From Ignavibacteriota bacterium (GTDB lineage: Bacteria; Bacteroidota; Ignavibacteria; UBA10030), in NCBI GenBank assembly GCA_963727825.1, contig CAVSHO010000011.1, positions 192,001 through 256,000 of the forward strand: DNA of 64,000 bases, given 5' to 3'. The position numbers and the translations under genes are program-made. Within the stretch, counting starts at the first letter, position 1; the number at the start of each line of letters is the position of its first letter. Positions 1 to 64,000 of this stretch are shown here, piece by piece. The notes below the pieces were generated by a model that did no database searches, was not told where the DNA came from, and saw only the letters and a list, made by a program, of their open reading frames with translations.

Positions 1-3000
1 TGTTCCGTTATTTGTGAAACTTCCTGCAATACCAACAACCGCAGTCGTATTCTCCGTTAATGCACCGCCGTTATTAATAATAACATCCGAACCAAATGAA
101 AGCGTGGCAGCAGCACTCTCAGTGATAGCGCCGCCGTTATTGATTGTTACAGCGCCGATGAAGGTCTGAGTGTTTGTTGCAGCTGTAGATATCGCCAGCG
201 TACCACCTGTTCCGCCACCTACAGTAGTTGTGCCCATTACAGTAAGTGCATATGTAGCGTTAGATGTAAATGTCGTTCCATCTCCTATCGAAAGATTGCC
301 GCCGATGGTAGTTGCAATACCTGTACTGGTATTCGTACTTCCACTTGTACTAAGGTTATTAAACGTTGTACTTGCCGAACCACCGATGACCTGAGTTGTT
401 CCATTGAAAGTAACAGTGCCAGTAGCGGGTGTAAATGTGCCTCCATTGTTCGTCCAGCTACCGCTTACGATAAGAGTATTTGTCGTGCTGTTGGTAAGCG
501 TTGCTCCAGAATTAATGACAATGGAACTTGCCGTCTGATTATTTGTATTTATTGTGATAGTGCCCGTGCTTTGAATTGTAATTTGAGTTGCTGAACTTGT
601 AGGAGCCGCTGTTGCCAGATACCAATTAATGTTGTCATGTGAGCTCTGCCAATTTGATGCGGTGCTCCAGTTTCCTGTGGCGATGGATCTGAAATAATCA
701 GTTGCCGAAGAAGTGAATGCTGGTCCTACAACAAAGTCACTAAAACTATTTAGTCCTGATACTTGGGTTGTATAAGGTCCGGAACCTGCATTTATTACGG
801 GAGTTGGAGATGTCCATACCGACGCAGTATATTTACCGACAATAAAACCAGTATTATTACTACCTCCAATAATATCACCTGCATTATAAGTGAACGTCGG
901 AGAATAAGTAGTAAAAACAATGCCAGAATTAGTTAAAGTCCAATACAAGCCAACATCTTTTGAACCATCTACCGGTGAGCCGGTATTAGGTTCTTGTCCG
1001 GAAGTAACGTTGGCAGTGAGGTTTCCTCCAGTCGTGACCGATGCAAAATTAACACTAACAGGAGTATAGCTTGAGGATGTTCCCACATCAAAAGTATAAT
1101 TATTAGCTCCTGTAGCAATTGCTCTTTGCAGGTTGCCTACTATCTGCCCGCTTGTCCGAGATACAGCGTTGGCTGCACTATTTGTGACAATAAGTGTGTA
1201 AGATCCCGTAGCAATATTCCCCGAGTTTAACTTGAGGTTATTACTTACCGTTGTTGCTGCCCCAAGTGTCCCTATTTGTGTTGACTTGTCTATCGTAAGG
1301 TTATAATATGTTGTACCATTTATTGTCTGCCCTCCGGTTGTGCTGTTGTAATCTGCCGTATTGCCTGTCGCAGTCGCCGTCAGTGTAGTCGATCCAACCG
1401 TTGCTGCACCTATATTAAGAATCGCATTTGCAGCTTGCACAAAAGTACCGGTACCTGCCCATGTGGTGGTAATATTTAATCCCCCTGCAGCAGTAATGTT
1501 ATTAGTGAGACCCGTTCCCGTGCTGCTGACAGTTATATTGGTAAAGGTGGTCGCGTTTCCATTTATGGATTGTGAAGCGCCTAAAAATGTATAAGTACCT
1601 GTACCTGAATTAAATGTTCCTGTATTGGTAAAATTGCCTGTACTAATTGTCACCGGTTCATTCACCGTATTATTATTCCATGTTCCACCGTTTATATTTA
1701 AACTGCTTACTGTTATCAGAGGTGTTGCTTGAGCCGTGGTGATATTTACAACTCCTCCGGTATTTACAGTTACAGCACCCATTGACCTTGTTCCGGTAGC
1801 ATTATTAAAAGTTAATGTGCCCGTTACAGAAGTGGTCCCTGTTACAGTTAAACTTGTTGCAAAACTGCCAACGAACAATGTACCGCCGCTGACAACAATA
1901 TTACCGCTTACTGAAGTAGTAGTGGTTGTATTGCTGAATACGACTCCGGACGCATTGCTATTATTAAACTCAAGATTACCAAATGTATTAGTTGCGCCAC
2001 CGATAGTTTGAGCATTTGAACTACTCATTAAAATTTTTCCTGCACCTGAATGAGTAGCGTTATTCATTACATTACCATTTACTGTAATTGCATATCCGCC
2101 ATCGGCGAATGTTTCACCGGCTGTCGCTATGGTCAAATTACCTGCAACCGTAATCGCACTTGTTACCGTCTTTGTTCCTGAGGCGCCCGTGATTGTTAAA
2201 TGACCATAGGTCGAAGGACCTACACTTGTAACGCTACCTGCAACATTTTGTGCATTGGTGATTGTGTTATAATTTACCGTTGAAGTTGGATTCAAAGTAA
2301 TATGAGCAGTAGTAAAGTTTGTTGGGAACGAAGTTATTGTTGCGGTGCCTGCGCCGATCTGCAAGGTCGCTCCGGCGGCAACACTCAAAGTTCCTGTTGC
2401 GTTTCCAGTTATCTGGAAGCCGCCATCGGCAAGTGTGCCGTTATTAATAGTAAGGTTACCACTCACTGTGAAAGCTCCGCCCAAAGTAGCCGTATTTGAA
2501 GATTTATCAACTGTAAGATTGAAATAAGGATTGGTTGTAGGCACTTTTATTGTTTGAGCTGCCGTACCCGTGTAGGTAACCAAGTTTGCACTGGTGGCAG
2601 GAATTATAGTTCCGGTTATACTCGTATTTGCCAAAGAAAAACTACCACCGGATGCATTAGTAATAGAACTAGCTCCTGCAATGGCTGATGTCCCTGTTGA
2701 ATTCAATGTTCCATTATTAGTTAATGCAGCATTTATAGTAAATGTACCAGATACATTTACCGTAGTACTGGCATTAATAGCTGTAGCGCCCCCAATAGTT
2801 AGTAATCCAAATGATAATGGATTACCCCCTAAAGTTTTAGTCGCACCATTCAGTGAAGTGGTTCCTGTGGAAGCAGAAAGATCGAAAGATGTTCCATTGT
2901 TGGTTATATTTCCACCGAAGTTAATAGCTGCTGCAACAGCAGTCGCATTAAATGTACCACCACTGATTATAGTTACATCACCGGTAAAAGTTTTTGAACC

Positions 3001-4400
3001 GGTTGCATTGTTTATTGACAAGGTACCGGTTACAGAAGTAGTCCCCGTTACAGTTAAACTTGTTGCAAAACTGCCAACGAACAATGTACCGCCGCTGACA
3101 ACAATATTACCGCTTACTGAAGTAGTAGTGGTTGTATTGCTGAATACAACTCCGGATGCATTGCTATTATTAAATTCAAGATTACCAAATGTATTAGTTG
3201 CGCCACCGATAGTTTGAGCATTTGAACTACTCATTAAAATTTTTCCTGCACCTGAATGAGTAGCGTTATTCATTACATTACCATTTACTGTAATTGCATA
3301 TCCGCCATCGGCGAATGTTTCACCGGCTGTCGCTATAGTCAAATTACCTGCAACCGTAATCGCCTGAAGCCGCTGTTTTTGTGCCTGAGCCCTTGAATGG
3401 TAAGATTTCCATAGGTCGATGGACCGGCACTTGTAACGTTTCCAGCAACATTTTGTCCATTGTGATCGTAGAATTATAATATTACCGTTGAAGTAGCGAC
3501 TAAAGTAATATGAGCAGTAGTATAAAGTTTGTTGGGAACGAAGTTCTTGTTGCGGTGCCTGCGCCGATCTGCAAGGTAGCTCCGTTGGCAACACCCAAAG
3601 TTCCTGTTGCGTTTCCAGTTATCTGAGAATCCGCCATCGGCAAGTGTGCCGTTGAGCACCGATAAATTATTACTCACCGTTGTTGCCGCGCTTAATGTGA
3701 CACCAGCGCTGTTGTTGATCGTAAGATTAAGTGGTGTAGTTGATGTTAATCCATTTCCGGTTACTTGGGCTGCTGTACCATTGTAAATGTAATTTGCTCC
3801 TGCAGTATATGTTCTTGTAGTAGTCTGAATATTACCTGTAGCTCCTGCTGTTGAAATACCGGCTGTTGAACCAACTTGAAGTGTAGCGGTTGCTGCATTG
3901 ATAAACACACCAGCGCCACTTATAATCCCGGCTGGTGGCATAACAAGTGTACCATTGTTAGTAAAAGTATTTGCAGCATTTCCTTCCGTAACAGTTCCAT
4001 TGACAGTCCCTGTAGCTGTCGCTGCGAGTGTAATATTCGGCCTAGTACCATTTGTGTTATTCAATGTGAAGGTCTTTGAAGCAGCTACACTGAATGTTGT
4101 GCTGATAGTAATAGTATTCCCATTTGCAGAAGCTGCAAAAGTACAGGTTCCGTTAATAGTCAGACTATTTAAAGTTATCGTTGGTACTGCTGTAATATTG
4201 CCCGTTTGATCGGCGGGAATAATTACATCATCACCCGTAGTTGGTACCGTGCCACCCCAATTGGCCGCTGTAGTCCATGCACCGCCTGTTGTCGGACTCC
4301 AGGTTCTAGTTGCTGCCATTACCGTTGCGCCAATGAACACAACCATCACCAACAGAACGTTCAGTGCATGCGATATATGATATTTCTTTTTCATTACCAA
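1..4400 (-). CDS. Giant Thr/Gly/Asn-rich secreted repeat protein (beta-helix/adhesin-like, possibly T9SS cargo); C-terminus runs off the window; several apparent indels at ~3364-3630
   Basis: ORF 3474..4400 has a signal peptide (MKKKYHISHALNVLLVMVVFIGATVMA) then TWSPTTGGAWTTAANW. Minus-strand segments I translated by hand between ~3360 and base 1 continue the same style (GNLTINNGTLADGGFQITGN; DYFRSIATGNWSTASNWQSS). Long V/P/L-rich antisense ORFs are the expected shadow of such a gene. Confidence 0.8.
1823..2157. repeat. Intragenic direct repeat, copy A (335 bp core; similarity extends to ~2442)
   Basis: Matches 3029..3363 at an offset of 1206 bp (402 codons), with about 6 mismatches counted by eye. 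Confidence 0.95.
3029..3363. repeat. Intragenic direct repeat, copy B (similarity extends to ~3653)
   Basis: Matches 1823..2157. Shadow ORFs 1736..2011 and 2594..3217 share an identical C-terminal peptide. Confidence 0.95.
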
Positions 4401-4776
4401 GAATTACAAATTATTATCTATGATAGATTCTTATTCCATTATTAATCTGCGAAAGCATTGGTTGCCATCGGTTGCACATGCAATTGCTGCTTGCTAGAAA
4501 GGTACGGTGTACACACTTCAATTCTCCCCCAGAAGTTTACATACAATGCCTTTTCCAGAAGTGTCATGCCCACCTTTATTCTCTTCATATGTAAAATACG
4601 CTTTATTAAGTTCTGTTTCCCTTACAAACTTTCCAGATTTCAATGAACTTATATAAACTGCTTAACATTTTTTTTATAGTAAAAATCTATTCATTTGATA
4701 ACCAAGAATGAAAGGGATAGTATAGTTTTTTAAAAAAATCATTACTTATTTAACCTATTTATTCATATAAATTATG

Positions 4777-4791
4777 TCAATCTACGTGCCA
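4777..4791 (-). promoter_or_regulatory. Candidate sigma54 -24/-12 promoter for the giant repeat protein
   Basis: Minus strand reads TGGCAC-GTAGA-TTGA: GG-N10-GA, canonical spacing, with A in place of C at -12. Confidence 0.6.
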
Positions 4792-4862
4792 TCACAGATT
4801 CCCTTTTTTAAGGAATTTTCGAGTAATCAGTTCAGACTTGTGCACTATTTCGAGAATATTGA

Positions 4863-4873
4863 CTCATAATGAG
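4863..4873. promoter_or_regulatory. Palindrome, candidate enhancer (UAS) for the sigma54 activator
   Basis: CTCAT-A-ATGAG inverted repeat; shares the TCATAATGA core with 4937..4951. Confidence 0.5.
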
Positions 4874-4936
4874 AACACGAATATACTGCGTAAATTAACG
4901 ATAAGAATCAAAATTGGACTTTTATTATACAATTGA

Positions 4937-4951
4937 GTATCATAATGATAC
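4937..4951. promoter_or_regulatory. Palindrome, candidate enhancer (UAS) for the sigma54 activator
   Basis: GTATCAT-A-ATGATAC, perfect 7-bp inverted repeat. Confidence 0.5.
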
Positions 4952-5023
4952 ATGGCTGTAGCGTTTAGTATTTTGATTTGGCATTTTCTACATAATTATT
5001 AGCAATTTTTATAAAAAATATGC

Positions 5024-5038
5024 TGGCATATAGATTGA
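5024..5038 (+). promoter_or_regulatory. Candidate sigma54 -24/-12 promoter for the kinase/regulator operon
   Basis: TGGCAT-ATAGA-TTGA: GG-N10-GA, nearly identical to the element at 4777..4791 on the other strand. Confidence 0.55.
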
Positions 5039-5118
5039 TTGATATTCATTGTCCTTATTTAACCTATCACAATAAATTGCCTTTGATTATGAAATCATTG
5101 ACAAGAGGTGTAAATAGT

Positions 5119-5832
5119 ATGTACAGTGAGCCGGCTGTTTTTGGAACTCAAAAATTGAAGAGCAAAATTGTCAAGCAGATTTCGCATGAATTTCGTACGC
5201 CTCTTACTTCCATAATTGGCTTCGCCGAGATGCTCGAGGAAGATATCCAGATCAACGAAAATCAGCGGATAGAATATGCAAGTTATATCCGGAACGAGGG
5301 GCTGCGGCTAACGAAACTTGTTGACGACCTTGTCGGACTTGATTCTCTTGAGCAAGGACAGGTTCACCTTCAATTGGAAGAATCTGAAATTCAGGAAACA
5401 GTACGGTATGCCGCAAAGTTTGTCGCGGAACAAGCACTTAATAAGTGCATCCACCTTTCTATCGAGATGCCAGACGAACCTATCCTTCTAAACATTGACC
5501 GTGAAAGAATCGTTCACGCTTTATATCAATTACTCCATAATGCCGTTCGATTCACAAAACCTTGTGGCCTTATAAATCTAAAAGTAGAAGCGGCCGACAA
5601 GTTTGCTATAATCTCCATCCATGATGATGGTCCTGGTATTCCGGAAAAAGATATACCATTTCTATTTACAAGATTTGGAAAGCTATACCGTTCAGGCGAA
5701 GAAACGCATGGCAGCGGAGTTGGACTCGCAATCGTAAAACATATTATTGATCAGCATAACGGCGATATCGCTGTACAAAGCAAAGTCGGAGAAGGTTCAA
5801 CCTTCACAATACAAATTCCGATTCTTTCGTAA
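5119..5832 (+). CDS. Cytoplasmic histidine kinase (HisKA + HATPase_c) with no sensor domain
   Basis: H-box SHEFRTPLTSIIGF, N-box LLHNAVRF, G1 DDGPGIP, G2 GSGVGLAIV. Start moved from 5020 to ATG 5119, which follows the SD-like GAGGTG and lies downstream of the putative promoter. Confidence 0.85.
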   Translation: MYSEPAVFGTQKLKSKIVKQISHEFRTPLTSIIGFAEMLEEDIQINENQRIEYASYIRNEGLRLTKLVDDLVGLDSLEQGQVHLQLEESEIQETVRYAAKFVAEQALNKCIHLSIEMPDEPILLNIDRERIVHALYQLLHNAVRFTKPCGLINLKVEAADKFAIISIHDDGPGIPEKDIPFLFTRFGKLYRSGEETHGSGVGLAIVKHIIDQHNGDIAVQSKVGEGSTFTIQIPILS

Positions 5833-5880
5833 TGATTCATTAGAAATCCTTTTTTTCCAAATAGAGGAATTAAATCTATA

Positions 5881-7260
5881 TTGAGCGCAGAACGAATCTA
5901 TATTGTTGATGATGAAATAACAATTGCCAAGCTGCTTGAATTGTGGGTCGGGCATCGATGGGGGTACTCTGTTGAGGTTTTCCATAATGGAAAAGATTTT
6001 TTAGATCGCATAGTAGAGCCTCCTGACCTTGTATTGTTGGACATTATGCTGCCAGATATAAGTGGTATTGATTTATTGAAAGAGTTCAAGCGACGCTATC
6101 CCGAGCTGCCTGTTATCATGCTTTCTGCGCAGGAAAGTATCGAGGTGGCGGTTAATACTCTTAAACTAGGAGCCGCCGACTATTTTAGTAAACCAATTGA
6201 CATGCCGAAGCTGGAACTTGCAATAAAAAATTCTCTCAAACTTGCAGCATTATCCCGTGAAGTTGAGAATTTGCATGAAAGCGTCGGAACACGTTTGCAT
6301 TTCGACAATATAGTTTCACAGAGCGGGGAAATGCAAGATGTGTTTAAACTCGTGAACAAGGTAATGCACATCGATATTTGTGTTCTCATATTAGGCGAAA
6401 GTGGCACAGGCAAAGAGCTCGTAGCTCGTGCAATTCATTATAACAGCGACCGCCGAAGTGGTCCATTTGTAGTCGTGAATTGCGCTTCAATTCCTCACGA
6501 CTTATTAGAAAGCGAACTCTTCGGGCATGAGAAGGGTTCATTTACCGGCGCAATTCAGCGGCGAATTGGAAAATTTGAGCAGGCGAATGGAGGTACAATA
6601 TTTTTAGATGAGATCGGCGAACTTGATCAAAGCCTGCAATCAAAAATACTCCGTGTTATCCAGGAAAAACAATTTGATCGAGTAGGAGGAAGTGAGACAA
6701 TCACAACCGATGCACGACTTATTTTTGCTACACACCGCGATCTTTGGGAAGAAGTGAAACAGAAGAATTTCCGCGAAGATTTATACTTCCGTATTTCGAC
6801 ATTTCCGATTATGCTTCCTCCTCTCCGCCAGCGGAAATCGGATATTCTTTTGCTTGCAGACCATTTTATAAAAAAACTTGGGGAGGAACTCGGGAAGCCA
6901 AATATTCAATTTTCACGCAAAGCTCTCGACTTGCTCTACAACTATCCATGGCCAGGCAACGTGCGCGAATTAGAAAATGTAATTCAACGCGGTTTGGTCT
7001 TGACAGACGGACAGATATTTAGCGAGCGAGAATTACCGATCTTTATTCAGTCTTATGGTTCTGCTGAAACAGACATCAAACAAAATTCAATCTTCCAAGA
7101 GAGCCAGGATTCAATCATTTCATTCGAGAAAATTAAAGAAACCGCTATCCGACAAGCTTTGAAAAATACAAACGGGAATATAGCAGAAGCTGCAAAGAAA
7201 TTAAAAATCGGCCGTGCTACTCTTTATCGGCTCGTAGAAAAATACAAAATTCAAATTTGA
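5881..7260 (+). CDS. Sigma54-dependent response regulator (REC-AAA+-Fis HTH, NtrC family)
   Basis: Receiver motifs VDDE and LLDIMLP, Walker A GESGTGKE, ESELFGHEKGSFTGA, FLDEIGE, WPGNVREL, HTH IGRATLYR. Confidence 0.95.
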   Translation: MSAERIYIVDDEITIAKLLELWVGHRWGYSVEVFHNGKDFLDRIVEPPDLVLLDIMLPDISGIDLLKEFKRRYPELPVIMLSAQESIEVAVNTLKLGAADYFSKPIDMPKLELAIKNSLKLAALSREVENLHESVGTRLHFDNIVSQSGEMQDVFKLVNKVMHIDICVLILGESGTGKELVARAIHYNSDRRSGPFVVVNCASIPHDLLESELFGHEKGSFTGAIQRRIGKFEQANGGTIFLDEIGELDQSLQSKILRVIQEKQFDRVGGSETITTDARLIFATHRDLWEEVKQKNFREDLYFRISTFPIMLPPLRQRKSDILLLADHFIKKLGEELGKPNIQFSRKALDLLYNYPWPGNVRELENVIQRGLVLTDGQIFSERELPIFIQSYGSAETDIKQNSIFQESQDSIISFEKIKETAIRQALKNTNGNIAEAAKKLKIGRATLYRLVEKYKIQI

Positions 7261-7575
7261 TAAATATCCTTTTAGCTGATCTTTAATTATCCTTACTCCC
7301 GCTTGCGTTCTAATTTATTGTTGTGAATTCCCTACCCGTCGCATGCTTACTGTTTTCACAAAGCGATTTCTATACAACTTATTAATTTCACTACAAGTTT
7401 TTAGGTATTAAATCGAAATGGAATAGATCCAATTTGTGTTATTTGCCAACTTTATGAGAAATAGTGATTCTATTTATACGTTCAAAATAAAACCCCGACT
7501 ATTTTTATCAGCCGAGGTTATTAAATGAAATTGTATAATCTTAATTAATCTGTACTAACATAGGAATACAAAGAA

Positions 7576-9034
7576 TTACGCAATATATGTTGATGATGAT
7601 GTATCACCACCGCGTCCCGTCCAGTTAGTATGAAAGAATTCTCCACGGGGTTTATCAATGTGCTCATAAGTATGAGCACCGAAGTAATCGCGCTGGGCTT
7701 GCAATAGATTTGCAGGAAGCCGCTTTTGGCGATAGCCATCGTAAAATGCCAACGAAGAACTCATAGATGGCATAGGAATTCCAATTTGAGCCGCTGTCGC
7801 AACAATCTTCCGCCAAGATTCCTGGCAGCTCGTCATTACCTTTTTGAAGTACGGATCGAGAAGAAGATTTGTGAGGTTTGGATTCTTGTCATAAGCATTT
7901 TTAATTTTTCCAAGGAATGTACTACGAATAATACATCCGCCGCGCCAAAGAAGGGCGATACCTCCATAATTAAGATCCCAATTATATTCCTTGGCAGCTT
8001 CCTTCATTAACATATATCCTTGCGCATATGAAGTTAGCTTAGAGGCATACATTGCCTTTCGGATATCTTCAATAAATTTCTTCTTATTGCCAATGATTTT
8101 ATTCTTTTTAGGCCCTTTCAAAATCTTTGAAGCGATGATGCGTTCATCTTTAATAGCAGAGAGACAACGCGCAAAGACAGCTTCTGAAACCATGGTCATG
8201 GGAATGCCAAGATCAAGAGCTGCAACACTTGTCCATTTGCCTGTTCCTTTTTGACCAGCACTATCGAGAATAGAATCGACGACATATTTATTCTTTTCAT
8301 CTTTATAGTTGAGAATGTCTCGAGTGATTTCGATAAGATAGGACTTCAATTCGCCCTCGTTCCACTCTTTAAAAACCTCATACATTTCTTTATTGCTCAT
8401 GCCCAGACCATCTTTCATCATCTGATAACATTCACAAATAAGTTGCATATCACCATACTCAATACCGTTGTGAACCATCTTTACAAAATGACCGGCTCCA
8501 TCGTTTCCAACCCAATCGCAACAAGGTGTACCATCTTCAACTTTTGCAGCGATCGCTTGAAAAATGGGCTTTACAGATGGCCAGGCCGCTGCCGAACCGC
8601 CAGGCATAATGGACGGGCCTTTTAACGCACCTTCTTCACCTCCGGAAACACCGGTGCCAATAAACAATAATCCCTTACTTTCTAAGTACTTTGTTCTTCT
8701 TATGGTATCGGGAAAATGTGAATTACCGCCGTCGATAATTATATCACCGGGCTCAAGGAAAGGAATTAACTTATCAATGAATTCATCGACTGCTTTGCCC
8801 GCTTTCACCATAAGCATTGCTTTGCGCGGACGTTTCAACGATGCTACAAATGCTTGTATTGAATGCGTACCAATGAATTTTTTTCCGGCGCCGCGTCCCT
8901 GAATAAATTTATCCACCTTCTCTATCGTACGATTAAACACTGAAACAGTGAAACCACGGCTTTCGACGTTGAGCACGAGATTCTCACCCATTACCGCTAA
9001 ACCGATTAATCCGAAATCCGCTTTTATGTTCCAT
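7576..9034 (-). CDS. gnd: 6-phosphogluconate dehydrogenase, decarboxylating (apparent 1-bp insertion near the start)
   Basis: GHFVKMVHNGIEYGDMQ, QAQRDYFGAHTY. The N-terminal ADFGLIGLAVMG lies upstream of the called start, and ATG 9034 is one base out of frame. Confidence 0.95.
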
Positions 9035-9088
9035 TTTTGTTCGTCCTCTATTATTTATGAAACTATTATTTCGATTTCCTCGAATTAA

Positions 9089-10357
9089 TTAAATCGATCT
9101 CCGATACGCCCACAGACCAAGTGCGGGATTTGAAATATAAAAAATCTTTTCTCCATCCGGCATCGTATTAAAACCGTCTTTCAATTTTTCCGGATTGTAT
9201 TTTTTTATCATTTCATCAAGATCTGCATATTTGAAATTGACATTCTCAATTTCCTGCTTCGTTAGATGACCCGGACAATAAGTAATGGAGAACCGATCTT
9301 CAGAAGATCCATGAATCAAATGTGCAGCTGCACCGAGATTGTTTTTCAGATCATCAGAAGTTCTAACGAGTTCTAATACTTTGGTGTGCCAACATAGCCA
9401 TATTTACGAATGAGGACATCGATTTGCTTATCTTCTCCAAATTCTTTCAGTGCAGGAGCCACCACAATAAGCTCTCCGCGATCTGCTATGGCCATACGAG
9501 TTCGATAGATACTCTTGTTGCCAAGCCATGTGCTTTTAAATTCTGAAGGATCCAAAAAAACAATAACTTTCTTCAATGGCTCTTCGACCATTTGGAAATT
9601 CACCTTGAGCGATAACGCAGCTGCAAGATTGAAGCATTCTATATCATCTCCAATATAGAGACCACGAACTTTCAACTGCCCATCTGCCCCAGCCGATACT
9701 ACTGTCTGAATATAAATGATTGGCAGGTGCTTTGCAAAATGATCTGAGGCATAATTATAGACACGCCGGACAGGATTGTCCGCACGTCCCATGATGCGCT
9801 CCATTCCATAAACAGCGCCGAGAAAATGACTTTTATTGATACCTTCTGGTCCACCGGTTCCCACAAGAATATTTTTGTTGTAATTTGCCATACCGATAAC
9901 TTCGTGAGGAACCACCTGGCCAAGCGATAATATCAGATCAAAATTCCCTTCTACAAGAAGTTTATTAACCTGCGCCTTCCATGCGTAATCCAACTTGCCT
10001 TCAGATTGTTGATAAATAAAATCAGAAGGGACTTCACCCAATGTGACGACATCTTTCCGCCAATCGTGCACTCGAAAAAGATTCAAAGGAGTATTGCCGA
10101 ACATCGTCTTAATATCTTTTTCGGTCATGGCAGTATGCGTACCAAGCGCTGGAAGAATATCGGTAAGTTTTTCTTTGTAATATTCCCAAGTGAGTCGTGT
10201 CAGTACGCCCGCATGCGAATGAAATCGAGTAAAATCAGGCGGAATGGCTAAAACTTTTTTCTTCTCACCTAATTTTTCAAATGCTTCAACAAGACCTGTT
10301 TCTTAGATCTTCTTCATCGAGAACATCATTTTCAGAACCGCGCTTATAAAGGAGCAT
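9089..10357 (-). CDS. LarA-family (lactate racemase/DUF2088 domain) nickel-pincer racemase/epimerase, probably a sugar-acid 2-epimerase; split by apparent indels at ~10300 and ~9375
   Basis: Reconstructed N-terminus MLLYKRGSENDVL...KKVLAIPPDFTRFHS...ILPALGTH, then VVPHEVIG, YNKN and NKSH motifs typical of LarA homologues. The pieces are ORFs 9373..10128 and 9089..9319. Confidence 0.75.
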
Positions 10358-10391
10358 AAAGCAATATCCTTTTTACCATCTACTTATAAAA

Positions 10392-10432
10392 CAGAGGAAC
10401 GCCATTGTTAGTTCACCAATGACGTTTCTTCT
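10392..10432 (-). terminator. Intra-operonic hairpin between the kinase and the LarA-family gene
   Basis: Minus strand GAAGAAACGTCATTG-GTGAACTAA-CAATGGCGTTCCTCT followed by GTTTT. Confidence 0.45.
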
Positions 10433-10449
10433 CTATTCTCCAGTAATAA

Positions 10450-11529
10450 TTAACGCTGAATTCGAGCCGATCCGCCTTTAGCAAATGCTTTCACTTGATC
10501 AAGAGTTACCATAGTTGTATCACCTGGAGTCGTCGTCAACATTGCTCCATGAGCCCAGCCAAGATTGACTGCTTCTTGCGGTTGTTCACCTGATAATAGA
10601 CCATAGAAAAATCCAGCAGCATAACCATCGCCACCACCCACACGATCGAAAACATCCAATTCAGCAGTCGGAGATTGATAGGTTTTTCCATCAACCCATG
10701 CTACCGCTGCCCAGCTATGACGATTTGTGGAATGTACTTCACGTAAAGTAGTTGCGACTGCTTTCACATTAGGATGTTTCTTCACAACGAGGTCAATCAT
10801 TTTAAAGAATGCAGTTGGGTCGAGGTTGGACTTTGATTCTACGTCTTGACCTTGAATGCCTAATCCCTTTTGCAGATCTTCTTCATTACCGACAAGCACA
10901 TCAACATTTTCTACAATCTTTGCGATAACTTCAGCTGCTTTTTTTTCACCGCCCCAAATATTCCAGAGTTTAGCACGGAAATTCAGATCGAAACTCGTAA
11001 CAGCGCCAGCTTTCTTAGCCGCCTTCATTCCCTCGATAATAACCTGGCCGGTGGATTCGGAAAGGGCAGCAAAAATTCCACCACTGTGGAACCAGCGTAC
11101 GCCTCCAGTAAAAATTTCGTCCCAATTAAAATCACCTGGCTTCAGCAAAGAACCGGCTTCGTTTGAGCGATTATAAAATACAACAGGCGGACGCACACTA
11201 TGGCCTTGATCGCTGTACACGGTCGCCATATTGGGACCGTTCACACCATTATGTCTAAACTTTTTATAAAACGGTTTTACACCCATCGCACGCACACGCT
11301 CGTTGATTAGATCTCCTATTGGATAATCAACCATTGCCGACACGATAGCTGTTTTCATTCCAAAGCAATCAGATAAGTTTGCAGCAACATTGAACTCGCC
11401 GCCGCTGACATGAATTTTACATTCTGATGCTTTCCGGAAAGGAATAATGCCAGGATCCAACCGATGCACCAAAGCACCGAGAGAAACCAAATCTAACGCA
11501 CCATCTTTCTTTACATTCAATCCACTCAT
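10450..11529 (-). CDS. PfkB-family sugar-acid kinase (KDG/gluconate kinase-like)
   Basis: SGGEFNVA, SFDLNFRAKLW, GNEED, DRVGGGDGYAAG anion-hole motif. Confidence 0.85.
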   Translation of the reverse strand: MSGLNVKKDGALDLVSLGALVHRLDPGIIPFRKASECKIHVSGGEFNVAANLSDCFGMKTAIVSAMVDYPIGDLINERVRAMGVKPFYKKFRHNGVNGPNMATVYSDQGHSVRPPVVFYNRSNEAGSLLKPGDFNWDEIFTGGVRWFHSGGIFAALSESTGQVIIEGMKAAKKAGAVTSFDLNFRAKLWNIWGGEKKAAEVIAKIVENVDVLVGNEEDLQKGLGIQGQDVESKSNLDPTAFFKMIDLVVKKHPNVKAVATTLREVHSTNRHSWAAVAWVDGKTYQSPTAELDVFDRVGGGDGYAAGFFYGLLSGEQPQEAVNLGWAHGAMLTTTPGDTTMVTLDQVKAFAKGGSARIQR

Positions 11530-11559
11530 TATTTGCTCCTTTATCTCTTATTCAAGTCT

Positions 11560-12408
11560 CTATACGCCTGCATACGCCGAGAAACCACCATCAATTGGCA
11601 GAATTATGCCGGTGACAAATTTCGATGCCGGCGACAAGAGCCACAACATTCCGCCTAACAAGTCATCAGGTACGCCAAAACGTCCCGCTGGCGTATGATC
11701 CAGGATTTTCTTGCCGCGTGCGGTCAATTCGCCTGTTGCTTTATCAGTTAATAAAAAACGATTTTGTTCTGTGAGAAAGAAACCTGGAGCGATAGCATTC
11801 ACGCGGATATTCGGTGTATATTCCTGAGCAATATGGACAGCCAGCCATTGCGTAAAATTACTGATGGCAGCTTTTGCTGCAGAGTATGCAGGGATTCGCG
11901 TTAATGGACGGAAAGCATTCATGGAAGAAACATTTAAAATAATACCTTCCTCCTGTGCAACCATAGCTTTCCCAAAGACTTGGCTGGGAATAATTGCTCC
12001 AAGTAAATTGAGATTAGCAACAAACTGAATTGCTTCAGATGGAATATCAAAGAATGACATCTCTGCACTGGTCGTTGCCTTTGGATTATTTCCACCAGCA
12101 CCGTTGATCAGAATATCTACTTTTCCATATTCTGCAAATGTTTTATCGGCAGCTTCTTGCACCTTTACTTTATCAAGCACATCAATAAAAATCGCTTTAT
12201 GCTTACCTATAGTACCGCTTAAAGACTTAAGCGTTTTTTCACCAAGCGACATCTCCCGATCGAGAATAACGACATTCGCATTGCATCCAGCAAGACAGCG
12301 TGCCATTTCGCTGCAGAGTACACCTCCGCCACCGGTGATTGCAACAGTCTTTCCTGTAAAATCATAAGCTTTTGTTAATTCCTGCGAATTCATTGTTATT
12401 CCTTTCAA
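11560..12408 (-). CDS. SDR-family D-mannonate oxidoreductase (fructuronate reductase, UxuB-like)
   Basis: TGGGGVL, INGAGGN, SSMNAFRPLTRIPAYSAAKA, NAIAPGFFLTEQNR are typical of the SDR-type mannonate oxidoreductases. Confidence 0.8.
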   Translation of the reverse strand: MKGITMNSQELTKAYDFTGKTVAITGGGGVLCSEMARCLAGCNANVVILDREMSLGEKTLKSLSGTIGKHKAIFIDVLDKVKVQEAADKTFAEYGKVDILINGAGGNNPKATTSAEMSFFDIPSEAIQFVANLNLLGAIIPSQVFGKAMVAQEEGIILNVSSMNAFRPLTRIPAYSAAKAAISNFTQWLAVHIAQEYTPNIRVNAIAPGFFLTEQNRFLLTDKATGELTARGKKILDHTPAGRFGVPDDLLGGMLWLLSPASKFVTGIILPIDGGFSAYAGV

Positions 12409-12461
12409 TTAAAATTTCATTTGGCTCTTTTTCAATAATCGAATCGCTATAAGTTTAAATA

Positions 12462-13817
12462 TCATAAATCAGTGATTGGTTTATGTCGTGGAACCAGTAT
12501 TTTCATGAAACCCCATGCAGTCACATACGATAACGCACAAACAACGAACATAATCATATATGCTGTCTGTGGTGTTCCAATATAAAAATCTGTTAATCTA
12601 CCCGCTAATAATTGAATAACAACACCACCTATTCCACCTGCCATTGTACCAATACCAGTAATAGAAGCTACAGCTTTTTTAGGGAACATATCAGATACGG
12701 TTGTAAATAAATTAGCAGACCATGCTTGATGGGCAGCCGCACCTATGCAAATGATTGCCACGGCTAAATACATTGCCATTCCGCCAAAATGTTCTACATT
12801 GCCAAAATACTGTGTCAATAAAACAATAAGTGGAAACAGGGCAATTATTATCATAGTAGTCATTCGTGCCTTATAGATATGCATTCCTTTATTCATAAAT
12901 ATCATAGGAATACCGCCGCCGTATACGCTTCCAATAATTGAAATTCCATAGACAATAAAAGTAGGCCACTTTACTTCTGCCGGAGTCATTCCAAACTGTT
13001 TGATCAGATAATCCGGCAGCCAAAACAAATAGAACCACCAAACACCATCGGTAAGAAATTTGCCGAAAAAGAAAGACCATGTCTGGCGATAACTGAATAG
13101 CCTTCCCCATGGAACATGGGTACTGTCTTCTACTAATTTATCTGTTCCCTCGTCCGATGAATGGATATATTCGTACTCAGGTTTTAATAACTTTTTATGT
13201 TTTGAAGGAATTTCGTATAGCCAAAACCAGAAAATTAGCCATAAAAGTCCTATTGCACCTGTAACTATAAATGATATTTTCCAGCCAGCTTGATCGCCGT
13301 AAGTTACCATAATCCATGGTATTAACAATGCTGCAATCATAGCACCCATATTTGACCCGCTGTTAAAAATACCAAATGCAAGCGCTCGTTCTTTTTTGGG
13401 AAACCATTCAGCGACGGTTTTATTAGAAGCAGGGAAATTACCTGCCTCACCAACCGCGAATATACTCCTAATAAATACATGCACTGCAATAGTGGCACCC
13501 GCAAAAGCATTAGCTATACCTGCGAACGACCAAACTATCAAGGACCAAGCTAATCCAAGCTTTGTTCCTATTTTATCAATTAATCGACCTGCCCCAATCG
13601 TCATTCCGGCGTAAAAAGCCGTAAAGAATGCCGTAAGGTATGAAAAATCTGTATTGGTCCATCCGAAACCACCCGACTCAACCGATTTACAATAGAACGG
13701 TTTTAAATAACTGATTACCTGACGATCCATATAATTGATAGTCGTTGCAAAAAACAAAAGTGCACAGATCACCCACCGATAATTGCCAATTTTCATCTTC
13801 ATATCATCTGTCATCAT
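12462..13817 (-). CDS. MFS hexuronate transporter (ExuT-like)
   Basis: RWVICALLFFATTINYMDRQ, GEAGNFPA, AEWFPKKERA, WWFYLFWLP, AHQAWSANLFT. Confidence 0.85.
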   Translation of the reverse strand: MMTDDMKMKIGNYRWVICALLFFATTINYMDRQVISYLKPFYCKSVESGGFGWTNTDFSYLTAFFTAFYAGMTIGAGRLIDKIGTKLGLAWSLIVWSFAGIANAFAGATIAVHVFIRSIFAVGEAGNFPASNKTVAEWFPKKERALAFGIFNSGSNMGAMIAALLIPWIMVTYGDQAGWKISFIVTGAIGLLWLIFWFWLYEIPSKHKKLLKPEYEYIHSSDEGTDKLVEDSTHVPWGRLFSYRQTWSFFFGKFLTDGVWWFYLFWLPDYLIKQFGMTPAEVKWPTFIVYGISIIGSVYGGGIPMIFMNKGMHIYKARMTTMIIIALFPLIVLLTQYFGNVEHFGGMAMYLAVAIICIGAAAHQAWSANLFTTVSDMFPKKAVASITGIGTMAGGIGGVVIQLLAGRLTDFYIGTPQTAYMIMFVVCALSYVTAWGFMKILVPRHKPITDL

Positions 13818-14104
13818 TTTGTCCTTTTTAAATTCATTTGATTTATTATGAAAGTAGCTGATTTGCTTATTTGAATGCTAAAAATTTTTAGTTCTTTTTT
13901 TTCTGTGTTTGTTAATATAGTATAGATTTCTTGATTTTTCCAGAATTCTAATACTTTATATCCAAATATTTCCCTTCACTTTGTTTTCTATTAAACTAAA
14001 ACATGATCCTTATTGCTCGGTTTGCATTTACTTTGCTTTTACTGTATTTTTCCAATGTTATGTAAATAATTATATTCAATCAGTATCATACATACAAACC
14101 ATCA

Positions 14105-15457
14105 ATGACACGAACCTTTTTTCTTCTATCAATACTTTTCTATACAATATCTTTCAGTCAGTTTGGAGAAGATATGCATAGATCATCTCTAAGCTTTTTT
14201 AATCCAATTACCTTCGAAGCTGTTCCATATTGGAGTGAGGACACAACATCTATCGAACTTGCAGTTTTTTACCGGATTAATCCAGATATATTCTTTTTTG
14301 CTAAAACATACGCTGGACAGAACGAGGCATATGAGGCAAAGGGTGAATTAGTATTTGAAGTTTTTGATGAAAAAGATGTTGCCATTACACATAACTTTCG
14401 GCCTTTAAGGATCGAACGAAATTCGCTTCCAGCAGAAGGTGTTTCATTTTCAGAAGAATTACAAGGAACGCTTACATTTAAATTGAAAAAAGGATTGTAT
14501 AAAATTTTTGTAGAGACAAAAGACAGCGAATCCGGTAAATTATTTATTAATCGCGATACGAAAATTGATGCTCGAGCTTTTTCTTCCGATTTAAACTCAT
14601 CCCCTGCGATTTTTGTTGAGCCGATATCACTCGATACTTCTATAAACAATCGACTAACTTTCTTTCCGATTAATCGTGGAGGCAATGTTATTATAGGTCA
14701 AGCTGGAGGGTGTCTGATTCAGGTTATATCACCGGACACGAAAACGGCTATCCATCTCTCGTGGAAAGTGAACAGTAAAAACGAAAGTGATGAAAATATT
14801 CCGCAAGAATTACACGGTGAAAAATACATTCAGCAAAGCGGCATGCCTGTTATAATGGAGAATTCAAATCGCAATTCAATTACCACAAAAAGGGATTCGG
14901 AACGCAGCCGATTAATCTTTATTCCTTTTGCAATTGAACGATTAGAGACAGGCAAATATCAAATGACCGTAAAGATAACACAAGGATCGTTAAAGTTGAC
15001 AAAGGATTTCTTTTTCAACATTATCTGGCCATCGAAACCACATTCTCTCTCAGACTTTAAGCTGGCTGTCGAGGCGGTACGCTACATTGCGACAGAAGGA
15101 GAAATTGATAGTATGACGGCTTTCAGTTCCAGTAAATCGATGAATGCTTTCAGAACATTCTGGTACAAGCACAATCCGGATACAACGCGTGCTTTTAATC
15201 CTGCTATGGCAGAGTATTATCGCAGAGTCGATGAAACGATCAAGCGATTTTCTTCGGCTAACGAAATGGATGGCTATAGAACAGATCGTGGACGAATTTA
15301 TATTTTATTCGGTTCACCATCCATCGCAAATCGTTTGTTGAAACCTAATTCCGCGCCTACAGAAATTTGGACCTACGAAAAGCTTAAAAAAAGATTTACT
15401 TTTACAGACGAGAAGAAAACAGGAAACTATGTTTTAATTAAAATGGAGAAATATTGA
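14105..15457 (+). CDS. GWxTD domain-containing secreted protein
   Basis: Signal peptide; C-terminal EYYRRV...GYRTDRGRIYILFGSP...EIWTY (variant of the GWxTD motif). Confidence 0.8.
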   Translation: MTRTFFLLSILFYTISFSQFGEDMHRSSLSFFNPITFEAVPYWSEDTTSIELAVFYRINPDIFFFAKTYAGQNEAYEAKGELVFEVFDEKDVAITHNFRPLRIERNSLPAEGVSFSEELQGTLTFKLKKGLYKIFVETKDSESGKLFINRDTKIDARAFSSDLNSSPAIFVEPISLDTSINNRLTFFPINRGGNVIIGQAGGCLIQVISPDTKTAIHLSWKVNSKNESDENIPQELHGEKYIQQSGMPVIMENSNRNSITTKRDSERSRLIFIPFAIERLETGKYQMTVKITQGSLKLTKDFFFNIIWPSKPHSLSDFKLAVEAVRYIATEGEIDSMTAFSSSKSMNAFRTFWYKHNPDTTRAFNPAMAEYYRRVDETIKRFSSANEMDGYRTDRGRIYILFGSPSIANRLLKPNSAPTEIWTYEKLKKRFTFTDEKKTGNYVLIKMEKY

Positions 15458-16458
15458 AACCGATTATAGCTATTACTATTGGCGACTTTAACGGTGTCGG
15501 TCCTGAACTCGCAATTAAATCAGCGGTAAATCAATCAGTATTAAAAAACTGTACCCCTCTGCTTGTTGGTCCTCTAAGAGTATTTGAACACACTGCAAAG
15601 CAATATAAGTTAAAATTTAAATTTGAAAGAGCTACTCTTGCATCACTCCAACGGCCGTCATCAAATACTACTCCTATTGTTGATGTTGCCGATGGTATCG
15701 GTGCAGATATCCAATATGGAATTCCAACTAAAGCTTCCGGAAGATCTGCCGGAAGCGCCATTGAACGAGCGGTTGAATTGTGCTTGCAAAATAAAGTAGC
15801 TGCAATGGTAACTGCACCGGTATCAAAAGAAGCGCTTAATTCTGCTGGTTTCAATTTTCCCGGTCAAACAGAAATGATTGCTCTGCTGACGAGTTCACAA
15901 AGTGTGGCAATGATGCTGATCTCTGATACAATGCGAGTTGGATTAGTTACAATCCATACCGGATTAAAAAACGTCGCGGCGCAAATATCCAAAGAAAAGG
16001 TCATTGAGAAGATTTCTATTATCGATAAATCGCTGAAGAAAGACTTCCGTTTAAAGAAACCAAAACTCGCCATTCTTGCTCTCAATCCGCATGGCGGCGA
16101 GAATGGTTTAATTGGAACGGAAGAAAACGAAGTTATTATTCCTGCAATTGCAGAGTCTCAATCAGCAGGAATTCTTGCCACAGGTCCCTTCCCCGCCGAT
16201 GCATTTTTTGGCAACAAATTGTATAAAAATTTTGATGTTATTGTGGCAATGTACCACGACCAAGGTCTAATTCCGTTAAAGATGAATTCCTTTAGCAAAG
16301 GAGTTAACTTTTCAGCAGGACTTAAGATCATACGCACATCGCCTGACCATGGCACTGCATATGATATTGCGGGAAAGAATAAAGCTAATATATCTAGTAT
16401 GCTCGAAGCAATCAAAATAGCATTGACAATATCAAAGAATAGGCGGAAAAATGATTGA
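15454..16458 (+). CDS. pdxA: 4-hydroxythreonine-4-phosphate dehydrogenase
   Basis: ITIGDFNGVGPE, TAPVSKE, LNPHGGE, AMYHDQGLIP, RTSPDHGTAYDIAG. Confidence 0.93.
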   Translation: MKPIIAITIGDFNGVGPELAIKSAVNQSVLKNCTPLLVGPLRVFEHTAKQYKLKFKFERATLASLQRPSSNTTPIVDVADGIGADIQYGIPTKASGRSAGSAIERAVELCLQNKVAAMVTAPVSKEALNSAGFNFPGQTEMIALLTSSQSVAMMLISDTMRVGLVTIHTGLKNVAAQISKEKVIEKISIIDKSLKKDFRLKKPKLAILALNPHGGENGLIGTEENEVIIPAIAESQSAGILATGPFPADAFFGNKLYKNFDVIVAMYHDQGLIPLKMNSFSKGVNFSAGLKIIRTSPDHGTAYDIAGKNKANISSMLEAIKIALTISKNRRKND

Positions 16459-17122
16459 TATACAAAACGTTAGTGTTTCATTCGACAACCAGCGTGTACT
16501 TGACGGTATAAATTTTTCGATGAAACAGAGCGAGTTTGTCTACTTGGTCGGTCAAACAGGTATGGGCAAAAGTACTCTAATGCGTTTGATGTATTTTGAT
16601 TTACTGCCATCTTCGGGCAAAGTAAGAGTTGCTAGTTATGATTCTGCTTCTATTACAAGCCGACAGATACCTCGCATACGACGACGGCTTGGAATTGTAT
16701 TCCAGGACTTTAAATTGCTGGAAGATCGCAATGTGTATGATAACGTTGCATTTGCATTATTTGTTACGAATGCACAACGCAGCGAAATCAAAAAGAAAGT
16801 ATTGCATGTTCTTGCCGATGTTGGTATAAGTCATAAGCGTTATCAGATGCCGAACGAATTATCCGGTGGCGAACAGCAACGCATAGTTATTGCGCGTGCT
16901 CTGGTAAACGAGCCGGTTGTTTTATTAGCAGATGAGCCTACTGGTAATCTTGATCCGACATCTTCTGCAGAAATCATGGAACTTCTCACAAAAATCAATA
17001 TGCGCGGCACCGCCATCCTGATGGCAACTCATAACTATGATCTCGTTAAAAAATATCCTGCTAGAGTTGTTCAGCTAAAGGAAGGAAAACTTTTCGAAGT
17101 GGAAATGAAAAAAGTGAAATAG
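16451..17122 (+). CDS. ftsE: Cell division ABC ATPase
   Basis: GQTGMGKST, RRRLGIVFQDFKLL, LSGGEQQR, LLADEPTGNLD, MATH. Confidence 0.85.
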   Translation: MIDIQNVSVSFDNQRVLDGINFSMKQSEFVYLVGQTGMGKSTLMRLMYFDLLPSSGKVRVASYDSASITSRQIPRIRRRLGIVFQDFKLLEDRNVYDNVAFALFVTNAQRSEIKKKVLHVLADVGISHKRYQMPNELSGGEQQRIVIARALVNEPVVLLADEPTGNLDPTSSAEIMELLTKINMRGTAILMATHNYDLVKKYPARVVQLKEGKLFEVEMKKVK

Positions 17123-17204
17123 AATTTAAAGCCTTTGCGAGATCACAAAGTTTAACTTAGTTATATTGCGAAAGTGCCATAGATATTTTACAAAAGTTTT
17201 TCGG

Positions 17205-17435
17205 CTATTTTACCTGTTCAACTCGCTTTACTTCTGGATGCTCGATCATTAATGCGCGCTCGATACCCGCACGCAATGTCATTAACGACATTGGACAGCC
17301 CACGCATGATCCAAGTAATCGCACTTCAATAATACCGTTATCTTTGACCTGCACTAATTGAACATCTCCGCCATCTATCGCGAGAAAAATACGAAGACGC
17401 GAAAGACTTACTTCAATTTCTTGTGATGTTAACAC
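17205..17435 (-). CDS. NifU C-terminal (Nfu-type) Fe-S carrier protein
   Basis: DGGDVQLV...LLGSCVGCPMSLMTLRAGIE. Confidence 0.88.
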   Translation of the reverse strand: MLTSQEIEVSLSRLRIFLAIDGGDVQLVQVKDNGIIEVRLLGSCVGCPMSLMTLRAGIERALMIEHPEVKRVEQVK

Positions 17436-17439
17436 TTCA

Positions 17440-17979
17440 TTACCCTTTTAAGAATAAATCAATTCTCTTTTTTTGTCGAAGATGATGTCGGTAGTGCATT
17501 ACAATTAATTGATACCATTCCTTTGCTCCCAAATATCCAAACGCTGGATGCTTAGCTTTTCCGAAATGAACTGCATTATCAATTTCACCAGATAAATTTT
17601 GAAGTCGTTTTTGTAACAATCCCATTCCTGCCAAAATATTTTCTCTACTTTCTGGTTGTTTTGGAGTATAAGTTGGAGACGGCGGTACTTTGACACGAAC
17701 CGGCGGAAATGAATTTATACAAAACATCAGTTTGCCGGGGAAACTCTTTTTTTCTTTCTGATTTGCGTTGTTTGAAAGGCATTGTTCAATTTGCTTTATT
17801 TGGTAGTTTAATGTTCCAAACACAAGATGCCCATATACCTGTCCTATAGACCAACTCTCGGAGGAAGGTTTCTTGGAAAATTGTTCATCAGAATATTTTC
17901 CTAACTCTGATTCCCAAATACTAGATATTTGCAAATACTTATCAAATAAATCTTCCGTTGTCATTTTTCCAGTCAGCAT
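17440..17979 (-). CDS. DinB/YfiT-family protein
   Basis: WSIGQVYGHL...HPAFG...MHYRHHLRQ His motifs. Confidence 0.75.
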   Translation of the reverse strand: MLTGKMTTEDLFDKYLQISSIWESELGKYSDEQFSKKPSSESWSIGQVYGHLVFGTLNYQIKQIEQCLSNNANQKEKKSFPGKLMFCINSFPPVRVKVPPSPTYTPKQPESRENILAGMGLLQKRLQNLSGEIDNAVHFGKAKHPAFGYLGAKEWYQLIVMHYRHHLRQKKRIDLFLKG

Positions 17980-18003
17980 TATATATAGATAGATACTCTA
18001 ACA

Positions 18004-19102
18004 TTAATTCTGATTTGGCATCAATATTTCTATCTTTGGCATTGATGGCGTTCCAAGATATTGAATACTTATCTGTGCCGCAAGCTGTCTTGCTATGCTT
18101 TGAATAATTTTTCCCTGTTGAGAGTCCAGTTCTCCATGAACGATTGGGTTACCCTTATCTCCTCCTATCCGCACCTTTATATCAATTGGAATTTCGCCAA
18201 GGAACGGAACATTAAGCTCTTCAGCTGTTCGCTTACCGCCTCCGCTGTCAAATATATTTTCGCGTTGGCCGCAGTGATTGCAAATGAAGTAACTCATATT
18301 CTCAATAATACCCAATACCGGAACATTAACCTTATTGAACATTACCAATCCCTTCTTTGCATCTGCAAGCGCCACATCCTGCGGTGTTGTAACAATAACT
18401 GCGCCTGTCAACGGAATTGTTTGTACAAGCGTTAGCTGAACATCGCCTGTACCCGGAGGCAAATCAAAAATTAGATAATCCAATTCGCCCCAATTTACAT
18501 CCGACATAAATTGCTTTACTGCGCCGCTTGCCATAGGTCCTCGCCAAATAACGGCTTCCATCGGATCGACAAGGAAACCGATCGACATAATTTTTACACC
18601 ATAACGTTCCAATGGTTGAAGTTTATTATCCAATACTTTCGGTCGATCATTGATACCGAACATAAGCGGAATACTTGGTCCATAGACGTCGGCGTCGACA
18701 AGCCCGACCTTTGCACCATCCATAGCAAGTGCTACGGCAAGATTCACGGCAACTGTCGATTTACCAACGCCGCCTTTTCCACTTGCCACAGCAATTGTAT
18801 TCTTCACGCCGGGTAATATAGTAACTTTTTGTGCATGCGTATTTCGCTGGACATTTGAAGTCATATTGATATCGATCTTTTCTACTTCTTCAATGGTACT
18901 GCGAATAGCTTTTTCACACTCTACAATGAATTGATCCCGAACCGGACATGCCGGTGTCGTTAGCTGCAGATCGAATTTCACATTGCTTCCGGTGATAATC
19001 AGATTCTTAACAAATCCAAGTTCCACAATATTACGGTGCAAATCAGGGTCTTTGACTTGTTTCAGTGATTCTAAGAATATTTTCTTCTGTCAGTTTCAGC
19101 AT
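18004..19102 (-). CDS. mrp: Mrp/NBP35 (ApbC) Fe-S cluster carrier ATPase (apparent indel at ~19075)
   Basis: LTTPACP, ASGKGGVGKST, DADVYGPS, DLPPGTGD, ENMS..CNHC. Upstream ATG 19102 (MLKLTEE) is out of frame with the downstream ..LKQVKDPDLHRNIVELG. Confidence 0.9.
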
Positions 19103-19182
19103 ATTATTGATTTTTCTTTTTTATTGAATTTATAAGTTTGATGATTCAAATGATAAAACGAATGATGTAGATATTCAGTTCC

Positions 19183-20601
19183 CTATCCTTTTATCACTCC
19201 AATTGGAATCATCTTTGCAACTTTGCGCGAGATACCTGCATTGTGTACGACATCTACGACATCGCTTACATCTTTGTACGCCTCGGGCTTTTCTTCTGTC
19301 AAACCGCTCCTGGACGCGCTGCGTACGTGAATGCCTTTTTCTTTTAGCTGATGAATCAATTCCTCAGCGTTTGCATTTCGTTTCGCCGCATGCCGGCTCA
19401 TTGCTCTGCCAGCACCGTGACAAGTCGAGCCAAAAGTCTCTGCCATTGCCCGCTCTGTGCCAACTAATACATACGAACAGGTGCCCATACTACCAGGAAT
19501 CAGGACAGGTTGTCCAACATTAAAATAGTCTTTTGGAATTTCTGGCCTATGTTTTGGGAAAGCACGCGTGGCTCCTTTTCGATGCACCAATACTCGTCCT
19601 CCGACACTGTGAGTTTCTTCTTTTGCAATATTGTGGGCTACATCATAAACTAACTTTAATTCACTATTCCCCAGAATATTCTTAAATGCCTGCCGAGTCC
19701 AATGACTCATCATCTGGCGATTGGCAAATGCAAAATTTGCGGCTGCTGCCATTGCCTTCAAATAACGTTGACCTTCTTGAGATTTAATTGGCACACAAGC
19801 AAGCTGACGATCTACTACTTTGATGCCGTACTTCGGCATCGCTTCCTGCATCTCTTCCAAATAATCTGTACAGACTTGATGACCAAGGCCGCGAGAGCCA
19901 CTGTGAATCATAACTACAATTTGATTAAGCCACAAACCAAAAGTTCTCGCTGCTTCTTCGTCAAATATTTCTTTTACATACTGAACTTCGATAAAATGAT
20001 TGCCAGAACCTAATGTACCAAGCTGATCTCGTCCCCGTTGTTTTGCGCGGCGGCTGACTTCTTTTAGATCAGCGGTGGCAATTGTGCCGCGTTCTTCGAT
20101 GTGATCAATATCAGACATAGTACCATAACCATTCTCAACAGCCCAACTTGCACCTTTTTCTAATACTTCATCAAGTTGCTCGAATGACAAATCAATAATT
20201 CCAGATTTGCCCGCTCCGCAAGGAATATCGTTGAATAACTGATTAAGCAACGTGTCAAGTTTCGGTTTTAATTCGTCCAGCAATATATTCGATGCAAGCA
20301 GCCGTACACCACAATTAATATCAAAACCAACGCCGCCCGCCGAGACGATCCCTTTTTCGATATCTGCCGCTGCTACTCCACCAATTGCAAAACCATAACC
20401 TTGATGTGCATCTGGCATTGCAAGCGACCGACCAACCAACCCAGGAAGTGTCGCCACATTGGCAATCTGAGTTAATGTCTGATCCTTTTCGATGGCAATA
20501 ATGAGTTCATCATTAGCATAAATCAATCCCTCTACCTTCATACCCGCTTGAAAGGATTTCGGAATTACGTAGCGATAATCGTCTAATTTCTTGAGTGTCA
20601 T
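19183..20601 (-). CDS. rtcB: RtcB RNA ligase (archaeal/eukaryote-like type)
   Basis: MPDAHQGYGF, GFDINCGVR, GTLGSGNHFIE, HSGSRG, YDVAHN, HRKGATR, STCHGAGR. Confidence 0.95.
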   Translation of the reverse strand: MTLKKLDDYRYVIPKSFQAGMKVEGLIYANDELIIAIEKDQTLTQIANVATLPGLVGRSLAMPDAHQGYGFAIGGVAAADIEKGIVSAGGVGFDINCGVRLLASNILLDELKPKLDTLLNQLFNDIPCGAGKSGIIDLSFEQLDEVLEKGASWAVENGYGTMSDIDHIEERGTIATADLKEVSRRAKQRGRDQLGTLGSGNHFIEVQYVKEIFDEEAARTFGLWLNQIVVMIHSGSRGLGHQVCTDYLEEMQEAMPKYGIKVVDRQLACVPIKSQEGQRYLKAMAAAANFAFANRQMMSHWTRQAFKNILGNSELKLVYDVAHNIAKEETHSVGGRVLVHRKGATRAFPKHRPEIPKDYFNVGQPVLIPGSMGTCSYVLVGTERAMAETFGSTCHGAGRAMSRHAAKRNANAEELIHQLKEKGIHVRSASRSGLTEEKPEAYKDVSDVVDVVHNAGISRKVAKMIPIGVIKG

Positions 20602-20604
20602 CTC

Positions 20605-21024
20605 TTAGATGTCCACAAACACACGCGCTGTCCAATCTCCGCTATGTCCCTCAATCTTGAGCTGATGATATGTGATAGCTTTAACGTCGAGGTTGAGGTT
20701 GTGCTTAGCAGCATTAAATGGTTCACCTAAAATTTTTGCTTTCAACAACGTATCACTAAGCACCTCGAATTCTACTGCTGCAGTTAAAAACCTTTCAGCA
20801 TCACATAGGAAGAGAACCTCTGTTAACCATCGAACAAGCAAGTTTTCGCGGTCGATTGCAGGAATGCTTATTGTTCGTTCTATAAGGGGTTCAATTATTG
20901 AAGTTCCCGCAATCACAAATATCAATCCGAGAGCAGCATTGCGATACATCTCCTCTCTCGTACTTCCATGAGCCTCAATGCCTAAATCGGATGGATGTTC
21001 AAGTATTTCGTATGCCGGTGTCAA
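20605..21024 (-). CDS. Archease
   Basis: YEILEHPSDLGI...VKAITYH...ARVFVDI; 3 bp upstream of rtcB. Confidence 0.92.
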   Translation of the reverse strand: MTPAYEILEHPSDLGIEAHGSTREEMYRNAALGLIFVIAGTSIIEPLIERTISIPAIDRENLLVRWLTEVLFLCDAERFLTAAVEFEVLSDTLLKAKILGEPFNAAKHNLNLDVKAITYHQLKIEGHSGDWTARVFVDI

Positions 21025-21030
21025 TTCAAA

Positions 21031-21942
21031 CTACATTAAGGTTTTACCGCTTAATTTTTTCAATGCCTCTAAGTAGAGTGCGGAGGTTTTTAAGATTATA
21101 TCTATCGGTAATTTGGGTGCAGGCGGTTTTTTGTCGAAGTTAATAGAAAGAAGATAATCACGCACGAATTGTTTATCATAACTTTCTTGTGCGCGGCCAG
21201 CCTGGTATTTGTCTTTCGGCCAAAAACGTGAAGAATCCGGCGTGAGCAATTCATCAATAAGAATCAATTCGCCGTTTTCATTCAATCCATATTCCATCTT
21301 TGTATCGGCAATAATAATGCCCTTCTTCTCTGCTAACTCCGCTCCATGACAATATATTTTCAGAGAGACATCTCTGACTTTCTCAGCAAGTTCTCTACCA
21401 ATAATGTTTGCCATCTGGTCAAACGAAATACTTTCGTCGTGTTTTCCGACTTCTTCCTTTGTCGTCGGTGTGAAAATTGGCTCTGGCAACTTGGATGATT
21501 CAACAAGTCCATCCGGTAATTGAACTCCACAGACACTTTTTCTTTTCTGATATTCGTTCCATCCAGAACCAGAGAGATACCCGCGGACGATACATTCAAC
21601 CGCCAATGGCTTCGTCTTCTTCACAAACATTGAACGATCTCCAAGAGACTCCCAATATGGCTTGCACGCGGAGGGAAAATCGTACACGATTGAAGAAATA
21701 AGATGATCGGGGATAATATCCTTCGTTTGTTCAAACCAGAAATCGGAGATTTGCGTTAACACTTTTCCTTTATACGGAATGCCTTCATTCATCACAACAT
21801 CAAACGCTGAAAGTCGGTCGGTTGCGACGATAAGCAGTGCTTCACCGAAATCATATATATCCCGCACTTTGCCGCGATTTATCAATTTCAAGGTGGGGAA
21901 ATTTGTTTGCGTGACAACCGGTTCCATTATATTGCTTATCAT
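21031..21942 (-). CDS. purC: SAICAR synthetase
   Basis: [51 protein letters not shown]. Confidence 0.95.
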
Positions 21943-22550
21943 AATTCCTCATCGATGAATGAACAGTTAATTGTAAGTGATTTTTCCAATCTTTTCATAT
22001 ATTCACTGTGCGGAATCTCGCGCGCTCCAAATCTTTCCAAGTGTGGCGTCAGATACTGGGTATCAAGCAATGAGAAGCCGCGTTCCATCATTCTTTTAAC
22101 AAGATAAACGAGGGCAATCTTAGAAGCATCCCGTGTTCTGCTGAACATCGACTCGCCGAAAAACGCTCCGCGAATTGCAACGCCGTAGAGACCGCCGACT
22201 AGTTTGTCATCTCTCCATATTTCAACACTGTGCGCTAATCCAAGTTGATAAAGCTGCATATAACTTTGTATAATCGTTTCCGAGATCCATGTCTCCTCTC
22301 GCTCTGCACACGCACGCATCACTTCTTCAAACCGCGTATTAATACGAACTTCAAACTCTCCTTTCCTCAGTGTCAACTTGAGACTTCGCGGAATATGAAA
22401 CTCATTCAAATCAAATATCGTGCGTGGATCTGGTGCGTACCAACTTATTTCACCCGTTTTCGGATCCGCCATCGGGAAATATCCATTGCAGTATGCCGTA
22501 CATAAAAATTGCGGATCGATAATTTTAATTTGTGACGAATGCGCCTGCAT
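21939..22550 (-). CDS. aat: Leucyl/phenylalanyl-tRNA--protein transferase
   Basis: [37 protein letters not shown]. Confidence 0.93.
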
Positions 22551-22603
22551 TGTTTGTTGGCAATTCCGAATTAAATTATCATGATATCAGCAGCTTTCAA
22601 GTT

Positions 22604-23698
22604 TTATTCTCCAAATGAAGTCCCGACCATTTTGGCAGCATGAATATATTGCGAATCAAGCGGCACAGTTCGGAGTTTCAAAATTGCATCTTTAACAGAC
22701 ACAGCAACAACTTCGGTTCCACGTAAACTAACCATATATCCGAATTTACCTTGCTCTGCCAATTCAAGCGCCATTGCACCGAATCTTGTAGCGAGGATAC
22801 GATCGTATGGAGTTGGACTGCCGCCGCGCAAAACATGTCCCAAAACAACGACGCGTGTTTCAAGTCCGGTTGCTTCTTCAATCTTTCGTCCAACCAGATC
22901 ACCGATTCCGCCTAAACGTACCGGGTCTGTGCGCTTTTTATCCATTTCTTTTACAACTACATCACCTTCGGCGGGTTTTGCGCCCTCTGCTACACAAATA
23001 ATGCTGAACCTGTTCCCGCGTTTGCTACGAAGAAGGACATGTTCATACACTTTATCCCACTTAAACGGAATTTCTGGAATTAAAATCGCATCTGCACCTC
23101 CGGCAATTCCAGCGCCAAGTGCAATCCATCCCGCATACCGTCCCATCACTTCTACTACCATGACGCGATGATGCGACGAAGCAGTTGTGTGAAGGCGATC
23201 TATCGCTTCAGTTGCAACCGAGACAGCGGAATCATAACCAAATGTCACATCAGTTGCGGAAAGATCATTATCGATAGTTTTGGGAACACCTATTAAATTC
23301 AAGCCAAGTTCTGTGAAGCGATCTACAATGTGCATTGTTCCATCGCCGCCAACTGCAATAAGCGCATCTAAATTCCAGTCGCGATAATTCTGAATTGCTT
23401 GAGACGAATAATCGAGAATATCAATACCTTGCGGTGTCTCTACTGGAAATTGGAATGGATTTCCTTTGTTAGAGGTACCAAGAATTGTTCCACCCATATT
23501 GACGATGCCTCCGACATCTTTCGGTGTTAATTCACGCATTCGCCCTTCCACAAGACCTTCAAAACCATCCAAAATTCCGATAATAGTTGAATTAAATTGT
23601 GTCATAGCTGGTTTTGCAATACTACGAATAACAGCATTCAAACCGGGGCAATCCCCGCCGCCAGTAAGAATTCCGATTCTTCTTAAATTGTTTTTCAC
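22604..23698 (-). CDS. pfkA: 6-phosphofructokinase (GGDG motif suggests ATP-dependent)
   Basis: TGGGDCPGLN, GGTILGTS, GGDGT, PKTIDNDL, EVMGR. Confidence 0.9.
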   Translation of the reverse strand: MKNNLRRIGILTGGGDCPGLNAVIRSIAKPAMTQFNSTIIGILDGFEGLVEGRMRELTPKDVGGIVNMGGTILGTSNKGNPFQFPVETPQGIDILDYSSQAIQNYRDWNLDALIAVGGDGTMHIVDRFTELGLNLIGVPKTIDNDLSATDVTFGYDSAVSVATEAIDRLHTTASSHHRVMVVEVMGRYAGWIALGAGIAGGADAILIPEIPFKWDKVYEHVLLRSKRGNRFSIICVAEGAKPAEGDVVVKEMDKKRTDPVRLGGIGDLVGRKIEEATGLETRVVVLGHVLRGGSPTPYDRILATRFGAMALELAEQGKFGYMVSLRGTEVVAVSVKDAILKLRTVPLDSQYIHAAKMVGTSFGE

Positions 23699-23779
23699 TT
23701 TATTACCTTAATTGTGAACAATTCCTCTTCTTAAATATACAAAAAAGAGCACTGTATTTCCACCGGCTCTATCAAACGG

Positions 23780-23812
23780 AAAAAGCCCCTCCAGTTGCAC
23801 CGAAGAGGCTTC
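23780..23812 (-). terminator. Rho-independent terminator after the DUF3667 gene
   Basis: Minus strand AAGCCTCTTCGG-TGCAA-CTGGAGGGGCTT followed by a T run. Confidence 0.6.
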
Positions 23813-23924
23813 GCCCGACACTGTTAAATTAACATTAAGCTTCTATTTTCTTCACCTGTCTGTTCTGTTGAAATATCTCACCAAGCCAAGCACCAAAGAG
23901 GGAGATAAAGATTTCTATGCGCGC

Positions 23925-24827
23925 TTAAAATATCATAATGGCAATTAATGCCGTCAAGAAAAATAAAAAAGCCATCGAAATAAATTGCAGCACACCAACA
24001 AGAAGTGTTTTCCCAATCATTTTCACGCGCGAACCTTCATATACATACCTCAATGCCATAAACAGATAGAGCGGACAGACGATGATTGGAACTACGAATG
24101 TCAGCGGTGTTCCCGCAAGCCAATCCACTACTATGCATACAGTGAATAGAAGGAATACAAAACTAAAATAATGGATTGAGAATACAAGTGTACCTATGTA
24201 GGACTGTGCCTTTCTCCGGTTCAGGAGAAAAACAAAGAGGGCAAATAACGGCATCAAGGCAAACATCATATAAGATATTCCCTTCATCAAGAGGTGATTG
24301 AACCCCTCCTGTCCCTCTGTGCCGATGCGCGATATTTGCCGCACAATGTACCTGTTCAGTATTGTAAGAGCCATGCCGCGGGATTGCATGAGAGAATCTA
24401 GTTGTGCTTGCTGAAGCCCCCGTAGCTCCTGTGAATTTATTTCGTTGTATGTGATGCCTTTTGTAGTGCGGGGCGAATCTGCCGAAGAGACCGAATCATG
24501 CTTTCCGGGCGATAAGGATAAAAGAAGGAAAAAAATAAAACTGATGAAGATGTACAACCTGACTGGTGGAACGTACCGCGCACGTTTTCCTTTGATGAAT
24601 TCCGACGTCACAAATCCTGGCTTTAAGGTAAGTGCCTGTATTGTCCGGATAGATTTTATATCGAAATGGAAAATTCCTTCTAGCGCTTCTCCTAATAAAT
24701 GCCGCAGTGGGATATTGAGATCGTGGTTCTCTTGCCCACACAGAGGACAATAAGTGTATGATGTCTCAAGTCGCGTGCCGCAATTTGAGCACTCCGGAAA
24801 TTTCCGTTTTTTTATTTTTTTCTCCAC
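23925..24827 (-). CDS. DUF3667-like membrane protein with N-terminal zinc ribbon
   Basis: CSNCG...YCPLCGQE, L..KPG..T.EFI.GKRARYVPPVRLY, several TM helices. Confidence 0.75.
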   Translation of the reverse strand: MEKKIKKRKFPECSNCGTRLETSYTYCPLCGQENHDLNIPLRHLLGEALEGIFHFDIKSIRTIQALTLKPGFVTSEFIKGKRARYVPPVRLYIFISFIFFLLLSLSPGKHDSVSSADSPRTTKGITYNEINSQELRGLQQAQLDSLMQSRGMALTILNRYIVRQISRIGTEGQEGFNHLLMKGISYMMFALMPLFALFVFLLNRRKAQSYIGTLVFSIHYFSFVFLLFTVCIVVDWLAGTPLTFVVPIIVCPLYLFMALRYVYEGSRVKMIGKTLLVGVLQFISMAFLFFLTALIAIMIF

Positions 24828-25291
24828 TTTTGTAATTCTAAATCAGAGCACACGTTTTGTTTTTTGGCCACACCACGCGTTTGAAAACTTATAGGTGTAT
24901 ATTCCATCAACTCGATGTCATTGCCATCCGGGTCTTTGATCCATGCTTGTTTAGAATTATCCATTCCGACCGTAATCTGTGAAATATTGACGCCTCTTTT
25001 AACAAGTAGATCTCTATATGTTTCTAATTTCTTCACCTCAAAGCATAAATGACGGTACTTGCTTCCGTGTTTTAATGCTACCACGCGGCCGCCCCATTGT
25101 CGGACTGCACCCGCTTGATTAAAAATTTCGATGAACGTCATCTTACCACATTTGATATACCATCCAAATGGTTTACCTTTATCGTTATCAAGTGTGAATG
25201 CTATTTTCAATCCGAGTTTCTTTGTATAGAAATCAACCATTTCTTTATGCCTATCAGAAAACAAATTAATGTGAGCAAGTTGTGTAATCAT
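24812..25291 (-). CDS. VOC/glyoxalase family protein
   Basis: LAHINL...FYTKKLGL...HLCFEV...WIKDPDGNDIELME. Confidence 0.85.
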   Translation of the reverse strand: MITQLAHINLFSDRHKEMVDFYTKKLGLKIAFTLDNDKGKPFGWYIKCGKMTFIEIFNQAGAVRQWGGRVVALKHGSKYRHLCFEVKKLETYRDLLVKRGVNISQITVGMDNSKQAWIKDPDGNDIELMEYTPISFQTRGVAKKQNVCSDLELQKWRKK

Positions 25292-25316
25292 GAATATCTC
25301 CAGTTTAATAAATCGT

Positions 25317-26385
25317 TTACAGTAAAATCAATTTATTGCCATTCTTTGCAGATTCAAAACACGCATCCATCACCCGCTGTGTCATTACGGACATCATCGG
25401 CCATTCATCATTTAATTTCCCTGAACGAATTTGATCGACAAAATTTCGGATCATTTTTGTATCCTGTGCATGAACCCTGCTCTCGGTATGCTCGCCCGTG
25501 CAATCACAGCATTTGACTCGCACTTGAGTATTATTGACCTCAAACGATGGTTCGTGAATGCTTGATGAATGGACAAAATCAGGGACATACAATTTTCCAT
25601 TCGTGCCGCTAATAATACTCCACTGTTGAAACGCTGCCAGGAACGAGCAAAAGAAACTGGCAGAAGTATCATCGTCAAATATAAGCTCTCCAGAAAAATC
25701 CGTTGGAGTTGGTGCAGGACTAATATTGCTGCCCTGTTGAGATAGAATCCTTCCGGTAACACCATATGGCAACTGCCAATTCATCGTCCATAGCGTAAAT
25801 CGAATATTATACCAACCGAGATCACCAAGACAACCGGTAGGTTCAAGTTCGCTGTGCAAACGGATATTTGTCCGTCGATACTCTTCAGAAGCCAAGAAAC
25901 TAAACATAGAGGAGATTCGCTTAATCTGACCGATATTTTGATTATCATCCAACACTTCGCGGATGCGTAGAAGTCGGGGATTGTGCATAAACATAACGCC
26001 GTCCATAAACTGCACTTTGTTTTGTCGGCAGGTATCTACCATTTCTTGCACATCATTTAAATTTAAGCCGCACGGTTTTTCGCAAATGACATGTTTGCCT
26101 GCTTTTGCCGCTCGCAAGACCCATTGCTTGCGCAATCCGGTAGGCAGTGGAATATACACTGCGTCGATATCAGGCGCATCGATCAATTGCTGATAATTGT
26201 CATACGCCTTCGGACGCACTTCAAATGTATTTTCAGACCTGGCAGTTCTGAATAAACTGTTCACTTCTCTCAATAGCACGACTGGCGACGGCAACCACAA
26301 CTGAATTTCCACTATCGAAAATAGCGCGCCAGTTTTGACGAGCTATATCCGCTGCACCTAAGATACCCCAACGAAGTTTTTTCAT
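25317..26385 (-). CDS. Gfo/Idh/MocA oxidoreductase (apparent indel at ~26230)
   Basis: True N-terminus MKKLRWGILGAADIAR from ATG 26385; then DAVYIPLP, GKHVICEKP and GCLGDLGWY in ORF 25317..26312. Confidence 0.85.
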
Positions 26386-26426
26386 ATTTTAATTCTCGCT
26401 TATTTTCTGTCAATGAAAAAATAATA

Positions 26427-27491
26427 CTAACCTACTTTAGCAATATCGCGTTGCGCTCGCCACTCCTTAATATTGGAAGGTGGAATTAATATTTGATCTG
26501 ATTCCCGATGTTCTAAATGAAGTGCTTCAGTTGGGCAAACAAGGACACACAAACCGCAACCGACACAATGCTTTAAATCCACAGTAAGCATTGTATCCAG
26601 AAGCGACAGTGCTTTAAACTGACATCGGTCGATACAAGCACCGCACAGAGAACATTTTTCTTCCTCTAACGCAATTTGGAAACTTGAATGTGCAACTGCA
26701 CTGAGAATTCCATATTCAGCAATGCCTCTCATAATTCCACAGCAACACGTGCAGCAGTTGCAAATATATTCTATTCCGTCTCGATAATTACCGGAAGAGT
26801 GCACAAGCCCTGCTTCTTCCGTCTCCCACAGAATTTTAAGCGCCTCTTCTTTCGTGATTGCCCGATCCACTTTACTCCGGTCAAAGGCATTCCTCACAGG
26901 CGCAAACACCAAACAGGTTTCTAACGCATGATGGCACTCCTTACCTAACAAATGTTGTTGCTTGCGGCAAATACAATCCCGCACTCCCCACGATTGCGCT
27001 TTTTCCAACAATGCAGTTGCCTGTTCATAAGGATCTATATTTATTCTTAGTGGAATTGCCCTGCCAACCGGTATGACTCGATGAAGCGCCGGCGTCGGAC
27101 GAAGCACTCCACCTTGTGTCTCGCGGTAATACTGTTCAAACAACTCTGCCATTTCTTTATCCATGCTCGGTAACTGTCCTTCATAAAACCCAACAACGAA
27201 TGGACGCAAGGCATATGTAAATTCTCCCTCCCCTTTTCGCAGATCGATCAACCCCTTTGCGACCATCCGTTTCAATATATCTCGTGCCTCCTTGGGATCA
27301 TTTCCGGTCCTATTCGCAATTACCGCAATAGATTCAGGCTCCAGATTCATAGCACACGCCAGCAATGCTTCTTCTGGTGCGAATATCTTAGCAAGCATTT
27401 GATATTCAACATCGCTCTGTGTTCTTGGGAATCGATTAGGAAGTTCGTCTAATTTTTGAGCCAGACGTTGGAATATTTCGTTTTGCACCAT
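26427..27491 (-). CDS. 4Fe-4S binding protein (N-terminal wHTH-like region, Cys-rich core, C-terminal dicluster ferredoxin)
   Basis: DCICR, ICNCCTCCC, CSLCGACIDRC, CVGCGLCVLVCP. Confidence 0.8.
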   Translation of the reverse strand: MVQNEIFQRLAQKLDELPNRFPRTQSDVEYQMLAKIFAPEEALLACAMNLEPESIAVIANRTGNDPKEARDILKRMVAKGLIDLRKGEGEFTYALRPFVVGFYEGQLPSMDKEMAELFEQYYRETQGGVLRPTPALHRVIPVGRAIPLRINIDPYEQATALLEKAQSWGVRDCICRKQQHLLGKECHHALETCLVFAPVRNAFDRSKVDRAITKEEALKILWETEEAGLVHSSGNYRDGIEYICNCCTCCCGIMRGIAEYGILSAVAHSSFQIALEEEKCSLCGACIDRCQFKALSLLDTMLTVDLKHCVGCGLCVLVCPTEALHLEHRESDQILIPPSNIKEWRAQRDIAKVG

Positions 27492-27550
27492 CAGTTCTAA
27501 TTTCTGAAAAATATAAATTTTCTCATAAAGTGAATAATTGATTGGAAAGG

Positions 27551-28714
27551 TTACTTCGGGAATGCATCTAACTGGTTCGGCGCTTTCGCCTCAGGAATTA
27601 ATTGCACAGTTTTGAATTTCTCTGTGAGGCCAGCCAACTGCTTGTCGGCCTTATCGTAGTTGTTCTTCGCATTGTTAAGCTGCGTCCCAAGTGTTTCAAA
27701 TATATCGTTGAACTTTCGCAATTCCGTACCAAGCAATTCAAGATTTTGAAATATTTCTTTTGCACTTCTCTCTATTTGCAATCCTTTCAAGCCCAGCGCA
27801 ATAACCCGCAGGTGCGCATAAAAGCTATTGGGTGACACCGGTACAACCCGCTTCTTCGTTGCGTAAGCGTAGAGTCCATCTTCTTCCGCATAAGATTCTT
27901 CTTTGATGATGGTTTCGTAATAAATATTTTCCGCAGGAATGTACATAAGCGCAAAGTCGAACGTTCCTTCATCGGGTAAAATATATTTCTCTGAGATTGC
28001 GTCAATATGTTTTTTAACATCCGATTTGAAAAGACGAGCAGCGGTTTTCTTTTCTTGTTCAGTTTTGGCATCAAGCATCTTGCGGAAATTTTCGAGCGGA
28101 AACTTGGAATCTACCGGCACTTTGCCGCCAGCTGTGTTTATAATAGCGTCGACCGTTTGACCATTACGGAATGTATATTGAATATCATATGCATTTGCAG
28201 GAAGAACTTGTTTGAGCAGATCTTCTAACAATAATTCACCAAGTCCACCGCGCAGCTTCGGTGCCTTCAGCATTTCTTCTAGTTTGGAAACGCTTTGGCC
28301 TAACTCCTTAATCTCTTGCGTGGCTTGACCAAGCTCGCCAAGTTTGTTCTGCACATCTTGAATAACCTTTGCTGCATTATCCAAACGCGAACCCATTTGA
28401 CCGGTATTATTTTGCAGCTGTGATGTAACACTGCTCAATTGCGAAGTAACCGTCGTCAGCTGCTGATTCACGGTTTCCGAAGTCGCTTGCAGGCTTTTAA
28501 ACACAACGTCAGTCGTGTTTTTCAGCGATGTAACAAGTGTATCTGTTGTGTTCTTGAGATTTTGGCTTACTTCGCCGCGTAATGCATCGACTTGCTGCTG
28601 AAAAAGCAATGTGGTCTCAGGGGAATTTTCTCTATTTCGTGTTGACTGACGAAGCAATAGAATGATAATTAAAATTACGACTAATAACGATATAATTAAC
28701 GATGCAACTTCCAT
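27551..28714 (-). CDS. rmuC: DNA recombination protein RmuC family
   Basis: N-terminal TM and coiled coil, RGGLGELLLE, PVDSKFP, KYILPDEGTFDFALMYIPAE. Confidence 0.88.
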   Translation of the reverse strand: MEVASLIISLLVVILIIILLLRQSTRNRENSPETTLLFQQQVDALRGEVSQNLKNTTDTLVTSLKNTTDVVFKSLQATSETVNQQLTTVTSQLSSVTSQLQNNTGQMGSRLDNAAKVIQDVQNKLGELGQATQEIKELGQSVSKLEEMLKAPKLRGGLGELLLEDLLKQVLPANAYDIQYTFRNGQTVDAIINTAGGKVPVDSKFPLENFRKMLDAKTEQEKKTAARLFKSDVKKHIDAISEKYILPDEGTFDFALMYIPAENIYYETIIKEESYAEEDGLYAYATKKRVVPVSPNSFYAHLRVIALGLKGLQIERSAKEIFQNLELLGTELRKFNDIFETLGTQLNNAKNNYDKADKQLAGLTEKFKTVQLIPEAKAPNQLDAFPK

Positions 28715-28778
28715 GGTACTTCTTCCTTTTTACACTCTTTCATTTACAAATTCATTTCCGCCATTTTTCTTGTTCCTT

Positions 28779-29921
28779 CTACCCTTTCAAAAACATCAAT
28801 ACCACTGTTATCATAAACATAAAGAACATCATGCGCGCAAGCGGTAAATGATTTCGCTTCATCCATCCCCAGGCGATTGCTGCTCCGATCATTATCACAG
28901 CAAGAGCAATCGTGCTCGCAATACTTTTTGCAACGGAGAATGTCATTCCATAATAAAAAGCCAGACTCCGTTCATTCCAGAACCTTCCATAAATAACAAG
29001 TAAGTGCGCCGTGTACACCATCAATGATTCCCTGCCGACGTCTAACACGAACGAATTTTCCGTCTTGCGATAGTCTGCGTAGAACCAACAGATCGATAAA
29101 AGTAACATCACAATTCCAAGCCGTTCAAGAAAGAATAATGGGTTTGCACGAATATCTATCGAAATGATATGCACACTTGCCTGCAATTCCATTCCAATCA
29201 TGCAAACGACAAATAGAACGGCTCCTGCAAGTGCAAAACGTAATATAAATTCTCTTTCCTTTTTCTGCTCGCGGGCATCAATATATCCTGAAGCGAAGTA
29301 ACCTCCAAAGAGCATAAACGCCAACCAGGGGAAAAGCGGAAATAGGGAATAATGCTGGCTATTGATATATGCTGAGATAGGCGCTGGAATCCATTTCAAG
29401 AAATCAACATTCCATACAAACATCGTTGCAAAAACTACAAACAATCCACTTGTCAAGAGAAACGTCCGGTAAGTCCGAGCATTTTTTATCACTAATCTCG
29501 AAATAAAAAGCACGAGCAAACCAAAGGCAATGCAGTGAAGAATATCCACCTGATAGAAACTCAGCCATCCTTCTTCTGTTGTGTCTGTAATCATTCGACG
29601 AAATGAAAAAAAAGGCAGGTGCAAAAAATAACCAATACCCCACACCAATCCGATTCGCCCAAGTTGTTTCCAAAATGCAGATCCGTAAGTCCGAAATGAT
29701 TCCAGCTTCCTTTGACTTGCAATCAAGAATACAAAACCAGAAATAAAAGTGAAACTTGGCGCAACTAACCCATTGATAAAGTTCAGAACATTGAACCAAG
29801 AAGTAGTTTTCAACGCTGGCAAAATAAAGGCGTTAAATACATGAACTTCAATCATCACCAGCAGCGCCCATCCACGCAGAAGGTCGATGAAAGCAAGTCG
29901 ATTTTTTGTCGGAGCAGCCAT
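28779..29921 (-). CDS. Membrane acyltransferase (DUF1624/HGSNAT-like)
   Basis: RLAFIDLLRGWALLVMIEVH, DILHCI, FPLFPW, many TM helices. Confidence 0.75.
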   Translation of the reverse strand: MAAPTKNRLAFIDLLRGWALLVMIEVHVFNAFILPALKTTSWFNVLNFINGLVAPSFTFISGFVFLIASQRKLESFRTYGSAFWKQLGRIGLVWGIGYFLHLPFFSFRRMITDTTEEGWLSFYQVDILHCIAFGLLVLFISRLVIKNARTYRTFLLTSGLFVVFATMFVWNVDFLKWIPAPISAYINSQHYSLFPLFPWLAFMLFGGYFASGYIDAREQKKEREFILRFALAGAVLFVVCMIGMELQASVHIISIDIRANPLFFLERLGIVMLLLSICWFYADYRKTENSFVLDVGRESLMVYTAHLLVIYGRFWNERSLAFYYGMTFSVAKSIASTIALAVIMIGAAIAWGWMKRNHLPLARMMFFMFMITVVLMFLKG

Positions 29922-29939
29922 TTGTAAGTTGTTAATTTG

Positions 29940-31154
29940 TCAGATAAGTTTCATTTTCTTTCCAACCTTCTCAAACGCTTCTAGTGCGCAATTGATATTT
30001 TTTTTTGTGAGCGCAGCAGACATCTGAGCACGCAATCGGGCTTCACCTTTTGGAACAACTGGATACCACAACCCTTTTATATACACCCCAGCTTTAAGCA
30101 ATTGGCTGCTCATTTCCTGAGCGACGGACGCTTCGCCAAGCATTATTGGAACAATAGGATGCGTACCCTCAATAATATTGAGACCGATACTTTTAATTTC
30201 TTTTCTGAAGTACGCTGTATTCTCCTGAAGTCGTCTGATGATTGATTTATCTTTCATCAACAAGTCGAACGCTGCGATTGAACCGCAAACCACTGCAGGA
30301 GGAAGCGAGTTTGAAAAAATATATGGCCGTCCTTTTTGGCGCATATACCCAATCATTTCATTCGAGCCGCTGATAAAACCACCAGCTGCACCGCCAATCG
30401 CCTTGCCGAGAGTGCCAACTGTTACATCAATTTTACCAAGCAAGTTGAATTGCTCGGCCGTTCCTCTGCCGGTTTTGCCGCATACACCAATACCGTGCGC
30501 ATCATCTATAAAAACGACGGTACTGTAATTTTTAGCGAGTTCAAGAATTTTTGGCAGCGGTGCTAAATCACCTTCCATACTGAAGACACCATCTGTGGCG
30601 ACCATCCGTATGCGATAATCTTTGTTTTTATCTTCCTCCAATTGCCGTTCGAGGTCGGAAACATCACCATGATTATAAATTTTACGATCTGTAGTTTCTG
30701 CACGGCATAACCGCTGTCCATCAATAATGCTGGCGTGATTTAAGCGGTCGCTGTAGATCACATCTTTGTAGTTCTCGTATCCAAGCTTTTCGTTTGTCAG
30801 TGCAGAAAAAAATGCAACGTTAGCCGCAAACGACGAAGAAAAAAGAATAGTATCCTCTGATTTCAGAAACTTCGATATTTTATTTTCTAGTTCAAGATGA
30901 ATTGTCTGTGTGCCGGTGAGAAAGCGCACAGAGGCAAGTCCATATCCATATTTCTTGATGCCATCAATTGCGGCTTTGCATACAGCGGGATGATTCGACA
31001 TCCCTAAATAATTATTCGACGCGAGCATTACAACTTCTTTGCCGCGCACCTTCACTATACCGTCTTGTGCAGACTGGAGAGCAGTCTCATATTTAATGGT
31101 TTGAGATTCTTCGAGCCGTTTCAGCTCGGCGGCAAGCAATTCATTGAGATTCAT
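29940..31154 (-). CDS. kbl: Glycine C-acetyltransferase (2-amino-3-ketobutyrate CoA ligase)
   Basis: SNNYLG, ASVRF, SDRLNHASIIDG, TDGVFSMEG, DDAH, TLGKA, ARLRAQMSA. Confidence 0.85.
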   Translation of the reverse strand: MNLNELLAAELKRLEESQTIKYETALQSAQDGIVKVRGKEVVMLASNNYLGMSNHPAVCKAAIDGIKKYGYGLASVRFLTGTQTIHLELENKISKFLKSEDTILFSSSFAANVAFFSALTNEKLGYENYKDVIYSDRLNHASIIDGQRLCRAETTDRKIYNHGDVSDLERQLEEDKNKDYRIRMVATDGVFSMEGDLAPLPKILELAKNYSTVVFIDDAHGIGVCGKTGRGTAEQFNLLGKIDVTVGTLGKAIGGAAGGFISGSNEMIGYMRQKGRPYIFSNSLPPAVVCGSIAAFDLLMKDKSIIRRLQENTAYFRKEIKSIGLNIIEGTHPIVPIMLGEASVAQEMSSQLLKAGVYIKGLWYPVVPKGEARLRAQMSAALTKKNINCALEAFEKVGKKMKLI

Positions 31155-31224
31155 GATCGGCTGGCTTTTGCATATTAAATTATAAGATTTTAATTAACAA
31201 TTTAATTATTGAGATAGCTTTTCA

Positions 31225-32598
31225 CTATTTCTTCCTTAATCGGATAGAAAACGACCCATCCATTCCATGCTTATGCCTGAAGGTTTCAACTTGTCCTTGA
31301 TTTCCAATAAGGTCCTGATGAATAATATTACTTCCAGATTCTATGGAGAAATCAAGATGTTGCTCAAGAAATTCTTTGATAAGGTCAATATTTTCTTCAG
31401 GTTCAATCGTGCAAGTACTATAGACAAGGACACCACCCGGTTTCACGAGTTTCGCTGCATTCTCCATAAGTGATTTTTGCAAATGCACGAGCTTGGGAAT
31501 ATCATCTGCATCCCGCTGCCATTTCGCATCTGGTTTCTTTGAAAGCACGCCAAGTCCCGAGCATGGAGCGTCCACCAGCACTTTTTCTGCCGGTGGGATT
31601 TCAATTGTTGCGCCATCGTCAGCTATCAAATGCACATTTGTGATACCGAGCCGCTGGCATGCACTCTTCACAAGATGAAGACGAGTCTCATAGCGATCGA
31701 CAGCAATAATTTCACCGAAGTTTTTCATCAATTCCCCGATGAAAGTTGTTTTCCCGCCCGGCGCCGAACAAAGATCAATAACACGTTCTCCAGGGTTGGG
31801 ATCCAATAAAAGTACCGGCATGCCTGCACTTTCATCCTGTACAGAAAAATATCCCTGCTGGAAGAGTTCTGAACTGCCGATGTCAGCCATGTGCTGAACT
31901 CTGACAAAATAATCGAGATACGGAGAACGTGAATATTGAATCTGATGTTTTTCTAACAATGAAATGAAATAATTGAAATCAACTTTTAAGCGATTGACGC
32001 GCAATGCCAAATCAGGAATAGCATTGTTTGCTTCCATCATCCGCTTCGCATCATCATAGCCGTAACGTTCTACCCATCTTTTGGTCATCCAAACAGGATG
32101 TGACTCTATCACCGTGAGATTTCGGAGTTTATCTTCTTCCGGATCTGGATAACGAATATTTTCAATGTTACGAATAATGTTGCGCAAAACGGCATTCACC
32201 AGGTCGGCTGCTTTTTGACCGCGTAATCGTTTGGTGAATTCAACGGCTTCATTTACTGCGGCAGAATGCGGCACCCGGTCAAGAAATTGAATTTGATACA
32301 ACGCCACGCGAAGTGCATTTTTGATATTCGTTTCCGCTTTAGTGAAGTTGCCGTGAAAAAAACCTGTAAGCACCCAATCGAGTTTCATTTTCCAGCGAAT
32401 TACACCGGTAACAATCTCGTTCATCAATCCCTTGTCTAACTCGTTCATTACATCCGAGCGCAATTCGGCATCTAATAATTTATCAAGATACGAATCTGAT
32501 CGTTCAATCCGGTTGAGAATCTTTACCGCTGTGCCACGCGGGCCATCATATACATTAGTTTGCTGAGTTTGTTCTTGTTGATCGGTGTTTTCTTGCAT
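31225..32598 (-). CDS. rsmB: 16S rRNA m5C967 methyltransferase
   Basis: NusB-like N-terminus, VQDES, DLCSAPGGKT, DAPCSGLG, YSTCT. Confidence 0.92.
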   Translation of the reverse strand: MQENTDQQEQTQQTNVYDGPRGTAVKILNRIERSDSYLDKLLDAELRSDVMNELDKGLMNEIVTGVIRWKMKLDWVLTGFFHGNFTKAETNIKNALRVALYQIQFLDRVPHSAAVNEAVEFTKRLRGQKAADLVNAVLRNIIRNIENIRYPDPEEDKLRNLTVIESHPVWMTKRWVERYGYDDAKRMMEANNAIPDLALRVNRLKVDFNYFISLLEKHQIQYSRSPYLDYFVRVQHMADIGSSELFQQGYFSVQDESAGMPVLLLDPNPGERVIDLCSAPGGKTTFIGELMKNFGEIIAVDRYETRLHLVKSACQRLGITNVHLIADDGATIEIPPAEKVLVDAPCSGLGVLSKKPDAKWQRDADDIPKLVHLQKSLMENAAKLVKPGGVLVYSTCTIEPEENIDLIKEFLEQHLDFSIESGSNIIHQDLIGNQGQVETFRHKHGMDGSFSIRLRKK

Positions 32599-32612
32599 TC
32601 AACTTTCTTTCA

Positions 32613-33890
32613 TCAATCTTTTGTTCCGTTTTGGCGGCGTTCCTCTATGGTCGAATTAAAAACTTCTCGGAAGAGATCCGCTTCGGCATCTATCAAATCA
32701 ATGTTCCGCCTCGCCATTACAAGCCGCGCCAAATTAATGGCTTTTTCAACATCATATACAGTAAAAGGCTCCCGCGTGCTGCACCAGGAAAAAGATGGAA
32801 TATATTTCGGCGGGAACCAATTTCCAAAAATATTACAACACACACCGACCATTGTTCCAGTGTTAAATGTCGTACCGATAGCACTTTTCGAGTGATCGCC
32901 TATCATAATACCTAAAAACGACAAACCTGTATTAATCTTTTCAGATCCTACTTGCACTTTGACTGTGCTGTAGTTATTCTTCAAATCACTGCTATTTGTA
33001 CCAGCGCCTAAATTTACCCACGAGCCAAGATAGGAATGCCCAAGAAATCCGGCATGTTGTTTGTTAGAGTAGCTGTGAATAACCGATCCTTCTATTTCAC
33101 CGCCGACTTTACATACAGGCCCGATTGTTGTGTTCTCGTAAATCTGTGCGCCTACTTTGACTGAAGAACCATCCAGAATGCATGCAGGACCAATAACTGT
33201 GGATTGTGGAAATACTTTTACATTCTTGCCAATATATATCGGACCGGATTCCGCATCAAGCACCGAACCCGGTTTGATGACTGCACCATTTTCGATGACG
33301 ATGTTTTTCTTCCCTATTAGATGTACGCTGGAGTGCACTTTTCCACGAATGTGCAATCGTCTCTTCCCTGCTTTTTTCACAATTGATTCAAAATCTTTCA
33401 TTATCTGTGCACCGTTCTTTTGAATTAAATCCCAGGGGTAAGAAACAGTCTCTATGTCAATTTCAATTTTATGCAAGCCGTCAAAGTCTGAAAGTGATAG
33501 TGGAGACGAAAGATTCTTCTTTACTCGTTCTAGATTCTTTCCGCTGACATACGCGGCAATCACTTGATCGCCGGCGACATATGCAACATCTTGTTTTGCT
33601 GTCAATGGAATCTTCTTGGCAAGCGTTTGATCGGCGAGTATACGGCCATTGATGAAGAGACATTCTGTGCCGGGAATTTCATTTACCGAAAACTGCGGTT
33701 TACGCGACTTGATACACAAAGCGAGAGATTTCCTGCATTGGACAGTAATATTTGCAGGTGAATATGCTCGCAGGATTTTTTCTTTTAATGAAAAAATTCC
33801 ACAGCGTAAAGAATAGACAGGCCGGAAATGAACTAGCGGCAGGAATTGTGCAAAATGATTGTCTTCGAAAATGCAGATTTGCTGTGCCAT
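32613..33890 (-). CDS. GlmU-like putative sugar nucleotidyltransferase/hexapeptide transferase
   Basis: MAQQICIFED...LPL..FRP..LRCG, left-handed beta-helix repeats, SNKQHAGFLGHSYLGSWVNLGAGTNSSDLKNNY. Start reassigned to ATG 33890, downstream of the rpmE terminator. Confidence 0.8.
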   Translation of the reverse strand: MAQQICIFEDNHFAQFLPLVHFRPVYSLRCGIFSLKEKILRAYSPANITVQCRKSLALCIKSRKPQFSVNEIPGTECLFINGRILADQTLAKKIPLTAKQDVAYVAGDQVIAAYVSGKNLERVKKNLSSPLSLSDFDGLHKIEIDIETVSYPWDLIQKNGAQIMKDFESIVKKAGKRRLHIRGKVHSSVHLIGKKNIVIENGAVIKPGSVLDAESGPIYIGKNVKVFPQSTVIGPACILDGSSVKVGAQIYENTTIGPVCKVGGEIEGSVIHSYSNKQHAGFLGHSYLGSWVNLGAGTNSSDLKNNYSTVKVQVGSEKINTGLSFLGIMIGDHSKSAIGTTFNTGTMVGVCCNIFGNWFPPKYIPSFSWCSTREPFTVYDVEKAINLARLVMARRNIDLIDAEADLFREVFNSTIEERRQNGTKD

Positions 33891-33962
33891 CGATCTTCTC
33901 CTATTTTTGAACGGGTGGTAACGTGAATGTTCAGTGTTTTGAACATTCCCACTGCCGACAAC

Positions 33963-34000
33963 AAAAAAAGCGGAATGCATTTATCACAACACATTCCGCC
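33963..34000 (-). terminator. rpmE terminator
   Basis: GCGGAATG...CATTCCGC stem followed by T7 on the minus strand. Confidence 0.7.
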
Positions 34001-34022
34001 TTTCGGAATTTAAACGCCGTAA

Positions 34023-34256
34023 TTATACTCCAGCAGTTGCCGCCGTTGGCTCTTCTTTCTTCGCAGCATATTTCCTCTTGAACTTCTCTATGCGACCGGC
34101 TGAATCAAGTAGTTTCTGCTTGCCAGTATAGAAAGGGTGGCAATTAGCACAAATTTCGATATGGAGGTTGCCTACGGTGGATCGGGTTTCAAAGACATTT
34201 CCGCACACGCAGGTAACTATCGATTTTTTATATGTTGGGTGAATTCCTTCTTTCAT
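34023..34256 (-). CDS. rpmE: 50S ribosomal protein L31 (Zn-binding type)
   Basis: MKEGIHP...CVCG...[14 protein letters not shown]...GRIEKF; start at ATG 34256. Confidence 0.96.
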
Positions 34257-34626
34257 CGCTATCCTCAAAATCTTATATGATAAACTGGTAATAAAATACG
34301 AAAAAACTGATTGAGTTGCAAAGAATATTTTCCCAAACATAAACAGACTAACTATTCAGTATAATCTTTTTAGATTGATAGATTCCATTTATTTATCAAT
34401 AACGACAGTTTCTAGTTATTCAACAGGGATTCGATCCTGCAAATAATAAGCCTCAGGTCAGTCTATAACCACAACGAACCAACTCGGTAAAAAAATCTTA
34501 TGTTGCACTGTCGGTGTGAAGAGAGATTCCTTTTTATATTGACTTTACCTAGATCAATATTTTAATTATATGGCCTTCTTCTTCAATCAAATCTTGAATC
34601 TCAATCTCTTATTCGGTAGATTCTAG

Positions 34627-35565
34627 ATGATGAAAAGAATACTAGCTATAATTATTATTCTAGGATGTATTAAAATTCCCCTCTTTGCTCAGCAAGGCAC
34701 ATACAATTTTCTCCTCACAGATGTCAGCGCACGCGCCGCTGCATTAAATGGCAGTTTTGTCTCGATGAAAGATGATCCAAATGTCCTGTTCTACAACCCT
34801 GCATCAATTGGAACATTGAGCGTACCAAAAGTATCTGTTAGCTATGTGAATGATCTGCTGGATGTCAATGCCGGAACGCTGAGTTATGGACAATATATTC
34901 AAGGCATCGGAAGTGTTGGTGCAGGTGTTATATATATGAATTATGGCTCTTTCAACAGAACCGACGAATTAATGAATGTTTTGGGAACATTTGGTGCTAC
35001 TGAATTAGCATTTGTAGCCGGGATAGCAGCACACTACGATGACGACATTCTTGTAGGTATCAATGCTAAATTTATTTCTTCTTCCATAGCTGAATACAGT
35101 TCTACGGCACTTGCTGCCGATCTCGGATTTCTTTATGATATTCCATCACAGAATCTTTCTATCGGCGGCAGTGTTTTGAATATCGGTAAGCAATTGAAAA
35201 CATATGCCGGAGTAAATGAGTTGCTTCCCCTTGATGTGAAATTCGGAATTACAAAACGACCGGAACATCTTCCTGTTTTCTTAAACATTGATTTTCATCA
35301 ATTGAATGAAAACGACGATAAATTCTTCGATCGCTTCAGCAATTTTACCGTTGGCGCAGAATTTTTAATGAGCAAATCCCTGCGGCTGCGAGTAGGTTAC
35401 AATAACAAACAACGTCAAGATCTCAAGACAGGTACAACAGCAGGACTTGGAGGATTCTCTCTTGGTGTTGGACTTGTATTAAATGAATATCAAATTGATT
35501 ACGCCTATAATTCATACGGCGATTTTGGCGGGATACAACGGTTTTCTCTTGGCATCAATCTGTAG
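34627..35565 (+). CDS. PorV/PorQ-family outer-membrane protein (type IX secretion system)
   Basis: Signal peptide, FL...SARAAAL.G, FYNPA, LRVGY, C-terminal IDYAY...RFSLGINL. Confidence 0.8.
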   Translation: MMKRILAIIIILGCIKIPLFAQQGTYNFLLTDVSARAAALNGSFVSMKDDPNVLFYNPASIGTLSVPKVSVSYVNDLLDVNAGTLSYGQYIQGIGSVGAGVIYMNYGSFNRTDELMNVLGTFGATELAFVAGIAAHYDDDILVGINAKFISSSIAEYSSTALAADLGFLYDIPSQNLSIGGSVLNIGKQLKTYAGVNELLPLDVKFGITKRPEHLPVFLNIDFHQLNENDDKFFDRFSNFTVGAEFLMSKSLRLRVGYNNKQRQDLKTGTTAGLGGFSLGVGLVLNEYQIDYAYNSYGDFGGIQRFSLGINL

Positions 35566-35758
35566 AAGTTTAGAGATAGATTAGAAGTTCTTTCTTATTC
35601 AAAGTTCCACTACCGCAAAATCAAATCCAATCTGGCGATAAGCGCAAGAAGCGTTTCCTGAAAAAGTGTAGGCCAGCGTTTGCGCGAAACGATAAGTGAT
35701 CCGCCAAGAACGACGGCTATTGACGCAACGAGGGCAAGAAGGAGTATTTGAATTTTCA

Positions 35759-36998
35759 TTAGTTGCGCTTGTATGGTTGTTTAAGATATATTTTTGCTTC
35801 CCTATAAGAATTTTCATACTCTTTCATCTCCAGTACTTTTTTATACTGCTCAATTGCATATTCTCGCTTTCCCTCAGCATCGTAAATCATACCGATGATA
35901 AGATTAGCAAGCGACATAAATCCTGATGATTCTTCTTTGTCTAATTTTCTGGAAATCTCATCACAAGTGTATAAATTTTTAAGTGCTGTGTCATACCTTC
36001 CGGCTAAAAACTCGAATTTACCTATATAATAATGAGCTTCCCGCGCATCATACATATCATATCCAACCTGCTGCTGTGTATAGCGATTTATTATATCAAT
36101 GAAAATATCATTCGCCTCTCCAAGATATCCGGTAACAACAAGACAGCGCCCAAGATATCGATAGAATATAGAATTGTTCGGGTACTTTTCATGCAGTTTT
36201 CTGGCAAGTTCAAGCGCTCCCGTATAATTTTTTTCGTACGTGAAATAGTTCTGCATAAGAAAGTAAGTCGCCTCTACTTGCGCATACTTTGCATGAAGCG
36301 ACGCCTGCCGGAGTTGTTCCAATCCTTTTTTCCGATCACCGCTGGGGAAAAATATCATAGCAGGTTTCACGAAAGGATATTTACTTGGAATAACGGCTGC
36401 ATAATAATTGTAGATTCCAATGCCAAGCAGAACGTCGTAATTATCAGGCTCAAGTTCATACGCTTTTCGTACCAGGGGCAGCGCAACAATTCCATCGTTT
36501 GCAGCGCCAAGCCATTTGCCCCGGTTTGCCCGTAAACGGCCGCGAAATCCTACGGCACCGCCTTTAAAAAACATCGCCGCTACATCTTCCGGATTTTCAT
36601 CGAGTCGTTTTTCACATATATCCACGACTTCATCTAGCATTTTGTACAGTTTTCTCGTCCTGTGATTCATCATCAAATTTGCTGATGATGCGTTCCCACT
36701 GGATCATAGCTCGGAAAAAATATCCGACTGGATGGTCAGGGCGCAATTTGATGACTTCGGAAATATCAGATTCAGCTTTATCAAATTCAAAATTGTAAAG
36801 CTCGTCGATTCCGCGCTGGACACGCTGATCAATTACTCGATCTTCAATCCACTGCGAATGAGAGATAGAAACTGCGAAAAGAATAACAAGCACTGAAAGG
36901 ATGGAATAATTTATAATTCTTCTAAATGCAGAGCGACACTTGGAATTATTGTTAATTGTTAAGTTCAATGTTACCGTAATAAAAACCTCCCAGATCAT
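35759..36998 (-). CDS. Secreted TPR protein (apparent indel at ~36650; start uncertain)
   Basis: ORFs 36630..36998 (signal-like segment, GIDELYNFEF...PDHPVGYF) and 35759..36676 overlap in different frames; TPR-like helices. Confidence 0.7.
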
Positions 36999-37093
36999 TT
37001 ATATATACTACACATTAGCAAGCATTTAATAAGTTTGACACAGAGACAAATAATGCATCAAACCAATTAATAAAAGGAGTGTTAGACGATTGA

Positions 37094-38581
37094 TTAGATT
37101 AATTTCTTGGCAAAGTAATCCTTTAGACTTGCACTTGCTATTCGCTCCTGTACCATTGTGTCGCGATCACGCACTGTCACCGTTTGATCTTGAAGTGTTT
37201 GTGAATCAATAGTCACGCAGTATGGAGTGCCCACTTCATCCTGACGGCGGTAACGCCTTCCCACAGCGCCGCTGTCATCATAAAACACACGGAAAGATGA
37301 CCGCAGATCAGTTTCAATCTTCCGGGTTAACTCGGGCATTCCGTCACGATTGACCAGCGGGAAAAGAGCAACTTTGATTGGTGCAAGTTTCGGATTGAGT
37401 TTCATCACAACCCGCAATTCCATCGCACCGTCTGCATTAGGAGCTTCTTCTTCGTGGTATGCGTCTACAAGAAACGCCATAAATGAACGACTCGCTCCGG
37501 CAGAAGTTTCAATAACGAATGGTGTAAACTTCTCTTTGGTTTCTTCATCAAAATATTTCATGCTCTTACCGGAAAACTGTTCATGCCGCGATAAATCGAA
37601 ATCTGTTCGATTGTGCACACCTTCAATTTCTCCCCAGCCAAATGGAAAAAGATATTCGATATCGTATGCATCTTTGGCATAATGCGCAAGCTTGTCTTTC
37701 GGATGCTGATGCCACTGCAGTTTCTCTTTGGCCATTCCGAGATCGATAAACCATTGCATCCTTTCACCGCGCCAGTATTCAAACTGCTGGACGTCAGTGC
37801 CGGGTTTCACGAAGAACTGCATTTCCATTTGCTCGAATTCTCTTGTGCGGAAAAGAAAGTTTTTAGTATTGATTTCGTTTCGGAACGCTTTGCCGATTTG
37901 CGCAATACCAAACGGCAGTTTCTGCCGTGATGCAGATTGTACGTTTAAAAAGTTGACGAAGATACCTTGAGCCGTTTCCGGACGTAAAAATACTATTGAC
38001 GATGAATCCTCCACGGGACCAACGAATGTCTTGAACATTAAATTGAATTTCCGAGCTTCGGTGAATGTGTTTTTATTACCGCAGCTTGGGCAAGAAAGCA
38101 TCGGTACGATACGCGCTGCATCTTGATCAGTTGCAACGAGTTTAGCAAATTCTTCTAAAATGGTTTCGTCTTTCTGCTGACCGCCAAATTTTTTTGCGTC
38201 GATTTCACGAAGAACTTCTTTTTTCTTTTTTAACGAAAGTTCTTCGCAAAGAACATCAATCCGGTATCGTGCTTTACATTGCTTGCAATCCACCATTGGA
38301 TCGGTAAAATTCTCGACGTGACCCGATGCTTCCCAGACTCGAGGGTGCATCAGGATCGATGCGTCGATTCCTTCCACATTCTCTCGGTAGGTCATGCTCT
38401 TCCACCATTGTTGTTTCAAATTGTTCAGCATTTCCACTCCGAGTGGACCATAATCCCAGCATCCGTTCAATCCGCCATAAATTTCACTTGATTGAAAAAC
38501 AAAACCGCGCCGCTTTGCTAACGACACGATTTTATCCATTGTCTTCGCTTGTTCACCTGTGTTTAATTTATTCTGACTCAT
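37094..38581 (-). CDS. glyQS: Glycine--tRNA ligase (alpha2 type)
   Basis: KRRGFVFQSSEIYGG, LRPETAQGIF, GKAFRNEI, FRTREFEQME, GRRYRRQDEVGTP. Confidence 0.96.
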   Translation of the reverse strand: MSQNKLNTGEQAKTMDKIVSLAKRRGFVFQSSEIYGGLNGCWDYGPLGVEMLNNLKQQWWKSMTYRENVEGIDASILMHPRVWEASGHVENFTDPMVDCKQCKARYRIDVLCEELSLKKKKEVLREIDAKKFGGQQKDETILEEFAKLVATDQDAARIVPMLSCPSCGNKNTFTEARKFNLMFKTFVGPVEDSSSIVFLRPETAQGIFVNFLNVQSASRQKLPFGIAQIGKAFRNEINTKNFLFRTREFEQMEMQFFVKPGTDVQQFEYWRGERMQWFIDLGMAKEKLQWHQHPKDKLAHYAKDAYDIEYLFPFGWGEIEGVHNRTDFDLSRHEQFSGKSMKYFDEETKEKFTPFVIETSAGASRSFMAFLVDAYHEEEAPNADGAMELRVVMKLNPKLAPIKVALFPLVNRDGMPELTRKIETDLRSSFRVFYDDSGAVGRRYRRQDEVGTPYCVTIDSQTLQDQTVTVRDRDTMVQERIASASLKDYFAKKLI

Positions 38582-38631
38582 ATTGTTTGATACTCGTTAT
38601 TGTTAGTGAGTAATTTGTTTTTGTTCAGCCA

Positions 38632-38666
38632 TCATTGATTATTGCTTATTGTTCACTGCTCATTGT
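38632..38666. repeat. Five degenerate tandem heptamers
   Basis: TCATTGA TTATTGC TTATTGT TCACTGC TCATTGT, immediately after the rmlA stop. Confidence 0.6.
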
Positions 38667-38668
38667 AT

Positions 38669-39734
38669 TTACGCAACTTCAATTCTACTTTGATCACCGA
38701 TCATAAAGCGATGGACACGCGGCTTACCTGCTGCCTCCACAACTTCTACATCGTTGCCAAGAATACTACCCTCGATGCGAATACCTACCTTAGTAACTTT
38801 ACAATCCCGAAGAACAATACTGTATTCCATTTCACTGTCTTTTATTTCCGTTCTGATCACCGATAGAAGTAAACGGACCAATGTAACTATCTTCGATAAG
38901 GCAGTTCTTTCCGATGATGACAGGCCCGCGAATTTTGCTTTTTATGATTTTCGCATCCTTTTCAATCACAACACGTCCTGCAACATCCGACTGTTTATCA
39001 ATATTGCCATCGATGCGCGGTTCGATATTATCAAGAATCAACCGATTCGCTTCGAGCAAGTCTGTCGGTTTTCCGGTATCTTTCCACCAGCCGGTAATTT
39101 CTGTATACCCAACTTTAAAGCCGCGTTTGATTAACAAAGTATGTGCATCAGATATTTCTAATTCTCCGCGAGCACTGGGTTTCAGACTCTTAACCGCATC
39201 AAAGATGTTATGATCGTATAGGTATATTCCTGCTACTGCATAGCTGCTCTTTGGTTTCTTTGGTTTCTCTTCCACACGAATAATTTTCCCATTGCGAATT
39301 TCCGGCACGCCAAAACGTTCCGGATCTTTCACTTTCGCTAAAGTCAGGTAACAATTGCATTTGCTCTTTTCGAATTCATCTACGAACCGTTTCACGCCTC
39401 CGACAAGCATATTATCACCGAGATAAAAAATAAATTTGTCGCCTGCAATAAACTTTTCCGCTAACTGCACTACTTGTGCAAGTCCACCGGGAACCGTTTG
39501 CGGGATGTACGTAATATTCACTCCCCATTTCGAGCCATCTCCAATATAATTTGGTACTTCCTGGCTATCCGCATTATGAACAATGCCAATTTCTTTGATG
39601 CCTGCCGCCGCTGCCGATTCGATCGCATAATATAGAATTGGCTTGTTTGCGATAGGAATAAGATGCTTGTTCTGTGTATGTGTTATGGGACGCAACCTAG
39701 TACCACGTCCACCGCTGGCAATTAGTGCTTTCAA
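38669..39734 (-). CDS. rmlA: Glucose-1-phosphate thymidylyltransferase, long form (apparent indel at ~38850)
   Basis: GGRGTRLRPITHT..KHLIPIANKP, YLGDN, EEKP, SARGELEISDA, WWKDTG. The C-terminal beta-helix part is ORF 38669..38881. Confidence 0.88.
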
Positions 39735-39757
39735 TGATTTTCCTTTACAATATTAAT

Positions 39758-40648
39758 CTAAGATTCAAGAATTTGACGAATCTGCTTTGCAACATTTGGC
39801 TCTAGGAACTTTCTTGTAATTGCCATCTTTAGTGCTTGCATTCCGATTTGCTGATATAATAAAGCGAGCGGTTTATCGGCTTTCCTAAGTTCACGCAAAT
39901 GATTTTCTATTGTAACAGAACTCCCGCGTGCAATGGGTCCAGTGAGCGCCATCTTTGGCGTCAGTTGGAAAGCGTTTTCTATGCTCGTTTTTACCAATGG
40001 CTCAAAATGTGCAAGTTTTATTCCGCTGCCAATACGTTTTACTAATTCATCTACCGTTCCAAGTAACACTGTTGAATAGTTGGAGGCAAAAACACATGCA
40101 ATATGATACAAAATTTTTTCTTCTTTTGGAATCTGAACTAATTTACCATGCAAATCTTTAACAAGCTGACGGGCTAACAAGAGTGCTGTTTTATTTCCTT
40201 CAAATCCATAAACAACATCCTTCATTCGAGCCAATTGATGTGCAAGAGTTGACACCTTTGAAAAAGATTGGATGGGATGAAGAGAAAACGTCATTGCTCC
40301 TTTCATATGCAAAGGCTCTAAGGCATCACTTGTGAGTGAACCGGATGTATGGAAGACGGCAAGTTTTGAAAAATCAAGATTCGATCGCTTCGTAATCTCT
40401 TTCGCAATGTCAAAAATATACTCCTCTGGCACTGCAATAACAATAATCCGCGTTGCTGAATGAATATCAGAAAGAGAATCAGAAAAGCTTCTACATCTAA
40501 CAATTCTTGCAAGTTTCTTTGCGGAATTTTTCTTTCGGCTAATAATGGAAACAACGTGATAACCCGCGCGACGAAACAACAATGCAAATGTTGTTCCGAC
40601 CTTACCTGCACCAACGATACTAATTGTGAATTGATCCTTGTTTCGCAT
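39758..40648 (-). CDS. Rossmann-like + DUF2520 oxidoreductase (PanG-like)
   Basis: VGAGKVG, HTSGS, SLHPIQSF, YHIACVFASNY, ALTGPIARG. Confidence 0.8.
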   Translation of the reverse strand: MRNKDQFTISIVGAGKVGTTFALLFRRAGYHVVSIISRKKNSAKKLARIVRCRSFSDSLSDIHSATRIIVIAVPEEYIFDIAKEITKRSNLDFSKLAVFHTSGSLTSDALEPLHMKGAMTFSLHPIQSFSKVSTLAHQLARMKDVVYGFEGNKTALLLARQLVKDLHGKLVQIPKEEKILYHIACVFASNYSTVLLGTVDELVKRIGSGIKLAHFEPLVKTSIENAFQLTPKMALTGPIARGSSVTIENHLRELRKADKPLALLYQQIGMQALKMAITRKFLEPNVAKQIRQILES

Positions 40649-40656
40649 CTAATTCT

Positions 40657-41484
40657 CTATACGAACGCAGCGGCAAGATATCCAACGACGCCGCTTTTAT
40701 CGCCGGTAATATCGCCCGAGTTACAATAATAGAGAATTTCTGATTTGTTTGCTCCGAGCTGCCGCGCTGCATTCATTATCGCTGCGATCGGGCCGCCGCC
40801 GCATGCTTCAAATGAACGCTCTTCTATTTCATTGATAAACGTTTCAGAATTAAATTTTTCCAGTTCGTTTATCACACGATTATCGAGCAGCACCGCTTCA
40901 TCGTAAGGATGATAGTGCGAAAGATCACTGCTCGCAACTAATAAAATGTTACGGTTTGTCCCTACTCGTACAATTGCCTCGGCAAGTTCATTGCATAACT
41001 GTCGGCGCTGATCCCCCATGATAACCGGCACAAATGAAAAGTCACCAAGCACACGCTGGAGAAATGGCAACTGAACTTCAATCGAATGTTCGGAACGATG
41101 TCCCTCATTCGATGCAACAATCGCATTTTTCTCTTCTAACAATAATTCTCTTATTTCCTTGTTAATTGGAATTGCCCCCAGCGGTGTCTCGTATGCATCT
41201 CCGGGGTAAATAGATATACCATTAAAATATTCACGATGGCTCGGTCCTACAACGATAACACAATCATAATTACTTTTTTCAACCATCTTATAAGCATGTG
41301 CTGCTGCAAATCCAGAATAAACATATCCTGCATGCGGCGATACTAATGCCCGTACCGTACCTTTCAGTTTTGGAACTCGCGCATGTTCTAAGTACTCGTC
41401 AATATTCTTTTGAAGATTATCCGGTGAATCTTCGTAAAATAGTCCAGCAGCGGTCGGAGGACGAACATTATAATGCACGCTCAT
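40657..41484 (-). CDS. amrB: AmmeMemoRadiSam system protein B (MEMO1 family)
   Basis: RPPTAAGLFY, PHAGYVYSG, GPSH, EHSIEVQLPFLQ, ASSDLSHY, CGGGP, VVGY. Confidence 0.92.
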   Translation of the reverse strand: MSVHYNVRPPTAAGLFYEDSPDNLQKNIDEYLEHARVPKLKGTVRALVSPHAGYVYSGFAAAHAYKMVEKSNYDCVIVVGPSHREYFNGISIYPGDAYETPLGAIPINKEIRELLLEEKNAIVASNEGHRSEHSIEVQLPFLQRVLGDFSFVPVIMGDQRRQLCNELAEAIVRVGTNRNILLVASSDLSHYHPYDEAVLLDNRVINELEKFNSETFINEIEERSFEACGGGPIAAIMNAARQLGANKSEILYYCNSGDITGDKSGVVGYLAAAFV

Positions 41485-41489
41485 CGAAA

Positions 41490-42074
41490 TTATTTCTCCT
41501 CTAATGATTTGAGCTCAGATTCATCGAATTTCTCGACTGTGAATGTGAAGAGTTTTACTTCTTTTTGTTTCCAGGCGTCAGGCGACAATCCAGCTTTCAA
41601 AGAGATTTGCTTAAGAAATTGTTTGCGATCCCAACCATACTCTGTTGCCACTTGCGGCAGTAATAATCCGCGCCGATATCCTGCATCGATTACTAACCCA
41701 TGCTTGCCAATTTCAATTGTTTCCGTATCAATCAATTCTTCTAGCGGTGAGAGAACTGATATTTCAATCGTGATTCTATTCAATTCAGGTGATGTAACTG
41801 GCATAAACCGCGGATCTTCCATCGCGGCTTTCACTGCTACTTCCTGCGTTGCATGAGCAAGCGGAAATAACGGCTCAATATAACCGATACAGCCGCGCAG
41901 GTCTTCGCCAATTCTCAGTGTTACGAAGACACCAGAACGACGATTTAGCTCTTCGCTTCGAAAAATGAGCGGTGGAAGGGTTTTATTTTCAAGTGTGCAA
42001 GCAATTGCGGAACGGGCAATCTTTAACAGTGTATGTTTTTCTTCGTTTGTTAAGTTCATCGAAATTGCCTCCAT
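41490..42074 (-). CDS. amrA: AmmeMemoRadiSam system protein A (AMMECR1 family)
   Basis: GVFVTL...LRGCIG, DPRF, IEISVLS, GLLLPQVA, KAGL. Confidence 0.92.
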   Translation of the reverse strand: MEAISMNLTNEEKHTLLKIARSAIACTLENKTLPPLIFRSEELNRRSGVFVTLRIGEDLRGCIGYIEPLFPLAHATQEVAVKAAMEDPRFMPVTSPELNRITIEISVLSPLEELIDTETIEIGKHGLVIDAGYRRGLLLPQVATEYGWDRKQFLKQISLKAGLSPDAWKQKEVKLFTFTVEKFDESELKSLEEK

Positions 42075-42282
42075 ATATACTCACAATTATAAGGTAGGAA
42101 GCCGCAGCGAAACATTCAATAGGATAATATTGCAGTGTCCGACTCGCAGTCAGACATCTATAGATTTATTCCTTTTCTGCCCTGTTTGGAGATAGTTTAT
42201 TCGTCTCTTAAGGTGAAGCGGGATTTTTCGACGGGATTTGCTGGCCGTTCAAATGCTATAACCGAGCTACGAACATTCCTCA

Positions 42283-42370
42283 GTTGGAAATGAATTATAC
42301 TCCCAACCTGTGATTTCCTGCTAAAATATTGACACATTTTCTTAAGCCGGGAGGGAGTTACACTCCCGAC
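42283..42370. repeat. Two related 25-nt REP-like hairpins (42283-42307, 42346-42370)
   Basis: Minus strand GTTGGGAGTATAATTCATTTCCAAC and GTCGGGAGTGTAACTCCCTCCCGGC; another hairpin lies at 42136-42156. Confidence 0.55.
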
Positions 42371-42495
42371 TAATAATCTTCTGCTAAAGGTTGACCGGTT
42401 CTGTTCAGGAGAATACTTGTCGGTCATGCTTCATCTTTTGGTTGATCTCCCTCACAACTTTAGTTCGAACTGTGCTGTTATTTTGCTGCGATATT

Positions 42496-43323
42496 TCAAG
42501 CCGATTTGCGAGCCACAATCTCAGGATTGAATATAATTTTTTTAGGGGTACGAAGTATCTCGTTTCTTTGGTTCACAACCATATTGTATGCTGCTTTAGC
42601 CATCTCCTCCAAAGGTTGATTAACAGTAGTAAGTGTTGGTGTCGTAAGCCGTGCAATAGGTAAGTCGTCAAAGCCCACAATAGCAACATCATTGGGTATC
42701 CGCACTACGCGTTCGTTGGCTACGGTCAGCAAACCTTGTGCGCAGTTATCACCAGCTGCGCAAAAAATGGCATCCACGCTCTTTGCCAACAACCTTGACA
42801 TTACTTCAATTCCATTTTCGCGAGAGCAATTCAACACCTCAATCGCACACCCTTCCGGTATCGAAAGCCCTTTAGCTTTTAATGCATATTCAAACCCCTT
42901 GAATCTTAGTTCTGCATTGCAACTACCCTTAACCTTAGATCTGCCAGAAACAATTGCTATCTTCTTCCTACCTTTACTAATTAGATACTCCCCGGCAATA
43001 AGTCCTCCTTTATAGTTATCTATTGCGATAGTGGACACACCGTCCATTTCTTCGTTAAATAGAACTATAGGGACACTCGTAGCATTGTAGACCGAGATAG
43101 TATTGGAATCCGGCTGTATATCCATAGCGATTAGTGCAGTAGGTTTGTTTTGTTCGAGTATTTTCTTCAGGCACTCTACCTGTTTATCTGCATCGTCTGT
43201 TGCCGACCGCAATGCAATCTCTTCTGGTGTGAAGAACTTCCTGAGGTTTCGGACTATTGAAATTCGTAATGCCGATCCAAATGTTGGTGCTACAATTACA
43301 ACTTTTATTTCTTGGTTTGTCAT
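42496..43323 (-). CDS. LacI/GalR-type sugar-binding domain lacking the N-terminal HTH
   Basis: IDNYKGG..AGEYLISKGRKKIA, RFKGF, DAIFCA, IPNDVAIVGFDD, PTLTTVNQP. No HTH or signal peptide seen upstream. Confidence 0.8.
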   Translation of the reverse strand: MTNQEIKVVIVAPTFGSALRISIVRNLRKFFTPEEIALRSATDDADKQVECLKKILEQNKPTALIAMDIQPDSNTISVYNATSVPIVLFNEEMDGVSTIAIDNYKGGLIAGEYLISKGRKKIAIVSGRSKVKGSCNAELRFKGFEYALKAKGLSIPEGCAIEVLNCSRENGIEVMSRLLAKSVDAIFCAAGDNCAQGLLTVANERVVRIPNDVAIVGFDDLPIARLTTPTLTTVNQPLEEMAKAAYNMVVNQRNEILRTPKKIIFNPEIVARKSA

Positions 43324-43773
43324 CTTGAAATTCTTTTAACAACTATTAGACACAATATATTTTTTACTCTCTTACCGATTCTTCAGTGTCCAGATTTCTG
43401 ACCTCTTTGTTGGAATACCATTCTATTTTGATGTGATAAATCAGCATGTGACGTCGATGTCATCACAATTTATTAGTAAAAGGAATGCAAAAAAATGTTC
43501 CGACAACCTCTACTTCTCAAGAATCCGTAACAATGAATTAATTGTTGCTTATCATTTCGACAAACAGCCCTACTACTCTTGCAGTAAAATATCTGTTGCA
43601 AAACGAAAATATTACAACGCTATAATTTACACTGTAAATTTCTAATTGAGATTCTTTGAAGTGTTCCCCTGGTAAAAAGATAGAGCCCTGGTAAGCACTT
43701 CTTTAACCATATAAACCCTACACTTTATTTGTTTGAATTTCAAGTGGTAAAAATCGGCAATCTTCGCATCCCT

Positions 43774-45609
43774 TTAAAGCTCTTCGAATAATTTTCTTGC
43801 ACACTCGGGACATATACCGTGTGTAAACGTTGCATCAGTGTGTCGACTGATGTAACCCTCCACTTGAGTCCAAAATCCTTCATCGTCTCTTATCTTTTTA
43901 CAATTTGCACATATGGGAATAAGTCCTTGCAGAGTTTTGACGTTTTCCAAAGCAGACTTAAGTTCTTGAATTAATTTCTCACGCTCTTTTTCTACCAGCC
44001 TGCGCGCCATCACGTCCCGCAAGATGCCTTCATGGTAAAGCACATTTCCGTGTTCATCAACGACGAGACGTCCATGATCTTCTACCCAAACCTCTGAGCC
44101 ATCCTTTTTTCTGAGTCGATACACTGCCATTTCTTCAAGTTTTTCCTCTAACGCTATGCTTTCACGATCTCCGAGGTCAAAATACAATTGTTTTTTTATA
44201 TTGATTGCCATTAATTCTTCTTTACTGTCGTAGCCAAGAATTTTTACCATAGCTGGATTGACTTCGAGGAATTTCCCTTCGTGACTGCTTCGATAGACAC
44301 CGTCCTGCATAGTATCAATCAAATGACGGTAACGTTCTTCGCTTTCGCGTAACGCCTCTTCGGTACGCTTGCGCTGAGTGATATCGTGAGCAACCCCCTG
44401 CAGACCGACTACTTTTCCTTTCCGCATTATAGGATATTCATATGCTTCTAGCAAGATTCGATTTCCATTTGCATGAAGAACTTCCAAAAGGATTGGCTCT
44501 TTAGTGAATTCTCCACGAAGATGTTCACGCGTTTTCTCTTTTGCAACTTGGTTAAATTCGGCTGCAGTGATAAACCAATCCTTTCTCTTTATCCAAATAT
44601 CGGCTTTGTATCCTGTTATTTGCTCAACTGTTGGAGATACGTATGTAGTATTTGCATTGACATCCTGTGTATAGAAAAAAAGATGCGGTGTTCCCTCAAC
44701 TATTGCCCTCATCTGTTCTTCACTTTTACGTAAGGCATCTTCGACTTGGTTTTGCCCAGTTATATCACGAGCAACACCTACCATTGCGATGACCTTACCA
44801 TTATCGTCTTTCACAGCCGAGGTCCAAAGCTCAATCGGAAACTCGCTGCCGTCTTTCCGGAGGTTGAGGAGTTTGCCACTCCATCCCCCCATAGATGTTG
44901 CCGTTAGAATCCGGCTTCCTATCTCCAATGAAGTCTTTGCCGAACGAACAATCGAAATCGGTTGGCCCGACAACTCTTCACGTGTATATCCGTATGTTTT
45001 CAGGAATGCTTCATTCACGAAAATAATCTTGTCTTCGAGATTGGTAATCGAAACACAATCCTGCGTCGACTCTATTGCTTCTGCAAGCAATATATTTTCT
45101 TGTTCCGCTTTTTTACGCACCGTAACATTCCGGAAACTCCAGACTCTGCCTACTGATTTACCATCGACTCTTTGTGCTTGAGAGTAACGCTCAAAGATTT
45201 TTCCATCCTTGAATTCCAATACATCGAAGCTGCTTTCATCCGGATGGGAATAGAGCTCTCTTACTTTCGAGATGAAGTTTTTAGGGCCTTTTAATTGTTC
45301 CAGGACATAGCTCAATGCAAGATCGTCGCTCCGACTTGCAAGAACATCGGCGGGAATTCTCCACATCTTCGCAAACTGCTTGTTATAGCTTGTTATCTTT
45401 CCTGATCTGTCAACGACAAGAATTCCATCGGCAGTGGATTCCAATGTTGCTTGCAAAAGTGATACCGATTCCTTCAGCGTTCCTTCCGCCTGCTTGCTCA
45501 ATTTTGAGGCCGGCTTTTTTGAAAGTTTAATTGACCGCTTTACTCGAGGATTTTTCTTAAGCATAGTATTGCTCCCAAAATCATCTGAATCCTTGCAAGT
45601 ATTCCCCAA
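43774..45609 (-). CDS. Multi-PAS (4 domains) sensor protein with C-terminal Cys/His domain; no kinase or GGDEF output (likely start 45564)
   Basis: LESTADGILVVD...GRVWSFR, RKDGSEFPIE...ARDIT, AHDIT, KKDGSEVWVE, C-terminal IPICANCKKIRDDEGFW...FTHGICPEC. Confidence 0.85.
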   Translation of the reverse strand: MGNTCKDSDDFGSNTMLKKNPRVKRSIKLSKKPASKLSKQAEGTLKESVSLLQATLESTADGILVVDRSGKITSYNKQFAKMWRIPADVLASRSDDLALSYVLEQLKGPKNFISKVRELYSHPDESSFDVLEFKDGKIFERYSQAQRVDGKSVGRVWSFRNVTVRKKAEQENILLAEAIESTQDCVSITNLEDKIIFVNEAFLKTYGYTREELSGQPISIVRSAKTSLEIGSRILTATSMGGWSGKLLNLRKDGSEFPIELWTSAVKDDNGKVIAMVGVARDITGQNQVEDALRKSEEQMRAIVEGTPHLFFYTQDVNANTTYVSPTVEQITGYKADIWIKRKDWFITAAEFNQVAKEKTREHLRGEFTKEPILLEVLHANGNRILLEAYEYPIMRKGKVVGLQGVAHDITQRKRTEEALRESEERYRHLIDTMQDGVYRSSHEGKFLEVNPAMVKILGYDSKEELMAINIKKQLYFDLGDRESIALEEKLEEMAVYRLRKKDGSEVWVEDHGRLVVDEHGNVLYHEGILRDVMARRLVEKEREKLIQELKSALENVKTLQGLIPICANCKKIRDDEGFWTQVEGYISRHTDATFTHGICPECARKLFEEL

Positions 45610-45840
45610 GAATACAAGATAGTCACGATAGTAGAAATAATTGGACGATGATAATAATTTTACAATTAATTATCATTAATATCAATTAGAAAAACCGTCA
45701 AGCTATCGCAGCTTTCTAATCTTATCTAATTCGAGCAATGAACAAGCTTGCGTAAATAAACTTCTCACAGCACAATCTATCTGCATCTTGCATCTCCCTG
45801 CCTTTCTGTGTAGATTATCGCTGAAATTATAGGAATTTTT

Positions 45841-47193
45841 ATGGCATTGATTGTAAGTATTTCTGGAATTCGCGGCGTAGTCGGTGAAACTCTGACTCCC
45901 GAAACAATTGTTAAATATGCATCTGCATATGCTGAGTTTTGCAATCGCGGTCATATTATTATTGGCAGAGATGGCCGCATTACTGGCAAAAATGTTTTAG
46001 ATATCGTGGTTTCTACACTTCGGCAAATGGGCTGCAATGTTACAGATTTAGGTATCTGCCCGACACCGACTGTCGCTCTTGCTATTGAGAAACTGAAAGC
46101 CGCAGGCGGTATTTCAATTACTGCAAGTCATAATCCTATGATGTGGAATGGATTAAAATTCTTCTCACAAACCGGCTTGTTTTTAGATGCAGATGAAAAT
46201 CTGAAGTTCTGGCAACTTGCCAAACATCTTGCAAAATATGTTCCGTGGGATAAGCAAGGCAATTACACACTTAACGAAGAATTCCTAAATGAACATATGC
46301 ATCAGGTGCTTTCTCTTTCCTATATCGACAGTAAAAAGATTCGCGCTCGCAAATTCAAAGTTGTGCTGGATTGTGTCAATGCTGCCGGCGGAATTATCGT
46401 TCTGCGTTTGCTGGAAAAACTCGGCTGTAAAGTTACCCCTCTTTATTGTGAATTGACCGGTATTTTTGGGCATACACCTGAACCAATTCCTGAAAACCTT
46501 ACTGCGCTTTGTACAAAGGTACGTGAAGCAAAAGCAGATATCGGAATTGCTGTCGACCCTGATGTCGACCGTCTTGTTCTTATCAACGAGAAAGGCGAGC
46601 CGTTTGTTGAAGAATACACAATTGCAACTTGCATCGACTTTGTTTTGAAAAAGGATAAATTGAATAATCCAAAAGTTGTGGTGAATCTTTCGACAACAAG
46701 GGCAGTCGATGATATAGTAAACCGCTATAAAGGAACAACATATCGCACCGCCGTTGGCGAAATCAATGTTGCGAAAAAGATGAAGGAAATCGGGGCAACT
46801 ATTGGAGGTGAAGGAAGCGGCGGTGTAATTCTTCCGAAAGTTCATATAGGTCGCGACGCTATTGTCGGCATCGGACTTGTTCTTCAATGTCTGATGGAAT
46901 TCGGCGGTACAATGTCGGAACTGAAAGCTACGATGCCACAATATTTAATTACAAAAGGGAAAATAGAACTCGGCAATTTGAATGCCAAAGGAATTTTGGA
47001 GCACATACGCGAAAAATATTCTTCTTCTGGAATTATAAACAGCGATGATGGATTAAAGATTGATTTCCCGGAATCTTGGGTACATCTCCGCAAATCAAAT
47101 ACCGAACCGATTATTCGCATCATCGCAGAAGCGCGTACGAAAACTGAGGCAGACGAGCTAGTGAAGATATTTACGAAGGAGATACTCGCGTAG
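45841..47193 (+). CDS. glmM: Phosphoglucosamine mutase / phosphohexomutase
   Basis: SISGIRG, TASHNP, DPDVDR, GGEGSGG, RKSNTEPIIR. Confidence 0.85.
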   Translation: MALIVSISGIRGVVGETLTPETIVKYASAYAEFCNRGHIIIGRDGRITGKNVLDIVVSTLRQMGCNVTDLGICPTPTVALAIEKLKAAGGISITASHNPMMWNGLKFFSQTGLFLDADENLKFWQLAKHLAKYVPWDKQGNYTLNEEFLNEHMHQVLSLSYIDSKKIRARKFKVVLDCVNAAGGIIVLRLLEKLGCKVTPLYCELTGIFGHTPEPIPENLTALCTKVREAKADIGIAVDPDVDRLVLINEKGEPFVEEYTIATCIDFVLKKDKLNNPKVVVNLSTTRAVDDIVNRYKGTTYRTAVGEINVAKKMKEIGATIGGEGSGGVILPKVHIGRDAIVGIGLVLQCLMEFGGTMSELKATMPQYLITKGKIELGNLNAKGILEHIREKYSSSGIINSDDGLKIDFPESWVHLRKSNTEPIIRIIAEARTKTEADELVKIFTKEILA

Positions 47194-48287
47194 TGAGATT
47201 TCTTGTTCGCATGCAAGTTCTTTTAATTTTATTATTCTCGTGCTATCCTCTCAAGTCAATAGCACAGGAAAACAATTACTACTTCTTCCATCCGGTTACT
47301 TACGGCTCGGAATCAACCTTTAATCCCATATCACTTATTGCCGATGGCGGATTCGACGAGCTCCAATCGACTTGGCGCTCATCCTCGCTGTCGGAAATCC
47401 CTTGGAAAAAAGGAGCTGAGAATGTCTGGTACAATATCATCGCTCCTTTTCCGCAAATAAATAAGTTCGGATGGAATGATTTCATCTTCCACGAAGTAAT
47501 TCCCCGGAGTTTTAAGGCAGATGATGCCCAGTACTTTCCCAACTATACATTACACCTCATAGGTGGCGGGATGCAGTACCGAAAAGCAGCAGAATGGTTC
47601 GATTACTACGGATATCCATTGCCGTTCGTTTGTGCGTTCATCACCACCATGGGATATCATTACATAAACGAAACTTTGGAGAACGGCAAATGGATGGGCC
47701 CTAATACAGATCCGATTGCTGATTTACTTATTTTCGATCCGCTCGGTATCCTGCTCTTCAGCTTCGACGGGATAAGCAAATTCTTTTCGTCCGAGGTAAG
47801 CTTAAATGATTGGAATAATCAAGCCGCATTCTCATTTTTCCCACTCGGTCTTCAAAACACCGGCCAGAATTTTATTATGAAATATCCCATCACTGCTTCC
47901 GGGAAGACCAGCTTGATGTATCATTTCGGTACTTTTGGGGAATTGGGACTTTCAATGAAAACCAACAAGGAGGATGCTATATCGATTGGGATTGGGATGT
48001 CATCGAATAGTATTCAAACAAGTTTTAATAGTAAAGGAGCACCAATTTTTACAATTACATTAGGACCGCGTGCAGGTATTTACTGGGACCGCAACAATTC
48101 ACTTATGGCATCCATTGTCGCCTCCGATAATTTTAATGGACGTCTGACGTTCAATATATATCCCGGAGTATTTTCCACAAAGTCCTTTTCACCTGGATTC
48201 TTTTTAATCGCGGACGCTAATGGTGCTTACACCATTGGAATGACAGCATCTATTCTTCCTCTTGGTATAAGCACTAATAGACCTTGA
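47193..48287 (+). CDS. Hypothetical exported/outer-membrane protein
   Basis: Signal peptide, hydrophobic helical segment (NYTLHLIGGG...TDPIADLLIFDPLG), then amphipathic beta strands. Confidence 0.6.
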   Translation: MRFLVRMQVLLILLFSCYPLKSIAQENNYYFFHPVTYGSESTFNPISLIADGGFDELQSTWRSSSLSEIPWKKGAENVWYNIIAPFPQINKFGWNDFIFHEVIPRSFKADDAQYFPNYTLHLIGGGMQYRKAAEWFDYYGYPLPFVCAFITTMGYHYINETLENGKWMGPNTDPIADLLIFDPLGILLFSFDGISKFFSSEVSLNDWNNQAAFSFFPLGLQNTGQNFIMKYPITASGKTSLMYHFGTFGELGLSMKTNKEDAISIGIGMSSNSIQTSFNSKGAPIFTITLGPRAGIYWDRNNSLMASIVASDNFNGRLTFNIYPGVFSTKSFSPGFFLIADANGAYTIGMTASILPLGISTNRP

Positions 48288-48429
48288 ATGCTGGAATTGA
48301 GACGCAAGACTAGTTTTTCATAGAGTTAAGAAATATGCTTGCATCATTGCATGAATACGAGTATTATCTTGAAAAGCATAGAGTAAATCGTAAGGCGAAT
48401 TTATTTGCATAGGGAGTTGGAGGTTAAAG

Positions 48430-48708
48430 ATGCTTCTATCCAAAGTCATCGGCACTCTTGTCGCCACACAGAAGAACCAATCTCTGCGTGAGTATAAATT
48501 ACTAATCGTTCAACCGATTGATCTCAATGGTGCATTCGTAGGGCGTGATTTAATTGCTATCGATCACGTAGATGCCGGCGTAGGCGATACCGTGATTGTA
48601 ATGCAGGAAGGTACCGGTGCACGGCAAATTTTGAAGCGGGAAGACATTCCCGTGCATTCGGTAATTGTTGCAGTAGTAGATGGGATGGATATACCGGTTA
48701 CAGAATAA
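48430..48708 (+). CDS. EutN/CcmL family bacterial microcompartment vertex (pentamer) protein
   Basis: MLLSKVIGTLVATQK...KLLIVQP...IAIDHVDAGVGDTV...G.GAR...VIVAVVD; strong SD GGAGG. Confidence 0.9.
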   Translation: MLLSKVIGTLVATQKNQSLREYKLLIVQPIDLNGAFVGRDLIAIDHVDAGVGDTVIVMQEGTGARQILKREDIPVHSVIVAVVDGMDIPVTE

Positions 48709-48720
48709 CTCTAATTTTTT

Positions 48721-49821
48721 TTGAATATGATCAACGTCCGAGAACTTCTCCGGCTTTCTTCTGTGCCGCGCATTGGTCCACAGAAAATTCGCGCCCTCGT
48801 CGCGCACTTTAAAACACCAGAAAATGTTTTACACGCTTCTGCTCGTGAGTTGATTGCTGTTCCCGGAATCGATAAAAAACTTGCTTCAAATATACTTCAT
48901 CACGCCACCGAAGAAAAGTTTGCTGATGAACAATTGAAACGATTAAACAAACTTGGTGGTAGAATCGTAACGATATGGGATAAAGAATATCCCGATCTCC
49001 TTCGTAAAATTTACGATCCGCCTGCCTTCCTTTTTATTCTTGGAAAAATAAAAGAAACTGATTCCCGTTCCCTCGCGCTTGTTGGTACACGACATCCTAC
49101 TCCTTATGGTCATTCTGTCGCAGAAAGTCTAACCCATGAAATCGCTCAACATTCTATTACTGTCATCAGCGGATTGGCGCGAGGTGTGGATACAATAGTG
49201 CATTCGACAGCGTTGAAATACGGAACCCGGACCATTGCTGTCATTGGCTCCGGGTTGGACGTCCCATACCCTCCTGAAAACAAAAAATTGATGGAACATA
49301 TTGCCGAAGAAGGTGCGGTCATTTCGGAATTTCCGATGGGCACCAAACCAGATGCGCCAAACTTTCCACGGCGTAATCGAATAATTAGCGGACTTTCCCT
49401 CGGCACTATCGTTGTCGAATCTGCTGAAGATGGCGGTGCATTGATTACCGCTACAACGGCGCTCGATCAAGATCGCGAAGTCTTTGCTGTGCCCGGTAAC
49501 ATAACAGAAAAGCGTAGCAGCGGACCGAATAAATTAATTCGCGAAGGGCGAGCCAAGCTTATTACAAACGCTCAAGATATTTTCGACGAACTGGCGTCTC
49601 AGCTACATCTTCCGTTTGATCAAAACAATATTAAATTACAAGTCGATTTAACCCCAACTGAACAGTCACTATTTCAATTCCTTTCGGACGAACCAATTCA
49701 CATTGATGCACTTTCTGAAAAAAACGAAATATCAACTTCCGATGCATTGGTAACATTGCTTTCATTAGAATTCAAAGGCATTGTTCGCCAACTTCCAGGC
49801 AAGTTGTTCGTCCGGTCCTAA
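48721..49821 (+). CDS. dprA: DNA-processing protein DprA
   Basis: YPDLLRKIYDPP, ALVGTR, ISGLARGVD, FPRRNRIISGLS, GALITA. Confidence 0.95.
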   Translation: MNMINVRELLRLSSVPRIGPQKIRALVAHFKTPENVLHASARELIAVPGIDKKLASNILHHATEEKFADEQLKRLNKLGGRIVTIWDKEYPDLLRKIYDPPAFLFILGKIKETDSRSLALVGTRHPTPYGHSVAESLTHEIAQHSITVISGLARGVDTIVHSTALKYGTRTIAVIGSGLDVPYPPENKKLMEHIAEEGAVISEFPMGTKPDAPNFPRRNRIISGLSLGTIVVESAEDGGALITATTALDQDREVFAVPGNITEKRSSGPNKLIREGRAKLITNAQDIFDELASQLHLPFDQNNIKLQVDLTPTEQSLFQFLSDEPIHIDALSEKNEISTSDALVTLLSLEFKGIVRQLPGKLFVRS

Positions 49822-49867
49822 GTTGTGTTTCTTTTCTCTCATCTGATTTTTCACTATACTATATTAA

Positions 49868-50462
49868 TTGATTGAGAGAAAAATGCTAGAGATTCGACAA
49901 ACAATCATAGACGATAATATTCCGCATATCAAATTCGCATGCAATCTTTCTGTCTGCAAGGGAGCATGCTGTACACTTGCCGGTGGCACTGGTGCGCCTT
50001 TATTGGATGACGAACTTGAACAAATTGAAAATGCATTCCCATTGGTCAAATCTTTACTTCCGAAAGAACATCTTGAATTCATCAAGCAATTCGGACTTTA
50101 TGAAGGCGAATCCGGCTTTTACACAACAATGTGCTTCAATAATCGTGCTTGCGTGTTTGTATTTTACGAAGAAGGAATTGCGCGATGCGCTTTTGAGAAA
50201 GCATTTAAAGCGGGCAAATTGAAATGGAGGAAACCAATTTCCTGCCACCTTTTTCCAATTCGAGTACGTTTCTGGCGTACAAGATCTATTGCACTATGTA
50301 CAAATTGCTGAATGTAACCCTGTAAAAGATTGCGGACAAAATGAAAATATTTTTTTGAGCAACTTCCTAAGGGAACCACTTATCCGGGCTTATGGTTTAG
50401 CTTGGTATGAAGACTTTCGACTTTTGTGCGAAGGGGAAAGAATAGACCATAAGAATGAATAA
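49868..50462 (+). CDS. DUF3109-family Cys-rich protein (apparent indel at ~50270)
   Basis: FACNLSVCKGACC...GAPL, ACVF, CAFEKA, KPISCHLFPIRV. The shifted frame continues ...ECNP...FLREPLIRAYG..WY to a stop at 50462. Confidence 0.75.
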
Positions 50463-50483
50463 GTATCTATTAAAAGCTAATAA

Positions 50484-51929
50484 ATGATCAATCTTTCGCA
50501 ACAACTTCGGCTTGGTTTAAAACTCACGCCACAACAAGTACAGTATTTAAAACTGCTCCAGTTGCCTACGCTTTCGCTTGAACAGCGAATCAAAATGGAA
50601 CTTGAACTGAATCCTATGCTTGAGTTGAATGAAGAACAGGAATTATCTCAAGAACAAGAAGAGCCAACCGAAGAAGCCGAAGATAAATCTGAAGAACCGT
50701 TAGAAGATATTCAGAATAAAGACGATTATACAATTGAAGATTATATGAATGATGACCTCTCGGGGTTTAAAAGTCCCGAGGCATATAAAGCTAATGACGA
50801 GGACGATTCGTATGAGTCGCCTCAGCAATCTACTATTCCACTTTCCGAAAAACTTATCAGCCAGCTAAAAATGTTCGTGAGTGATGATGAAGAGATTCTA
50901 CTTGGAGAAGAGATTCTTGGGAATGTAGATGAGGATGGTTATCTCCAGCGTGATTTAACTCTGATCGTCCAAGACCTGAATTTAAGTTTTGGGTTAACAC
51001 TTTCCGTTGAGAAGGCAGAAAATGTTCTTCAGAAAATACTTCTATTAGATCCACCCGGTATTACGGCAAGGAACTTACAGGAATGTCTCATCGCCCAGAT
51101 CCATGCCGGCAAGTATGAATCTTCGCTAAAAGAACTGGGAATTAGAATTCTGAAGGATTTCTTTGAAGATTTTAAACTTAAACGCTTTGATAATCTTGAA
51201 CACAATCTCAATATAAGCAGAGAAACGCTGAAGAAAGTCATCGACATAATTCAACATCTCAATCCGAAACCGGGCGAAGGTGAGTTCTCGGCACAAGAAA
51301 ATTACATCACACCCGATTTCATAGTTGAAAAGGATAATGGCGATTTCATTATCACACTCAACGATCGCAACATTCCGACATTGCGAATCAACAGCGCTTA
51401 TAAACAATTAATAGCACCAAAAGGAAAGAAAGTTTCGACAGAGACAAAAGATTTCGTCAAAAAGAAATTCGAATCAGCAAAATGGTTTATTGCCTCTATC
51501 CAGCAGCGGCATGAAACATTGATGAAAGTGATGAAAATTATTGTTGAAAGACAACGAACGTGGTTCGAAGAAGGCGAATCGCTTAAGCCGATGATCTATA
51601 AAGACATTTCTGAAGTTGTAGGAGTTGACATCTCTACAATTAGCCGTGTCGTCAATAGTAAATATGTACAAACAGAATTCGGCGTTCATTCCTTGCGTTT
51701 CTTCTTTACTTCCGGACTTGAATCCGAGAACGGCGAAGATGTTTCCAATCAAGTTGTTAAACAGCGAGTTAAGGATATTATCGCAGCGGAGCCACCGCAG
51801 AATCCGTTGAACGATGATAAAATTGCCGACATTTTGAAACAGGAAGGAATTCACATTGCCCGGCGCACGGTTGCAAAATATCGTGAACAGCTTGGACTTC
51901 CTATCGCGCGAATGCGTAGAAAGGTTTGA
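50484..51929 (+). CDS. rpoN: RNA polymerase sigma-54 factor
   Basis: Q/L-rich region I (LKLTPQQVQYLKLLQLP), STISRV HTH, RpoN box ARRTVAKYRE. Confidence 0.97.
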   Translation: MINLSQQLRLGLKLTPQQVQYLKLLQLPTLSLEQRIKMELELNPMLELNEEQELSQEQEEPTEEAEDKSEEPLEDIQNKDDYTIEDYMNDDLSGFKSPEAYKANDEDDSYESPQQSTIPLSEKLISQLKMFVSDDEEILLGEEILGNVDEDGYLQRDLTLIVQDLNLSFGLTLSVEKAENVLQKILLLDPPGITARNLQECLIAQIHAGKYESSLKELGIRILKDFFEDFKLKRFDNLEHNLNISRETLKKVIDIIQHLNPKPGEGEFSAQENYITPDFIVEKDNGDFIITLNDRNIPTLRINSAYKQLIAPKGKKVSTETKDFVKKKFESAKWFIASIQQRHETLMKVMKIIVERQRTWFEEGESLKPMIYKDISEVVGVDISTISRVVNSKYVQTEFGVHSLRFFFTSGLESENGEDVSNQVVKQRVKDIIAAEPPQNPLNDDKIADILKQEGIHIARRTVAKYREQLGLPIARMRRKV

Positions 51930-51935
51930 TTCAAT

Positions 51936-52490
51936 ATGGATAGAATAATAAATGAAGATAACAAAATTCACGCAACTACTATTATTGGGCTTAGACATAA
52001 CGGACATATAGCTATCGGTGGCGATGGCCAAGTAACACTTGGCAATACGGTGATGAAGCAAAAGTCGAATAAAATACGAAGACTCTATAACAATTCTGTA
52101 CTCGCAGGATTTGCAGGCTCAGCTGCCGATGCATTTAGTTTATTAGAACGTTTTGAAGAAAAACTAGAACAATACCAAGGTCAGCTTGCGCGAGCAGCTG
52201 TGGAACTTGCCAAACTATGGCGAACAGATAAATATCTTCGTCAACTTGAAGCGCTACTTGCCGTACTCGACAAGGAACACGCGCTCATCATTTCCGGCAC
52301 TGGAGATGTTATTGAGCCTGACGATGGCATAGTTGCCGTTGGTTCCGGCGGAAGTTATGCGCTGTCTGCAGCACGAATACTTGTTAAACATACAAAGCTA
52401 AGCGCGCGCGATATTGTTCAGGAATCTCTCAACGCTGCTTCAGATATTTGCATTTATACAAACAAAAATTTCACTATTGAAGAATTGTAG
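51936..52490 (+). CDS. hslV: ATP-dependent protease subunit HslV
   Basis: IHATTI (catalytic Thr after a propeptide), [27 protein letters not shown]. Confidence 0.95.
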
Positions 52491-52495
52491 GCACC

Positions 52496-53893
52496 GTGGC
52501 AAAAAAACAGATTGTAATTCCGCAAAAAGAATTGACTCCACGACAAATAGTCCGAGAGCTAGATAAATACATTATTGGTCAGCACGCTGCAAAGAAAGCA
52601 GTTGCCATTGCATTGCGAAATCGCTGGCGGCGGCTCCAAGTAACCGGAACGTTGCGTGAAGATATTATGCCGAACAATATTATTCTTATTGGTCCTACCG
52701 GAGTCGGCAAAACAGAAATCGCACGACGTCTGGCAAAACTTTCCGGCGCGCCGTTTCTTAAAGTAGAAGCATCGAAATTCACAGAAGTCGGTTATGTCGG
52801 CCGCGATGTCGAATCGATGGTGCGCGACCTTACAGAAATTTCTGTAAATATGGTGAAAGCGGAAAAAGCGGCAGAAGTGGAAAATAAGGCACGTGAACTA
52901 GCAGAAGAACGTCTGCTCGATATTCTCGTCCCTACTAATCGCCGCACTAAGACATCAGAAGTACAGGAACCGCCAGTGAACCCGGCAGTTAATGTAGAAC
53001 AAGATAATGAAACCACTCGACAGAAATTTCGCGAGAAACTGCGTTCAGGCAGTCTTGATGAACGTATGGTCGAACTTGAATTATCAGCATCACAAATGCC
53101 CTTGATGCAGGTGATGGGCCCGTTCAGTATGGAAGAAATGGGTATTAATTTGCAGGAAGTGTTCGGCAATATTTTACCTAAAAAAGAAAAACGCCGCAAA
53201 GTGACAGTTGCCGAAGCCCGCCGACTACTGATTTTAGAAGAATCACAAAAGTTGATTGACATGGAAAAGGTAACGAAAGAAGCGCTTGAGCGAGTAGAAA
53301 ATTCTGGTATCGTCTTCATAGATGAGATTGATAAAATTGCAAGTTCGAGGGGCCAGAGTTCTGGACCGGATGTCTCACGTGAAGGCGTCCAACGCGATCT
53401 TCTTCCTATTGTAGAAGGATCCAGTGTTCTTACTAAATATGGAATGGTTAAGACAGATCATGTTCTCTTTATTGCATCCGGAGCTTTCCACGTTGCAAAA
53501 CCATCGGATTTGATTCCAGAGCTGCAAGGAAGATTTCCGATTCGCGTAGAATTAAAAAGTTTAATCGAAGAGGATTTCGTTAAAATCCTTACTTTGCCGC
53601 AAAATGCACTCATTAAACAATATGCTGCTTTGTTGAAGACAGAAGGAATCGAGATCACGTTTAATGACGAGGCTGTGCGTGAAATTGCAAAGATTGCTTT
53701 TGAAGTTAATGATCAAGTCGAAAACATCGGCGCGCGCCGCCTTCATACTATCATCACAACTCTATTGGAAGAAGTTCTTTTTGATGCTCCGGACGGAATT
53801 AAGGAAACATCAATTGAGATAACACAGAAAGTTGTACAAGATAAATTGAATTCCATCGTAAAGAATCGTGACCTCAGTAGATATATTCTCTGA
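52496..53893 (+). CDS. hslU: ATP-dependent protease ATPase HslU
   Basis: [48 protein letters not shown]. Confidence 0.97.
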
Positions 53894-53911
53894 TGGTTTG
53901 GTTGTACAGAC

Positions 53912-53938
53912 AAACGGGCAAGATAATCTTGCCCGTTT
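53912..53938. terminator. Bidirectional terminator between convergent genes
   Basis: AAACGGGCAAGAT-A-ATCTTGCCCGTTT perfect inverted repeat. Confidence 0.8.
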
Positions 53939-53977
53939 CTATTTCATGGTGCTTTGTTTTTTTATTCCAATGTGCTT

Positions 53978-55417
53978 TTAAATTCTGATTTTCATCCCCG
54001 CAGAAATCGAGAACATTTGGAAATTCTTTCCAGAGAATAAAAATCCAAAATTATCCGTTGCCAAATCGAAACTAAAGACATAGGCATCGATACCAAAACC
54101 AAATGCCCAACGTGGTATATCTCCTCCACCAAGCGAGAGACCTGTTCGCAACGGAATCAAGGGAATTATTCGGTATTCCATGCCTAGTGAAACACGCGGT
54201 TTCGTTGTGTTACCCAATGACTCATTAAATCCTTGGAGGTAATCGAAAGCAAGTAATAATTTCCCTGGCAGGAATCTTAAACCAGGTATATCTTTAGCTT
54301 CCATCATCATCCCCACTCGCAATGCAGTAGGAAGACTTGTGGTAAATGAGGCCCCCGGACGATTTTTCCCTTTGATCGCTGTCAATAAAGAATCATTTTG
54401 GCCGGCAAATTGCGTAAAAGGATTGTTGATGTTAAGCGAATCGCTGCCATATGACTCAATAATGTTTTTATCCCACGTTATCTTACCGATATTGGTAATA
54501 CTCAATGCTAACTGTATTTCACTTAAGAGTGTTCCGGTAATTCCGATATCGAATCCGGTTCCCGTTCCAATCGGATCGGGGAACATTTTGAATTTATCAA
54601 ATGTCGGTCCCATTTTACTTGAGTCACCGGTCAACATTTCAATACCGGCATGCCGTGCAAGAAAATCGACCTTCCCTTTCGTTATATATTGGTTGCGGTC
54701 GTTTGGATCAAGAGTATTACTAAATGAAGTGTTGTTCTGCGTCGATTCAAATATTCCATACCCTTTTACAAGCTTTATACCGATTCCAGCATATAAATCT
54801 TTCAAGAATGGAATGGTAACTGGCAGCTTTCTTCCATAGGATATGTTATATTCCCTGTACCACCACGCCTCCCCGCTTGTTCCGGAGAAATCATACGACG
54901 AGCCTAACGAATCTAAACCGAATGCAGCAAGACGGAAGTAATCTTTAGACATAGAAATGGTAGCTCCTAAATGGTCTCTTATTGCGAATCCAATACCGCC
55001 AAGAACAGGTGATTGAAGTGAAAATCCGAACCATTGGACTTCCGATAAAAACTTTGTTTGTGGGTTTTCCGGCATCTGGGAAAGAATATTATTTTTATCG
55101 GTATTCGTTAAAAGTTTGCTCACTCTCTTTCCTGTTGAGTCAGGAACACCGGTAAAATAATTTTGATAAATATCGTAATTAAATAATTCTGTTCGTAATT
55201 TCATTCCAAAATTCGGAAGACTGAGTGTAACCGGATTCCATTCCGGTAATGCAACATTGGCCGGATTAATACCTATTGCATCCGTGCCACGCGATACAGC
55301 AGTGGTTGTCTGCGCCATGCCCATTCCGCGAATATTTGATAGGTCTTGCGCCTGAACAGTTTGCATCAATAAAGTTCCGAGAACCAGTATCATAAGTATA
55401 TTTTTTCTCATGGTCAT
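53978..55417 (-). CDS. Outer-membrane beta-barrel protein (DUF5723 / FadL-like fold)
   Basis: Signal peptide, RGMGMA...NPAN plug motif, GTGFDIG, GKITW, LGMEYR..PLRTG, C-terminal beta strand. Confidence 0.65.
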   Translation of the reverse strand: MTMRKNILMILVLGTLLMQTVQAQDLSNIRGMGMAQTTTAVSRGTDAIGINPANVALPEWNPVTLSLPNFGMKLRTELFNYDIYQNYFTGVPDSTGKRVSKLLTNTDKNNILSQMPENPQTKFLSEVQWFGFSLQSPVLGGIGFAIRDHLGATISMSKDYFRLAAFGLDSLGSSYDFSGTSGEAWWYREYNISYGRKLPVTIPFLKDLYAGIGIKLVKGYGIFESTQNNTSFSNTLDPNDRNQYITKGKVDFLARHAGIEMLTGDSSKMGPTFDKFKMFPDPIGTGTGFDIGITGTLLSEIQLALSITNIGKITWDKNIIESYGSDSLNINNPFTQFAGQNDSLLTAIKGKNRPGASFTTSLPTALRVGMMMEAKDIPGLRFLPGKLLLAFDYLQGFNESLGNTTKPRVSLGMEYRIIPLIPLRTGLSLGGGDIPRWAFGFGIDAYVFSFDLATDNFGFLFSGKNFQMFSISAGMKIRI

Positions 55418-55425
55418 TCTCTCCT

Positions 55426-57555
55426 TTATTGCTTTCCCTGGATTTGATATGTCAAGGTTGCCGAAGCTCTAAGACGGATAGATTGATTAGTTGTTATTAC
55501 CACCGGTACTGACCCGTTATTGCTCGTGCTAAGCGCAAAATTTATTGCCACTGAATCGGATGAATTAAATTTCCGCACTTGAGCCGTATCCAACACGATA
55601 CTGATATATGACGTCATTGGACTTGTAACTACACCAGAGGCATTGACATTAGCAGGAAGGAATGTCGAATCTGGAACTATCGTCAGCGTTGTATCTGAAT
55701 GGCGAGTAAGATTATTCCACGTTAAAAATTTTATACCGAATTTTACACCTAACGGTATCCCATTCGTCGCGGTAATATTCATCCTTGCGTTCACCATTTT
55801 ATTCGTAAAGTCTTGATTATTATTTTCTTCGCTCATTGCAAGAACATCTTTATACGAGCCGCTTTGTATCCCAAGTTGACTCGGGAATGTCAGAGCAACA
55901 TCCGGATATACTTTTGATGTATCATCCACAGTATATGCCTGACCGGAAACAGATACATCTGCTGGGCTGAGAACAACGGTTCCTTGCAGAGACATGAAAT
56001 CAGGTAAATTCGGGAAACTAAAGAAATGCGAAAGAAACGTATTAAATCCTGGTGCGCTTGATAAATTAATTTCAGAAGTCGTTCCGCCTGGAGTGATCCT
56101 GAACTGTCCAGCAGAATTTGCAGGAATTCCTAAAGTATCTACTATGCCGTTTGAAGAATTTTTCGTGATGAGTTTTAAATTATAATCCATCGGGAATCCG
56201 CCGCCGGTAATCGGTAGACGCAATATAATAGAGACGCCCTGGAAATTTAACGTCGCACTTAATTTATTTTTAATATCCTGCAACCCGGGAAAGTTTGTAT
56301 TGATTCCTTGATTCACAAGAATAGTCTGTGGCTTGATTCTTCCCGTTACAGATTTTAGTATGAAAGTATCTCCCGGTCGGATTTCAGCACGAACAAAATC
56401 ATTTTTAGTGATTACCTTTTTATCAACACCTGAATTTATTGTTTTGATACCGACAGAATAAACAAGGTTCGTTCCCTGTGAAGAAGGAGAGAATGTAGCC
56501 GATTGAACTTGATAGTTGGTGGAATTAAAAATGATTGGTACAACTACACTATCCTGACTTTTCAATGTTGTATCAATTCTCAAAGTATCCCCATTTGTGA
56601 TCTTCCTAATATCATTTACTTTGAGAAATACCCCTACTTGAACATTTGAGCGGTTAATGAGAGCAAAATTAAATGACCCTTGACGAAATTGTGCATTTTG
56701 AATAGCAATTGTATCGTCCAATGTGATCGATGTATCATTAATCGACGCTACAGTTTGTGTAGGTATTACTGCATTCGCACTATCTGCTGTAAGATTCGAC
56801 GATTGAAACGAAATTGATACTCCACTTGATGATGTAAAAGTTACGGGATTAAGTGAACCAGATGTATGCATTTGAATGGGGTCAGTTGTTAAGGAGCCAC
56901 GTAATAACTTTCCATCTATAACTGCGGGAACTGGAAGGGTTACGCCAGGATTAATTGCACCCGAAATAGAAAACGAGGCAATTACCGAATTATCAACTGG
57001 GTTCGTCCAATTATTATGAAGTACAATCGGAGCAGGAAAATCAATTGGAACCGGCATGTTGTTAGTGATGGAAAGTGTTAACGTTCCAGATGCTATTTTT
57101 ACGTAATCGAATGTTGAATCACTAATCGATACAGCAGGAATGGGAAATGAACTTGCCGGTAATGCGGGTAATGTACCATTTAAACTGGGAGAGATTGTTG
57201 TTGCAAGGATTGTGGAGTTCTTAGAAAATCCATTTACTGTAAATTGTCCAACACCGACTTGCTGTGAAGAGAATTTCGGTTGCAACGATATCTGACCTAT
57301 TCCTTGCGGCGGCATCGATTGGTTATATAAATATGAAAATGTTCCATCGGGATTAAGAGTGAGTGCCGGACTTTTCTGAACCCATTCCAAAACGTAATGG
57401 GTAACATCAGCAACTGGCATGCTCAATTGGATATCCGATGACGGAGCCACAGGCTGCAAAGGCATATCAACGCAATTGAAGGAAATGAATGCAAGCAAAC
57501 ACATTGCAAATCCCACAATCATTGCCTCGGGTAAAGCTTTAACAATATTCTTCAT
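55426..57555 (-). CDS. Large hypothetical beta-rich lipoprotein
   Basis: Lipoprotein-like signal ending ..AFISFN-C; S/T/N-rich, with a repeated 'ITNNMPV / ATNGIPL' motif; 8 bp from the barrel gene. Confidence 0.65.
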   Translation of the reverse strand: MKNIVKALPEAMIVGFAMCLLAFISFNCVDMPLQPVAPSSDIQLSMPVADVTHYVLEWVQKSPALTLNPDGTFSYLYNQSMPPQGIGQISLQPKFSSQQVGVGQFTVNGFSKNSTILATTISPSLNGTLPALPASSFPIPAVSISDSTFDYVKIASGTLTLSITNNMPVPIDFPAPIVLHNNWTNPVDNSVIASFSISGAINPGVTLPVPAVIDGKLLRGSLTTDPIQMHTSGSLNPVTFTSSSGVSISFQSSNLTADSANAVIPTQTVASINDTSITLDDTIAIQNAQFRQGSFNFALINRSNVQVGVFLKVNDIRKITNGDTLRIDTTLKSQDSVVVPIIFNSTNYQVQSATFSPSSQGTNLVYSVGIKTINSGVDKKVITKNDFVRAEIRPGDTFILKSVTGRIKPQTILVNQGINTNFPGLQDIKNKLSATLNFQGVSIILRLPITGGGFPMDYNLKLITKNSSNGIVDTLGIPANSAGQFRITPGGTTSEINLSSAPGFNTFLSHFFSFPNLPDFMSLQGTVVLSPADVSVSGQAYTVDDTSKVYPDVALTFPSQLGIQSGSYKDVLAMSEENNNQDFTNKMVNARMNITATNGIPLGVKFGIKFLTWNNLTRHSDTTLTIVPDSTFLPANVNASGVVTSPMTSYISIVLDTAQVRKFNSSDSVAINFALSTSNNGSVPVVITTNQSIRLRASATLTYQIQGKQ

Positions 57556-57684
57556 AATACTTCCCTCAGTTTATAAATGAATATTACTATATTCAGTTTA
57601 ATATACCGACTGCTTAAAGAATTGTCAAGAAAATGCCTCAAAGCATTTGTCTTATGATGATTTATATGTCTATAGTCACAAATA

Positions 57685-57719
57685 AAAAAGCTGATACCGC
57701 TAAATCGACATCAGCTTTT
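57685..57719 (-). terminator. Terminator after the DUF3467 gene
   Basis: AAAGCTGAT...ATCAGCTTT stem with a T run on the minus strand. Confidence 0.65.
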
Positions 57720-57742
57720 ATGGTCATACTTTCAGAATGAAA

Positions 57743-58081
57743 TTAGTGAAATCTCTCTTCTTTGGTAGGCGGCTGGAAACCGAAAATTGATCCACCAGGT
57801 GGTTCGCCTATGAGTTTTATTTCACCGAATTTTTTCTCAAACTTGTCAACGTTGTCATGAATTGCGTTAAGTAACATCTTTGTATGCTGCGGAGTCATAA
57901 TAATGCGGGCATGAACCTTTGCCTTTGGAGTCCCTGGAAGCACTCGCGTAAAATCAATGACAAATTCCGCCGGTGAATGCGTGATAATTGCAAGATTGGA
58001 ATAGATACCTTCTGCCTCTTTTTCTCCAAGCTCGATATTAATTTGTTGTTGAACAGGTTGATCAGTCATATCAGAATCCAT
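57743..58081 (-). CDS. DUF3467 domain protein
   Basis: QINIEL...AEGIYSNLAIITHSPAEFVIDF...PKAKV.ARIIMTPQH.K. Confidence 0.85.
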   Translation of the reverse strand: MDSDMTDQPVQQQINIELGEKEAEGIYSNLAIITHSPAEFVIDFTRVLPGTPKAKVHARIIMTPQHTKMLLNAIHDNVDKFEKKFGEIKLIGEPPGGSIFGFQPPTKEERFH

Positions 58082-58106
58082 TCCTTACTAACTTTGATAA
58101 AATTGT

Positions 58107-59501
58107 TCACTTACCAGCTCTGCGTATTTTATCTGCTTCATCAAGTGCCTTCGTTGCTTTATCTGATTGACCAAGAAGAGCATAGATCGTTCCAAGCGTT
58201 TCCCAAATTCTCGCATCATCCTTTTTAATTACTGTCATTTTTTCCATCCAAGGTAATGCCGCCTGGAATTTTGCTTTATACTCTTCATTCTCGTCTCCTT
58301 TTTCTTGCGAGGCTCTTTTCATCTTTACGCCCCAATTGTAATAGGTCGCGCCGATATCATAATATGCATCGGTAAAACTAGAATCTAATCTTAACGTTTC
58401 GTTAAATTCCGAAATCGCTCCATCAAAGTCACTAACCGATCTATAGAGAAGACCAAGTATATAATGATTCATCTTGTTCCCCGGGTCGTTTTCAACTGCA
58501 AGCTTGAAGGCTTTAGTCGCTTCTACAGCGCGGTCTGCTTCATAATACGCCTGTAGCAGTAAATTCAAGTTTTCATTGTCTTTCGGATCTACTTTTTTAA
58601 TTGCCTCAAATATATCCACAGCTTTATTAAATTCAGCTACCGCTTCAATATATTTTGTAGAATCTATTTTTATAATGTAAGGCTTGTCAATTTTCTTATT
58701 TACGACACGTTCACCTTCAAATGAAAAAGTCATTGAATATTGATTATAGGTCCATTCTTCCTTCTTTGGATCCTTTTTATCTTTCTTTTGGCTATCCGGA
58801 GGTCCAAAAGCCTGTGTTACATCATTCTTAAAGCTACCCTTGTCGATATCTTTCAGATTTTTTTGAAGCCTTAGTTTATCAGCATTTTCTGTTCTGAACT
58901 GTTCTTTTTTATCCAAACCCTTTTGAGTGTAAATTCTTCCAACCGATTTATAGGCCTCTTTATCATGATCCATATCCCACATTTTAGTTAGATACAAGAC
59001 TGTACTGTCAAGATCGCCTTTTGATTTATATGCTCCGGCAAGGTATAGATATGTGATGGATGTATCCGGCCATACCGCATTTGCCATTTTATAGTCCTGA
59101 ATTGCCTTGTCGTAATATTGTAATGAATCATTTGTCGCTCGATTTTTATTGGCCACGCCACTGTTAATATATTGGACCCAGAAATGTGTGCGAATAGCGC
59201 GAATATCGCTGGAAAATTGATTGGAATATTTTTGTGATGAGTCAAACGCTTGATTCATGCCTACGAAGTCATTCAGTTCCATGCCGCGAAGACGGCCAAG
59301 ACGATACCACGCTTCAAAGTTTGCCGGATTTTTTTGAACTTCTTGTTCGTACAGCTTTGCCGCTAATCGGAAATTTTTATTTTGCTCTTGTACTTTCGCG
59401 CCTGTGAAATCTGGAGAACCGCATTGAAATCCTTGAATTATAAATCCCACAAGGAGTAACGCAAAGAATAAATAGAATAAATTACTTTTCATGGATAGCA
59501 T
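58107..59501 (-). CDS. TPR lipoprotein with an inserted SmpA/OmlA(BamE)-like segment
   Basis: Signal ending GFQC; TPR repeats; internal IDKGSFKNDVTQAFGPPD...EEWTY...FSFEGERVV. Confidence 0.7.
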   Translation of the reverse strand: MLSMKSNLFYLFFALLLVGFIIQGFQCGSPDFTGAKVQEQNKNFRLAAKLYEQEVQKNPANFEAWYRLGRLRGMELNDFVGMNQAFDSSQKYSNQFSSDIRAIRTHFWVQYINSGVANKNRATNDSLQYYDKAIQDYKMANAVWPDTSITYLYLAGAYKSKGDLDSTVLYLTKMWDMDHDKEAYKSVGRIYTQKGLDKKEQFRTENADKLRLQKNLKDIDKGSFKNDVTQAFGPPDSQKKDKKDPKKEEWTYNQYSMTFSFEGERVVNKKIDKPYIIKIDSTKYIEAVAEFNKAVDIFEAIKKVDPKDNENLNLLLQAYYEADRAVEATKAFKLAVENDPGNKMNHYILGLLYRSVSDFDGAISEFNETLRLDSSFTDAYYDIGATYYNWGVKMKRASQEKGDENEEYKAKFQAALPWMEKMTVIKKDDARIWETLGTIYALLGQSDKATKALDEADKIRRAGK

Positions 59502-59617
59502 CCTTTATGTTGGTCATTAAGTCATATATTTCGCGAAAAAAATATACCAAAAGGTGCTGGTAGAAGCAAGATTAAATTTTAAAACTCACAGTTGTTTAAT
59601 TAAGTCGCAATATTAAA

Positions 59618-59645
59618 TAAGCCCGACAAAAAATGCCGGGCTTAT
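59618..59645 (-). terminator. Hairpin downstream of the anti-sigma gene
   Basis: ATAAGCCCG...CGGGCTTAT inverted repeat. Confidence 0.55.
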
Positions 59646-59701
59646 ACAAAGGTGTATTATTGCGATTTCGGTAGTGTCTCAATTTAATATTACTGGCGAG
59701 T

Positions 59702-59760
59702 GATGTCAGGAGTTTCCTCCTGACATCCAACAGGATCGGTCAGGACGTAAGTCCTGACCG
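59702..59760. repeat. Tandem REP-like palindromes
   Basis: GATGTCAGGAG-TTTC-CTCCTGACATC (59702-59727) and CGGTCAGGAC-GTAA-GTCCTGACCG (59737-59760), both perfect stems sharing a GTCAGGA/TCCTGAC core. Confidence 0.7.
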
Positions 59761-59791
59761 CACGAAACTGAGACACTACCGCAATTTGCTA

Positions 59792-61078
59792 TTATGGCGT
59801 GATATTGACGGAAGATGTATCTTTTCCAATACGCATTTTGGTAGAATGATTTTGCATTTCAGGCAGGAGAAATTGTTTCCGAAAACGTGGCTGAACAACG
59901 ACGCGCATCGGTTGCTGATTATCTTCTTCGCCAGGAACGTTAATTTCCACGCTAAAGAATTCTTCTCCGCTAAAAATCTGATCAGGAGGTGGAAATTGCA
60001 CATTCCTCGGTATGCGTCGGAATTCTTTTGTCATAATTTTTCTAAGCATCGCTTCTCTACGAACTCCCGCAGCGGCAAAATCCTTTTCCACTTGCCGTCG
60101 AAGACTATCGAAATCAATATGAATTTGAGAATACATCATTGTGTCCGGTGTGATAATAACAAAGCGATCACTTTGTGGAAATCTTTGGATACGCTGGAAA
60201 TTATTGCCTACTTTTCCAGTCGGCACACTCTTCGCTGTTACCGTGTAAGGTGCATTGTTGGCTTCAAGCAAACGCTCGAAATTTACTCGCTGAGCCGGCT
60301 CCAAGCATGAAGCAATATTAGTTACCATCAATCGATTCAATTTTGGCAGATCAGGTGCAATGGCCATTGTATTGTTATCACCAATCAAAACAGAGGATTC
60401 AATACGCCTTCCAGTCAATTCCAACATGGAGTCAATTATTTTTTTCTGTTTTGCAGATGGCTTCACTTCAGAAATAAAGCGATCAAATGTAACCGATTTA
60501 GTTTTGTTTCTTAAATTATTCCCAACTTCTATACGATACCCTTTCTCTGATTGTTCATCAACGCGAAGCGCAGTCTCTGACTTATCATCAAGTTGAAGCG
60601 TTCCAAAGAGTGAAAACTGCAATGCGCGCTCTTTATCCACTTTGGAAAAGAGCGGCAATAGAGAACCTTGCAGAATTTTATTCTCGTACACTTTTCGAAC
60701 TGCCTGCGATTTCTCAGAAAAAAACTGTACGAATTGCATCCGATTTTGAATGACTAATGTTCCTACAAACACAACAACGGCAGTAACCATAACAGAAATC
60801 GCAGGAAGAAACTTACGCGGGAATGGAAGAAGATTGCGTTCTTCTTCTTTCTGCTCTTCCATTGCTACTGAAAAGCGAGTCCAGAAACCAATATCAGGAT
60901 TTAATTTCGGTTGTGAAGCCAAAAGTATTTTTAGATTCTTTAGTTCTGAAACGTGTTTTCTTACAGATTCATCCTCCGCAAGTAAGGATTCCACTTGCCG
61001 CACTTCTTTTTCGGACAGCGTGCCATCGATATATTGTGAAAGCAATGCGTCTAATTTTTGTTCATTTATTTTTCTCAT
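59792..61078 (-). CDS. Transmembrane anti-sigma factor with a large periplasmic domain
   Basis: MRKINEQKLDALLSQYIDGTLSEKEVRQVESLL (anti-sigma domain), single TM helix; ATG 61078 overlaps the sigma factor stop. Confidence 0.8.
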   Translation of the reverse strand: MRKINEQKLDALLSQYIDGTLSEKEVRQVESLLAEDESVRKHVSELKNLKILLASQPKLNPDIGFWTRFSVAMEEQKEEERNLLPFPRKFLPAISVMVTAVVVFVGTLVIQNRMQFVQFFSEKSQAVRKVYENKILQGSLLPLFSKVDKERALQFSLFGTLQLDDKSETALRVDEQSEKGYRIEVGNNLRNKTKSVTFDRFISEVKPSAKQKKIIDSMLELTGRRIESSVLIGDNNTMAIAPDLPKLNRLMVTNIASCLEPAQRVNFERLLEANNAPYTVTAKSVPTGKVGNNFQRIQRFPQSDRFVIITPDTMMYSQIHIDFDSLRRQVEKDFAAAGVRREAMLRKIMTKEFRRIPRNVQFPPPDQIFSGEEFFSVEINVPGEEDNQQPMRVVVQPRFRKQFLLPEMQNHSTKMRIGKDTSSVNITP

Positions 61079-61821
61079 AATTGTACCTCCTCCATTAACG
61101 GCTTTAATGCTTTCCTCAGCATTGCACGTGCTCGGGAGATTCTTGATTTCACAGTGCCGAGTTGACACTGCATTACTTCGGCTATTTCTTCGTATGAAAG
61201 TCCCTCTATGTCCTTCAATACCACTGCTGTTCTAAATTTTTCTGGCAATGTCTGCAATCCCATCGCTACCAATTCCTGTGTATCTCTGTTTTCGGGCGGA
61301 ACTGAAAGGCGAACATTTAATTCTTTTTCAATTCCTTCATCAAGAGTTTGGAAGGAAAAGAAGCGGCGCACCTTCTTCTTTCGAAGTTCATCCCTGCTTT
61401 TATTTACAGCAATTCTGTAAAGCCACGTGTAAAATGACGCTTCAAATCGAAAATTCGGAAGTGCTTGATATGCTTTAATAAACACTTCCTGTGCAAGATC
61501 ATCGATGAAGTCTCTATCGTGGAAAATCGAAAACAGCAAATTGCGAATCCGCTCTTGATAACGCTCCACCAGAAAGCGATAAACATCGAGATCACCGCTC
61601 TGGAATGCCGTGATTAGCGCTTCATCGTTCATTTCACGGAGAACTTCGGCATTGGGTTTGGACTGAACCTTATCGTTAATCATGGGTTTCGTATCATTCG
61701 TTCTTAGGAATGAAGTTACAAAACTTCTTCCACGAACTCCAATATTTTCAGGCTCATGTTCATTCCATTCACTACGCGGAAATGGAACCGCCATGCTTCC
61801 TCCAATATTTCTCGCATCCAT
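61075..61821 (-). CDS. ECF RNA polymerase sigma factor (RpoE-like); start uncertain (61821, 61794 or 61683)
   Basis: DDLAQEVFIKAY, FYTWLYRIAVN, EGLSYEEIAEVM..GTVKSRISRAR. Confidence 0.92.
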   Translation of the reverse strand: MDARNIGGSMAVPFPRSEWNEHEPENIGVRGRSFVTSFLRTNDTKPMINDKVQSKPNAEVLREMNDEALITAFQSGDLDVYRFLVERYQERIRNLLFSIFHDRDFIDDLAQEVFIKAYQALPNFRFEASFYTWLYRIAVNKSRDELRKKKVRRFFSFQTLDEGIEKELNVRLSVPPENRDTQELVAMGLQTLPEKFRTAVVLKDIEGLSYEEIAEVMQCQLGTVKSRISRARAMLRKALKPLMEEVQL

Positions 61822-61872
61822 GGTTTTTTCGCAATGTTCAGTTTTTTCATGCATCCAATGCAACTAGAACAA

Positions 61873-61899
61873 TAGACGCTTTTTACCAGAAATTGTTCC
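61873..61899 (-). promoter_or_regulatory. Candidate autoregulatory ECF promoter
   Basis: Minus strand GGAAC-N17-GTCTA directly upstream of the ECF sigma gene, matching the GGAAC/GTC pattern of RpoE-type promoters. Confidence 0.65.
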
Positions 61900-61957
61900 C
61901 ATATACACTGCTAAGTGGAGAAAATACTCACGTAAACGTGTCGCATTATTATATTGC

Positions 61958-61994
61958 AACGCCTTGCCAAAATCCGGGATCTTAGCAAGGCGTT
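61958..61994 (-). terminator. Hairpin after the GH105 gene
   Basis: AACGCCTTGC...GCAAGGCGTT inverted repeat. Confidence 0.55.
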
Positions 61995-62030
61995 TATTCC
62001 TTTGCGATTGAAAATAATAATCAATAGATA

Positions 62031-63233
62031 TTATTGAGATAATTTCATCATAGCAGAGGCGGCTAAAAGTACAGGCCCAAAGGCATGAGAATCGTTTTCC
62101 GGCGCAGGACGAGAATAATAAAACTGAAAATCATTTCCAATAGGCGTCCCTGCGCATGTTCCAAGGATGTGACCTTCAGATGTTACACGCGATGCAACTC
62201 CCAGCCATCCTTTTTTTGCAAATGTCGTAAATGTTGTATCTAGCCAGCCGTTCTGAATGCCGCTTGCAATACTGTAAACGAACATTGCCGAGCATGATGT
62301 TTCAAGATACGAGTCCCGTCGATCCAATACCTGATGCCAGAGACCGGTCAATGAATCCTGACAAGCAACAAGCCCTTGAATATGAGATTGAACACATTGA
62401 ATTACCTTATCGCGACCCGAATAATGATCAGGTATTTGTTTCAGCAATTCCGTAGCAGCAACGAGCATCCATCCATTCACTCTTCCCCAGCACGCAATTG
62501 TTTGTTGCGCGGAATCTGTATAATAACCGTGACGCATGATTTTCTTCTGTGGATCGGACAGCAAATGATAAAACTCCAGTACCTGATGAACGGCATCGCT
62601 ATAATATACGGTATCGTGTGTTAAGGCTGCCATACGTGCAAGAAACGGGACGCTCATATACAGATCGTCTCCCCAAACTGTCATATTCCTAGGTCCGGTT
62701 CTGCATAAAGTACCGTCAGCGAGTCGAGTTTGTTTTGTATGAATGTAGTTTGCAATCGTATCGATCGTTTCATGCCATTGTTTGTTTCCTGTCAGGCGAT
62801 ACGCCTCGATGAGGGCAACCCCCATTGCTCCGCAGTCATCTAAAGATTCCATGCGGTGCAATCTATATTCTGTCCCTTCTTTTTCCGAATGAAACTGGTT
62901 CCACATATTTTTAAAATATTCTTTGTCCCGAAAAAGAAAATCAAAACTTCGAATTGAATATTTGCTTTCTCCGCAAGCTATCATGCCGTAAAGCATTACA
63001 CCATTAGGGTAATTCCAATCGTTGAACGAACTGGCAAATTGGACATTCGTATCAACCGCTGAAGGATCGAGTTTTGTTATGACGTTTTTCGCTTGTCTAT
63101 CCATAATCTGGTTCTTCGTTTCCGATTGAATGAAGGAAGCGATACGTTCTGCAACGTCGTGCGGCGACTGCTGTGAGAAAACTAAAGAAGAAAATAATAC
63201 ACAACACACAGATGCACTAAAAAGTACGTTCAT
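62031..63233 (-). CDS. Secreted GH105/GH88-type unsaturated uronyl hydrolase
   Basis: Signal peptide, WNYPNG, LDDCGAMG, WGDDLYM, WGRVNGW, GLWHQVLD..SYLETSCSAMF. Confidence 0.88.
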   Translation of the reverse strand: MNVLFSASVCCVLFSSLVFSQQSPHDVAERIASFIQSETKNQIMDRQAKNVITKLDPSAVDTNVQFASSFNDWNYPNGVMLYGMIACGESKYSIRSFDFLFRDKEYFKNMWNQFHSEKEGTEYRLHRMESLDDCGAMGVALIEAYRLTGNKQWHETIDTIANYIHTKQTRLADGTLCRTGPRNMTVWGDDLYMSVPFLARMAALTHDTVYYSDAVHQVLEFYHLLSDPQKKIMRHGYYTDSAQQTIACWGRVNGWMLVAATELLKQIPDHYSGRDKVIQCVQSHIQGLVACQDSLTGLWHQVLDRRDSYLETSCSAMFVYSIASGIQNGWLDTTFTTFAKKGWLGVASRVTSEGHILGTCAGTPIGNDFQFYYSRPAPENDSHAFGPVLLAASAMMKLSQ

Positions 63234-63309
63234 TTTTATTTCATCCTATAAGCTTTTCTTTCATGTAATAAAAATGGAACTTTAAAAGCATTGCAGAAGC
63301 ACGAAATTT

Positions 63310-64000
63310 TCAATAAGCTTTGAGAGGTACACGGGTTTTTCGGATTCGTTTTTCAAATTCTTCCGGGAATCGCTTGATCATTGATTGAACCGGCCAAGCG
63401 GCGGCATCGCCGAGCGCGCAAATCGTATTCCCTTCAATGTTATTAGCAATGTCCATTAGCAAATCAATATCATCTAAATTTGCTTCATATTGCTCAAAAC
63501 GTTTTAGAATTTTATACATCCAGACGGTCCCTTCACGACATGGCGTGCACTGTCCGCATGATTCATGATAATAAAATTCTGCAATACGCGAAATAACTTG
63601 AATGAGATCAGTATCAGAGTCCATTACAATAACTCCCGCTGTACCGACGGAGGAACCGGCTGCTTTCAGCGAGTCAACATCCATACGAATTCCTTCGAGT
63701 TGGTCGCCTCGCAGAATCATCGTGGATGAACCGCCTGGAAAAACAGCTTTGATGCCTTTATTGTCGGGAATACTGCCAGCCCATTTGTGAATAATTTCGA
63801 GTAAAGGTTCCCCTGTCGGCATTTCAAAGACACCGGGAATGTTCACATGCCCGCTGACGCCAACAAGCAATGGACCTGGATGTTTTATGGCACCAATTTG
63901 TGAATACCATTGCCAGCCATTATTAATGATAATGGGAATATTAGAAATCGTTTCAACATTATTGATCGTTGTGGGAAATCCCCATAAACCAAATTGAGCA
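63310..64000 (-). CDS. nuoF: NADH-quinone oxidoreductase subunit F (3' part; 5' end outside the window)
   Basis: PTTINNVETI, PGGSS, HESCGQCTPCREG, GNTICALGDAAAWP. Confidence 0.92.
   Translation of the reverse strand, partial: AQFGLWGFPTTINNVETISNIPIIINNGWQWYSQIGAIKHPGPLLVGVSGHVNIPGVFEMPTGEPLLEIIHKWAGSIPDNKGIKAVFPGGSSTMILRGDQLEGIRMDVDSLKAAGSSVGTAGVIVMDSDTDLIQVISRIAEFYYHESCGQCTPCREGTVWMYKILKRFEQYEANLDDIDLLMDIANNIEGNTICALGDAAAWPVQSMIKRFPEEFEKRIRKTRVPLKAY

Follow-up and report, generated by a model that had tools for sequence, protein, structure and literature searches.

The locus described here raises the question of what becomes of D-mannonate in an Ignavibacteria-like bacterium whose hexuronate operon encodes an enzyme that would form it, and carries neither uxuA nor eda. 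Within the window, by which we mean the whole 64,000-nucleotide stretch analysed, five co-oriented genes on the minus strand between nucleotides 7576 and 13817 encode an MFS transporter, a UxuB-type SDR, a PfkB-family kinase, a LarA homologue and Gnd (Table 1). The profile matches agree with the first-pass annotation as to these genes and the lack of uxuA and eda in the cluster. We consider it likely that the operon specifies a LarAH18-type hexuronate shunt, which connects the upper isomerase pathway with the pentose phosphate pathway, the three indels that it contains being judged more probably assembly errors than a recent inactivation.

Operon organization

The intergenic gaps are, in operon order, 68, 30, 92 and 54 nt, and the operon probably ends at the hairpin, which was recognized only by its match to the terminator consensus.

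Table 1. Features of the operon and positions of the indels in the window.
Feature	Coordinates	Strand	Remarks
MFS transporter	12462..13817	-	operon gene 1; PF07690 166.1 bits; TIGR00893 197.9 bits, under the cut-off of 395
UxuB-type SDR	11560..12408	-	TTG 12408 is the first possible start, likely ATG 12393; NF006132 362.2 bits, cut-off 281
PfkB-family kinase	10450..11529	-	PF00294 63.6 bits
larAH18	9089..10357	-	NF052594; three frames: 10357-10304, 10302-9373, 9403-9089
gnd	7576..9034	-	TIGR00873 762 bits, cut-off 426.7, match from profile position 10; two frames, shift at codon 4-5
Terminator-like hairpin	7491..7519	-	11-bp stem with 5 G-C pairs, then T run; 57 nt past gnd stop
Indel site 1	10298..10303	-	one surplus base; larAH18 frame shifted past codon 18
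Indel site 2	9382..9383	-	one base short; larAH18 frame shifted near profile position 318
Indel site 3	9022..9027	-	one surplus base after gnd codon 3-4; ATG (9034) parted from Rossmann motif

The transporter appears to be an ExuT/DgoT-like anion:cation symporter, for which a hexuronate or a hexonate is the predicted substrate; it scores below the cut-off of TIGR00893, the galactonate/hexuronate-type ACS family. A homologue with 49% identity occupies the equivalent position in the operon of a same-genus genome (G099). The SDR is assigned to its family by NF006132 (D-mannonate oxidoreductase), which suggests that it acts as a fructuronate reductase.

In the proposed pathway, the transporter would import uronates, UxaC would convert glucuronate to fructuronate, and galacturonate would pass by way of tagaturonate, which a UxaE-like epimerase would turn into fructuronate as well. 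The SDR would then produce D-mannonate, after which inversion at C2 by the nickel-pincer enzyme LarAH18 and phosphorylation at C6 by the PfkB kinase, in either order, would give 6-phosphogluconate, from which Gnd would generate ribulose-5-P, CO2 and NADPH. If this is true, an epimerase with a nickel cofactor connects pectin-derived sugar acids to the pentose phosphate pathway.

The LarA homologue

In NCBIfam the LarA homologue falls in NF052594, "nickel-dependent putative hexonate epimerase", a family equivalent to LarAH group 18 in Desguin 2020. The middle piece of the interrupted gene alone scored 504.1 bits (profile positions 14–319; cut-off 500), and the C-terminal piece 147.4 bits (positions 317–410). 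The relationship to GntE of Thermotoga maritima that had been suggested for this protein holds at the level of the LarA superfamily and of the aligned residues; it does not extend to identity with GntE, which was rejected because the protein falls in group 18, sister to the GntE groups 19 and 20. In T. maritima the NF052594 score lies under the family cut-off. Compared with GntE2 (PDB 4NAR), which is a D-mannonate/D-gluconate 2-epimerase in vitro (Desguin 2020), LarAH18 scored 106.8 bits (E = 1e-29), and the catalytic and cofactor-binding residues of GntE2, numbered as in Desguin 2020, were matched in the alignment. These are the D and R of the DxTR motif, the GTH His, the PHE His with its 'EV' loop, the K and H equivalent to K164 and H180, and a W...K pair equivalent to W283 and K287. 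LarAH18, the sole LarA homologue of the genome, is named here a putative nickel-pincer hexonate 2-epimerase; the activity of group 18 was hypothesized by Desguin et al. 2020.

Gene content of the genome

Since neither UxuA nor UxaA was found genome-wide (completeness 96.8%), mannonate would have no outlet in this organism other than the shunt. The only match to the Edd family is IlvD-like (262.6 bits; cut-off 708). No GntK of the TIGR01313 type was found in the genome, nor was an FGGY-type GntK; the three FGGY kinases are a XylB-like protein, a ribulokinase and a rhamnulokinase, with a top score of 128.5 bits to the gluconokinase model TIGR01314 (cut-off 648.55). UxaC is encoded on contig C10 in a pectin cluster together with KduI, a KduD-like SDR, GH28, GH88 and a pectinesterase, and a UxaE-like gene (191 bits) lies on contig C9. 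The cofactor genes, which the first-pass annotation had proposed as a check, are all present and intact, LarB, LarE and LarC scoring 257.8, 285.1 and 212.2 bits, respectively, over their cut-offs; NikR adjoins larB-larE. This complement fits the route from fructuronate through mannonate and 6-phosphogluconate to ribulose-5-P as originally suggested. Eda, like KduI and the KduD-like SDR, is encoded outside the operon. There is a single copy of gnd, and an intact zwf-pgl pair at another locus. As zwf-pgl need gnd too, the position of gnd alone is not proof of a link to the shunt.

Frameshifts in larAH18 and gnd

The three single-base indels span about 1.3–1.35 kb, two being in larAH18 and one in gnd, so that in the assembly the LarA gene carries frameshifts of the kind that, if confirmed by reads, would tell against the first reading. 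At site 1 the extra base is absent from five relatives and from a 90%-identical metagenome contig, which lacks the base at 10298. At site 2 an additional base follows 9382 in five relatives and two metagenome contigs, one of them 97% identical, while the surplus base of site 3 is missing from five relatives and a 95%-identical contig (base at 9026). The true ATG of gnd is the one at 9034, not 8991. The base inserted at site 3 is a T, and the one at site 1 is ambiguous, so that neither is a plain homopolymer length error; this speaks against an assembly artefact.

Local assembly errors are, in our judgement, the better explanation of these sites, with a considerable if smaller chance of very recent inactivation. 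In the latter case larAH18 and gnd would have died recently in this organism, the population would leave mannonate unused and the kinase would be kept for KDG, the route itself being real in relatives. The distribution of the damage agrees with such a loss, in that it falls within 1.35 kb and is limited to the two distal genes, with the MFS, SDR and kinase genes intact and about 20 conserved genes of the same 64 kb full length, and in that no broken copy occurs in 80 species-level relatives or 19 other genomes of the class. Furthermore, gnd has a private Arg-to-His change in the otherwise invariant 'AHTYER' motif, whose Arg presumably binds the substrate phosphate. Against this, losing gnd, of which there is just the one copy, with zwf-pgl intact and no Edd found in the genome, would strand 6-phosphogluconate, and larB, larC and larE are intact although they have no other client enzyme. 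The conserved columns of LarAH18 also show no excess of change, with deviations at 0/86 invariant and 1/177 highly conserved positions (median of the controls, 2). Finally, there are further split genes in the assembly, such as GlnD, split inside PF08335, as is typical of indel noise; of at most 91 candidate split pairs in 3.1 Mb, however, only 1–2 of 20 sampled were real.

Synteny and the order of reactions

Among 61 related loci, counted as those with at least two ORFs on either side of LarAH18, 47 have an SDR no more than four genes from LarAH18, as many have gnd at that distance, and 37 have a PfkB kinase there; because of this recurrence the arrangement is not due to chance. The SDR-kinase-LarAH18-gnd block is kept in several phyla. 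LarAH18 is not a general substitute for UxuA, since UxuA co-occurs with it in 12 of the 20 LarAH18-bearing genomes of the class and uxuA lies inside the cluster at 4 of 80 loci.

The first-pass annotation placed free gluconate between mannonate and 6-phosphogluconate. The two reactions, C2 epimerisation and C6 phosphorylation, fit the locus; their order may be the reverse. Were the PfkB protein a mannonate 6-kinase and LarAH18 a 6-phosphomannonate/6-phosphogluconate 2-epimerase, free gluconate would never be made, and we regard this version as tenable, though we would not favour it. According to Valk 2020, Lactobacillus suebicus extracts left mannonate unepimerised when ATP was omitted, and made 6-phosphomannonate that was interconverted with 6-phosphogluconate. 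The Km for free mannonate is high, at 17 mM for GntE2 and 120 mM for GntE1 (Desguin 2020). The commonest gene order, SDR > PfkB > LarAH18 > gnd, points the same way, with PfkB directly upstream of LarAH18 at 25 of 78 loci and directly downstream at 4 (gnd is immediately downstream at 24), as does a PdxB-like dehydrogenase adjoining LarAH18 at 20 of 80 loci, the NCBIfam name of which implies a phosphorylated 2-hydroxy acid substrate. Gene order is nevertheless weak evidence, LarAH18 preceding PfkB in Planctomycetota loci. Moreover, both assayed relatives, GntE1 and GntE2, use free mannonate, and group 18 has the same 'EV' loop and Trp signature, from which Desguin et al. infer similar substrates (Desguin 2020).

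The PfkB-family kinase

The best named models for the kinase are of KDG-kinase types, every one scoring under its cut-off, and its best match among solved structures is T. maritima 2AFB, deposited as KDG kinase (KdgK). A tree of the kinases revealed three deep clades, with the window type in clade B, separate with 98/94 support; scores to 2AFB were 410.9 bits for clade A (8 rows, 6 of these Eda-adjacent), 168.4 for clade B and 106.1 for clade C. The clade split and the lower score rule out the window kinase as an orthologue of 2AFB. Clade A co-occurs with clade B or C at seven loci, and 15 of the 20 LarAH18-bearing genomes of the class possess a clade-A-type or intermediate (40–43% identical) KdgK-like gene in addition to a LarAH18-adjacent kinase of clade B or C. 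In G099 (99% complete) the gene row is uxaC-MFS-SDR-PfkB(B)-LarAH18-gnd, and a search for UxuA, Eda, KduI and a clade-A kinase found none; lacking any detectable Eda, KduI or UxuA, this genome cannot use its kinase as a KDG kinase. A clade-B kinase also adjoins LarAH18 in genome G079, at a locus without gnd, and the same four proteins were not found there.

From this context we infer that the kinase is a diverged, neofunctionalised KDG-kinase paralogue acting as a gluconate or mannonate 6-kinase. It may phosphorylate KDG too, since it is the only KdgK-like enzyme of this genome and Eda, KduI and KduD are encoded elsewhere; it would thus be the sole candidate for feeding KDG from KduI/KduD to Eda. 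The original proposal of a gluconokinase in place of a KDG kinase therefore stands as regards non-orthology to 2AFB and the situation in G099 and G079, and is weakened by this possible second substrate. Likewise, the suggested bypass of the Entner-Doudoroff pathway agrees with the failure to find UxuA or Edd, but the KDPG aldolase branch may not be fully bypassed here if the kinase acts on KDG as well.

It is improbable that the operon is a mosaic with no mannonate-to-6-phosphogluconate route, the kinase serving KduI/KduD and Eda as KDG kinase, Gnd being the housekeeping partner of zwf-pgl and LarAH18 using another hexonate: the lone KdgK-like kinase with its 2AFB match and the single gnd in a genome with zwf-pgl would suit it, but it is at odds with G099 and G079, with the separate KdgK-like genes of the 15 genomes, with the block kept across phyla, and with mannonate from UxaC, UxaE and the SDR becoming a dead end.

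Comparison with known systems

The first-pass annotation knew of no description of the shunt for this lineage. The idea of a uronate to pentose phosphate route is already known from other bacteria: later papers credit the concept, with a C2 epimerase, to Rodionova 2012; Table S1 of Desguin 2020 gives the context of LarAH group 18 as SDR, gnd, ribokinase-family kinase, MFS, UxaC and KduI; and the family already bears its name in NCBIfam. What is specific to the window is the indels in larAH18 and gnd. Compared with group 18 as described, the operon is the same in kind, sharing the SDR, gnd, ribokinase-family kinase and MFS neighbours, and differs in that its larAH18 copy is frameshifted twice.

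The T. maritima GntE route (SDR - GntE2/LarAH20 - GntK - Gnd), a proposal attributed to Rodionova et al. 2012, has the same logic of fructuronate reductase, LarA-superfamily C2 epimerase, kinase and Gnd. Its epimerase is of group 20 and its kinase of the FGGY type, whereas those of the window are of group 18 and PfkB-type; group 20 is associated with COG1070 in 86% of cases and group 18 with COG0524 (Desguin 2020). The hybrid isomerase-phosphoketolase pathway of L. suebicus, shown in cell extracts by Valk et al. 2020, likewise takes mannonate to 6-phosphogluconate by a kinase and a 2-epimerase, followed by Gnd. There, however, the kinase acts first, the candidates for it are FGGY GntK paralogues rather than a PfkB-type enzyme, and phosphoketolase then receives the product.

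The canonical isomerase pathway (UxaC-UxuB-UxuA-KdgK-Eda) has UxaC and the fructuronate reductase step in common with this genome, which also has Eda and KduI/KduD. It employs UxuA and an orthologous KdgK, whereas here no UxuA or UxaA was found and the kinase is not a KdgK orthologue. The canonical pathway leads to pyruvate and glyceraldehyde-3-phosphate, whereas that of the window would lead to CO2 and pentose phosphate.

Gene organization of the operon

As the first-pass annotation had observed, five co-oriented genes form a cluster on the minus strand of the window (7576–13817), with intergenic gaps of 68, 30, 92 and 54 nt and with matches to the family profiles listed in the table. A terminator-like hairpin lies downstream of gnd. 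No Rfam family was matched within 7000–14500 at E ≤ 0.1, and the 17 sigma-70-like promoter matches represent no excess over shuffled controls (mean 20.1). We regard the cluster as a good representative of a pathway variant already proposed in print, with a predicted role in the conversion of mannonate to 6-phosphogluconate.

Coordinates and profile matches of the features discussed (window coordinates unless a contig and locus are given)
Feature	Location	Strand	Evidence
MFS transporter, ACS type		minus	PF07690 166 bits; TIGR00893 197.9 bits, under cut-off
UxuB-type SDR (D-mannonate oxidoreductase)		minus	NF006132 362.2 bits (cut-off 281)
PfkB kinase		minus	best named models are KDG kinases, every one under cut-off
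larAH18 (LarA family)		minus	NF052594 504.1 bits, middle piece alone (cut-off 500), plus 147.4, C-terminal piece
gnd	7576–9034	minus	TIGR00873 762 bits (cut-off 426.7)
ORF of at least 1206 aa	1–3618	minus	runs off the window; no Pfam/NCBIfam match at the thresholds used
LacI-family ORF	42499–43335	minus	sugar-binding domain alone; no HTH domain matched
714-aa ORF	55429–57570	minus	no Pfam/NCBIfam match at the thresholds used
Second GH88 unsaturated glucuronyl hydrolase	62034–63245	minus	
GlnD (PII uridylyltransferase), clear frameshift	contig C9, L015:11583–14235		two overlapping ORFs; PF08335 2–59 in one, 69–138 in the other
TonB-dependent receptor	contig C9, L014		Plug and barrel in two overlapping frames, 8048–8854 and 7095–8087
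NikR, LarB, LarE	contig C9, L014:7095–11281		grouped next to TonB-dependent receptor
PAS and response-regulator ORFs	contig C9, L210:3–6832		chain of overlapping ORFs
HAD-like ORF of source genome	L012:8889–9815		adjoins eda
PdxB-like dehydrogenase (example)	L038:5573–6727		NF001309 451 bits

The LarA homologue

The LarA homologue belongs to LarAH18 (NF052594, 'nickel-dependent putative hexonate epimerase') and scored 505.5 bits in a second profile search, the curated cut-off being 500. In an alignment with 4NAR and 2YJG, using the numbering of Desguin 2020, the residues DFTR, GTH, PHE, NK, SH and W..K match, and the catalytic Asp, two His and Lys as well as the cofactor-binding Arg, Lys and His are all present. 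The signature of groups 18–20 consists of a loop E-V/S after the catalytic His, a Trp in helix 11 and A/V in helix 14; the loop (as EV) and the Trp were seen in the aligned protein, while the helix 14 position falls within its third fragment. The cofactor genes larB, larC and larE, for which the first-pass annotation had recommended a search, all occur in the source genome, score over their cut-offs and are without internal stops. NikR is grouped with LarB and LarE, which suggests a nickel-regulated supply of the cofactor.

Frameshifts in larAH18 and gnd

Three reading frames are used by larAH18 and two by gnd. Alignment with five relatives revealed one extra base near 10299–10303 (site 1) and one missing base at 9382/9383 (site 2), both in larAH18, and one extra base at 9022–9027 (site 3), which splits the ATG of gnd (9034) from its Rossmann motif; the TIGR00873 match begins at profile position 10, and the ATG lies in another frame. 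Metagenome contigs 90–97% identical to the window are without each of the three changes. The larAH18 frame was unbroken in 80 of 80 species-level loci and, among 151 genomes of the class that were searched, in the 19 others over the cut-off. This assembly carries two frameshifts in the LarA gene; inactivating frameshifts there, if confirmed by reads, are what the first-pass annotation had set against its own reading. No read set or contig from the same strain was found to span the sites: in the best public run, which shares 0.30 of the sampled words, the identical contigs fall outside all three, and those that do reach them are the intact ones of 90–97% identity. An exact pattern across site 2 with an optional base had 0 matches in metagenome_contigs, and when this collection was scanned with protein guidance, nucleotide identity reached 86% at best, which is too distant. 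The genomes of the same genus showed only about 80–83% DNA identity, or could not be aligned by megablast, and so gave no measure of recent decay.

With moderate confidence we ascribe the three indels to assembly errors rather than to real decay. The gnd gene is the only copy in a genome in which zwf-pgl is intact and no true Edd was found; larB, larE and larC are likewise intact, with LarAH18 as their sole client enzyme; and in LarAH18 no deviation was seen across 86 invariant columns and only one across 177 highly conserved columns, against a control median of 2. Further genes are split in this assembly, namely GlnD, probably the TonB-dependent receptor, and an ABC exporter. That the copies of larAH18 and gnd are truly broken is nevertheless an appreciable possibility, which we place a little below even: all three indels fall inside 1.35 kb, about 20 conserved genes elsewhere in the window are full length, and the genome contains at most 91 candidate split pairs, few of which were real among 20 sampled (1 clear, 1–2 possible), a rough count, as the filter misses splits with a start codon nearby. 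Moreover, the gnd motif of the window reads AHTYEH, with a private Arg to His change in a column that shows no variation across 52 related Gnd sequences. The Arg of AHTYER binds the phosphate of the substrate, and its replacement may reflect either faulty sequencing or a mutation that harms the enzyme. Programmed frameshifting was rejected, as the three sites require different shift directions and all are absent from relatives. Unless the three indels prove to be the assembly errors that we favour, larAH18 and gnd would be called pseudogenes.

Two other observations concern contig C9 of the source genome. Both come from loci L125 and L210: a rhamnulokinase-like ORF is without about the first 100 profile positions, and the chain of PAS and response-regulator ORFs (L210) resembles one long sensor protein, or two, interrupted by frameshifts.

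Uronate genes of the source genome

The source genome (3.12 Mb, 14 contigs, 96.8% complete) has its nearest named records among Ignavibacteria and Bacteroidota MAGs. The lack of uxuA noted in the cluster extends to the genome, in which both UxuA and UxaA were sought and not found; eda, uxaC and a UxaE-like gene, also on the first-pass search list, are present. A pectin cluster contains UxaC along with KduI, a KduD-like SDR, GH28, GH88 and pectinesterase, the UxaE-like gene stands alone, and LarC is found in addition to Eda and the NikR-LarB-LarE group. Neither type of GntK was detected: there was no TIGR01313 match (SKI type), and the three FGGY genes, which are XylB-like, ribulokinase and rhamnulokinase, reached at most 128.5 bits against the 648.55 of TIGR01314. 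Since UxuA and UxaA were not found, mannonate from UxaC, UxaE and the SDR would be left without a dehydratase, and the one exit for it that can be seen in this genome is the LarA-kinase-Gnd block. Within the window, the LacI-family ORF and the second GH88 gene may be tied to uronate use.

The PfkB kinase

A tree of 53 PfkB entries resolved three deep clades. Clade A, of KdgK type, has 8 entries, 6 of them adjoining Eda; clade B has 15, including the kinase of the window, all beside or near LarAH18; and 29 of the 30 entries of clade C are so placed. The separate clade of the window's kinase has support of 98/94. Against 2AFB, a Thermotoga maritima protein whose deposited name is KDG kinase, clades A, B and C scored 410.9, 168.4 and 106.1 bits, respectively. 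Clade A occurs together with B or C in seven loci. Of the 20 LarAH18-bearing genomes sampled from the class, 15 combine a KdgK-like gene of clade A type or intermediate (40–43% identical) with a LarAH18-adjacent B or C kinase. Clade B alone is found in 4 of the 20, namely the source genome, its two genus mates and G079.

One genome of the same genus (G099, 99% complete) has the order uxaC-MFS-SDR-PfkB(B)-LarAH18-gnd, and UxuA, Eda, KduI and a clade A kinase were sought there and not found; the same absences were recorded for G079. Because Eda, KduI and UxuA were not found, the clade B kinase of these two genomes cannot be working on KDG, G099 being the decisive case. In the source genome and in G107, where Eda and KduI are both encoded, KDG may be a further substrate of the enzyme. 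The gluconokinase role proposed at first pass gains comparative support from the separation of clade B and from G099 and G079, with the qualification that a role on KDG may persist in the source genome.

In 5 of 80 loci (L025, L026, L031, L039 and L055) the PfkB gene upstream of LarAH18 is replaced by two genes, one of the phosphofructokinase family (PF00365; NF010675-like, 366 bits) and one that is HAD-like and encodes 299 aa. The pair may be a non-homologous substitute kinase. The HAD-like ORF next to eda in the source genome has the same domain placement.

Conservation and gene neighbourhood

Close relatives of LarAH18 (70–91% identical) occur in at least 595 species-level genomes from Ignavibacteriota, Bacteroidota, Acidobacteriota, Planctomycetota, Calditrichota and others. 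In the 80 best loci from these at least 595 genomes, the neighbours are SDR (57), gnd (55), PfkB (46), UxaC and UxaE-like (32 each), LacI (21), PdxB-like (20), Eda and MFS (13 each) and UxuA (4). Where the flank was sufficient (61 loci), SDR and gnd each lie within four genes of LarAH18 in 47, and some kinase in 42. UxuA occurs together with LarAH18 in 12 of 20 LarAH18-bearing genomes, and LarAH18 was rejected as a general UxuA substitute. Among class genomes without LarAH18, UxuA was found in only 4 of 131. The first-pass view that the KDPG aldolase branch is bypassed altogether does not hold.

Across the 80 loci, LarAH18 proteins from different phyla (Ignavibacteriota, Bacteroidota, Acidobacteriota, Planctomycetota, Calditrichota and Spirochaetota) are 70–77% identical. 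Identity this high is unusual and points to tight constraint, to horizontal transfer of the cluster, or to a combination of the two. The PdxB-like 2-hydroxyacid dehydrogenase lies between LarAH18 and gnd in 20 of 80 loci, often accompanied by a Gfo/Idh/MocA oxidoreductase, and hints at phosphorylated 2-hydroxy acids as intermediates.

Comparison with known pathways

The route from mannonate through gluconate to 6-phosphogluconate via gntE and gntK goes back, according to Valk 2020, to a proposal by Rodionova 2012, homologues occurring in Lactobacillus, Acidobacterium and Terriglobus. Valk 2020 itself describes activities in extracts of L. suebicus that are kinase-first, through 6-phosphomannonate. 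Desguin 2020 shows that GntE1 (group 19) and GntE2 (group 20, PDB 4NAR) act as 2-epimerases, hypothesises a hexonate substrate for group 18, and tabulates the context of 25 group 18 sequences (Table S1): SDR 36%, gnd 32%, ribokinase-family kinase 16%, and MFS, UxaC and KduI 12% each. A 2024 JBC paper adds a eukaryotic GntE, its accessible part containing nothing about group 18. The novelty supposed at first pass does not hold, the route having been proposed and the gene context tabulated, and the window is one more instance of a catalogued gene set. Our literature search found nothing on mannonate kinase or 6-phosphomannonate beyond Valk 2020, and no paper on the route in Ignavibacteria or on any kinase of PfkB type for mannonate or gluconate.

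The comparative lead is that the epimerase is accompanied by a kinase derived from KdgK, and that two genomes retain this kinase though no KDG/KDPG enzyme was found in them. The 6-phosphomannonate 2-epimerase that has so far been missing may be LarAH18, and the PfkB kinases linked to it, which form two deep clades apart from KdgK, may be mannonate 6-kinases; we offer this tentatively and consider it rather doubtful. If true, it would assign genes to a pathway seen so far only as L. suebicus extract activities, and a redox-neutral uronate-to-pentose route would prove to be widespread among the Ignavibacteriota, Bacteroidota, Acidobacteriota and Planctomycetota of soil and sediment, with some lineages swapping the kinase for the PFK-family and HAD-like pair. 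Such a route would carry the sugar acids of pectin and glucuronan to pentose phosphate with no net use of redox cofactor, and would bear on how carbon is turned over in peat, soil and sediment, as well as on the engineering of pectin-using microbes.

Compared with known enzymes, the LarA homologue resembles GntE in its aligned catalytic and cofactor residues, but it is placed outside the assayed groups (LarAH19 and LarAH20), in the sister group 18; the T. maritima protein matches NF052594 only under the cut-off, and the protein of the window scores 106.8 bits against 4NAR. The kinase differs from KdgK in that it is not orthologous to the KdgK-annotated T. maritima 2AFB and is kept where no Eda was found (G099 and G079). 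It also lies outside both the SKI and FGGY types of GntK, being of PfkB type, and, if a gluconokinase, would be non-homologous to GntK.
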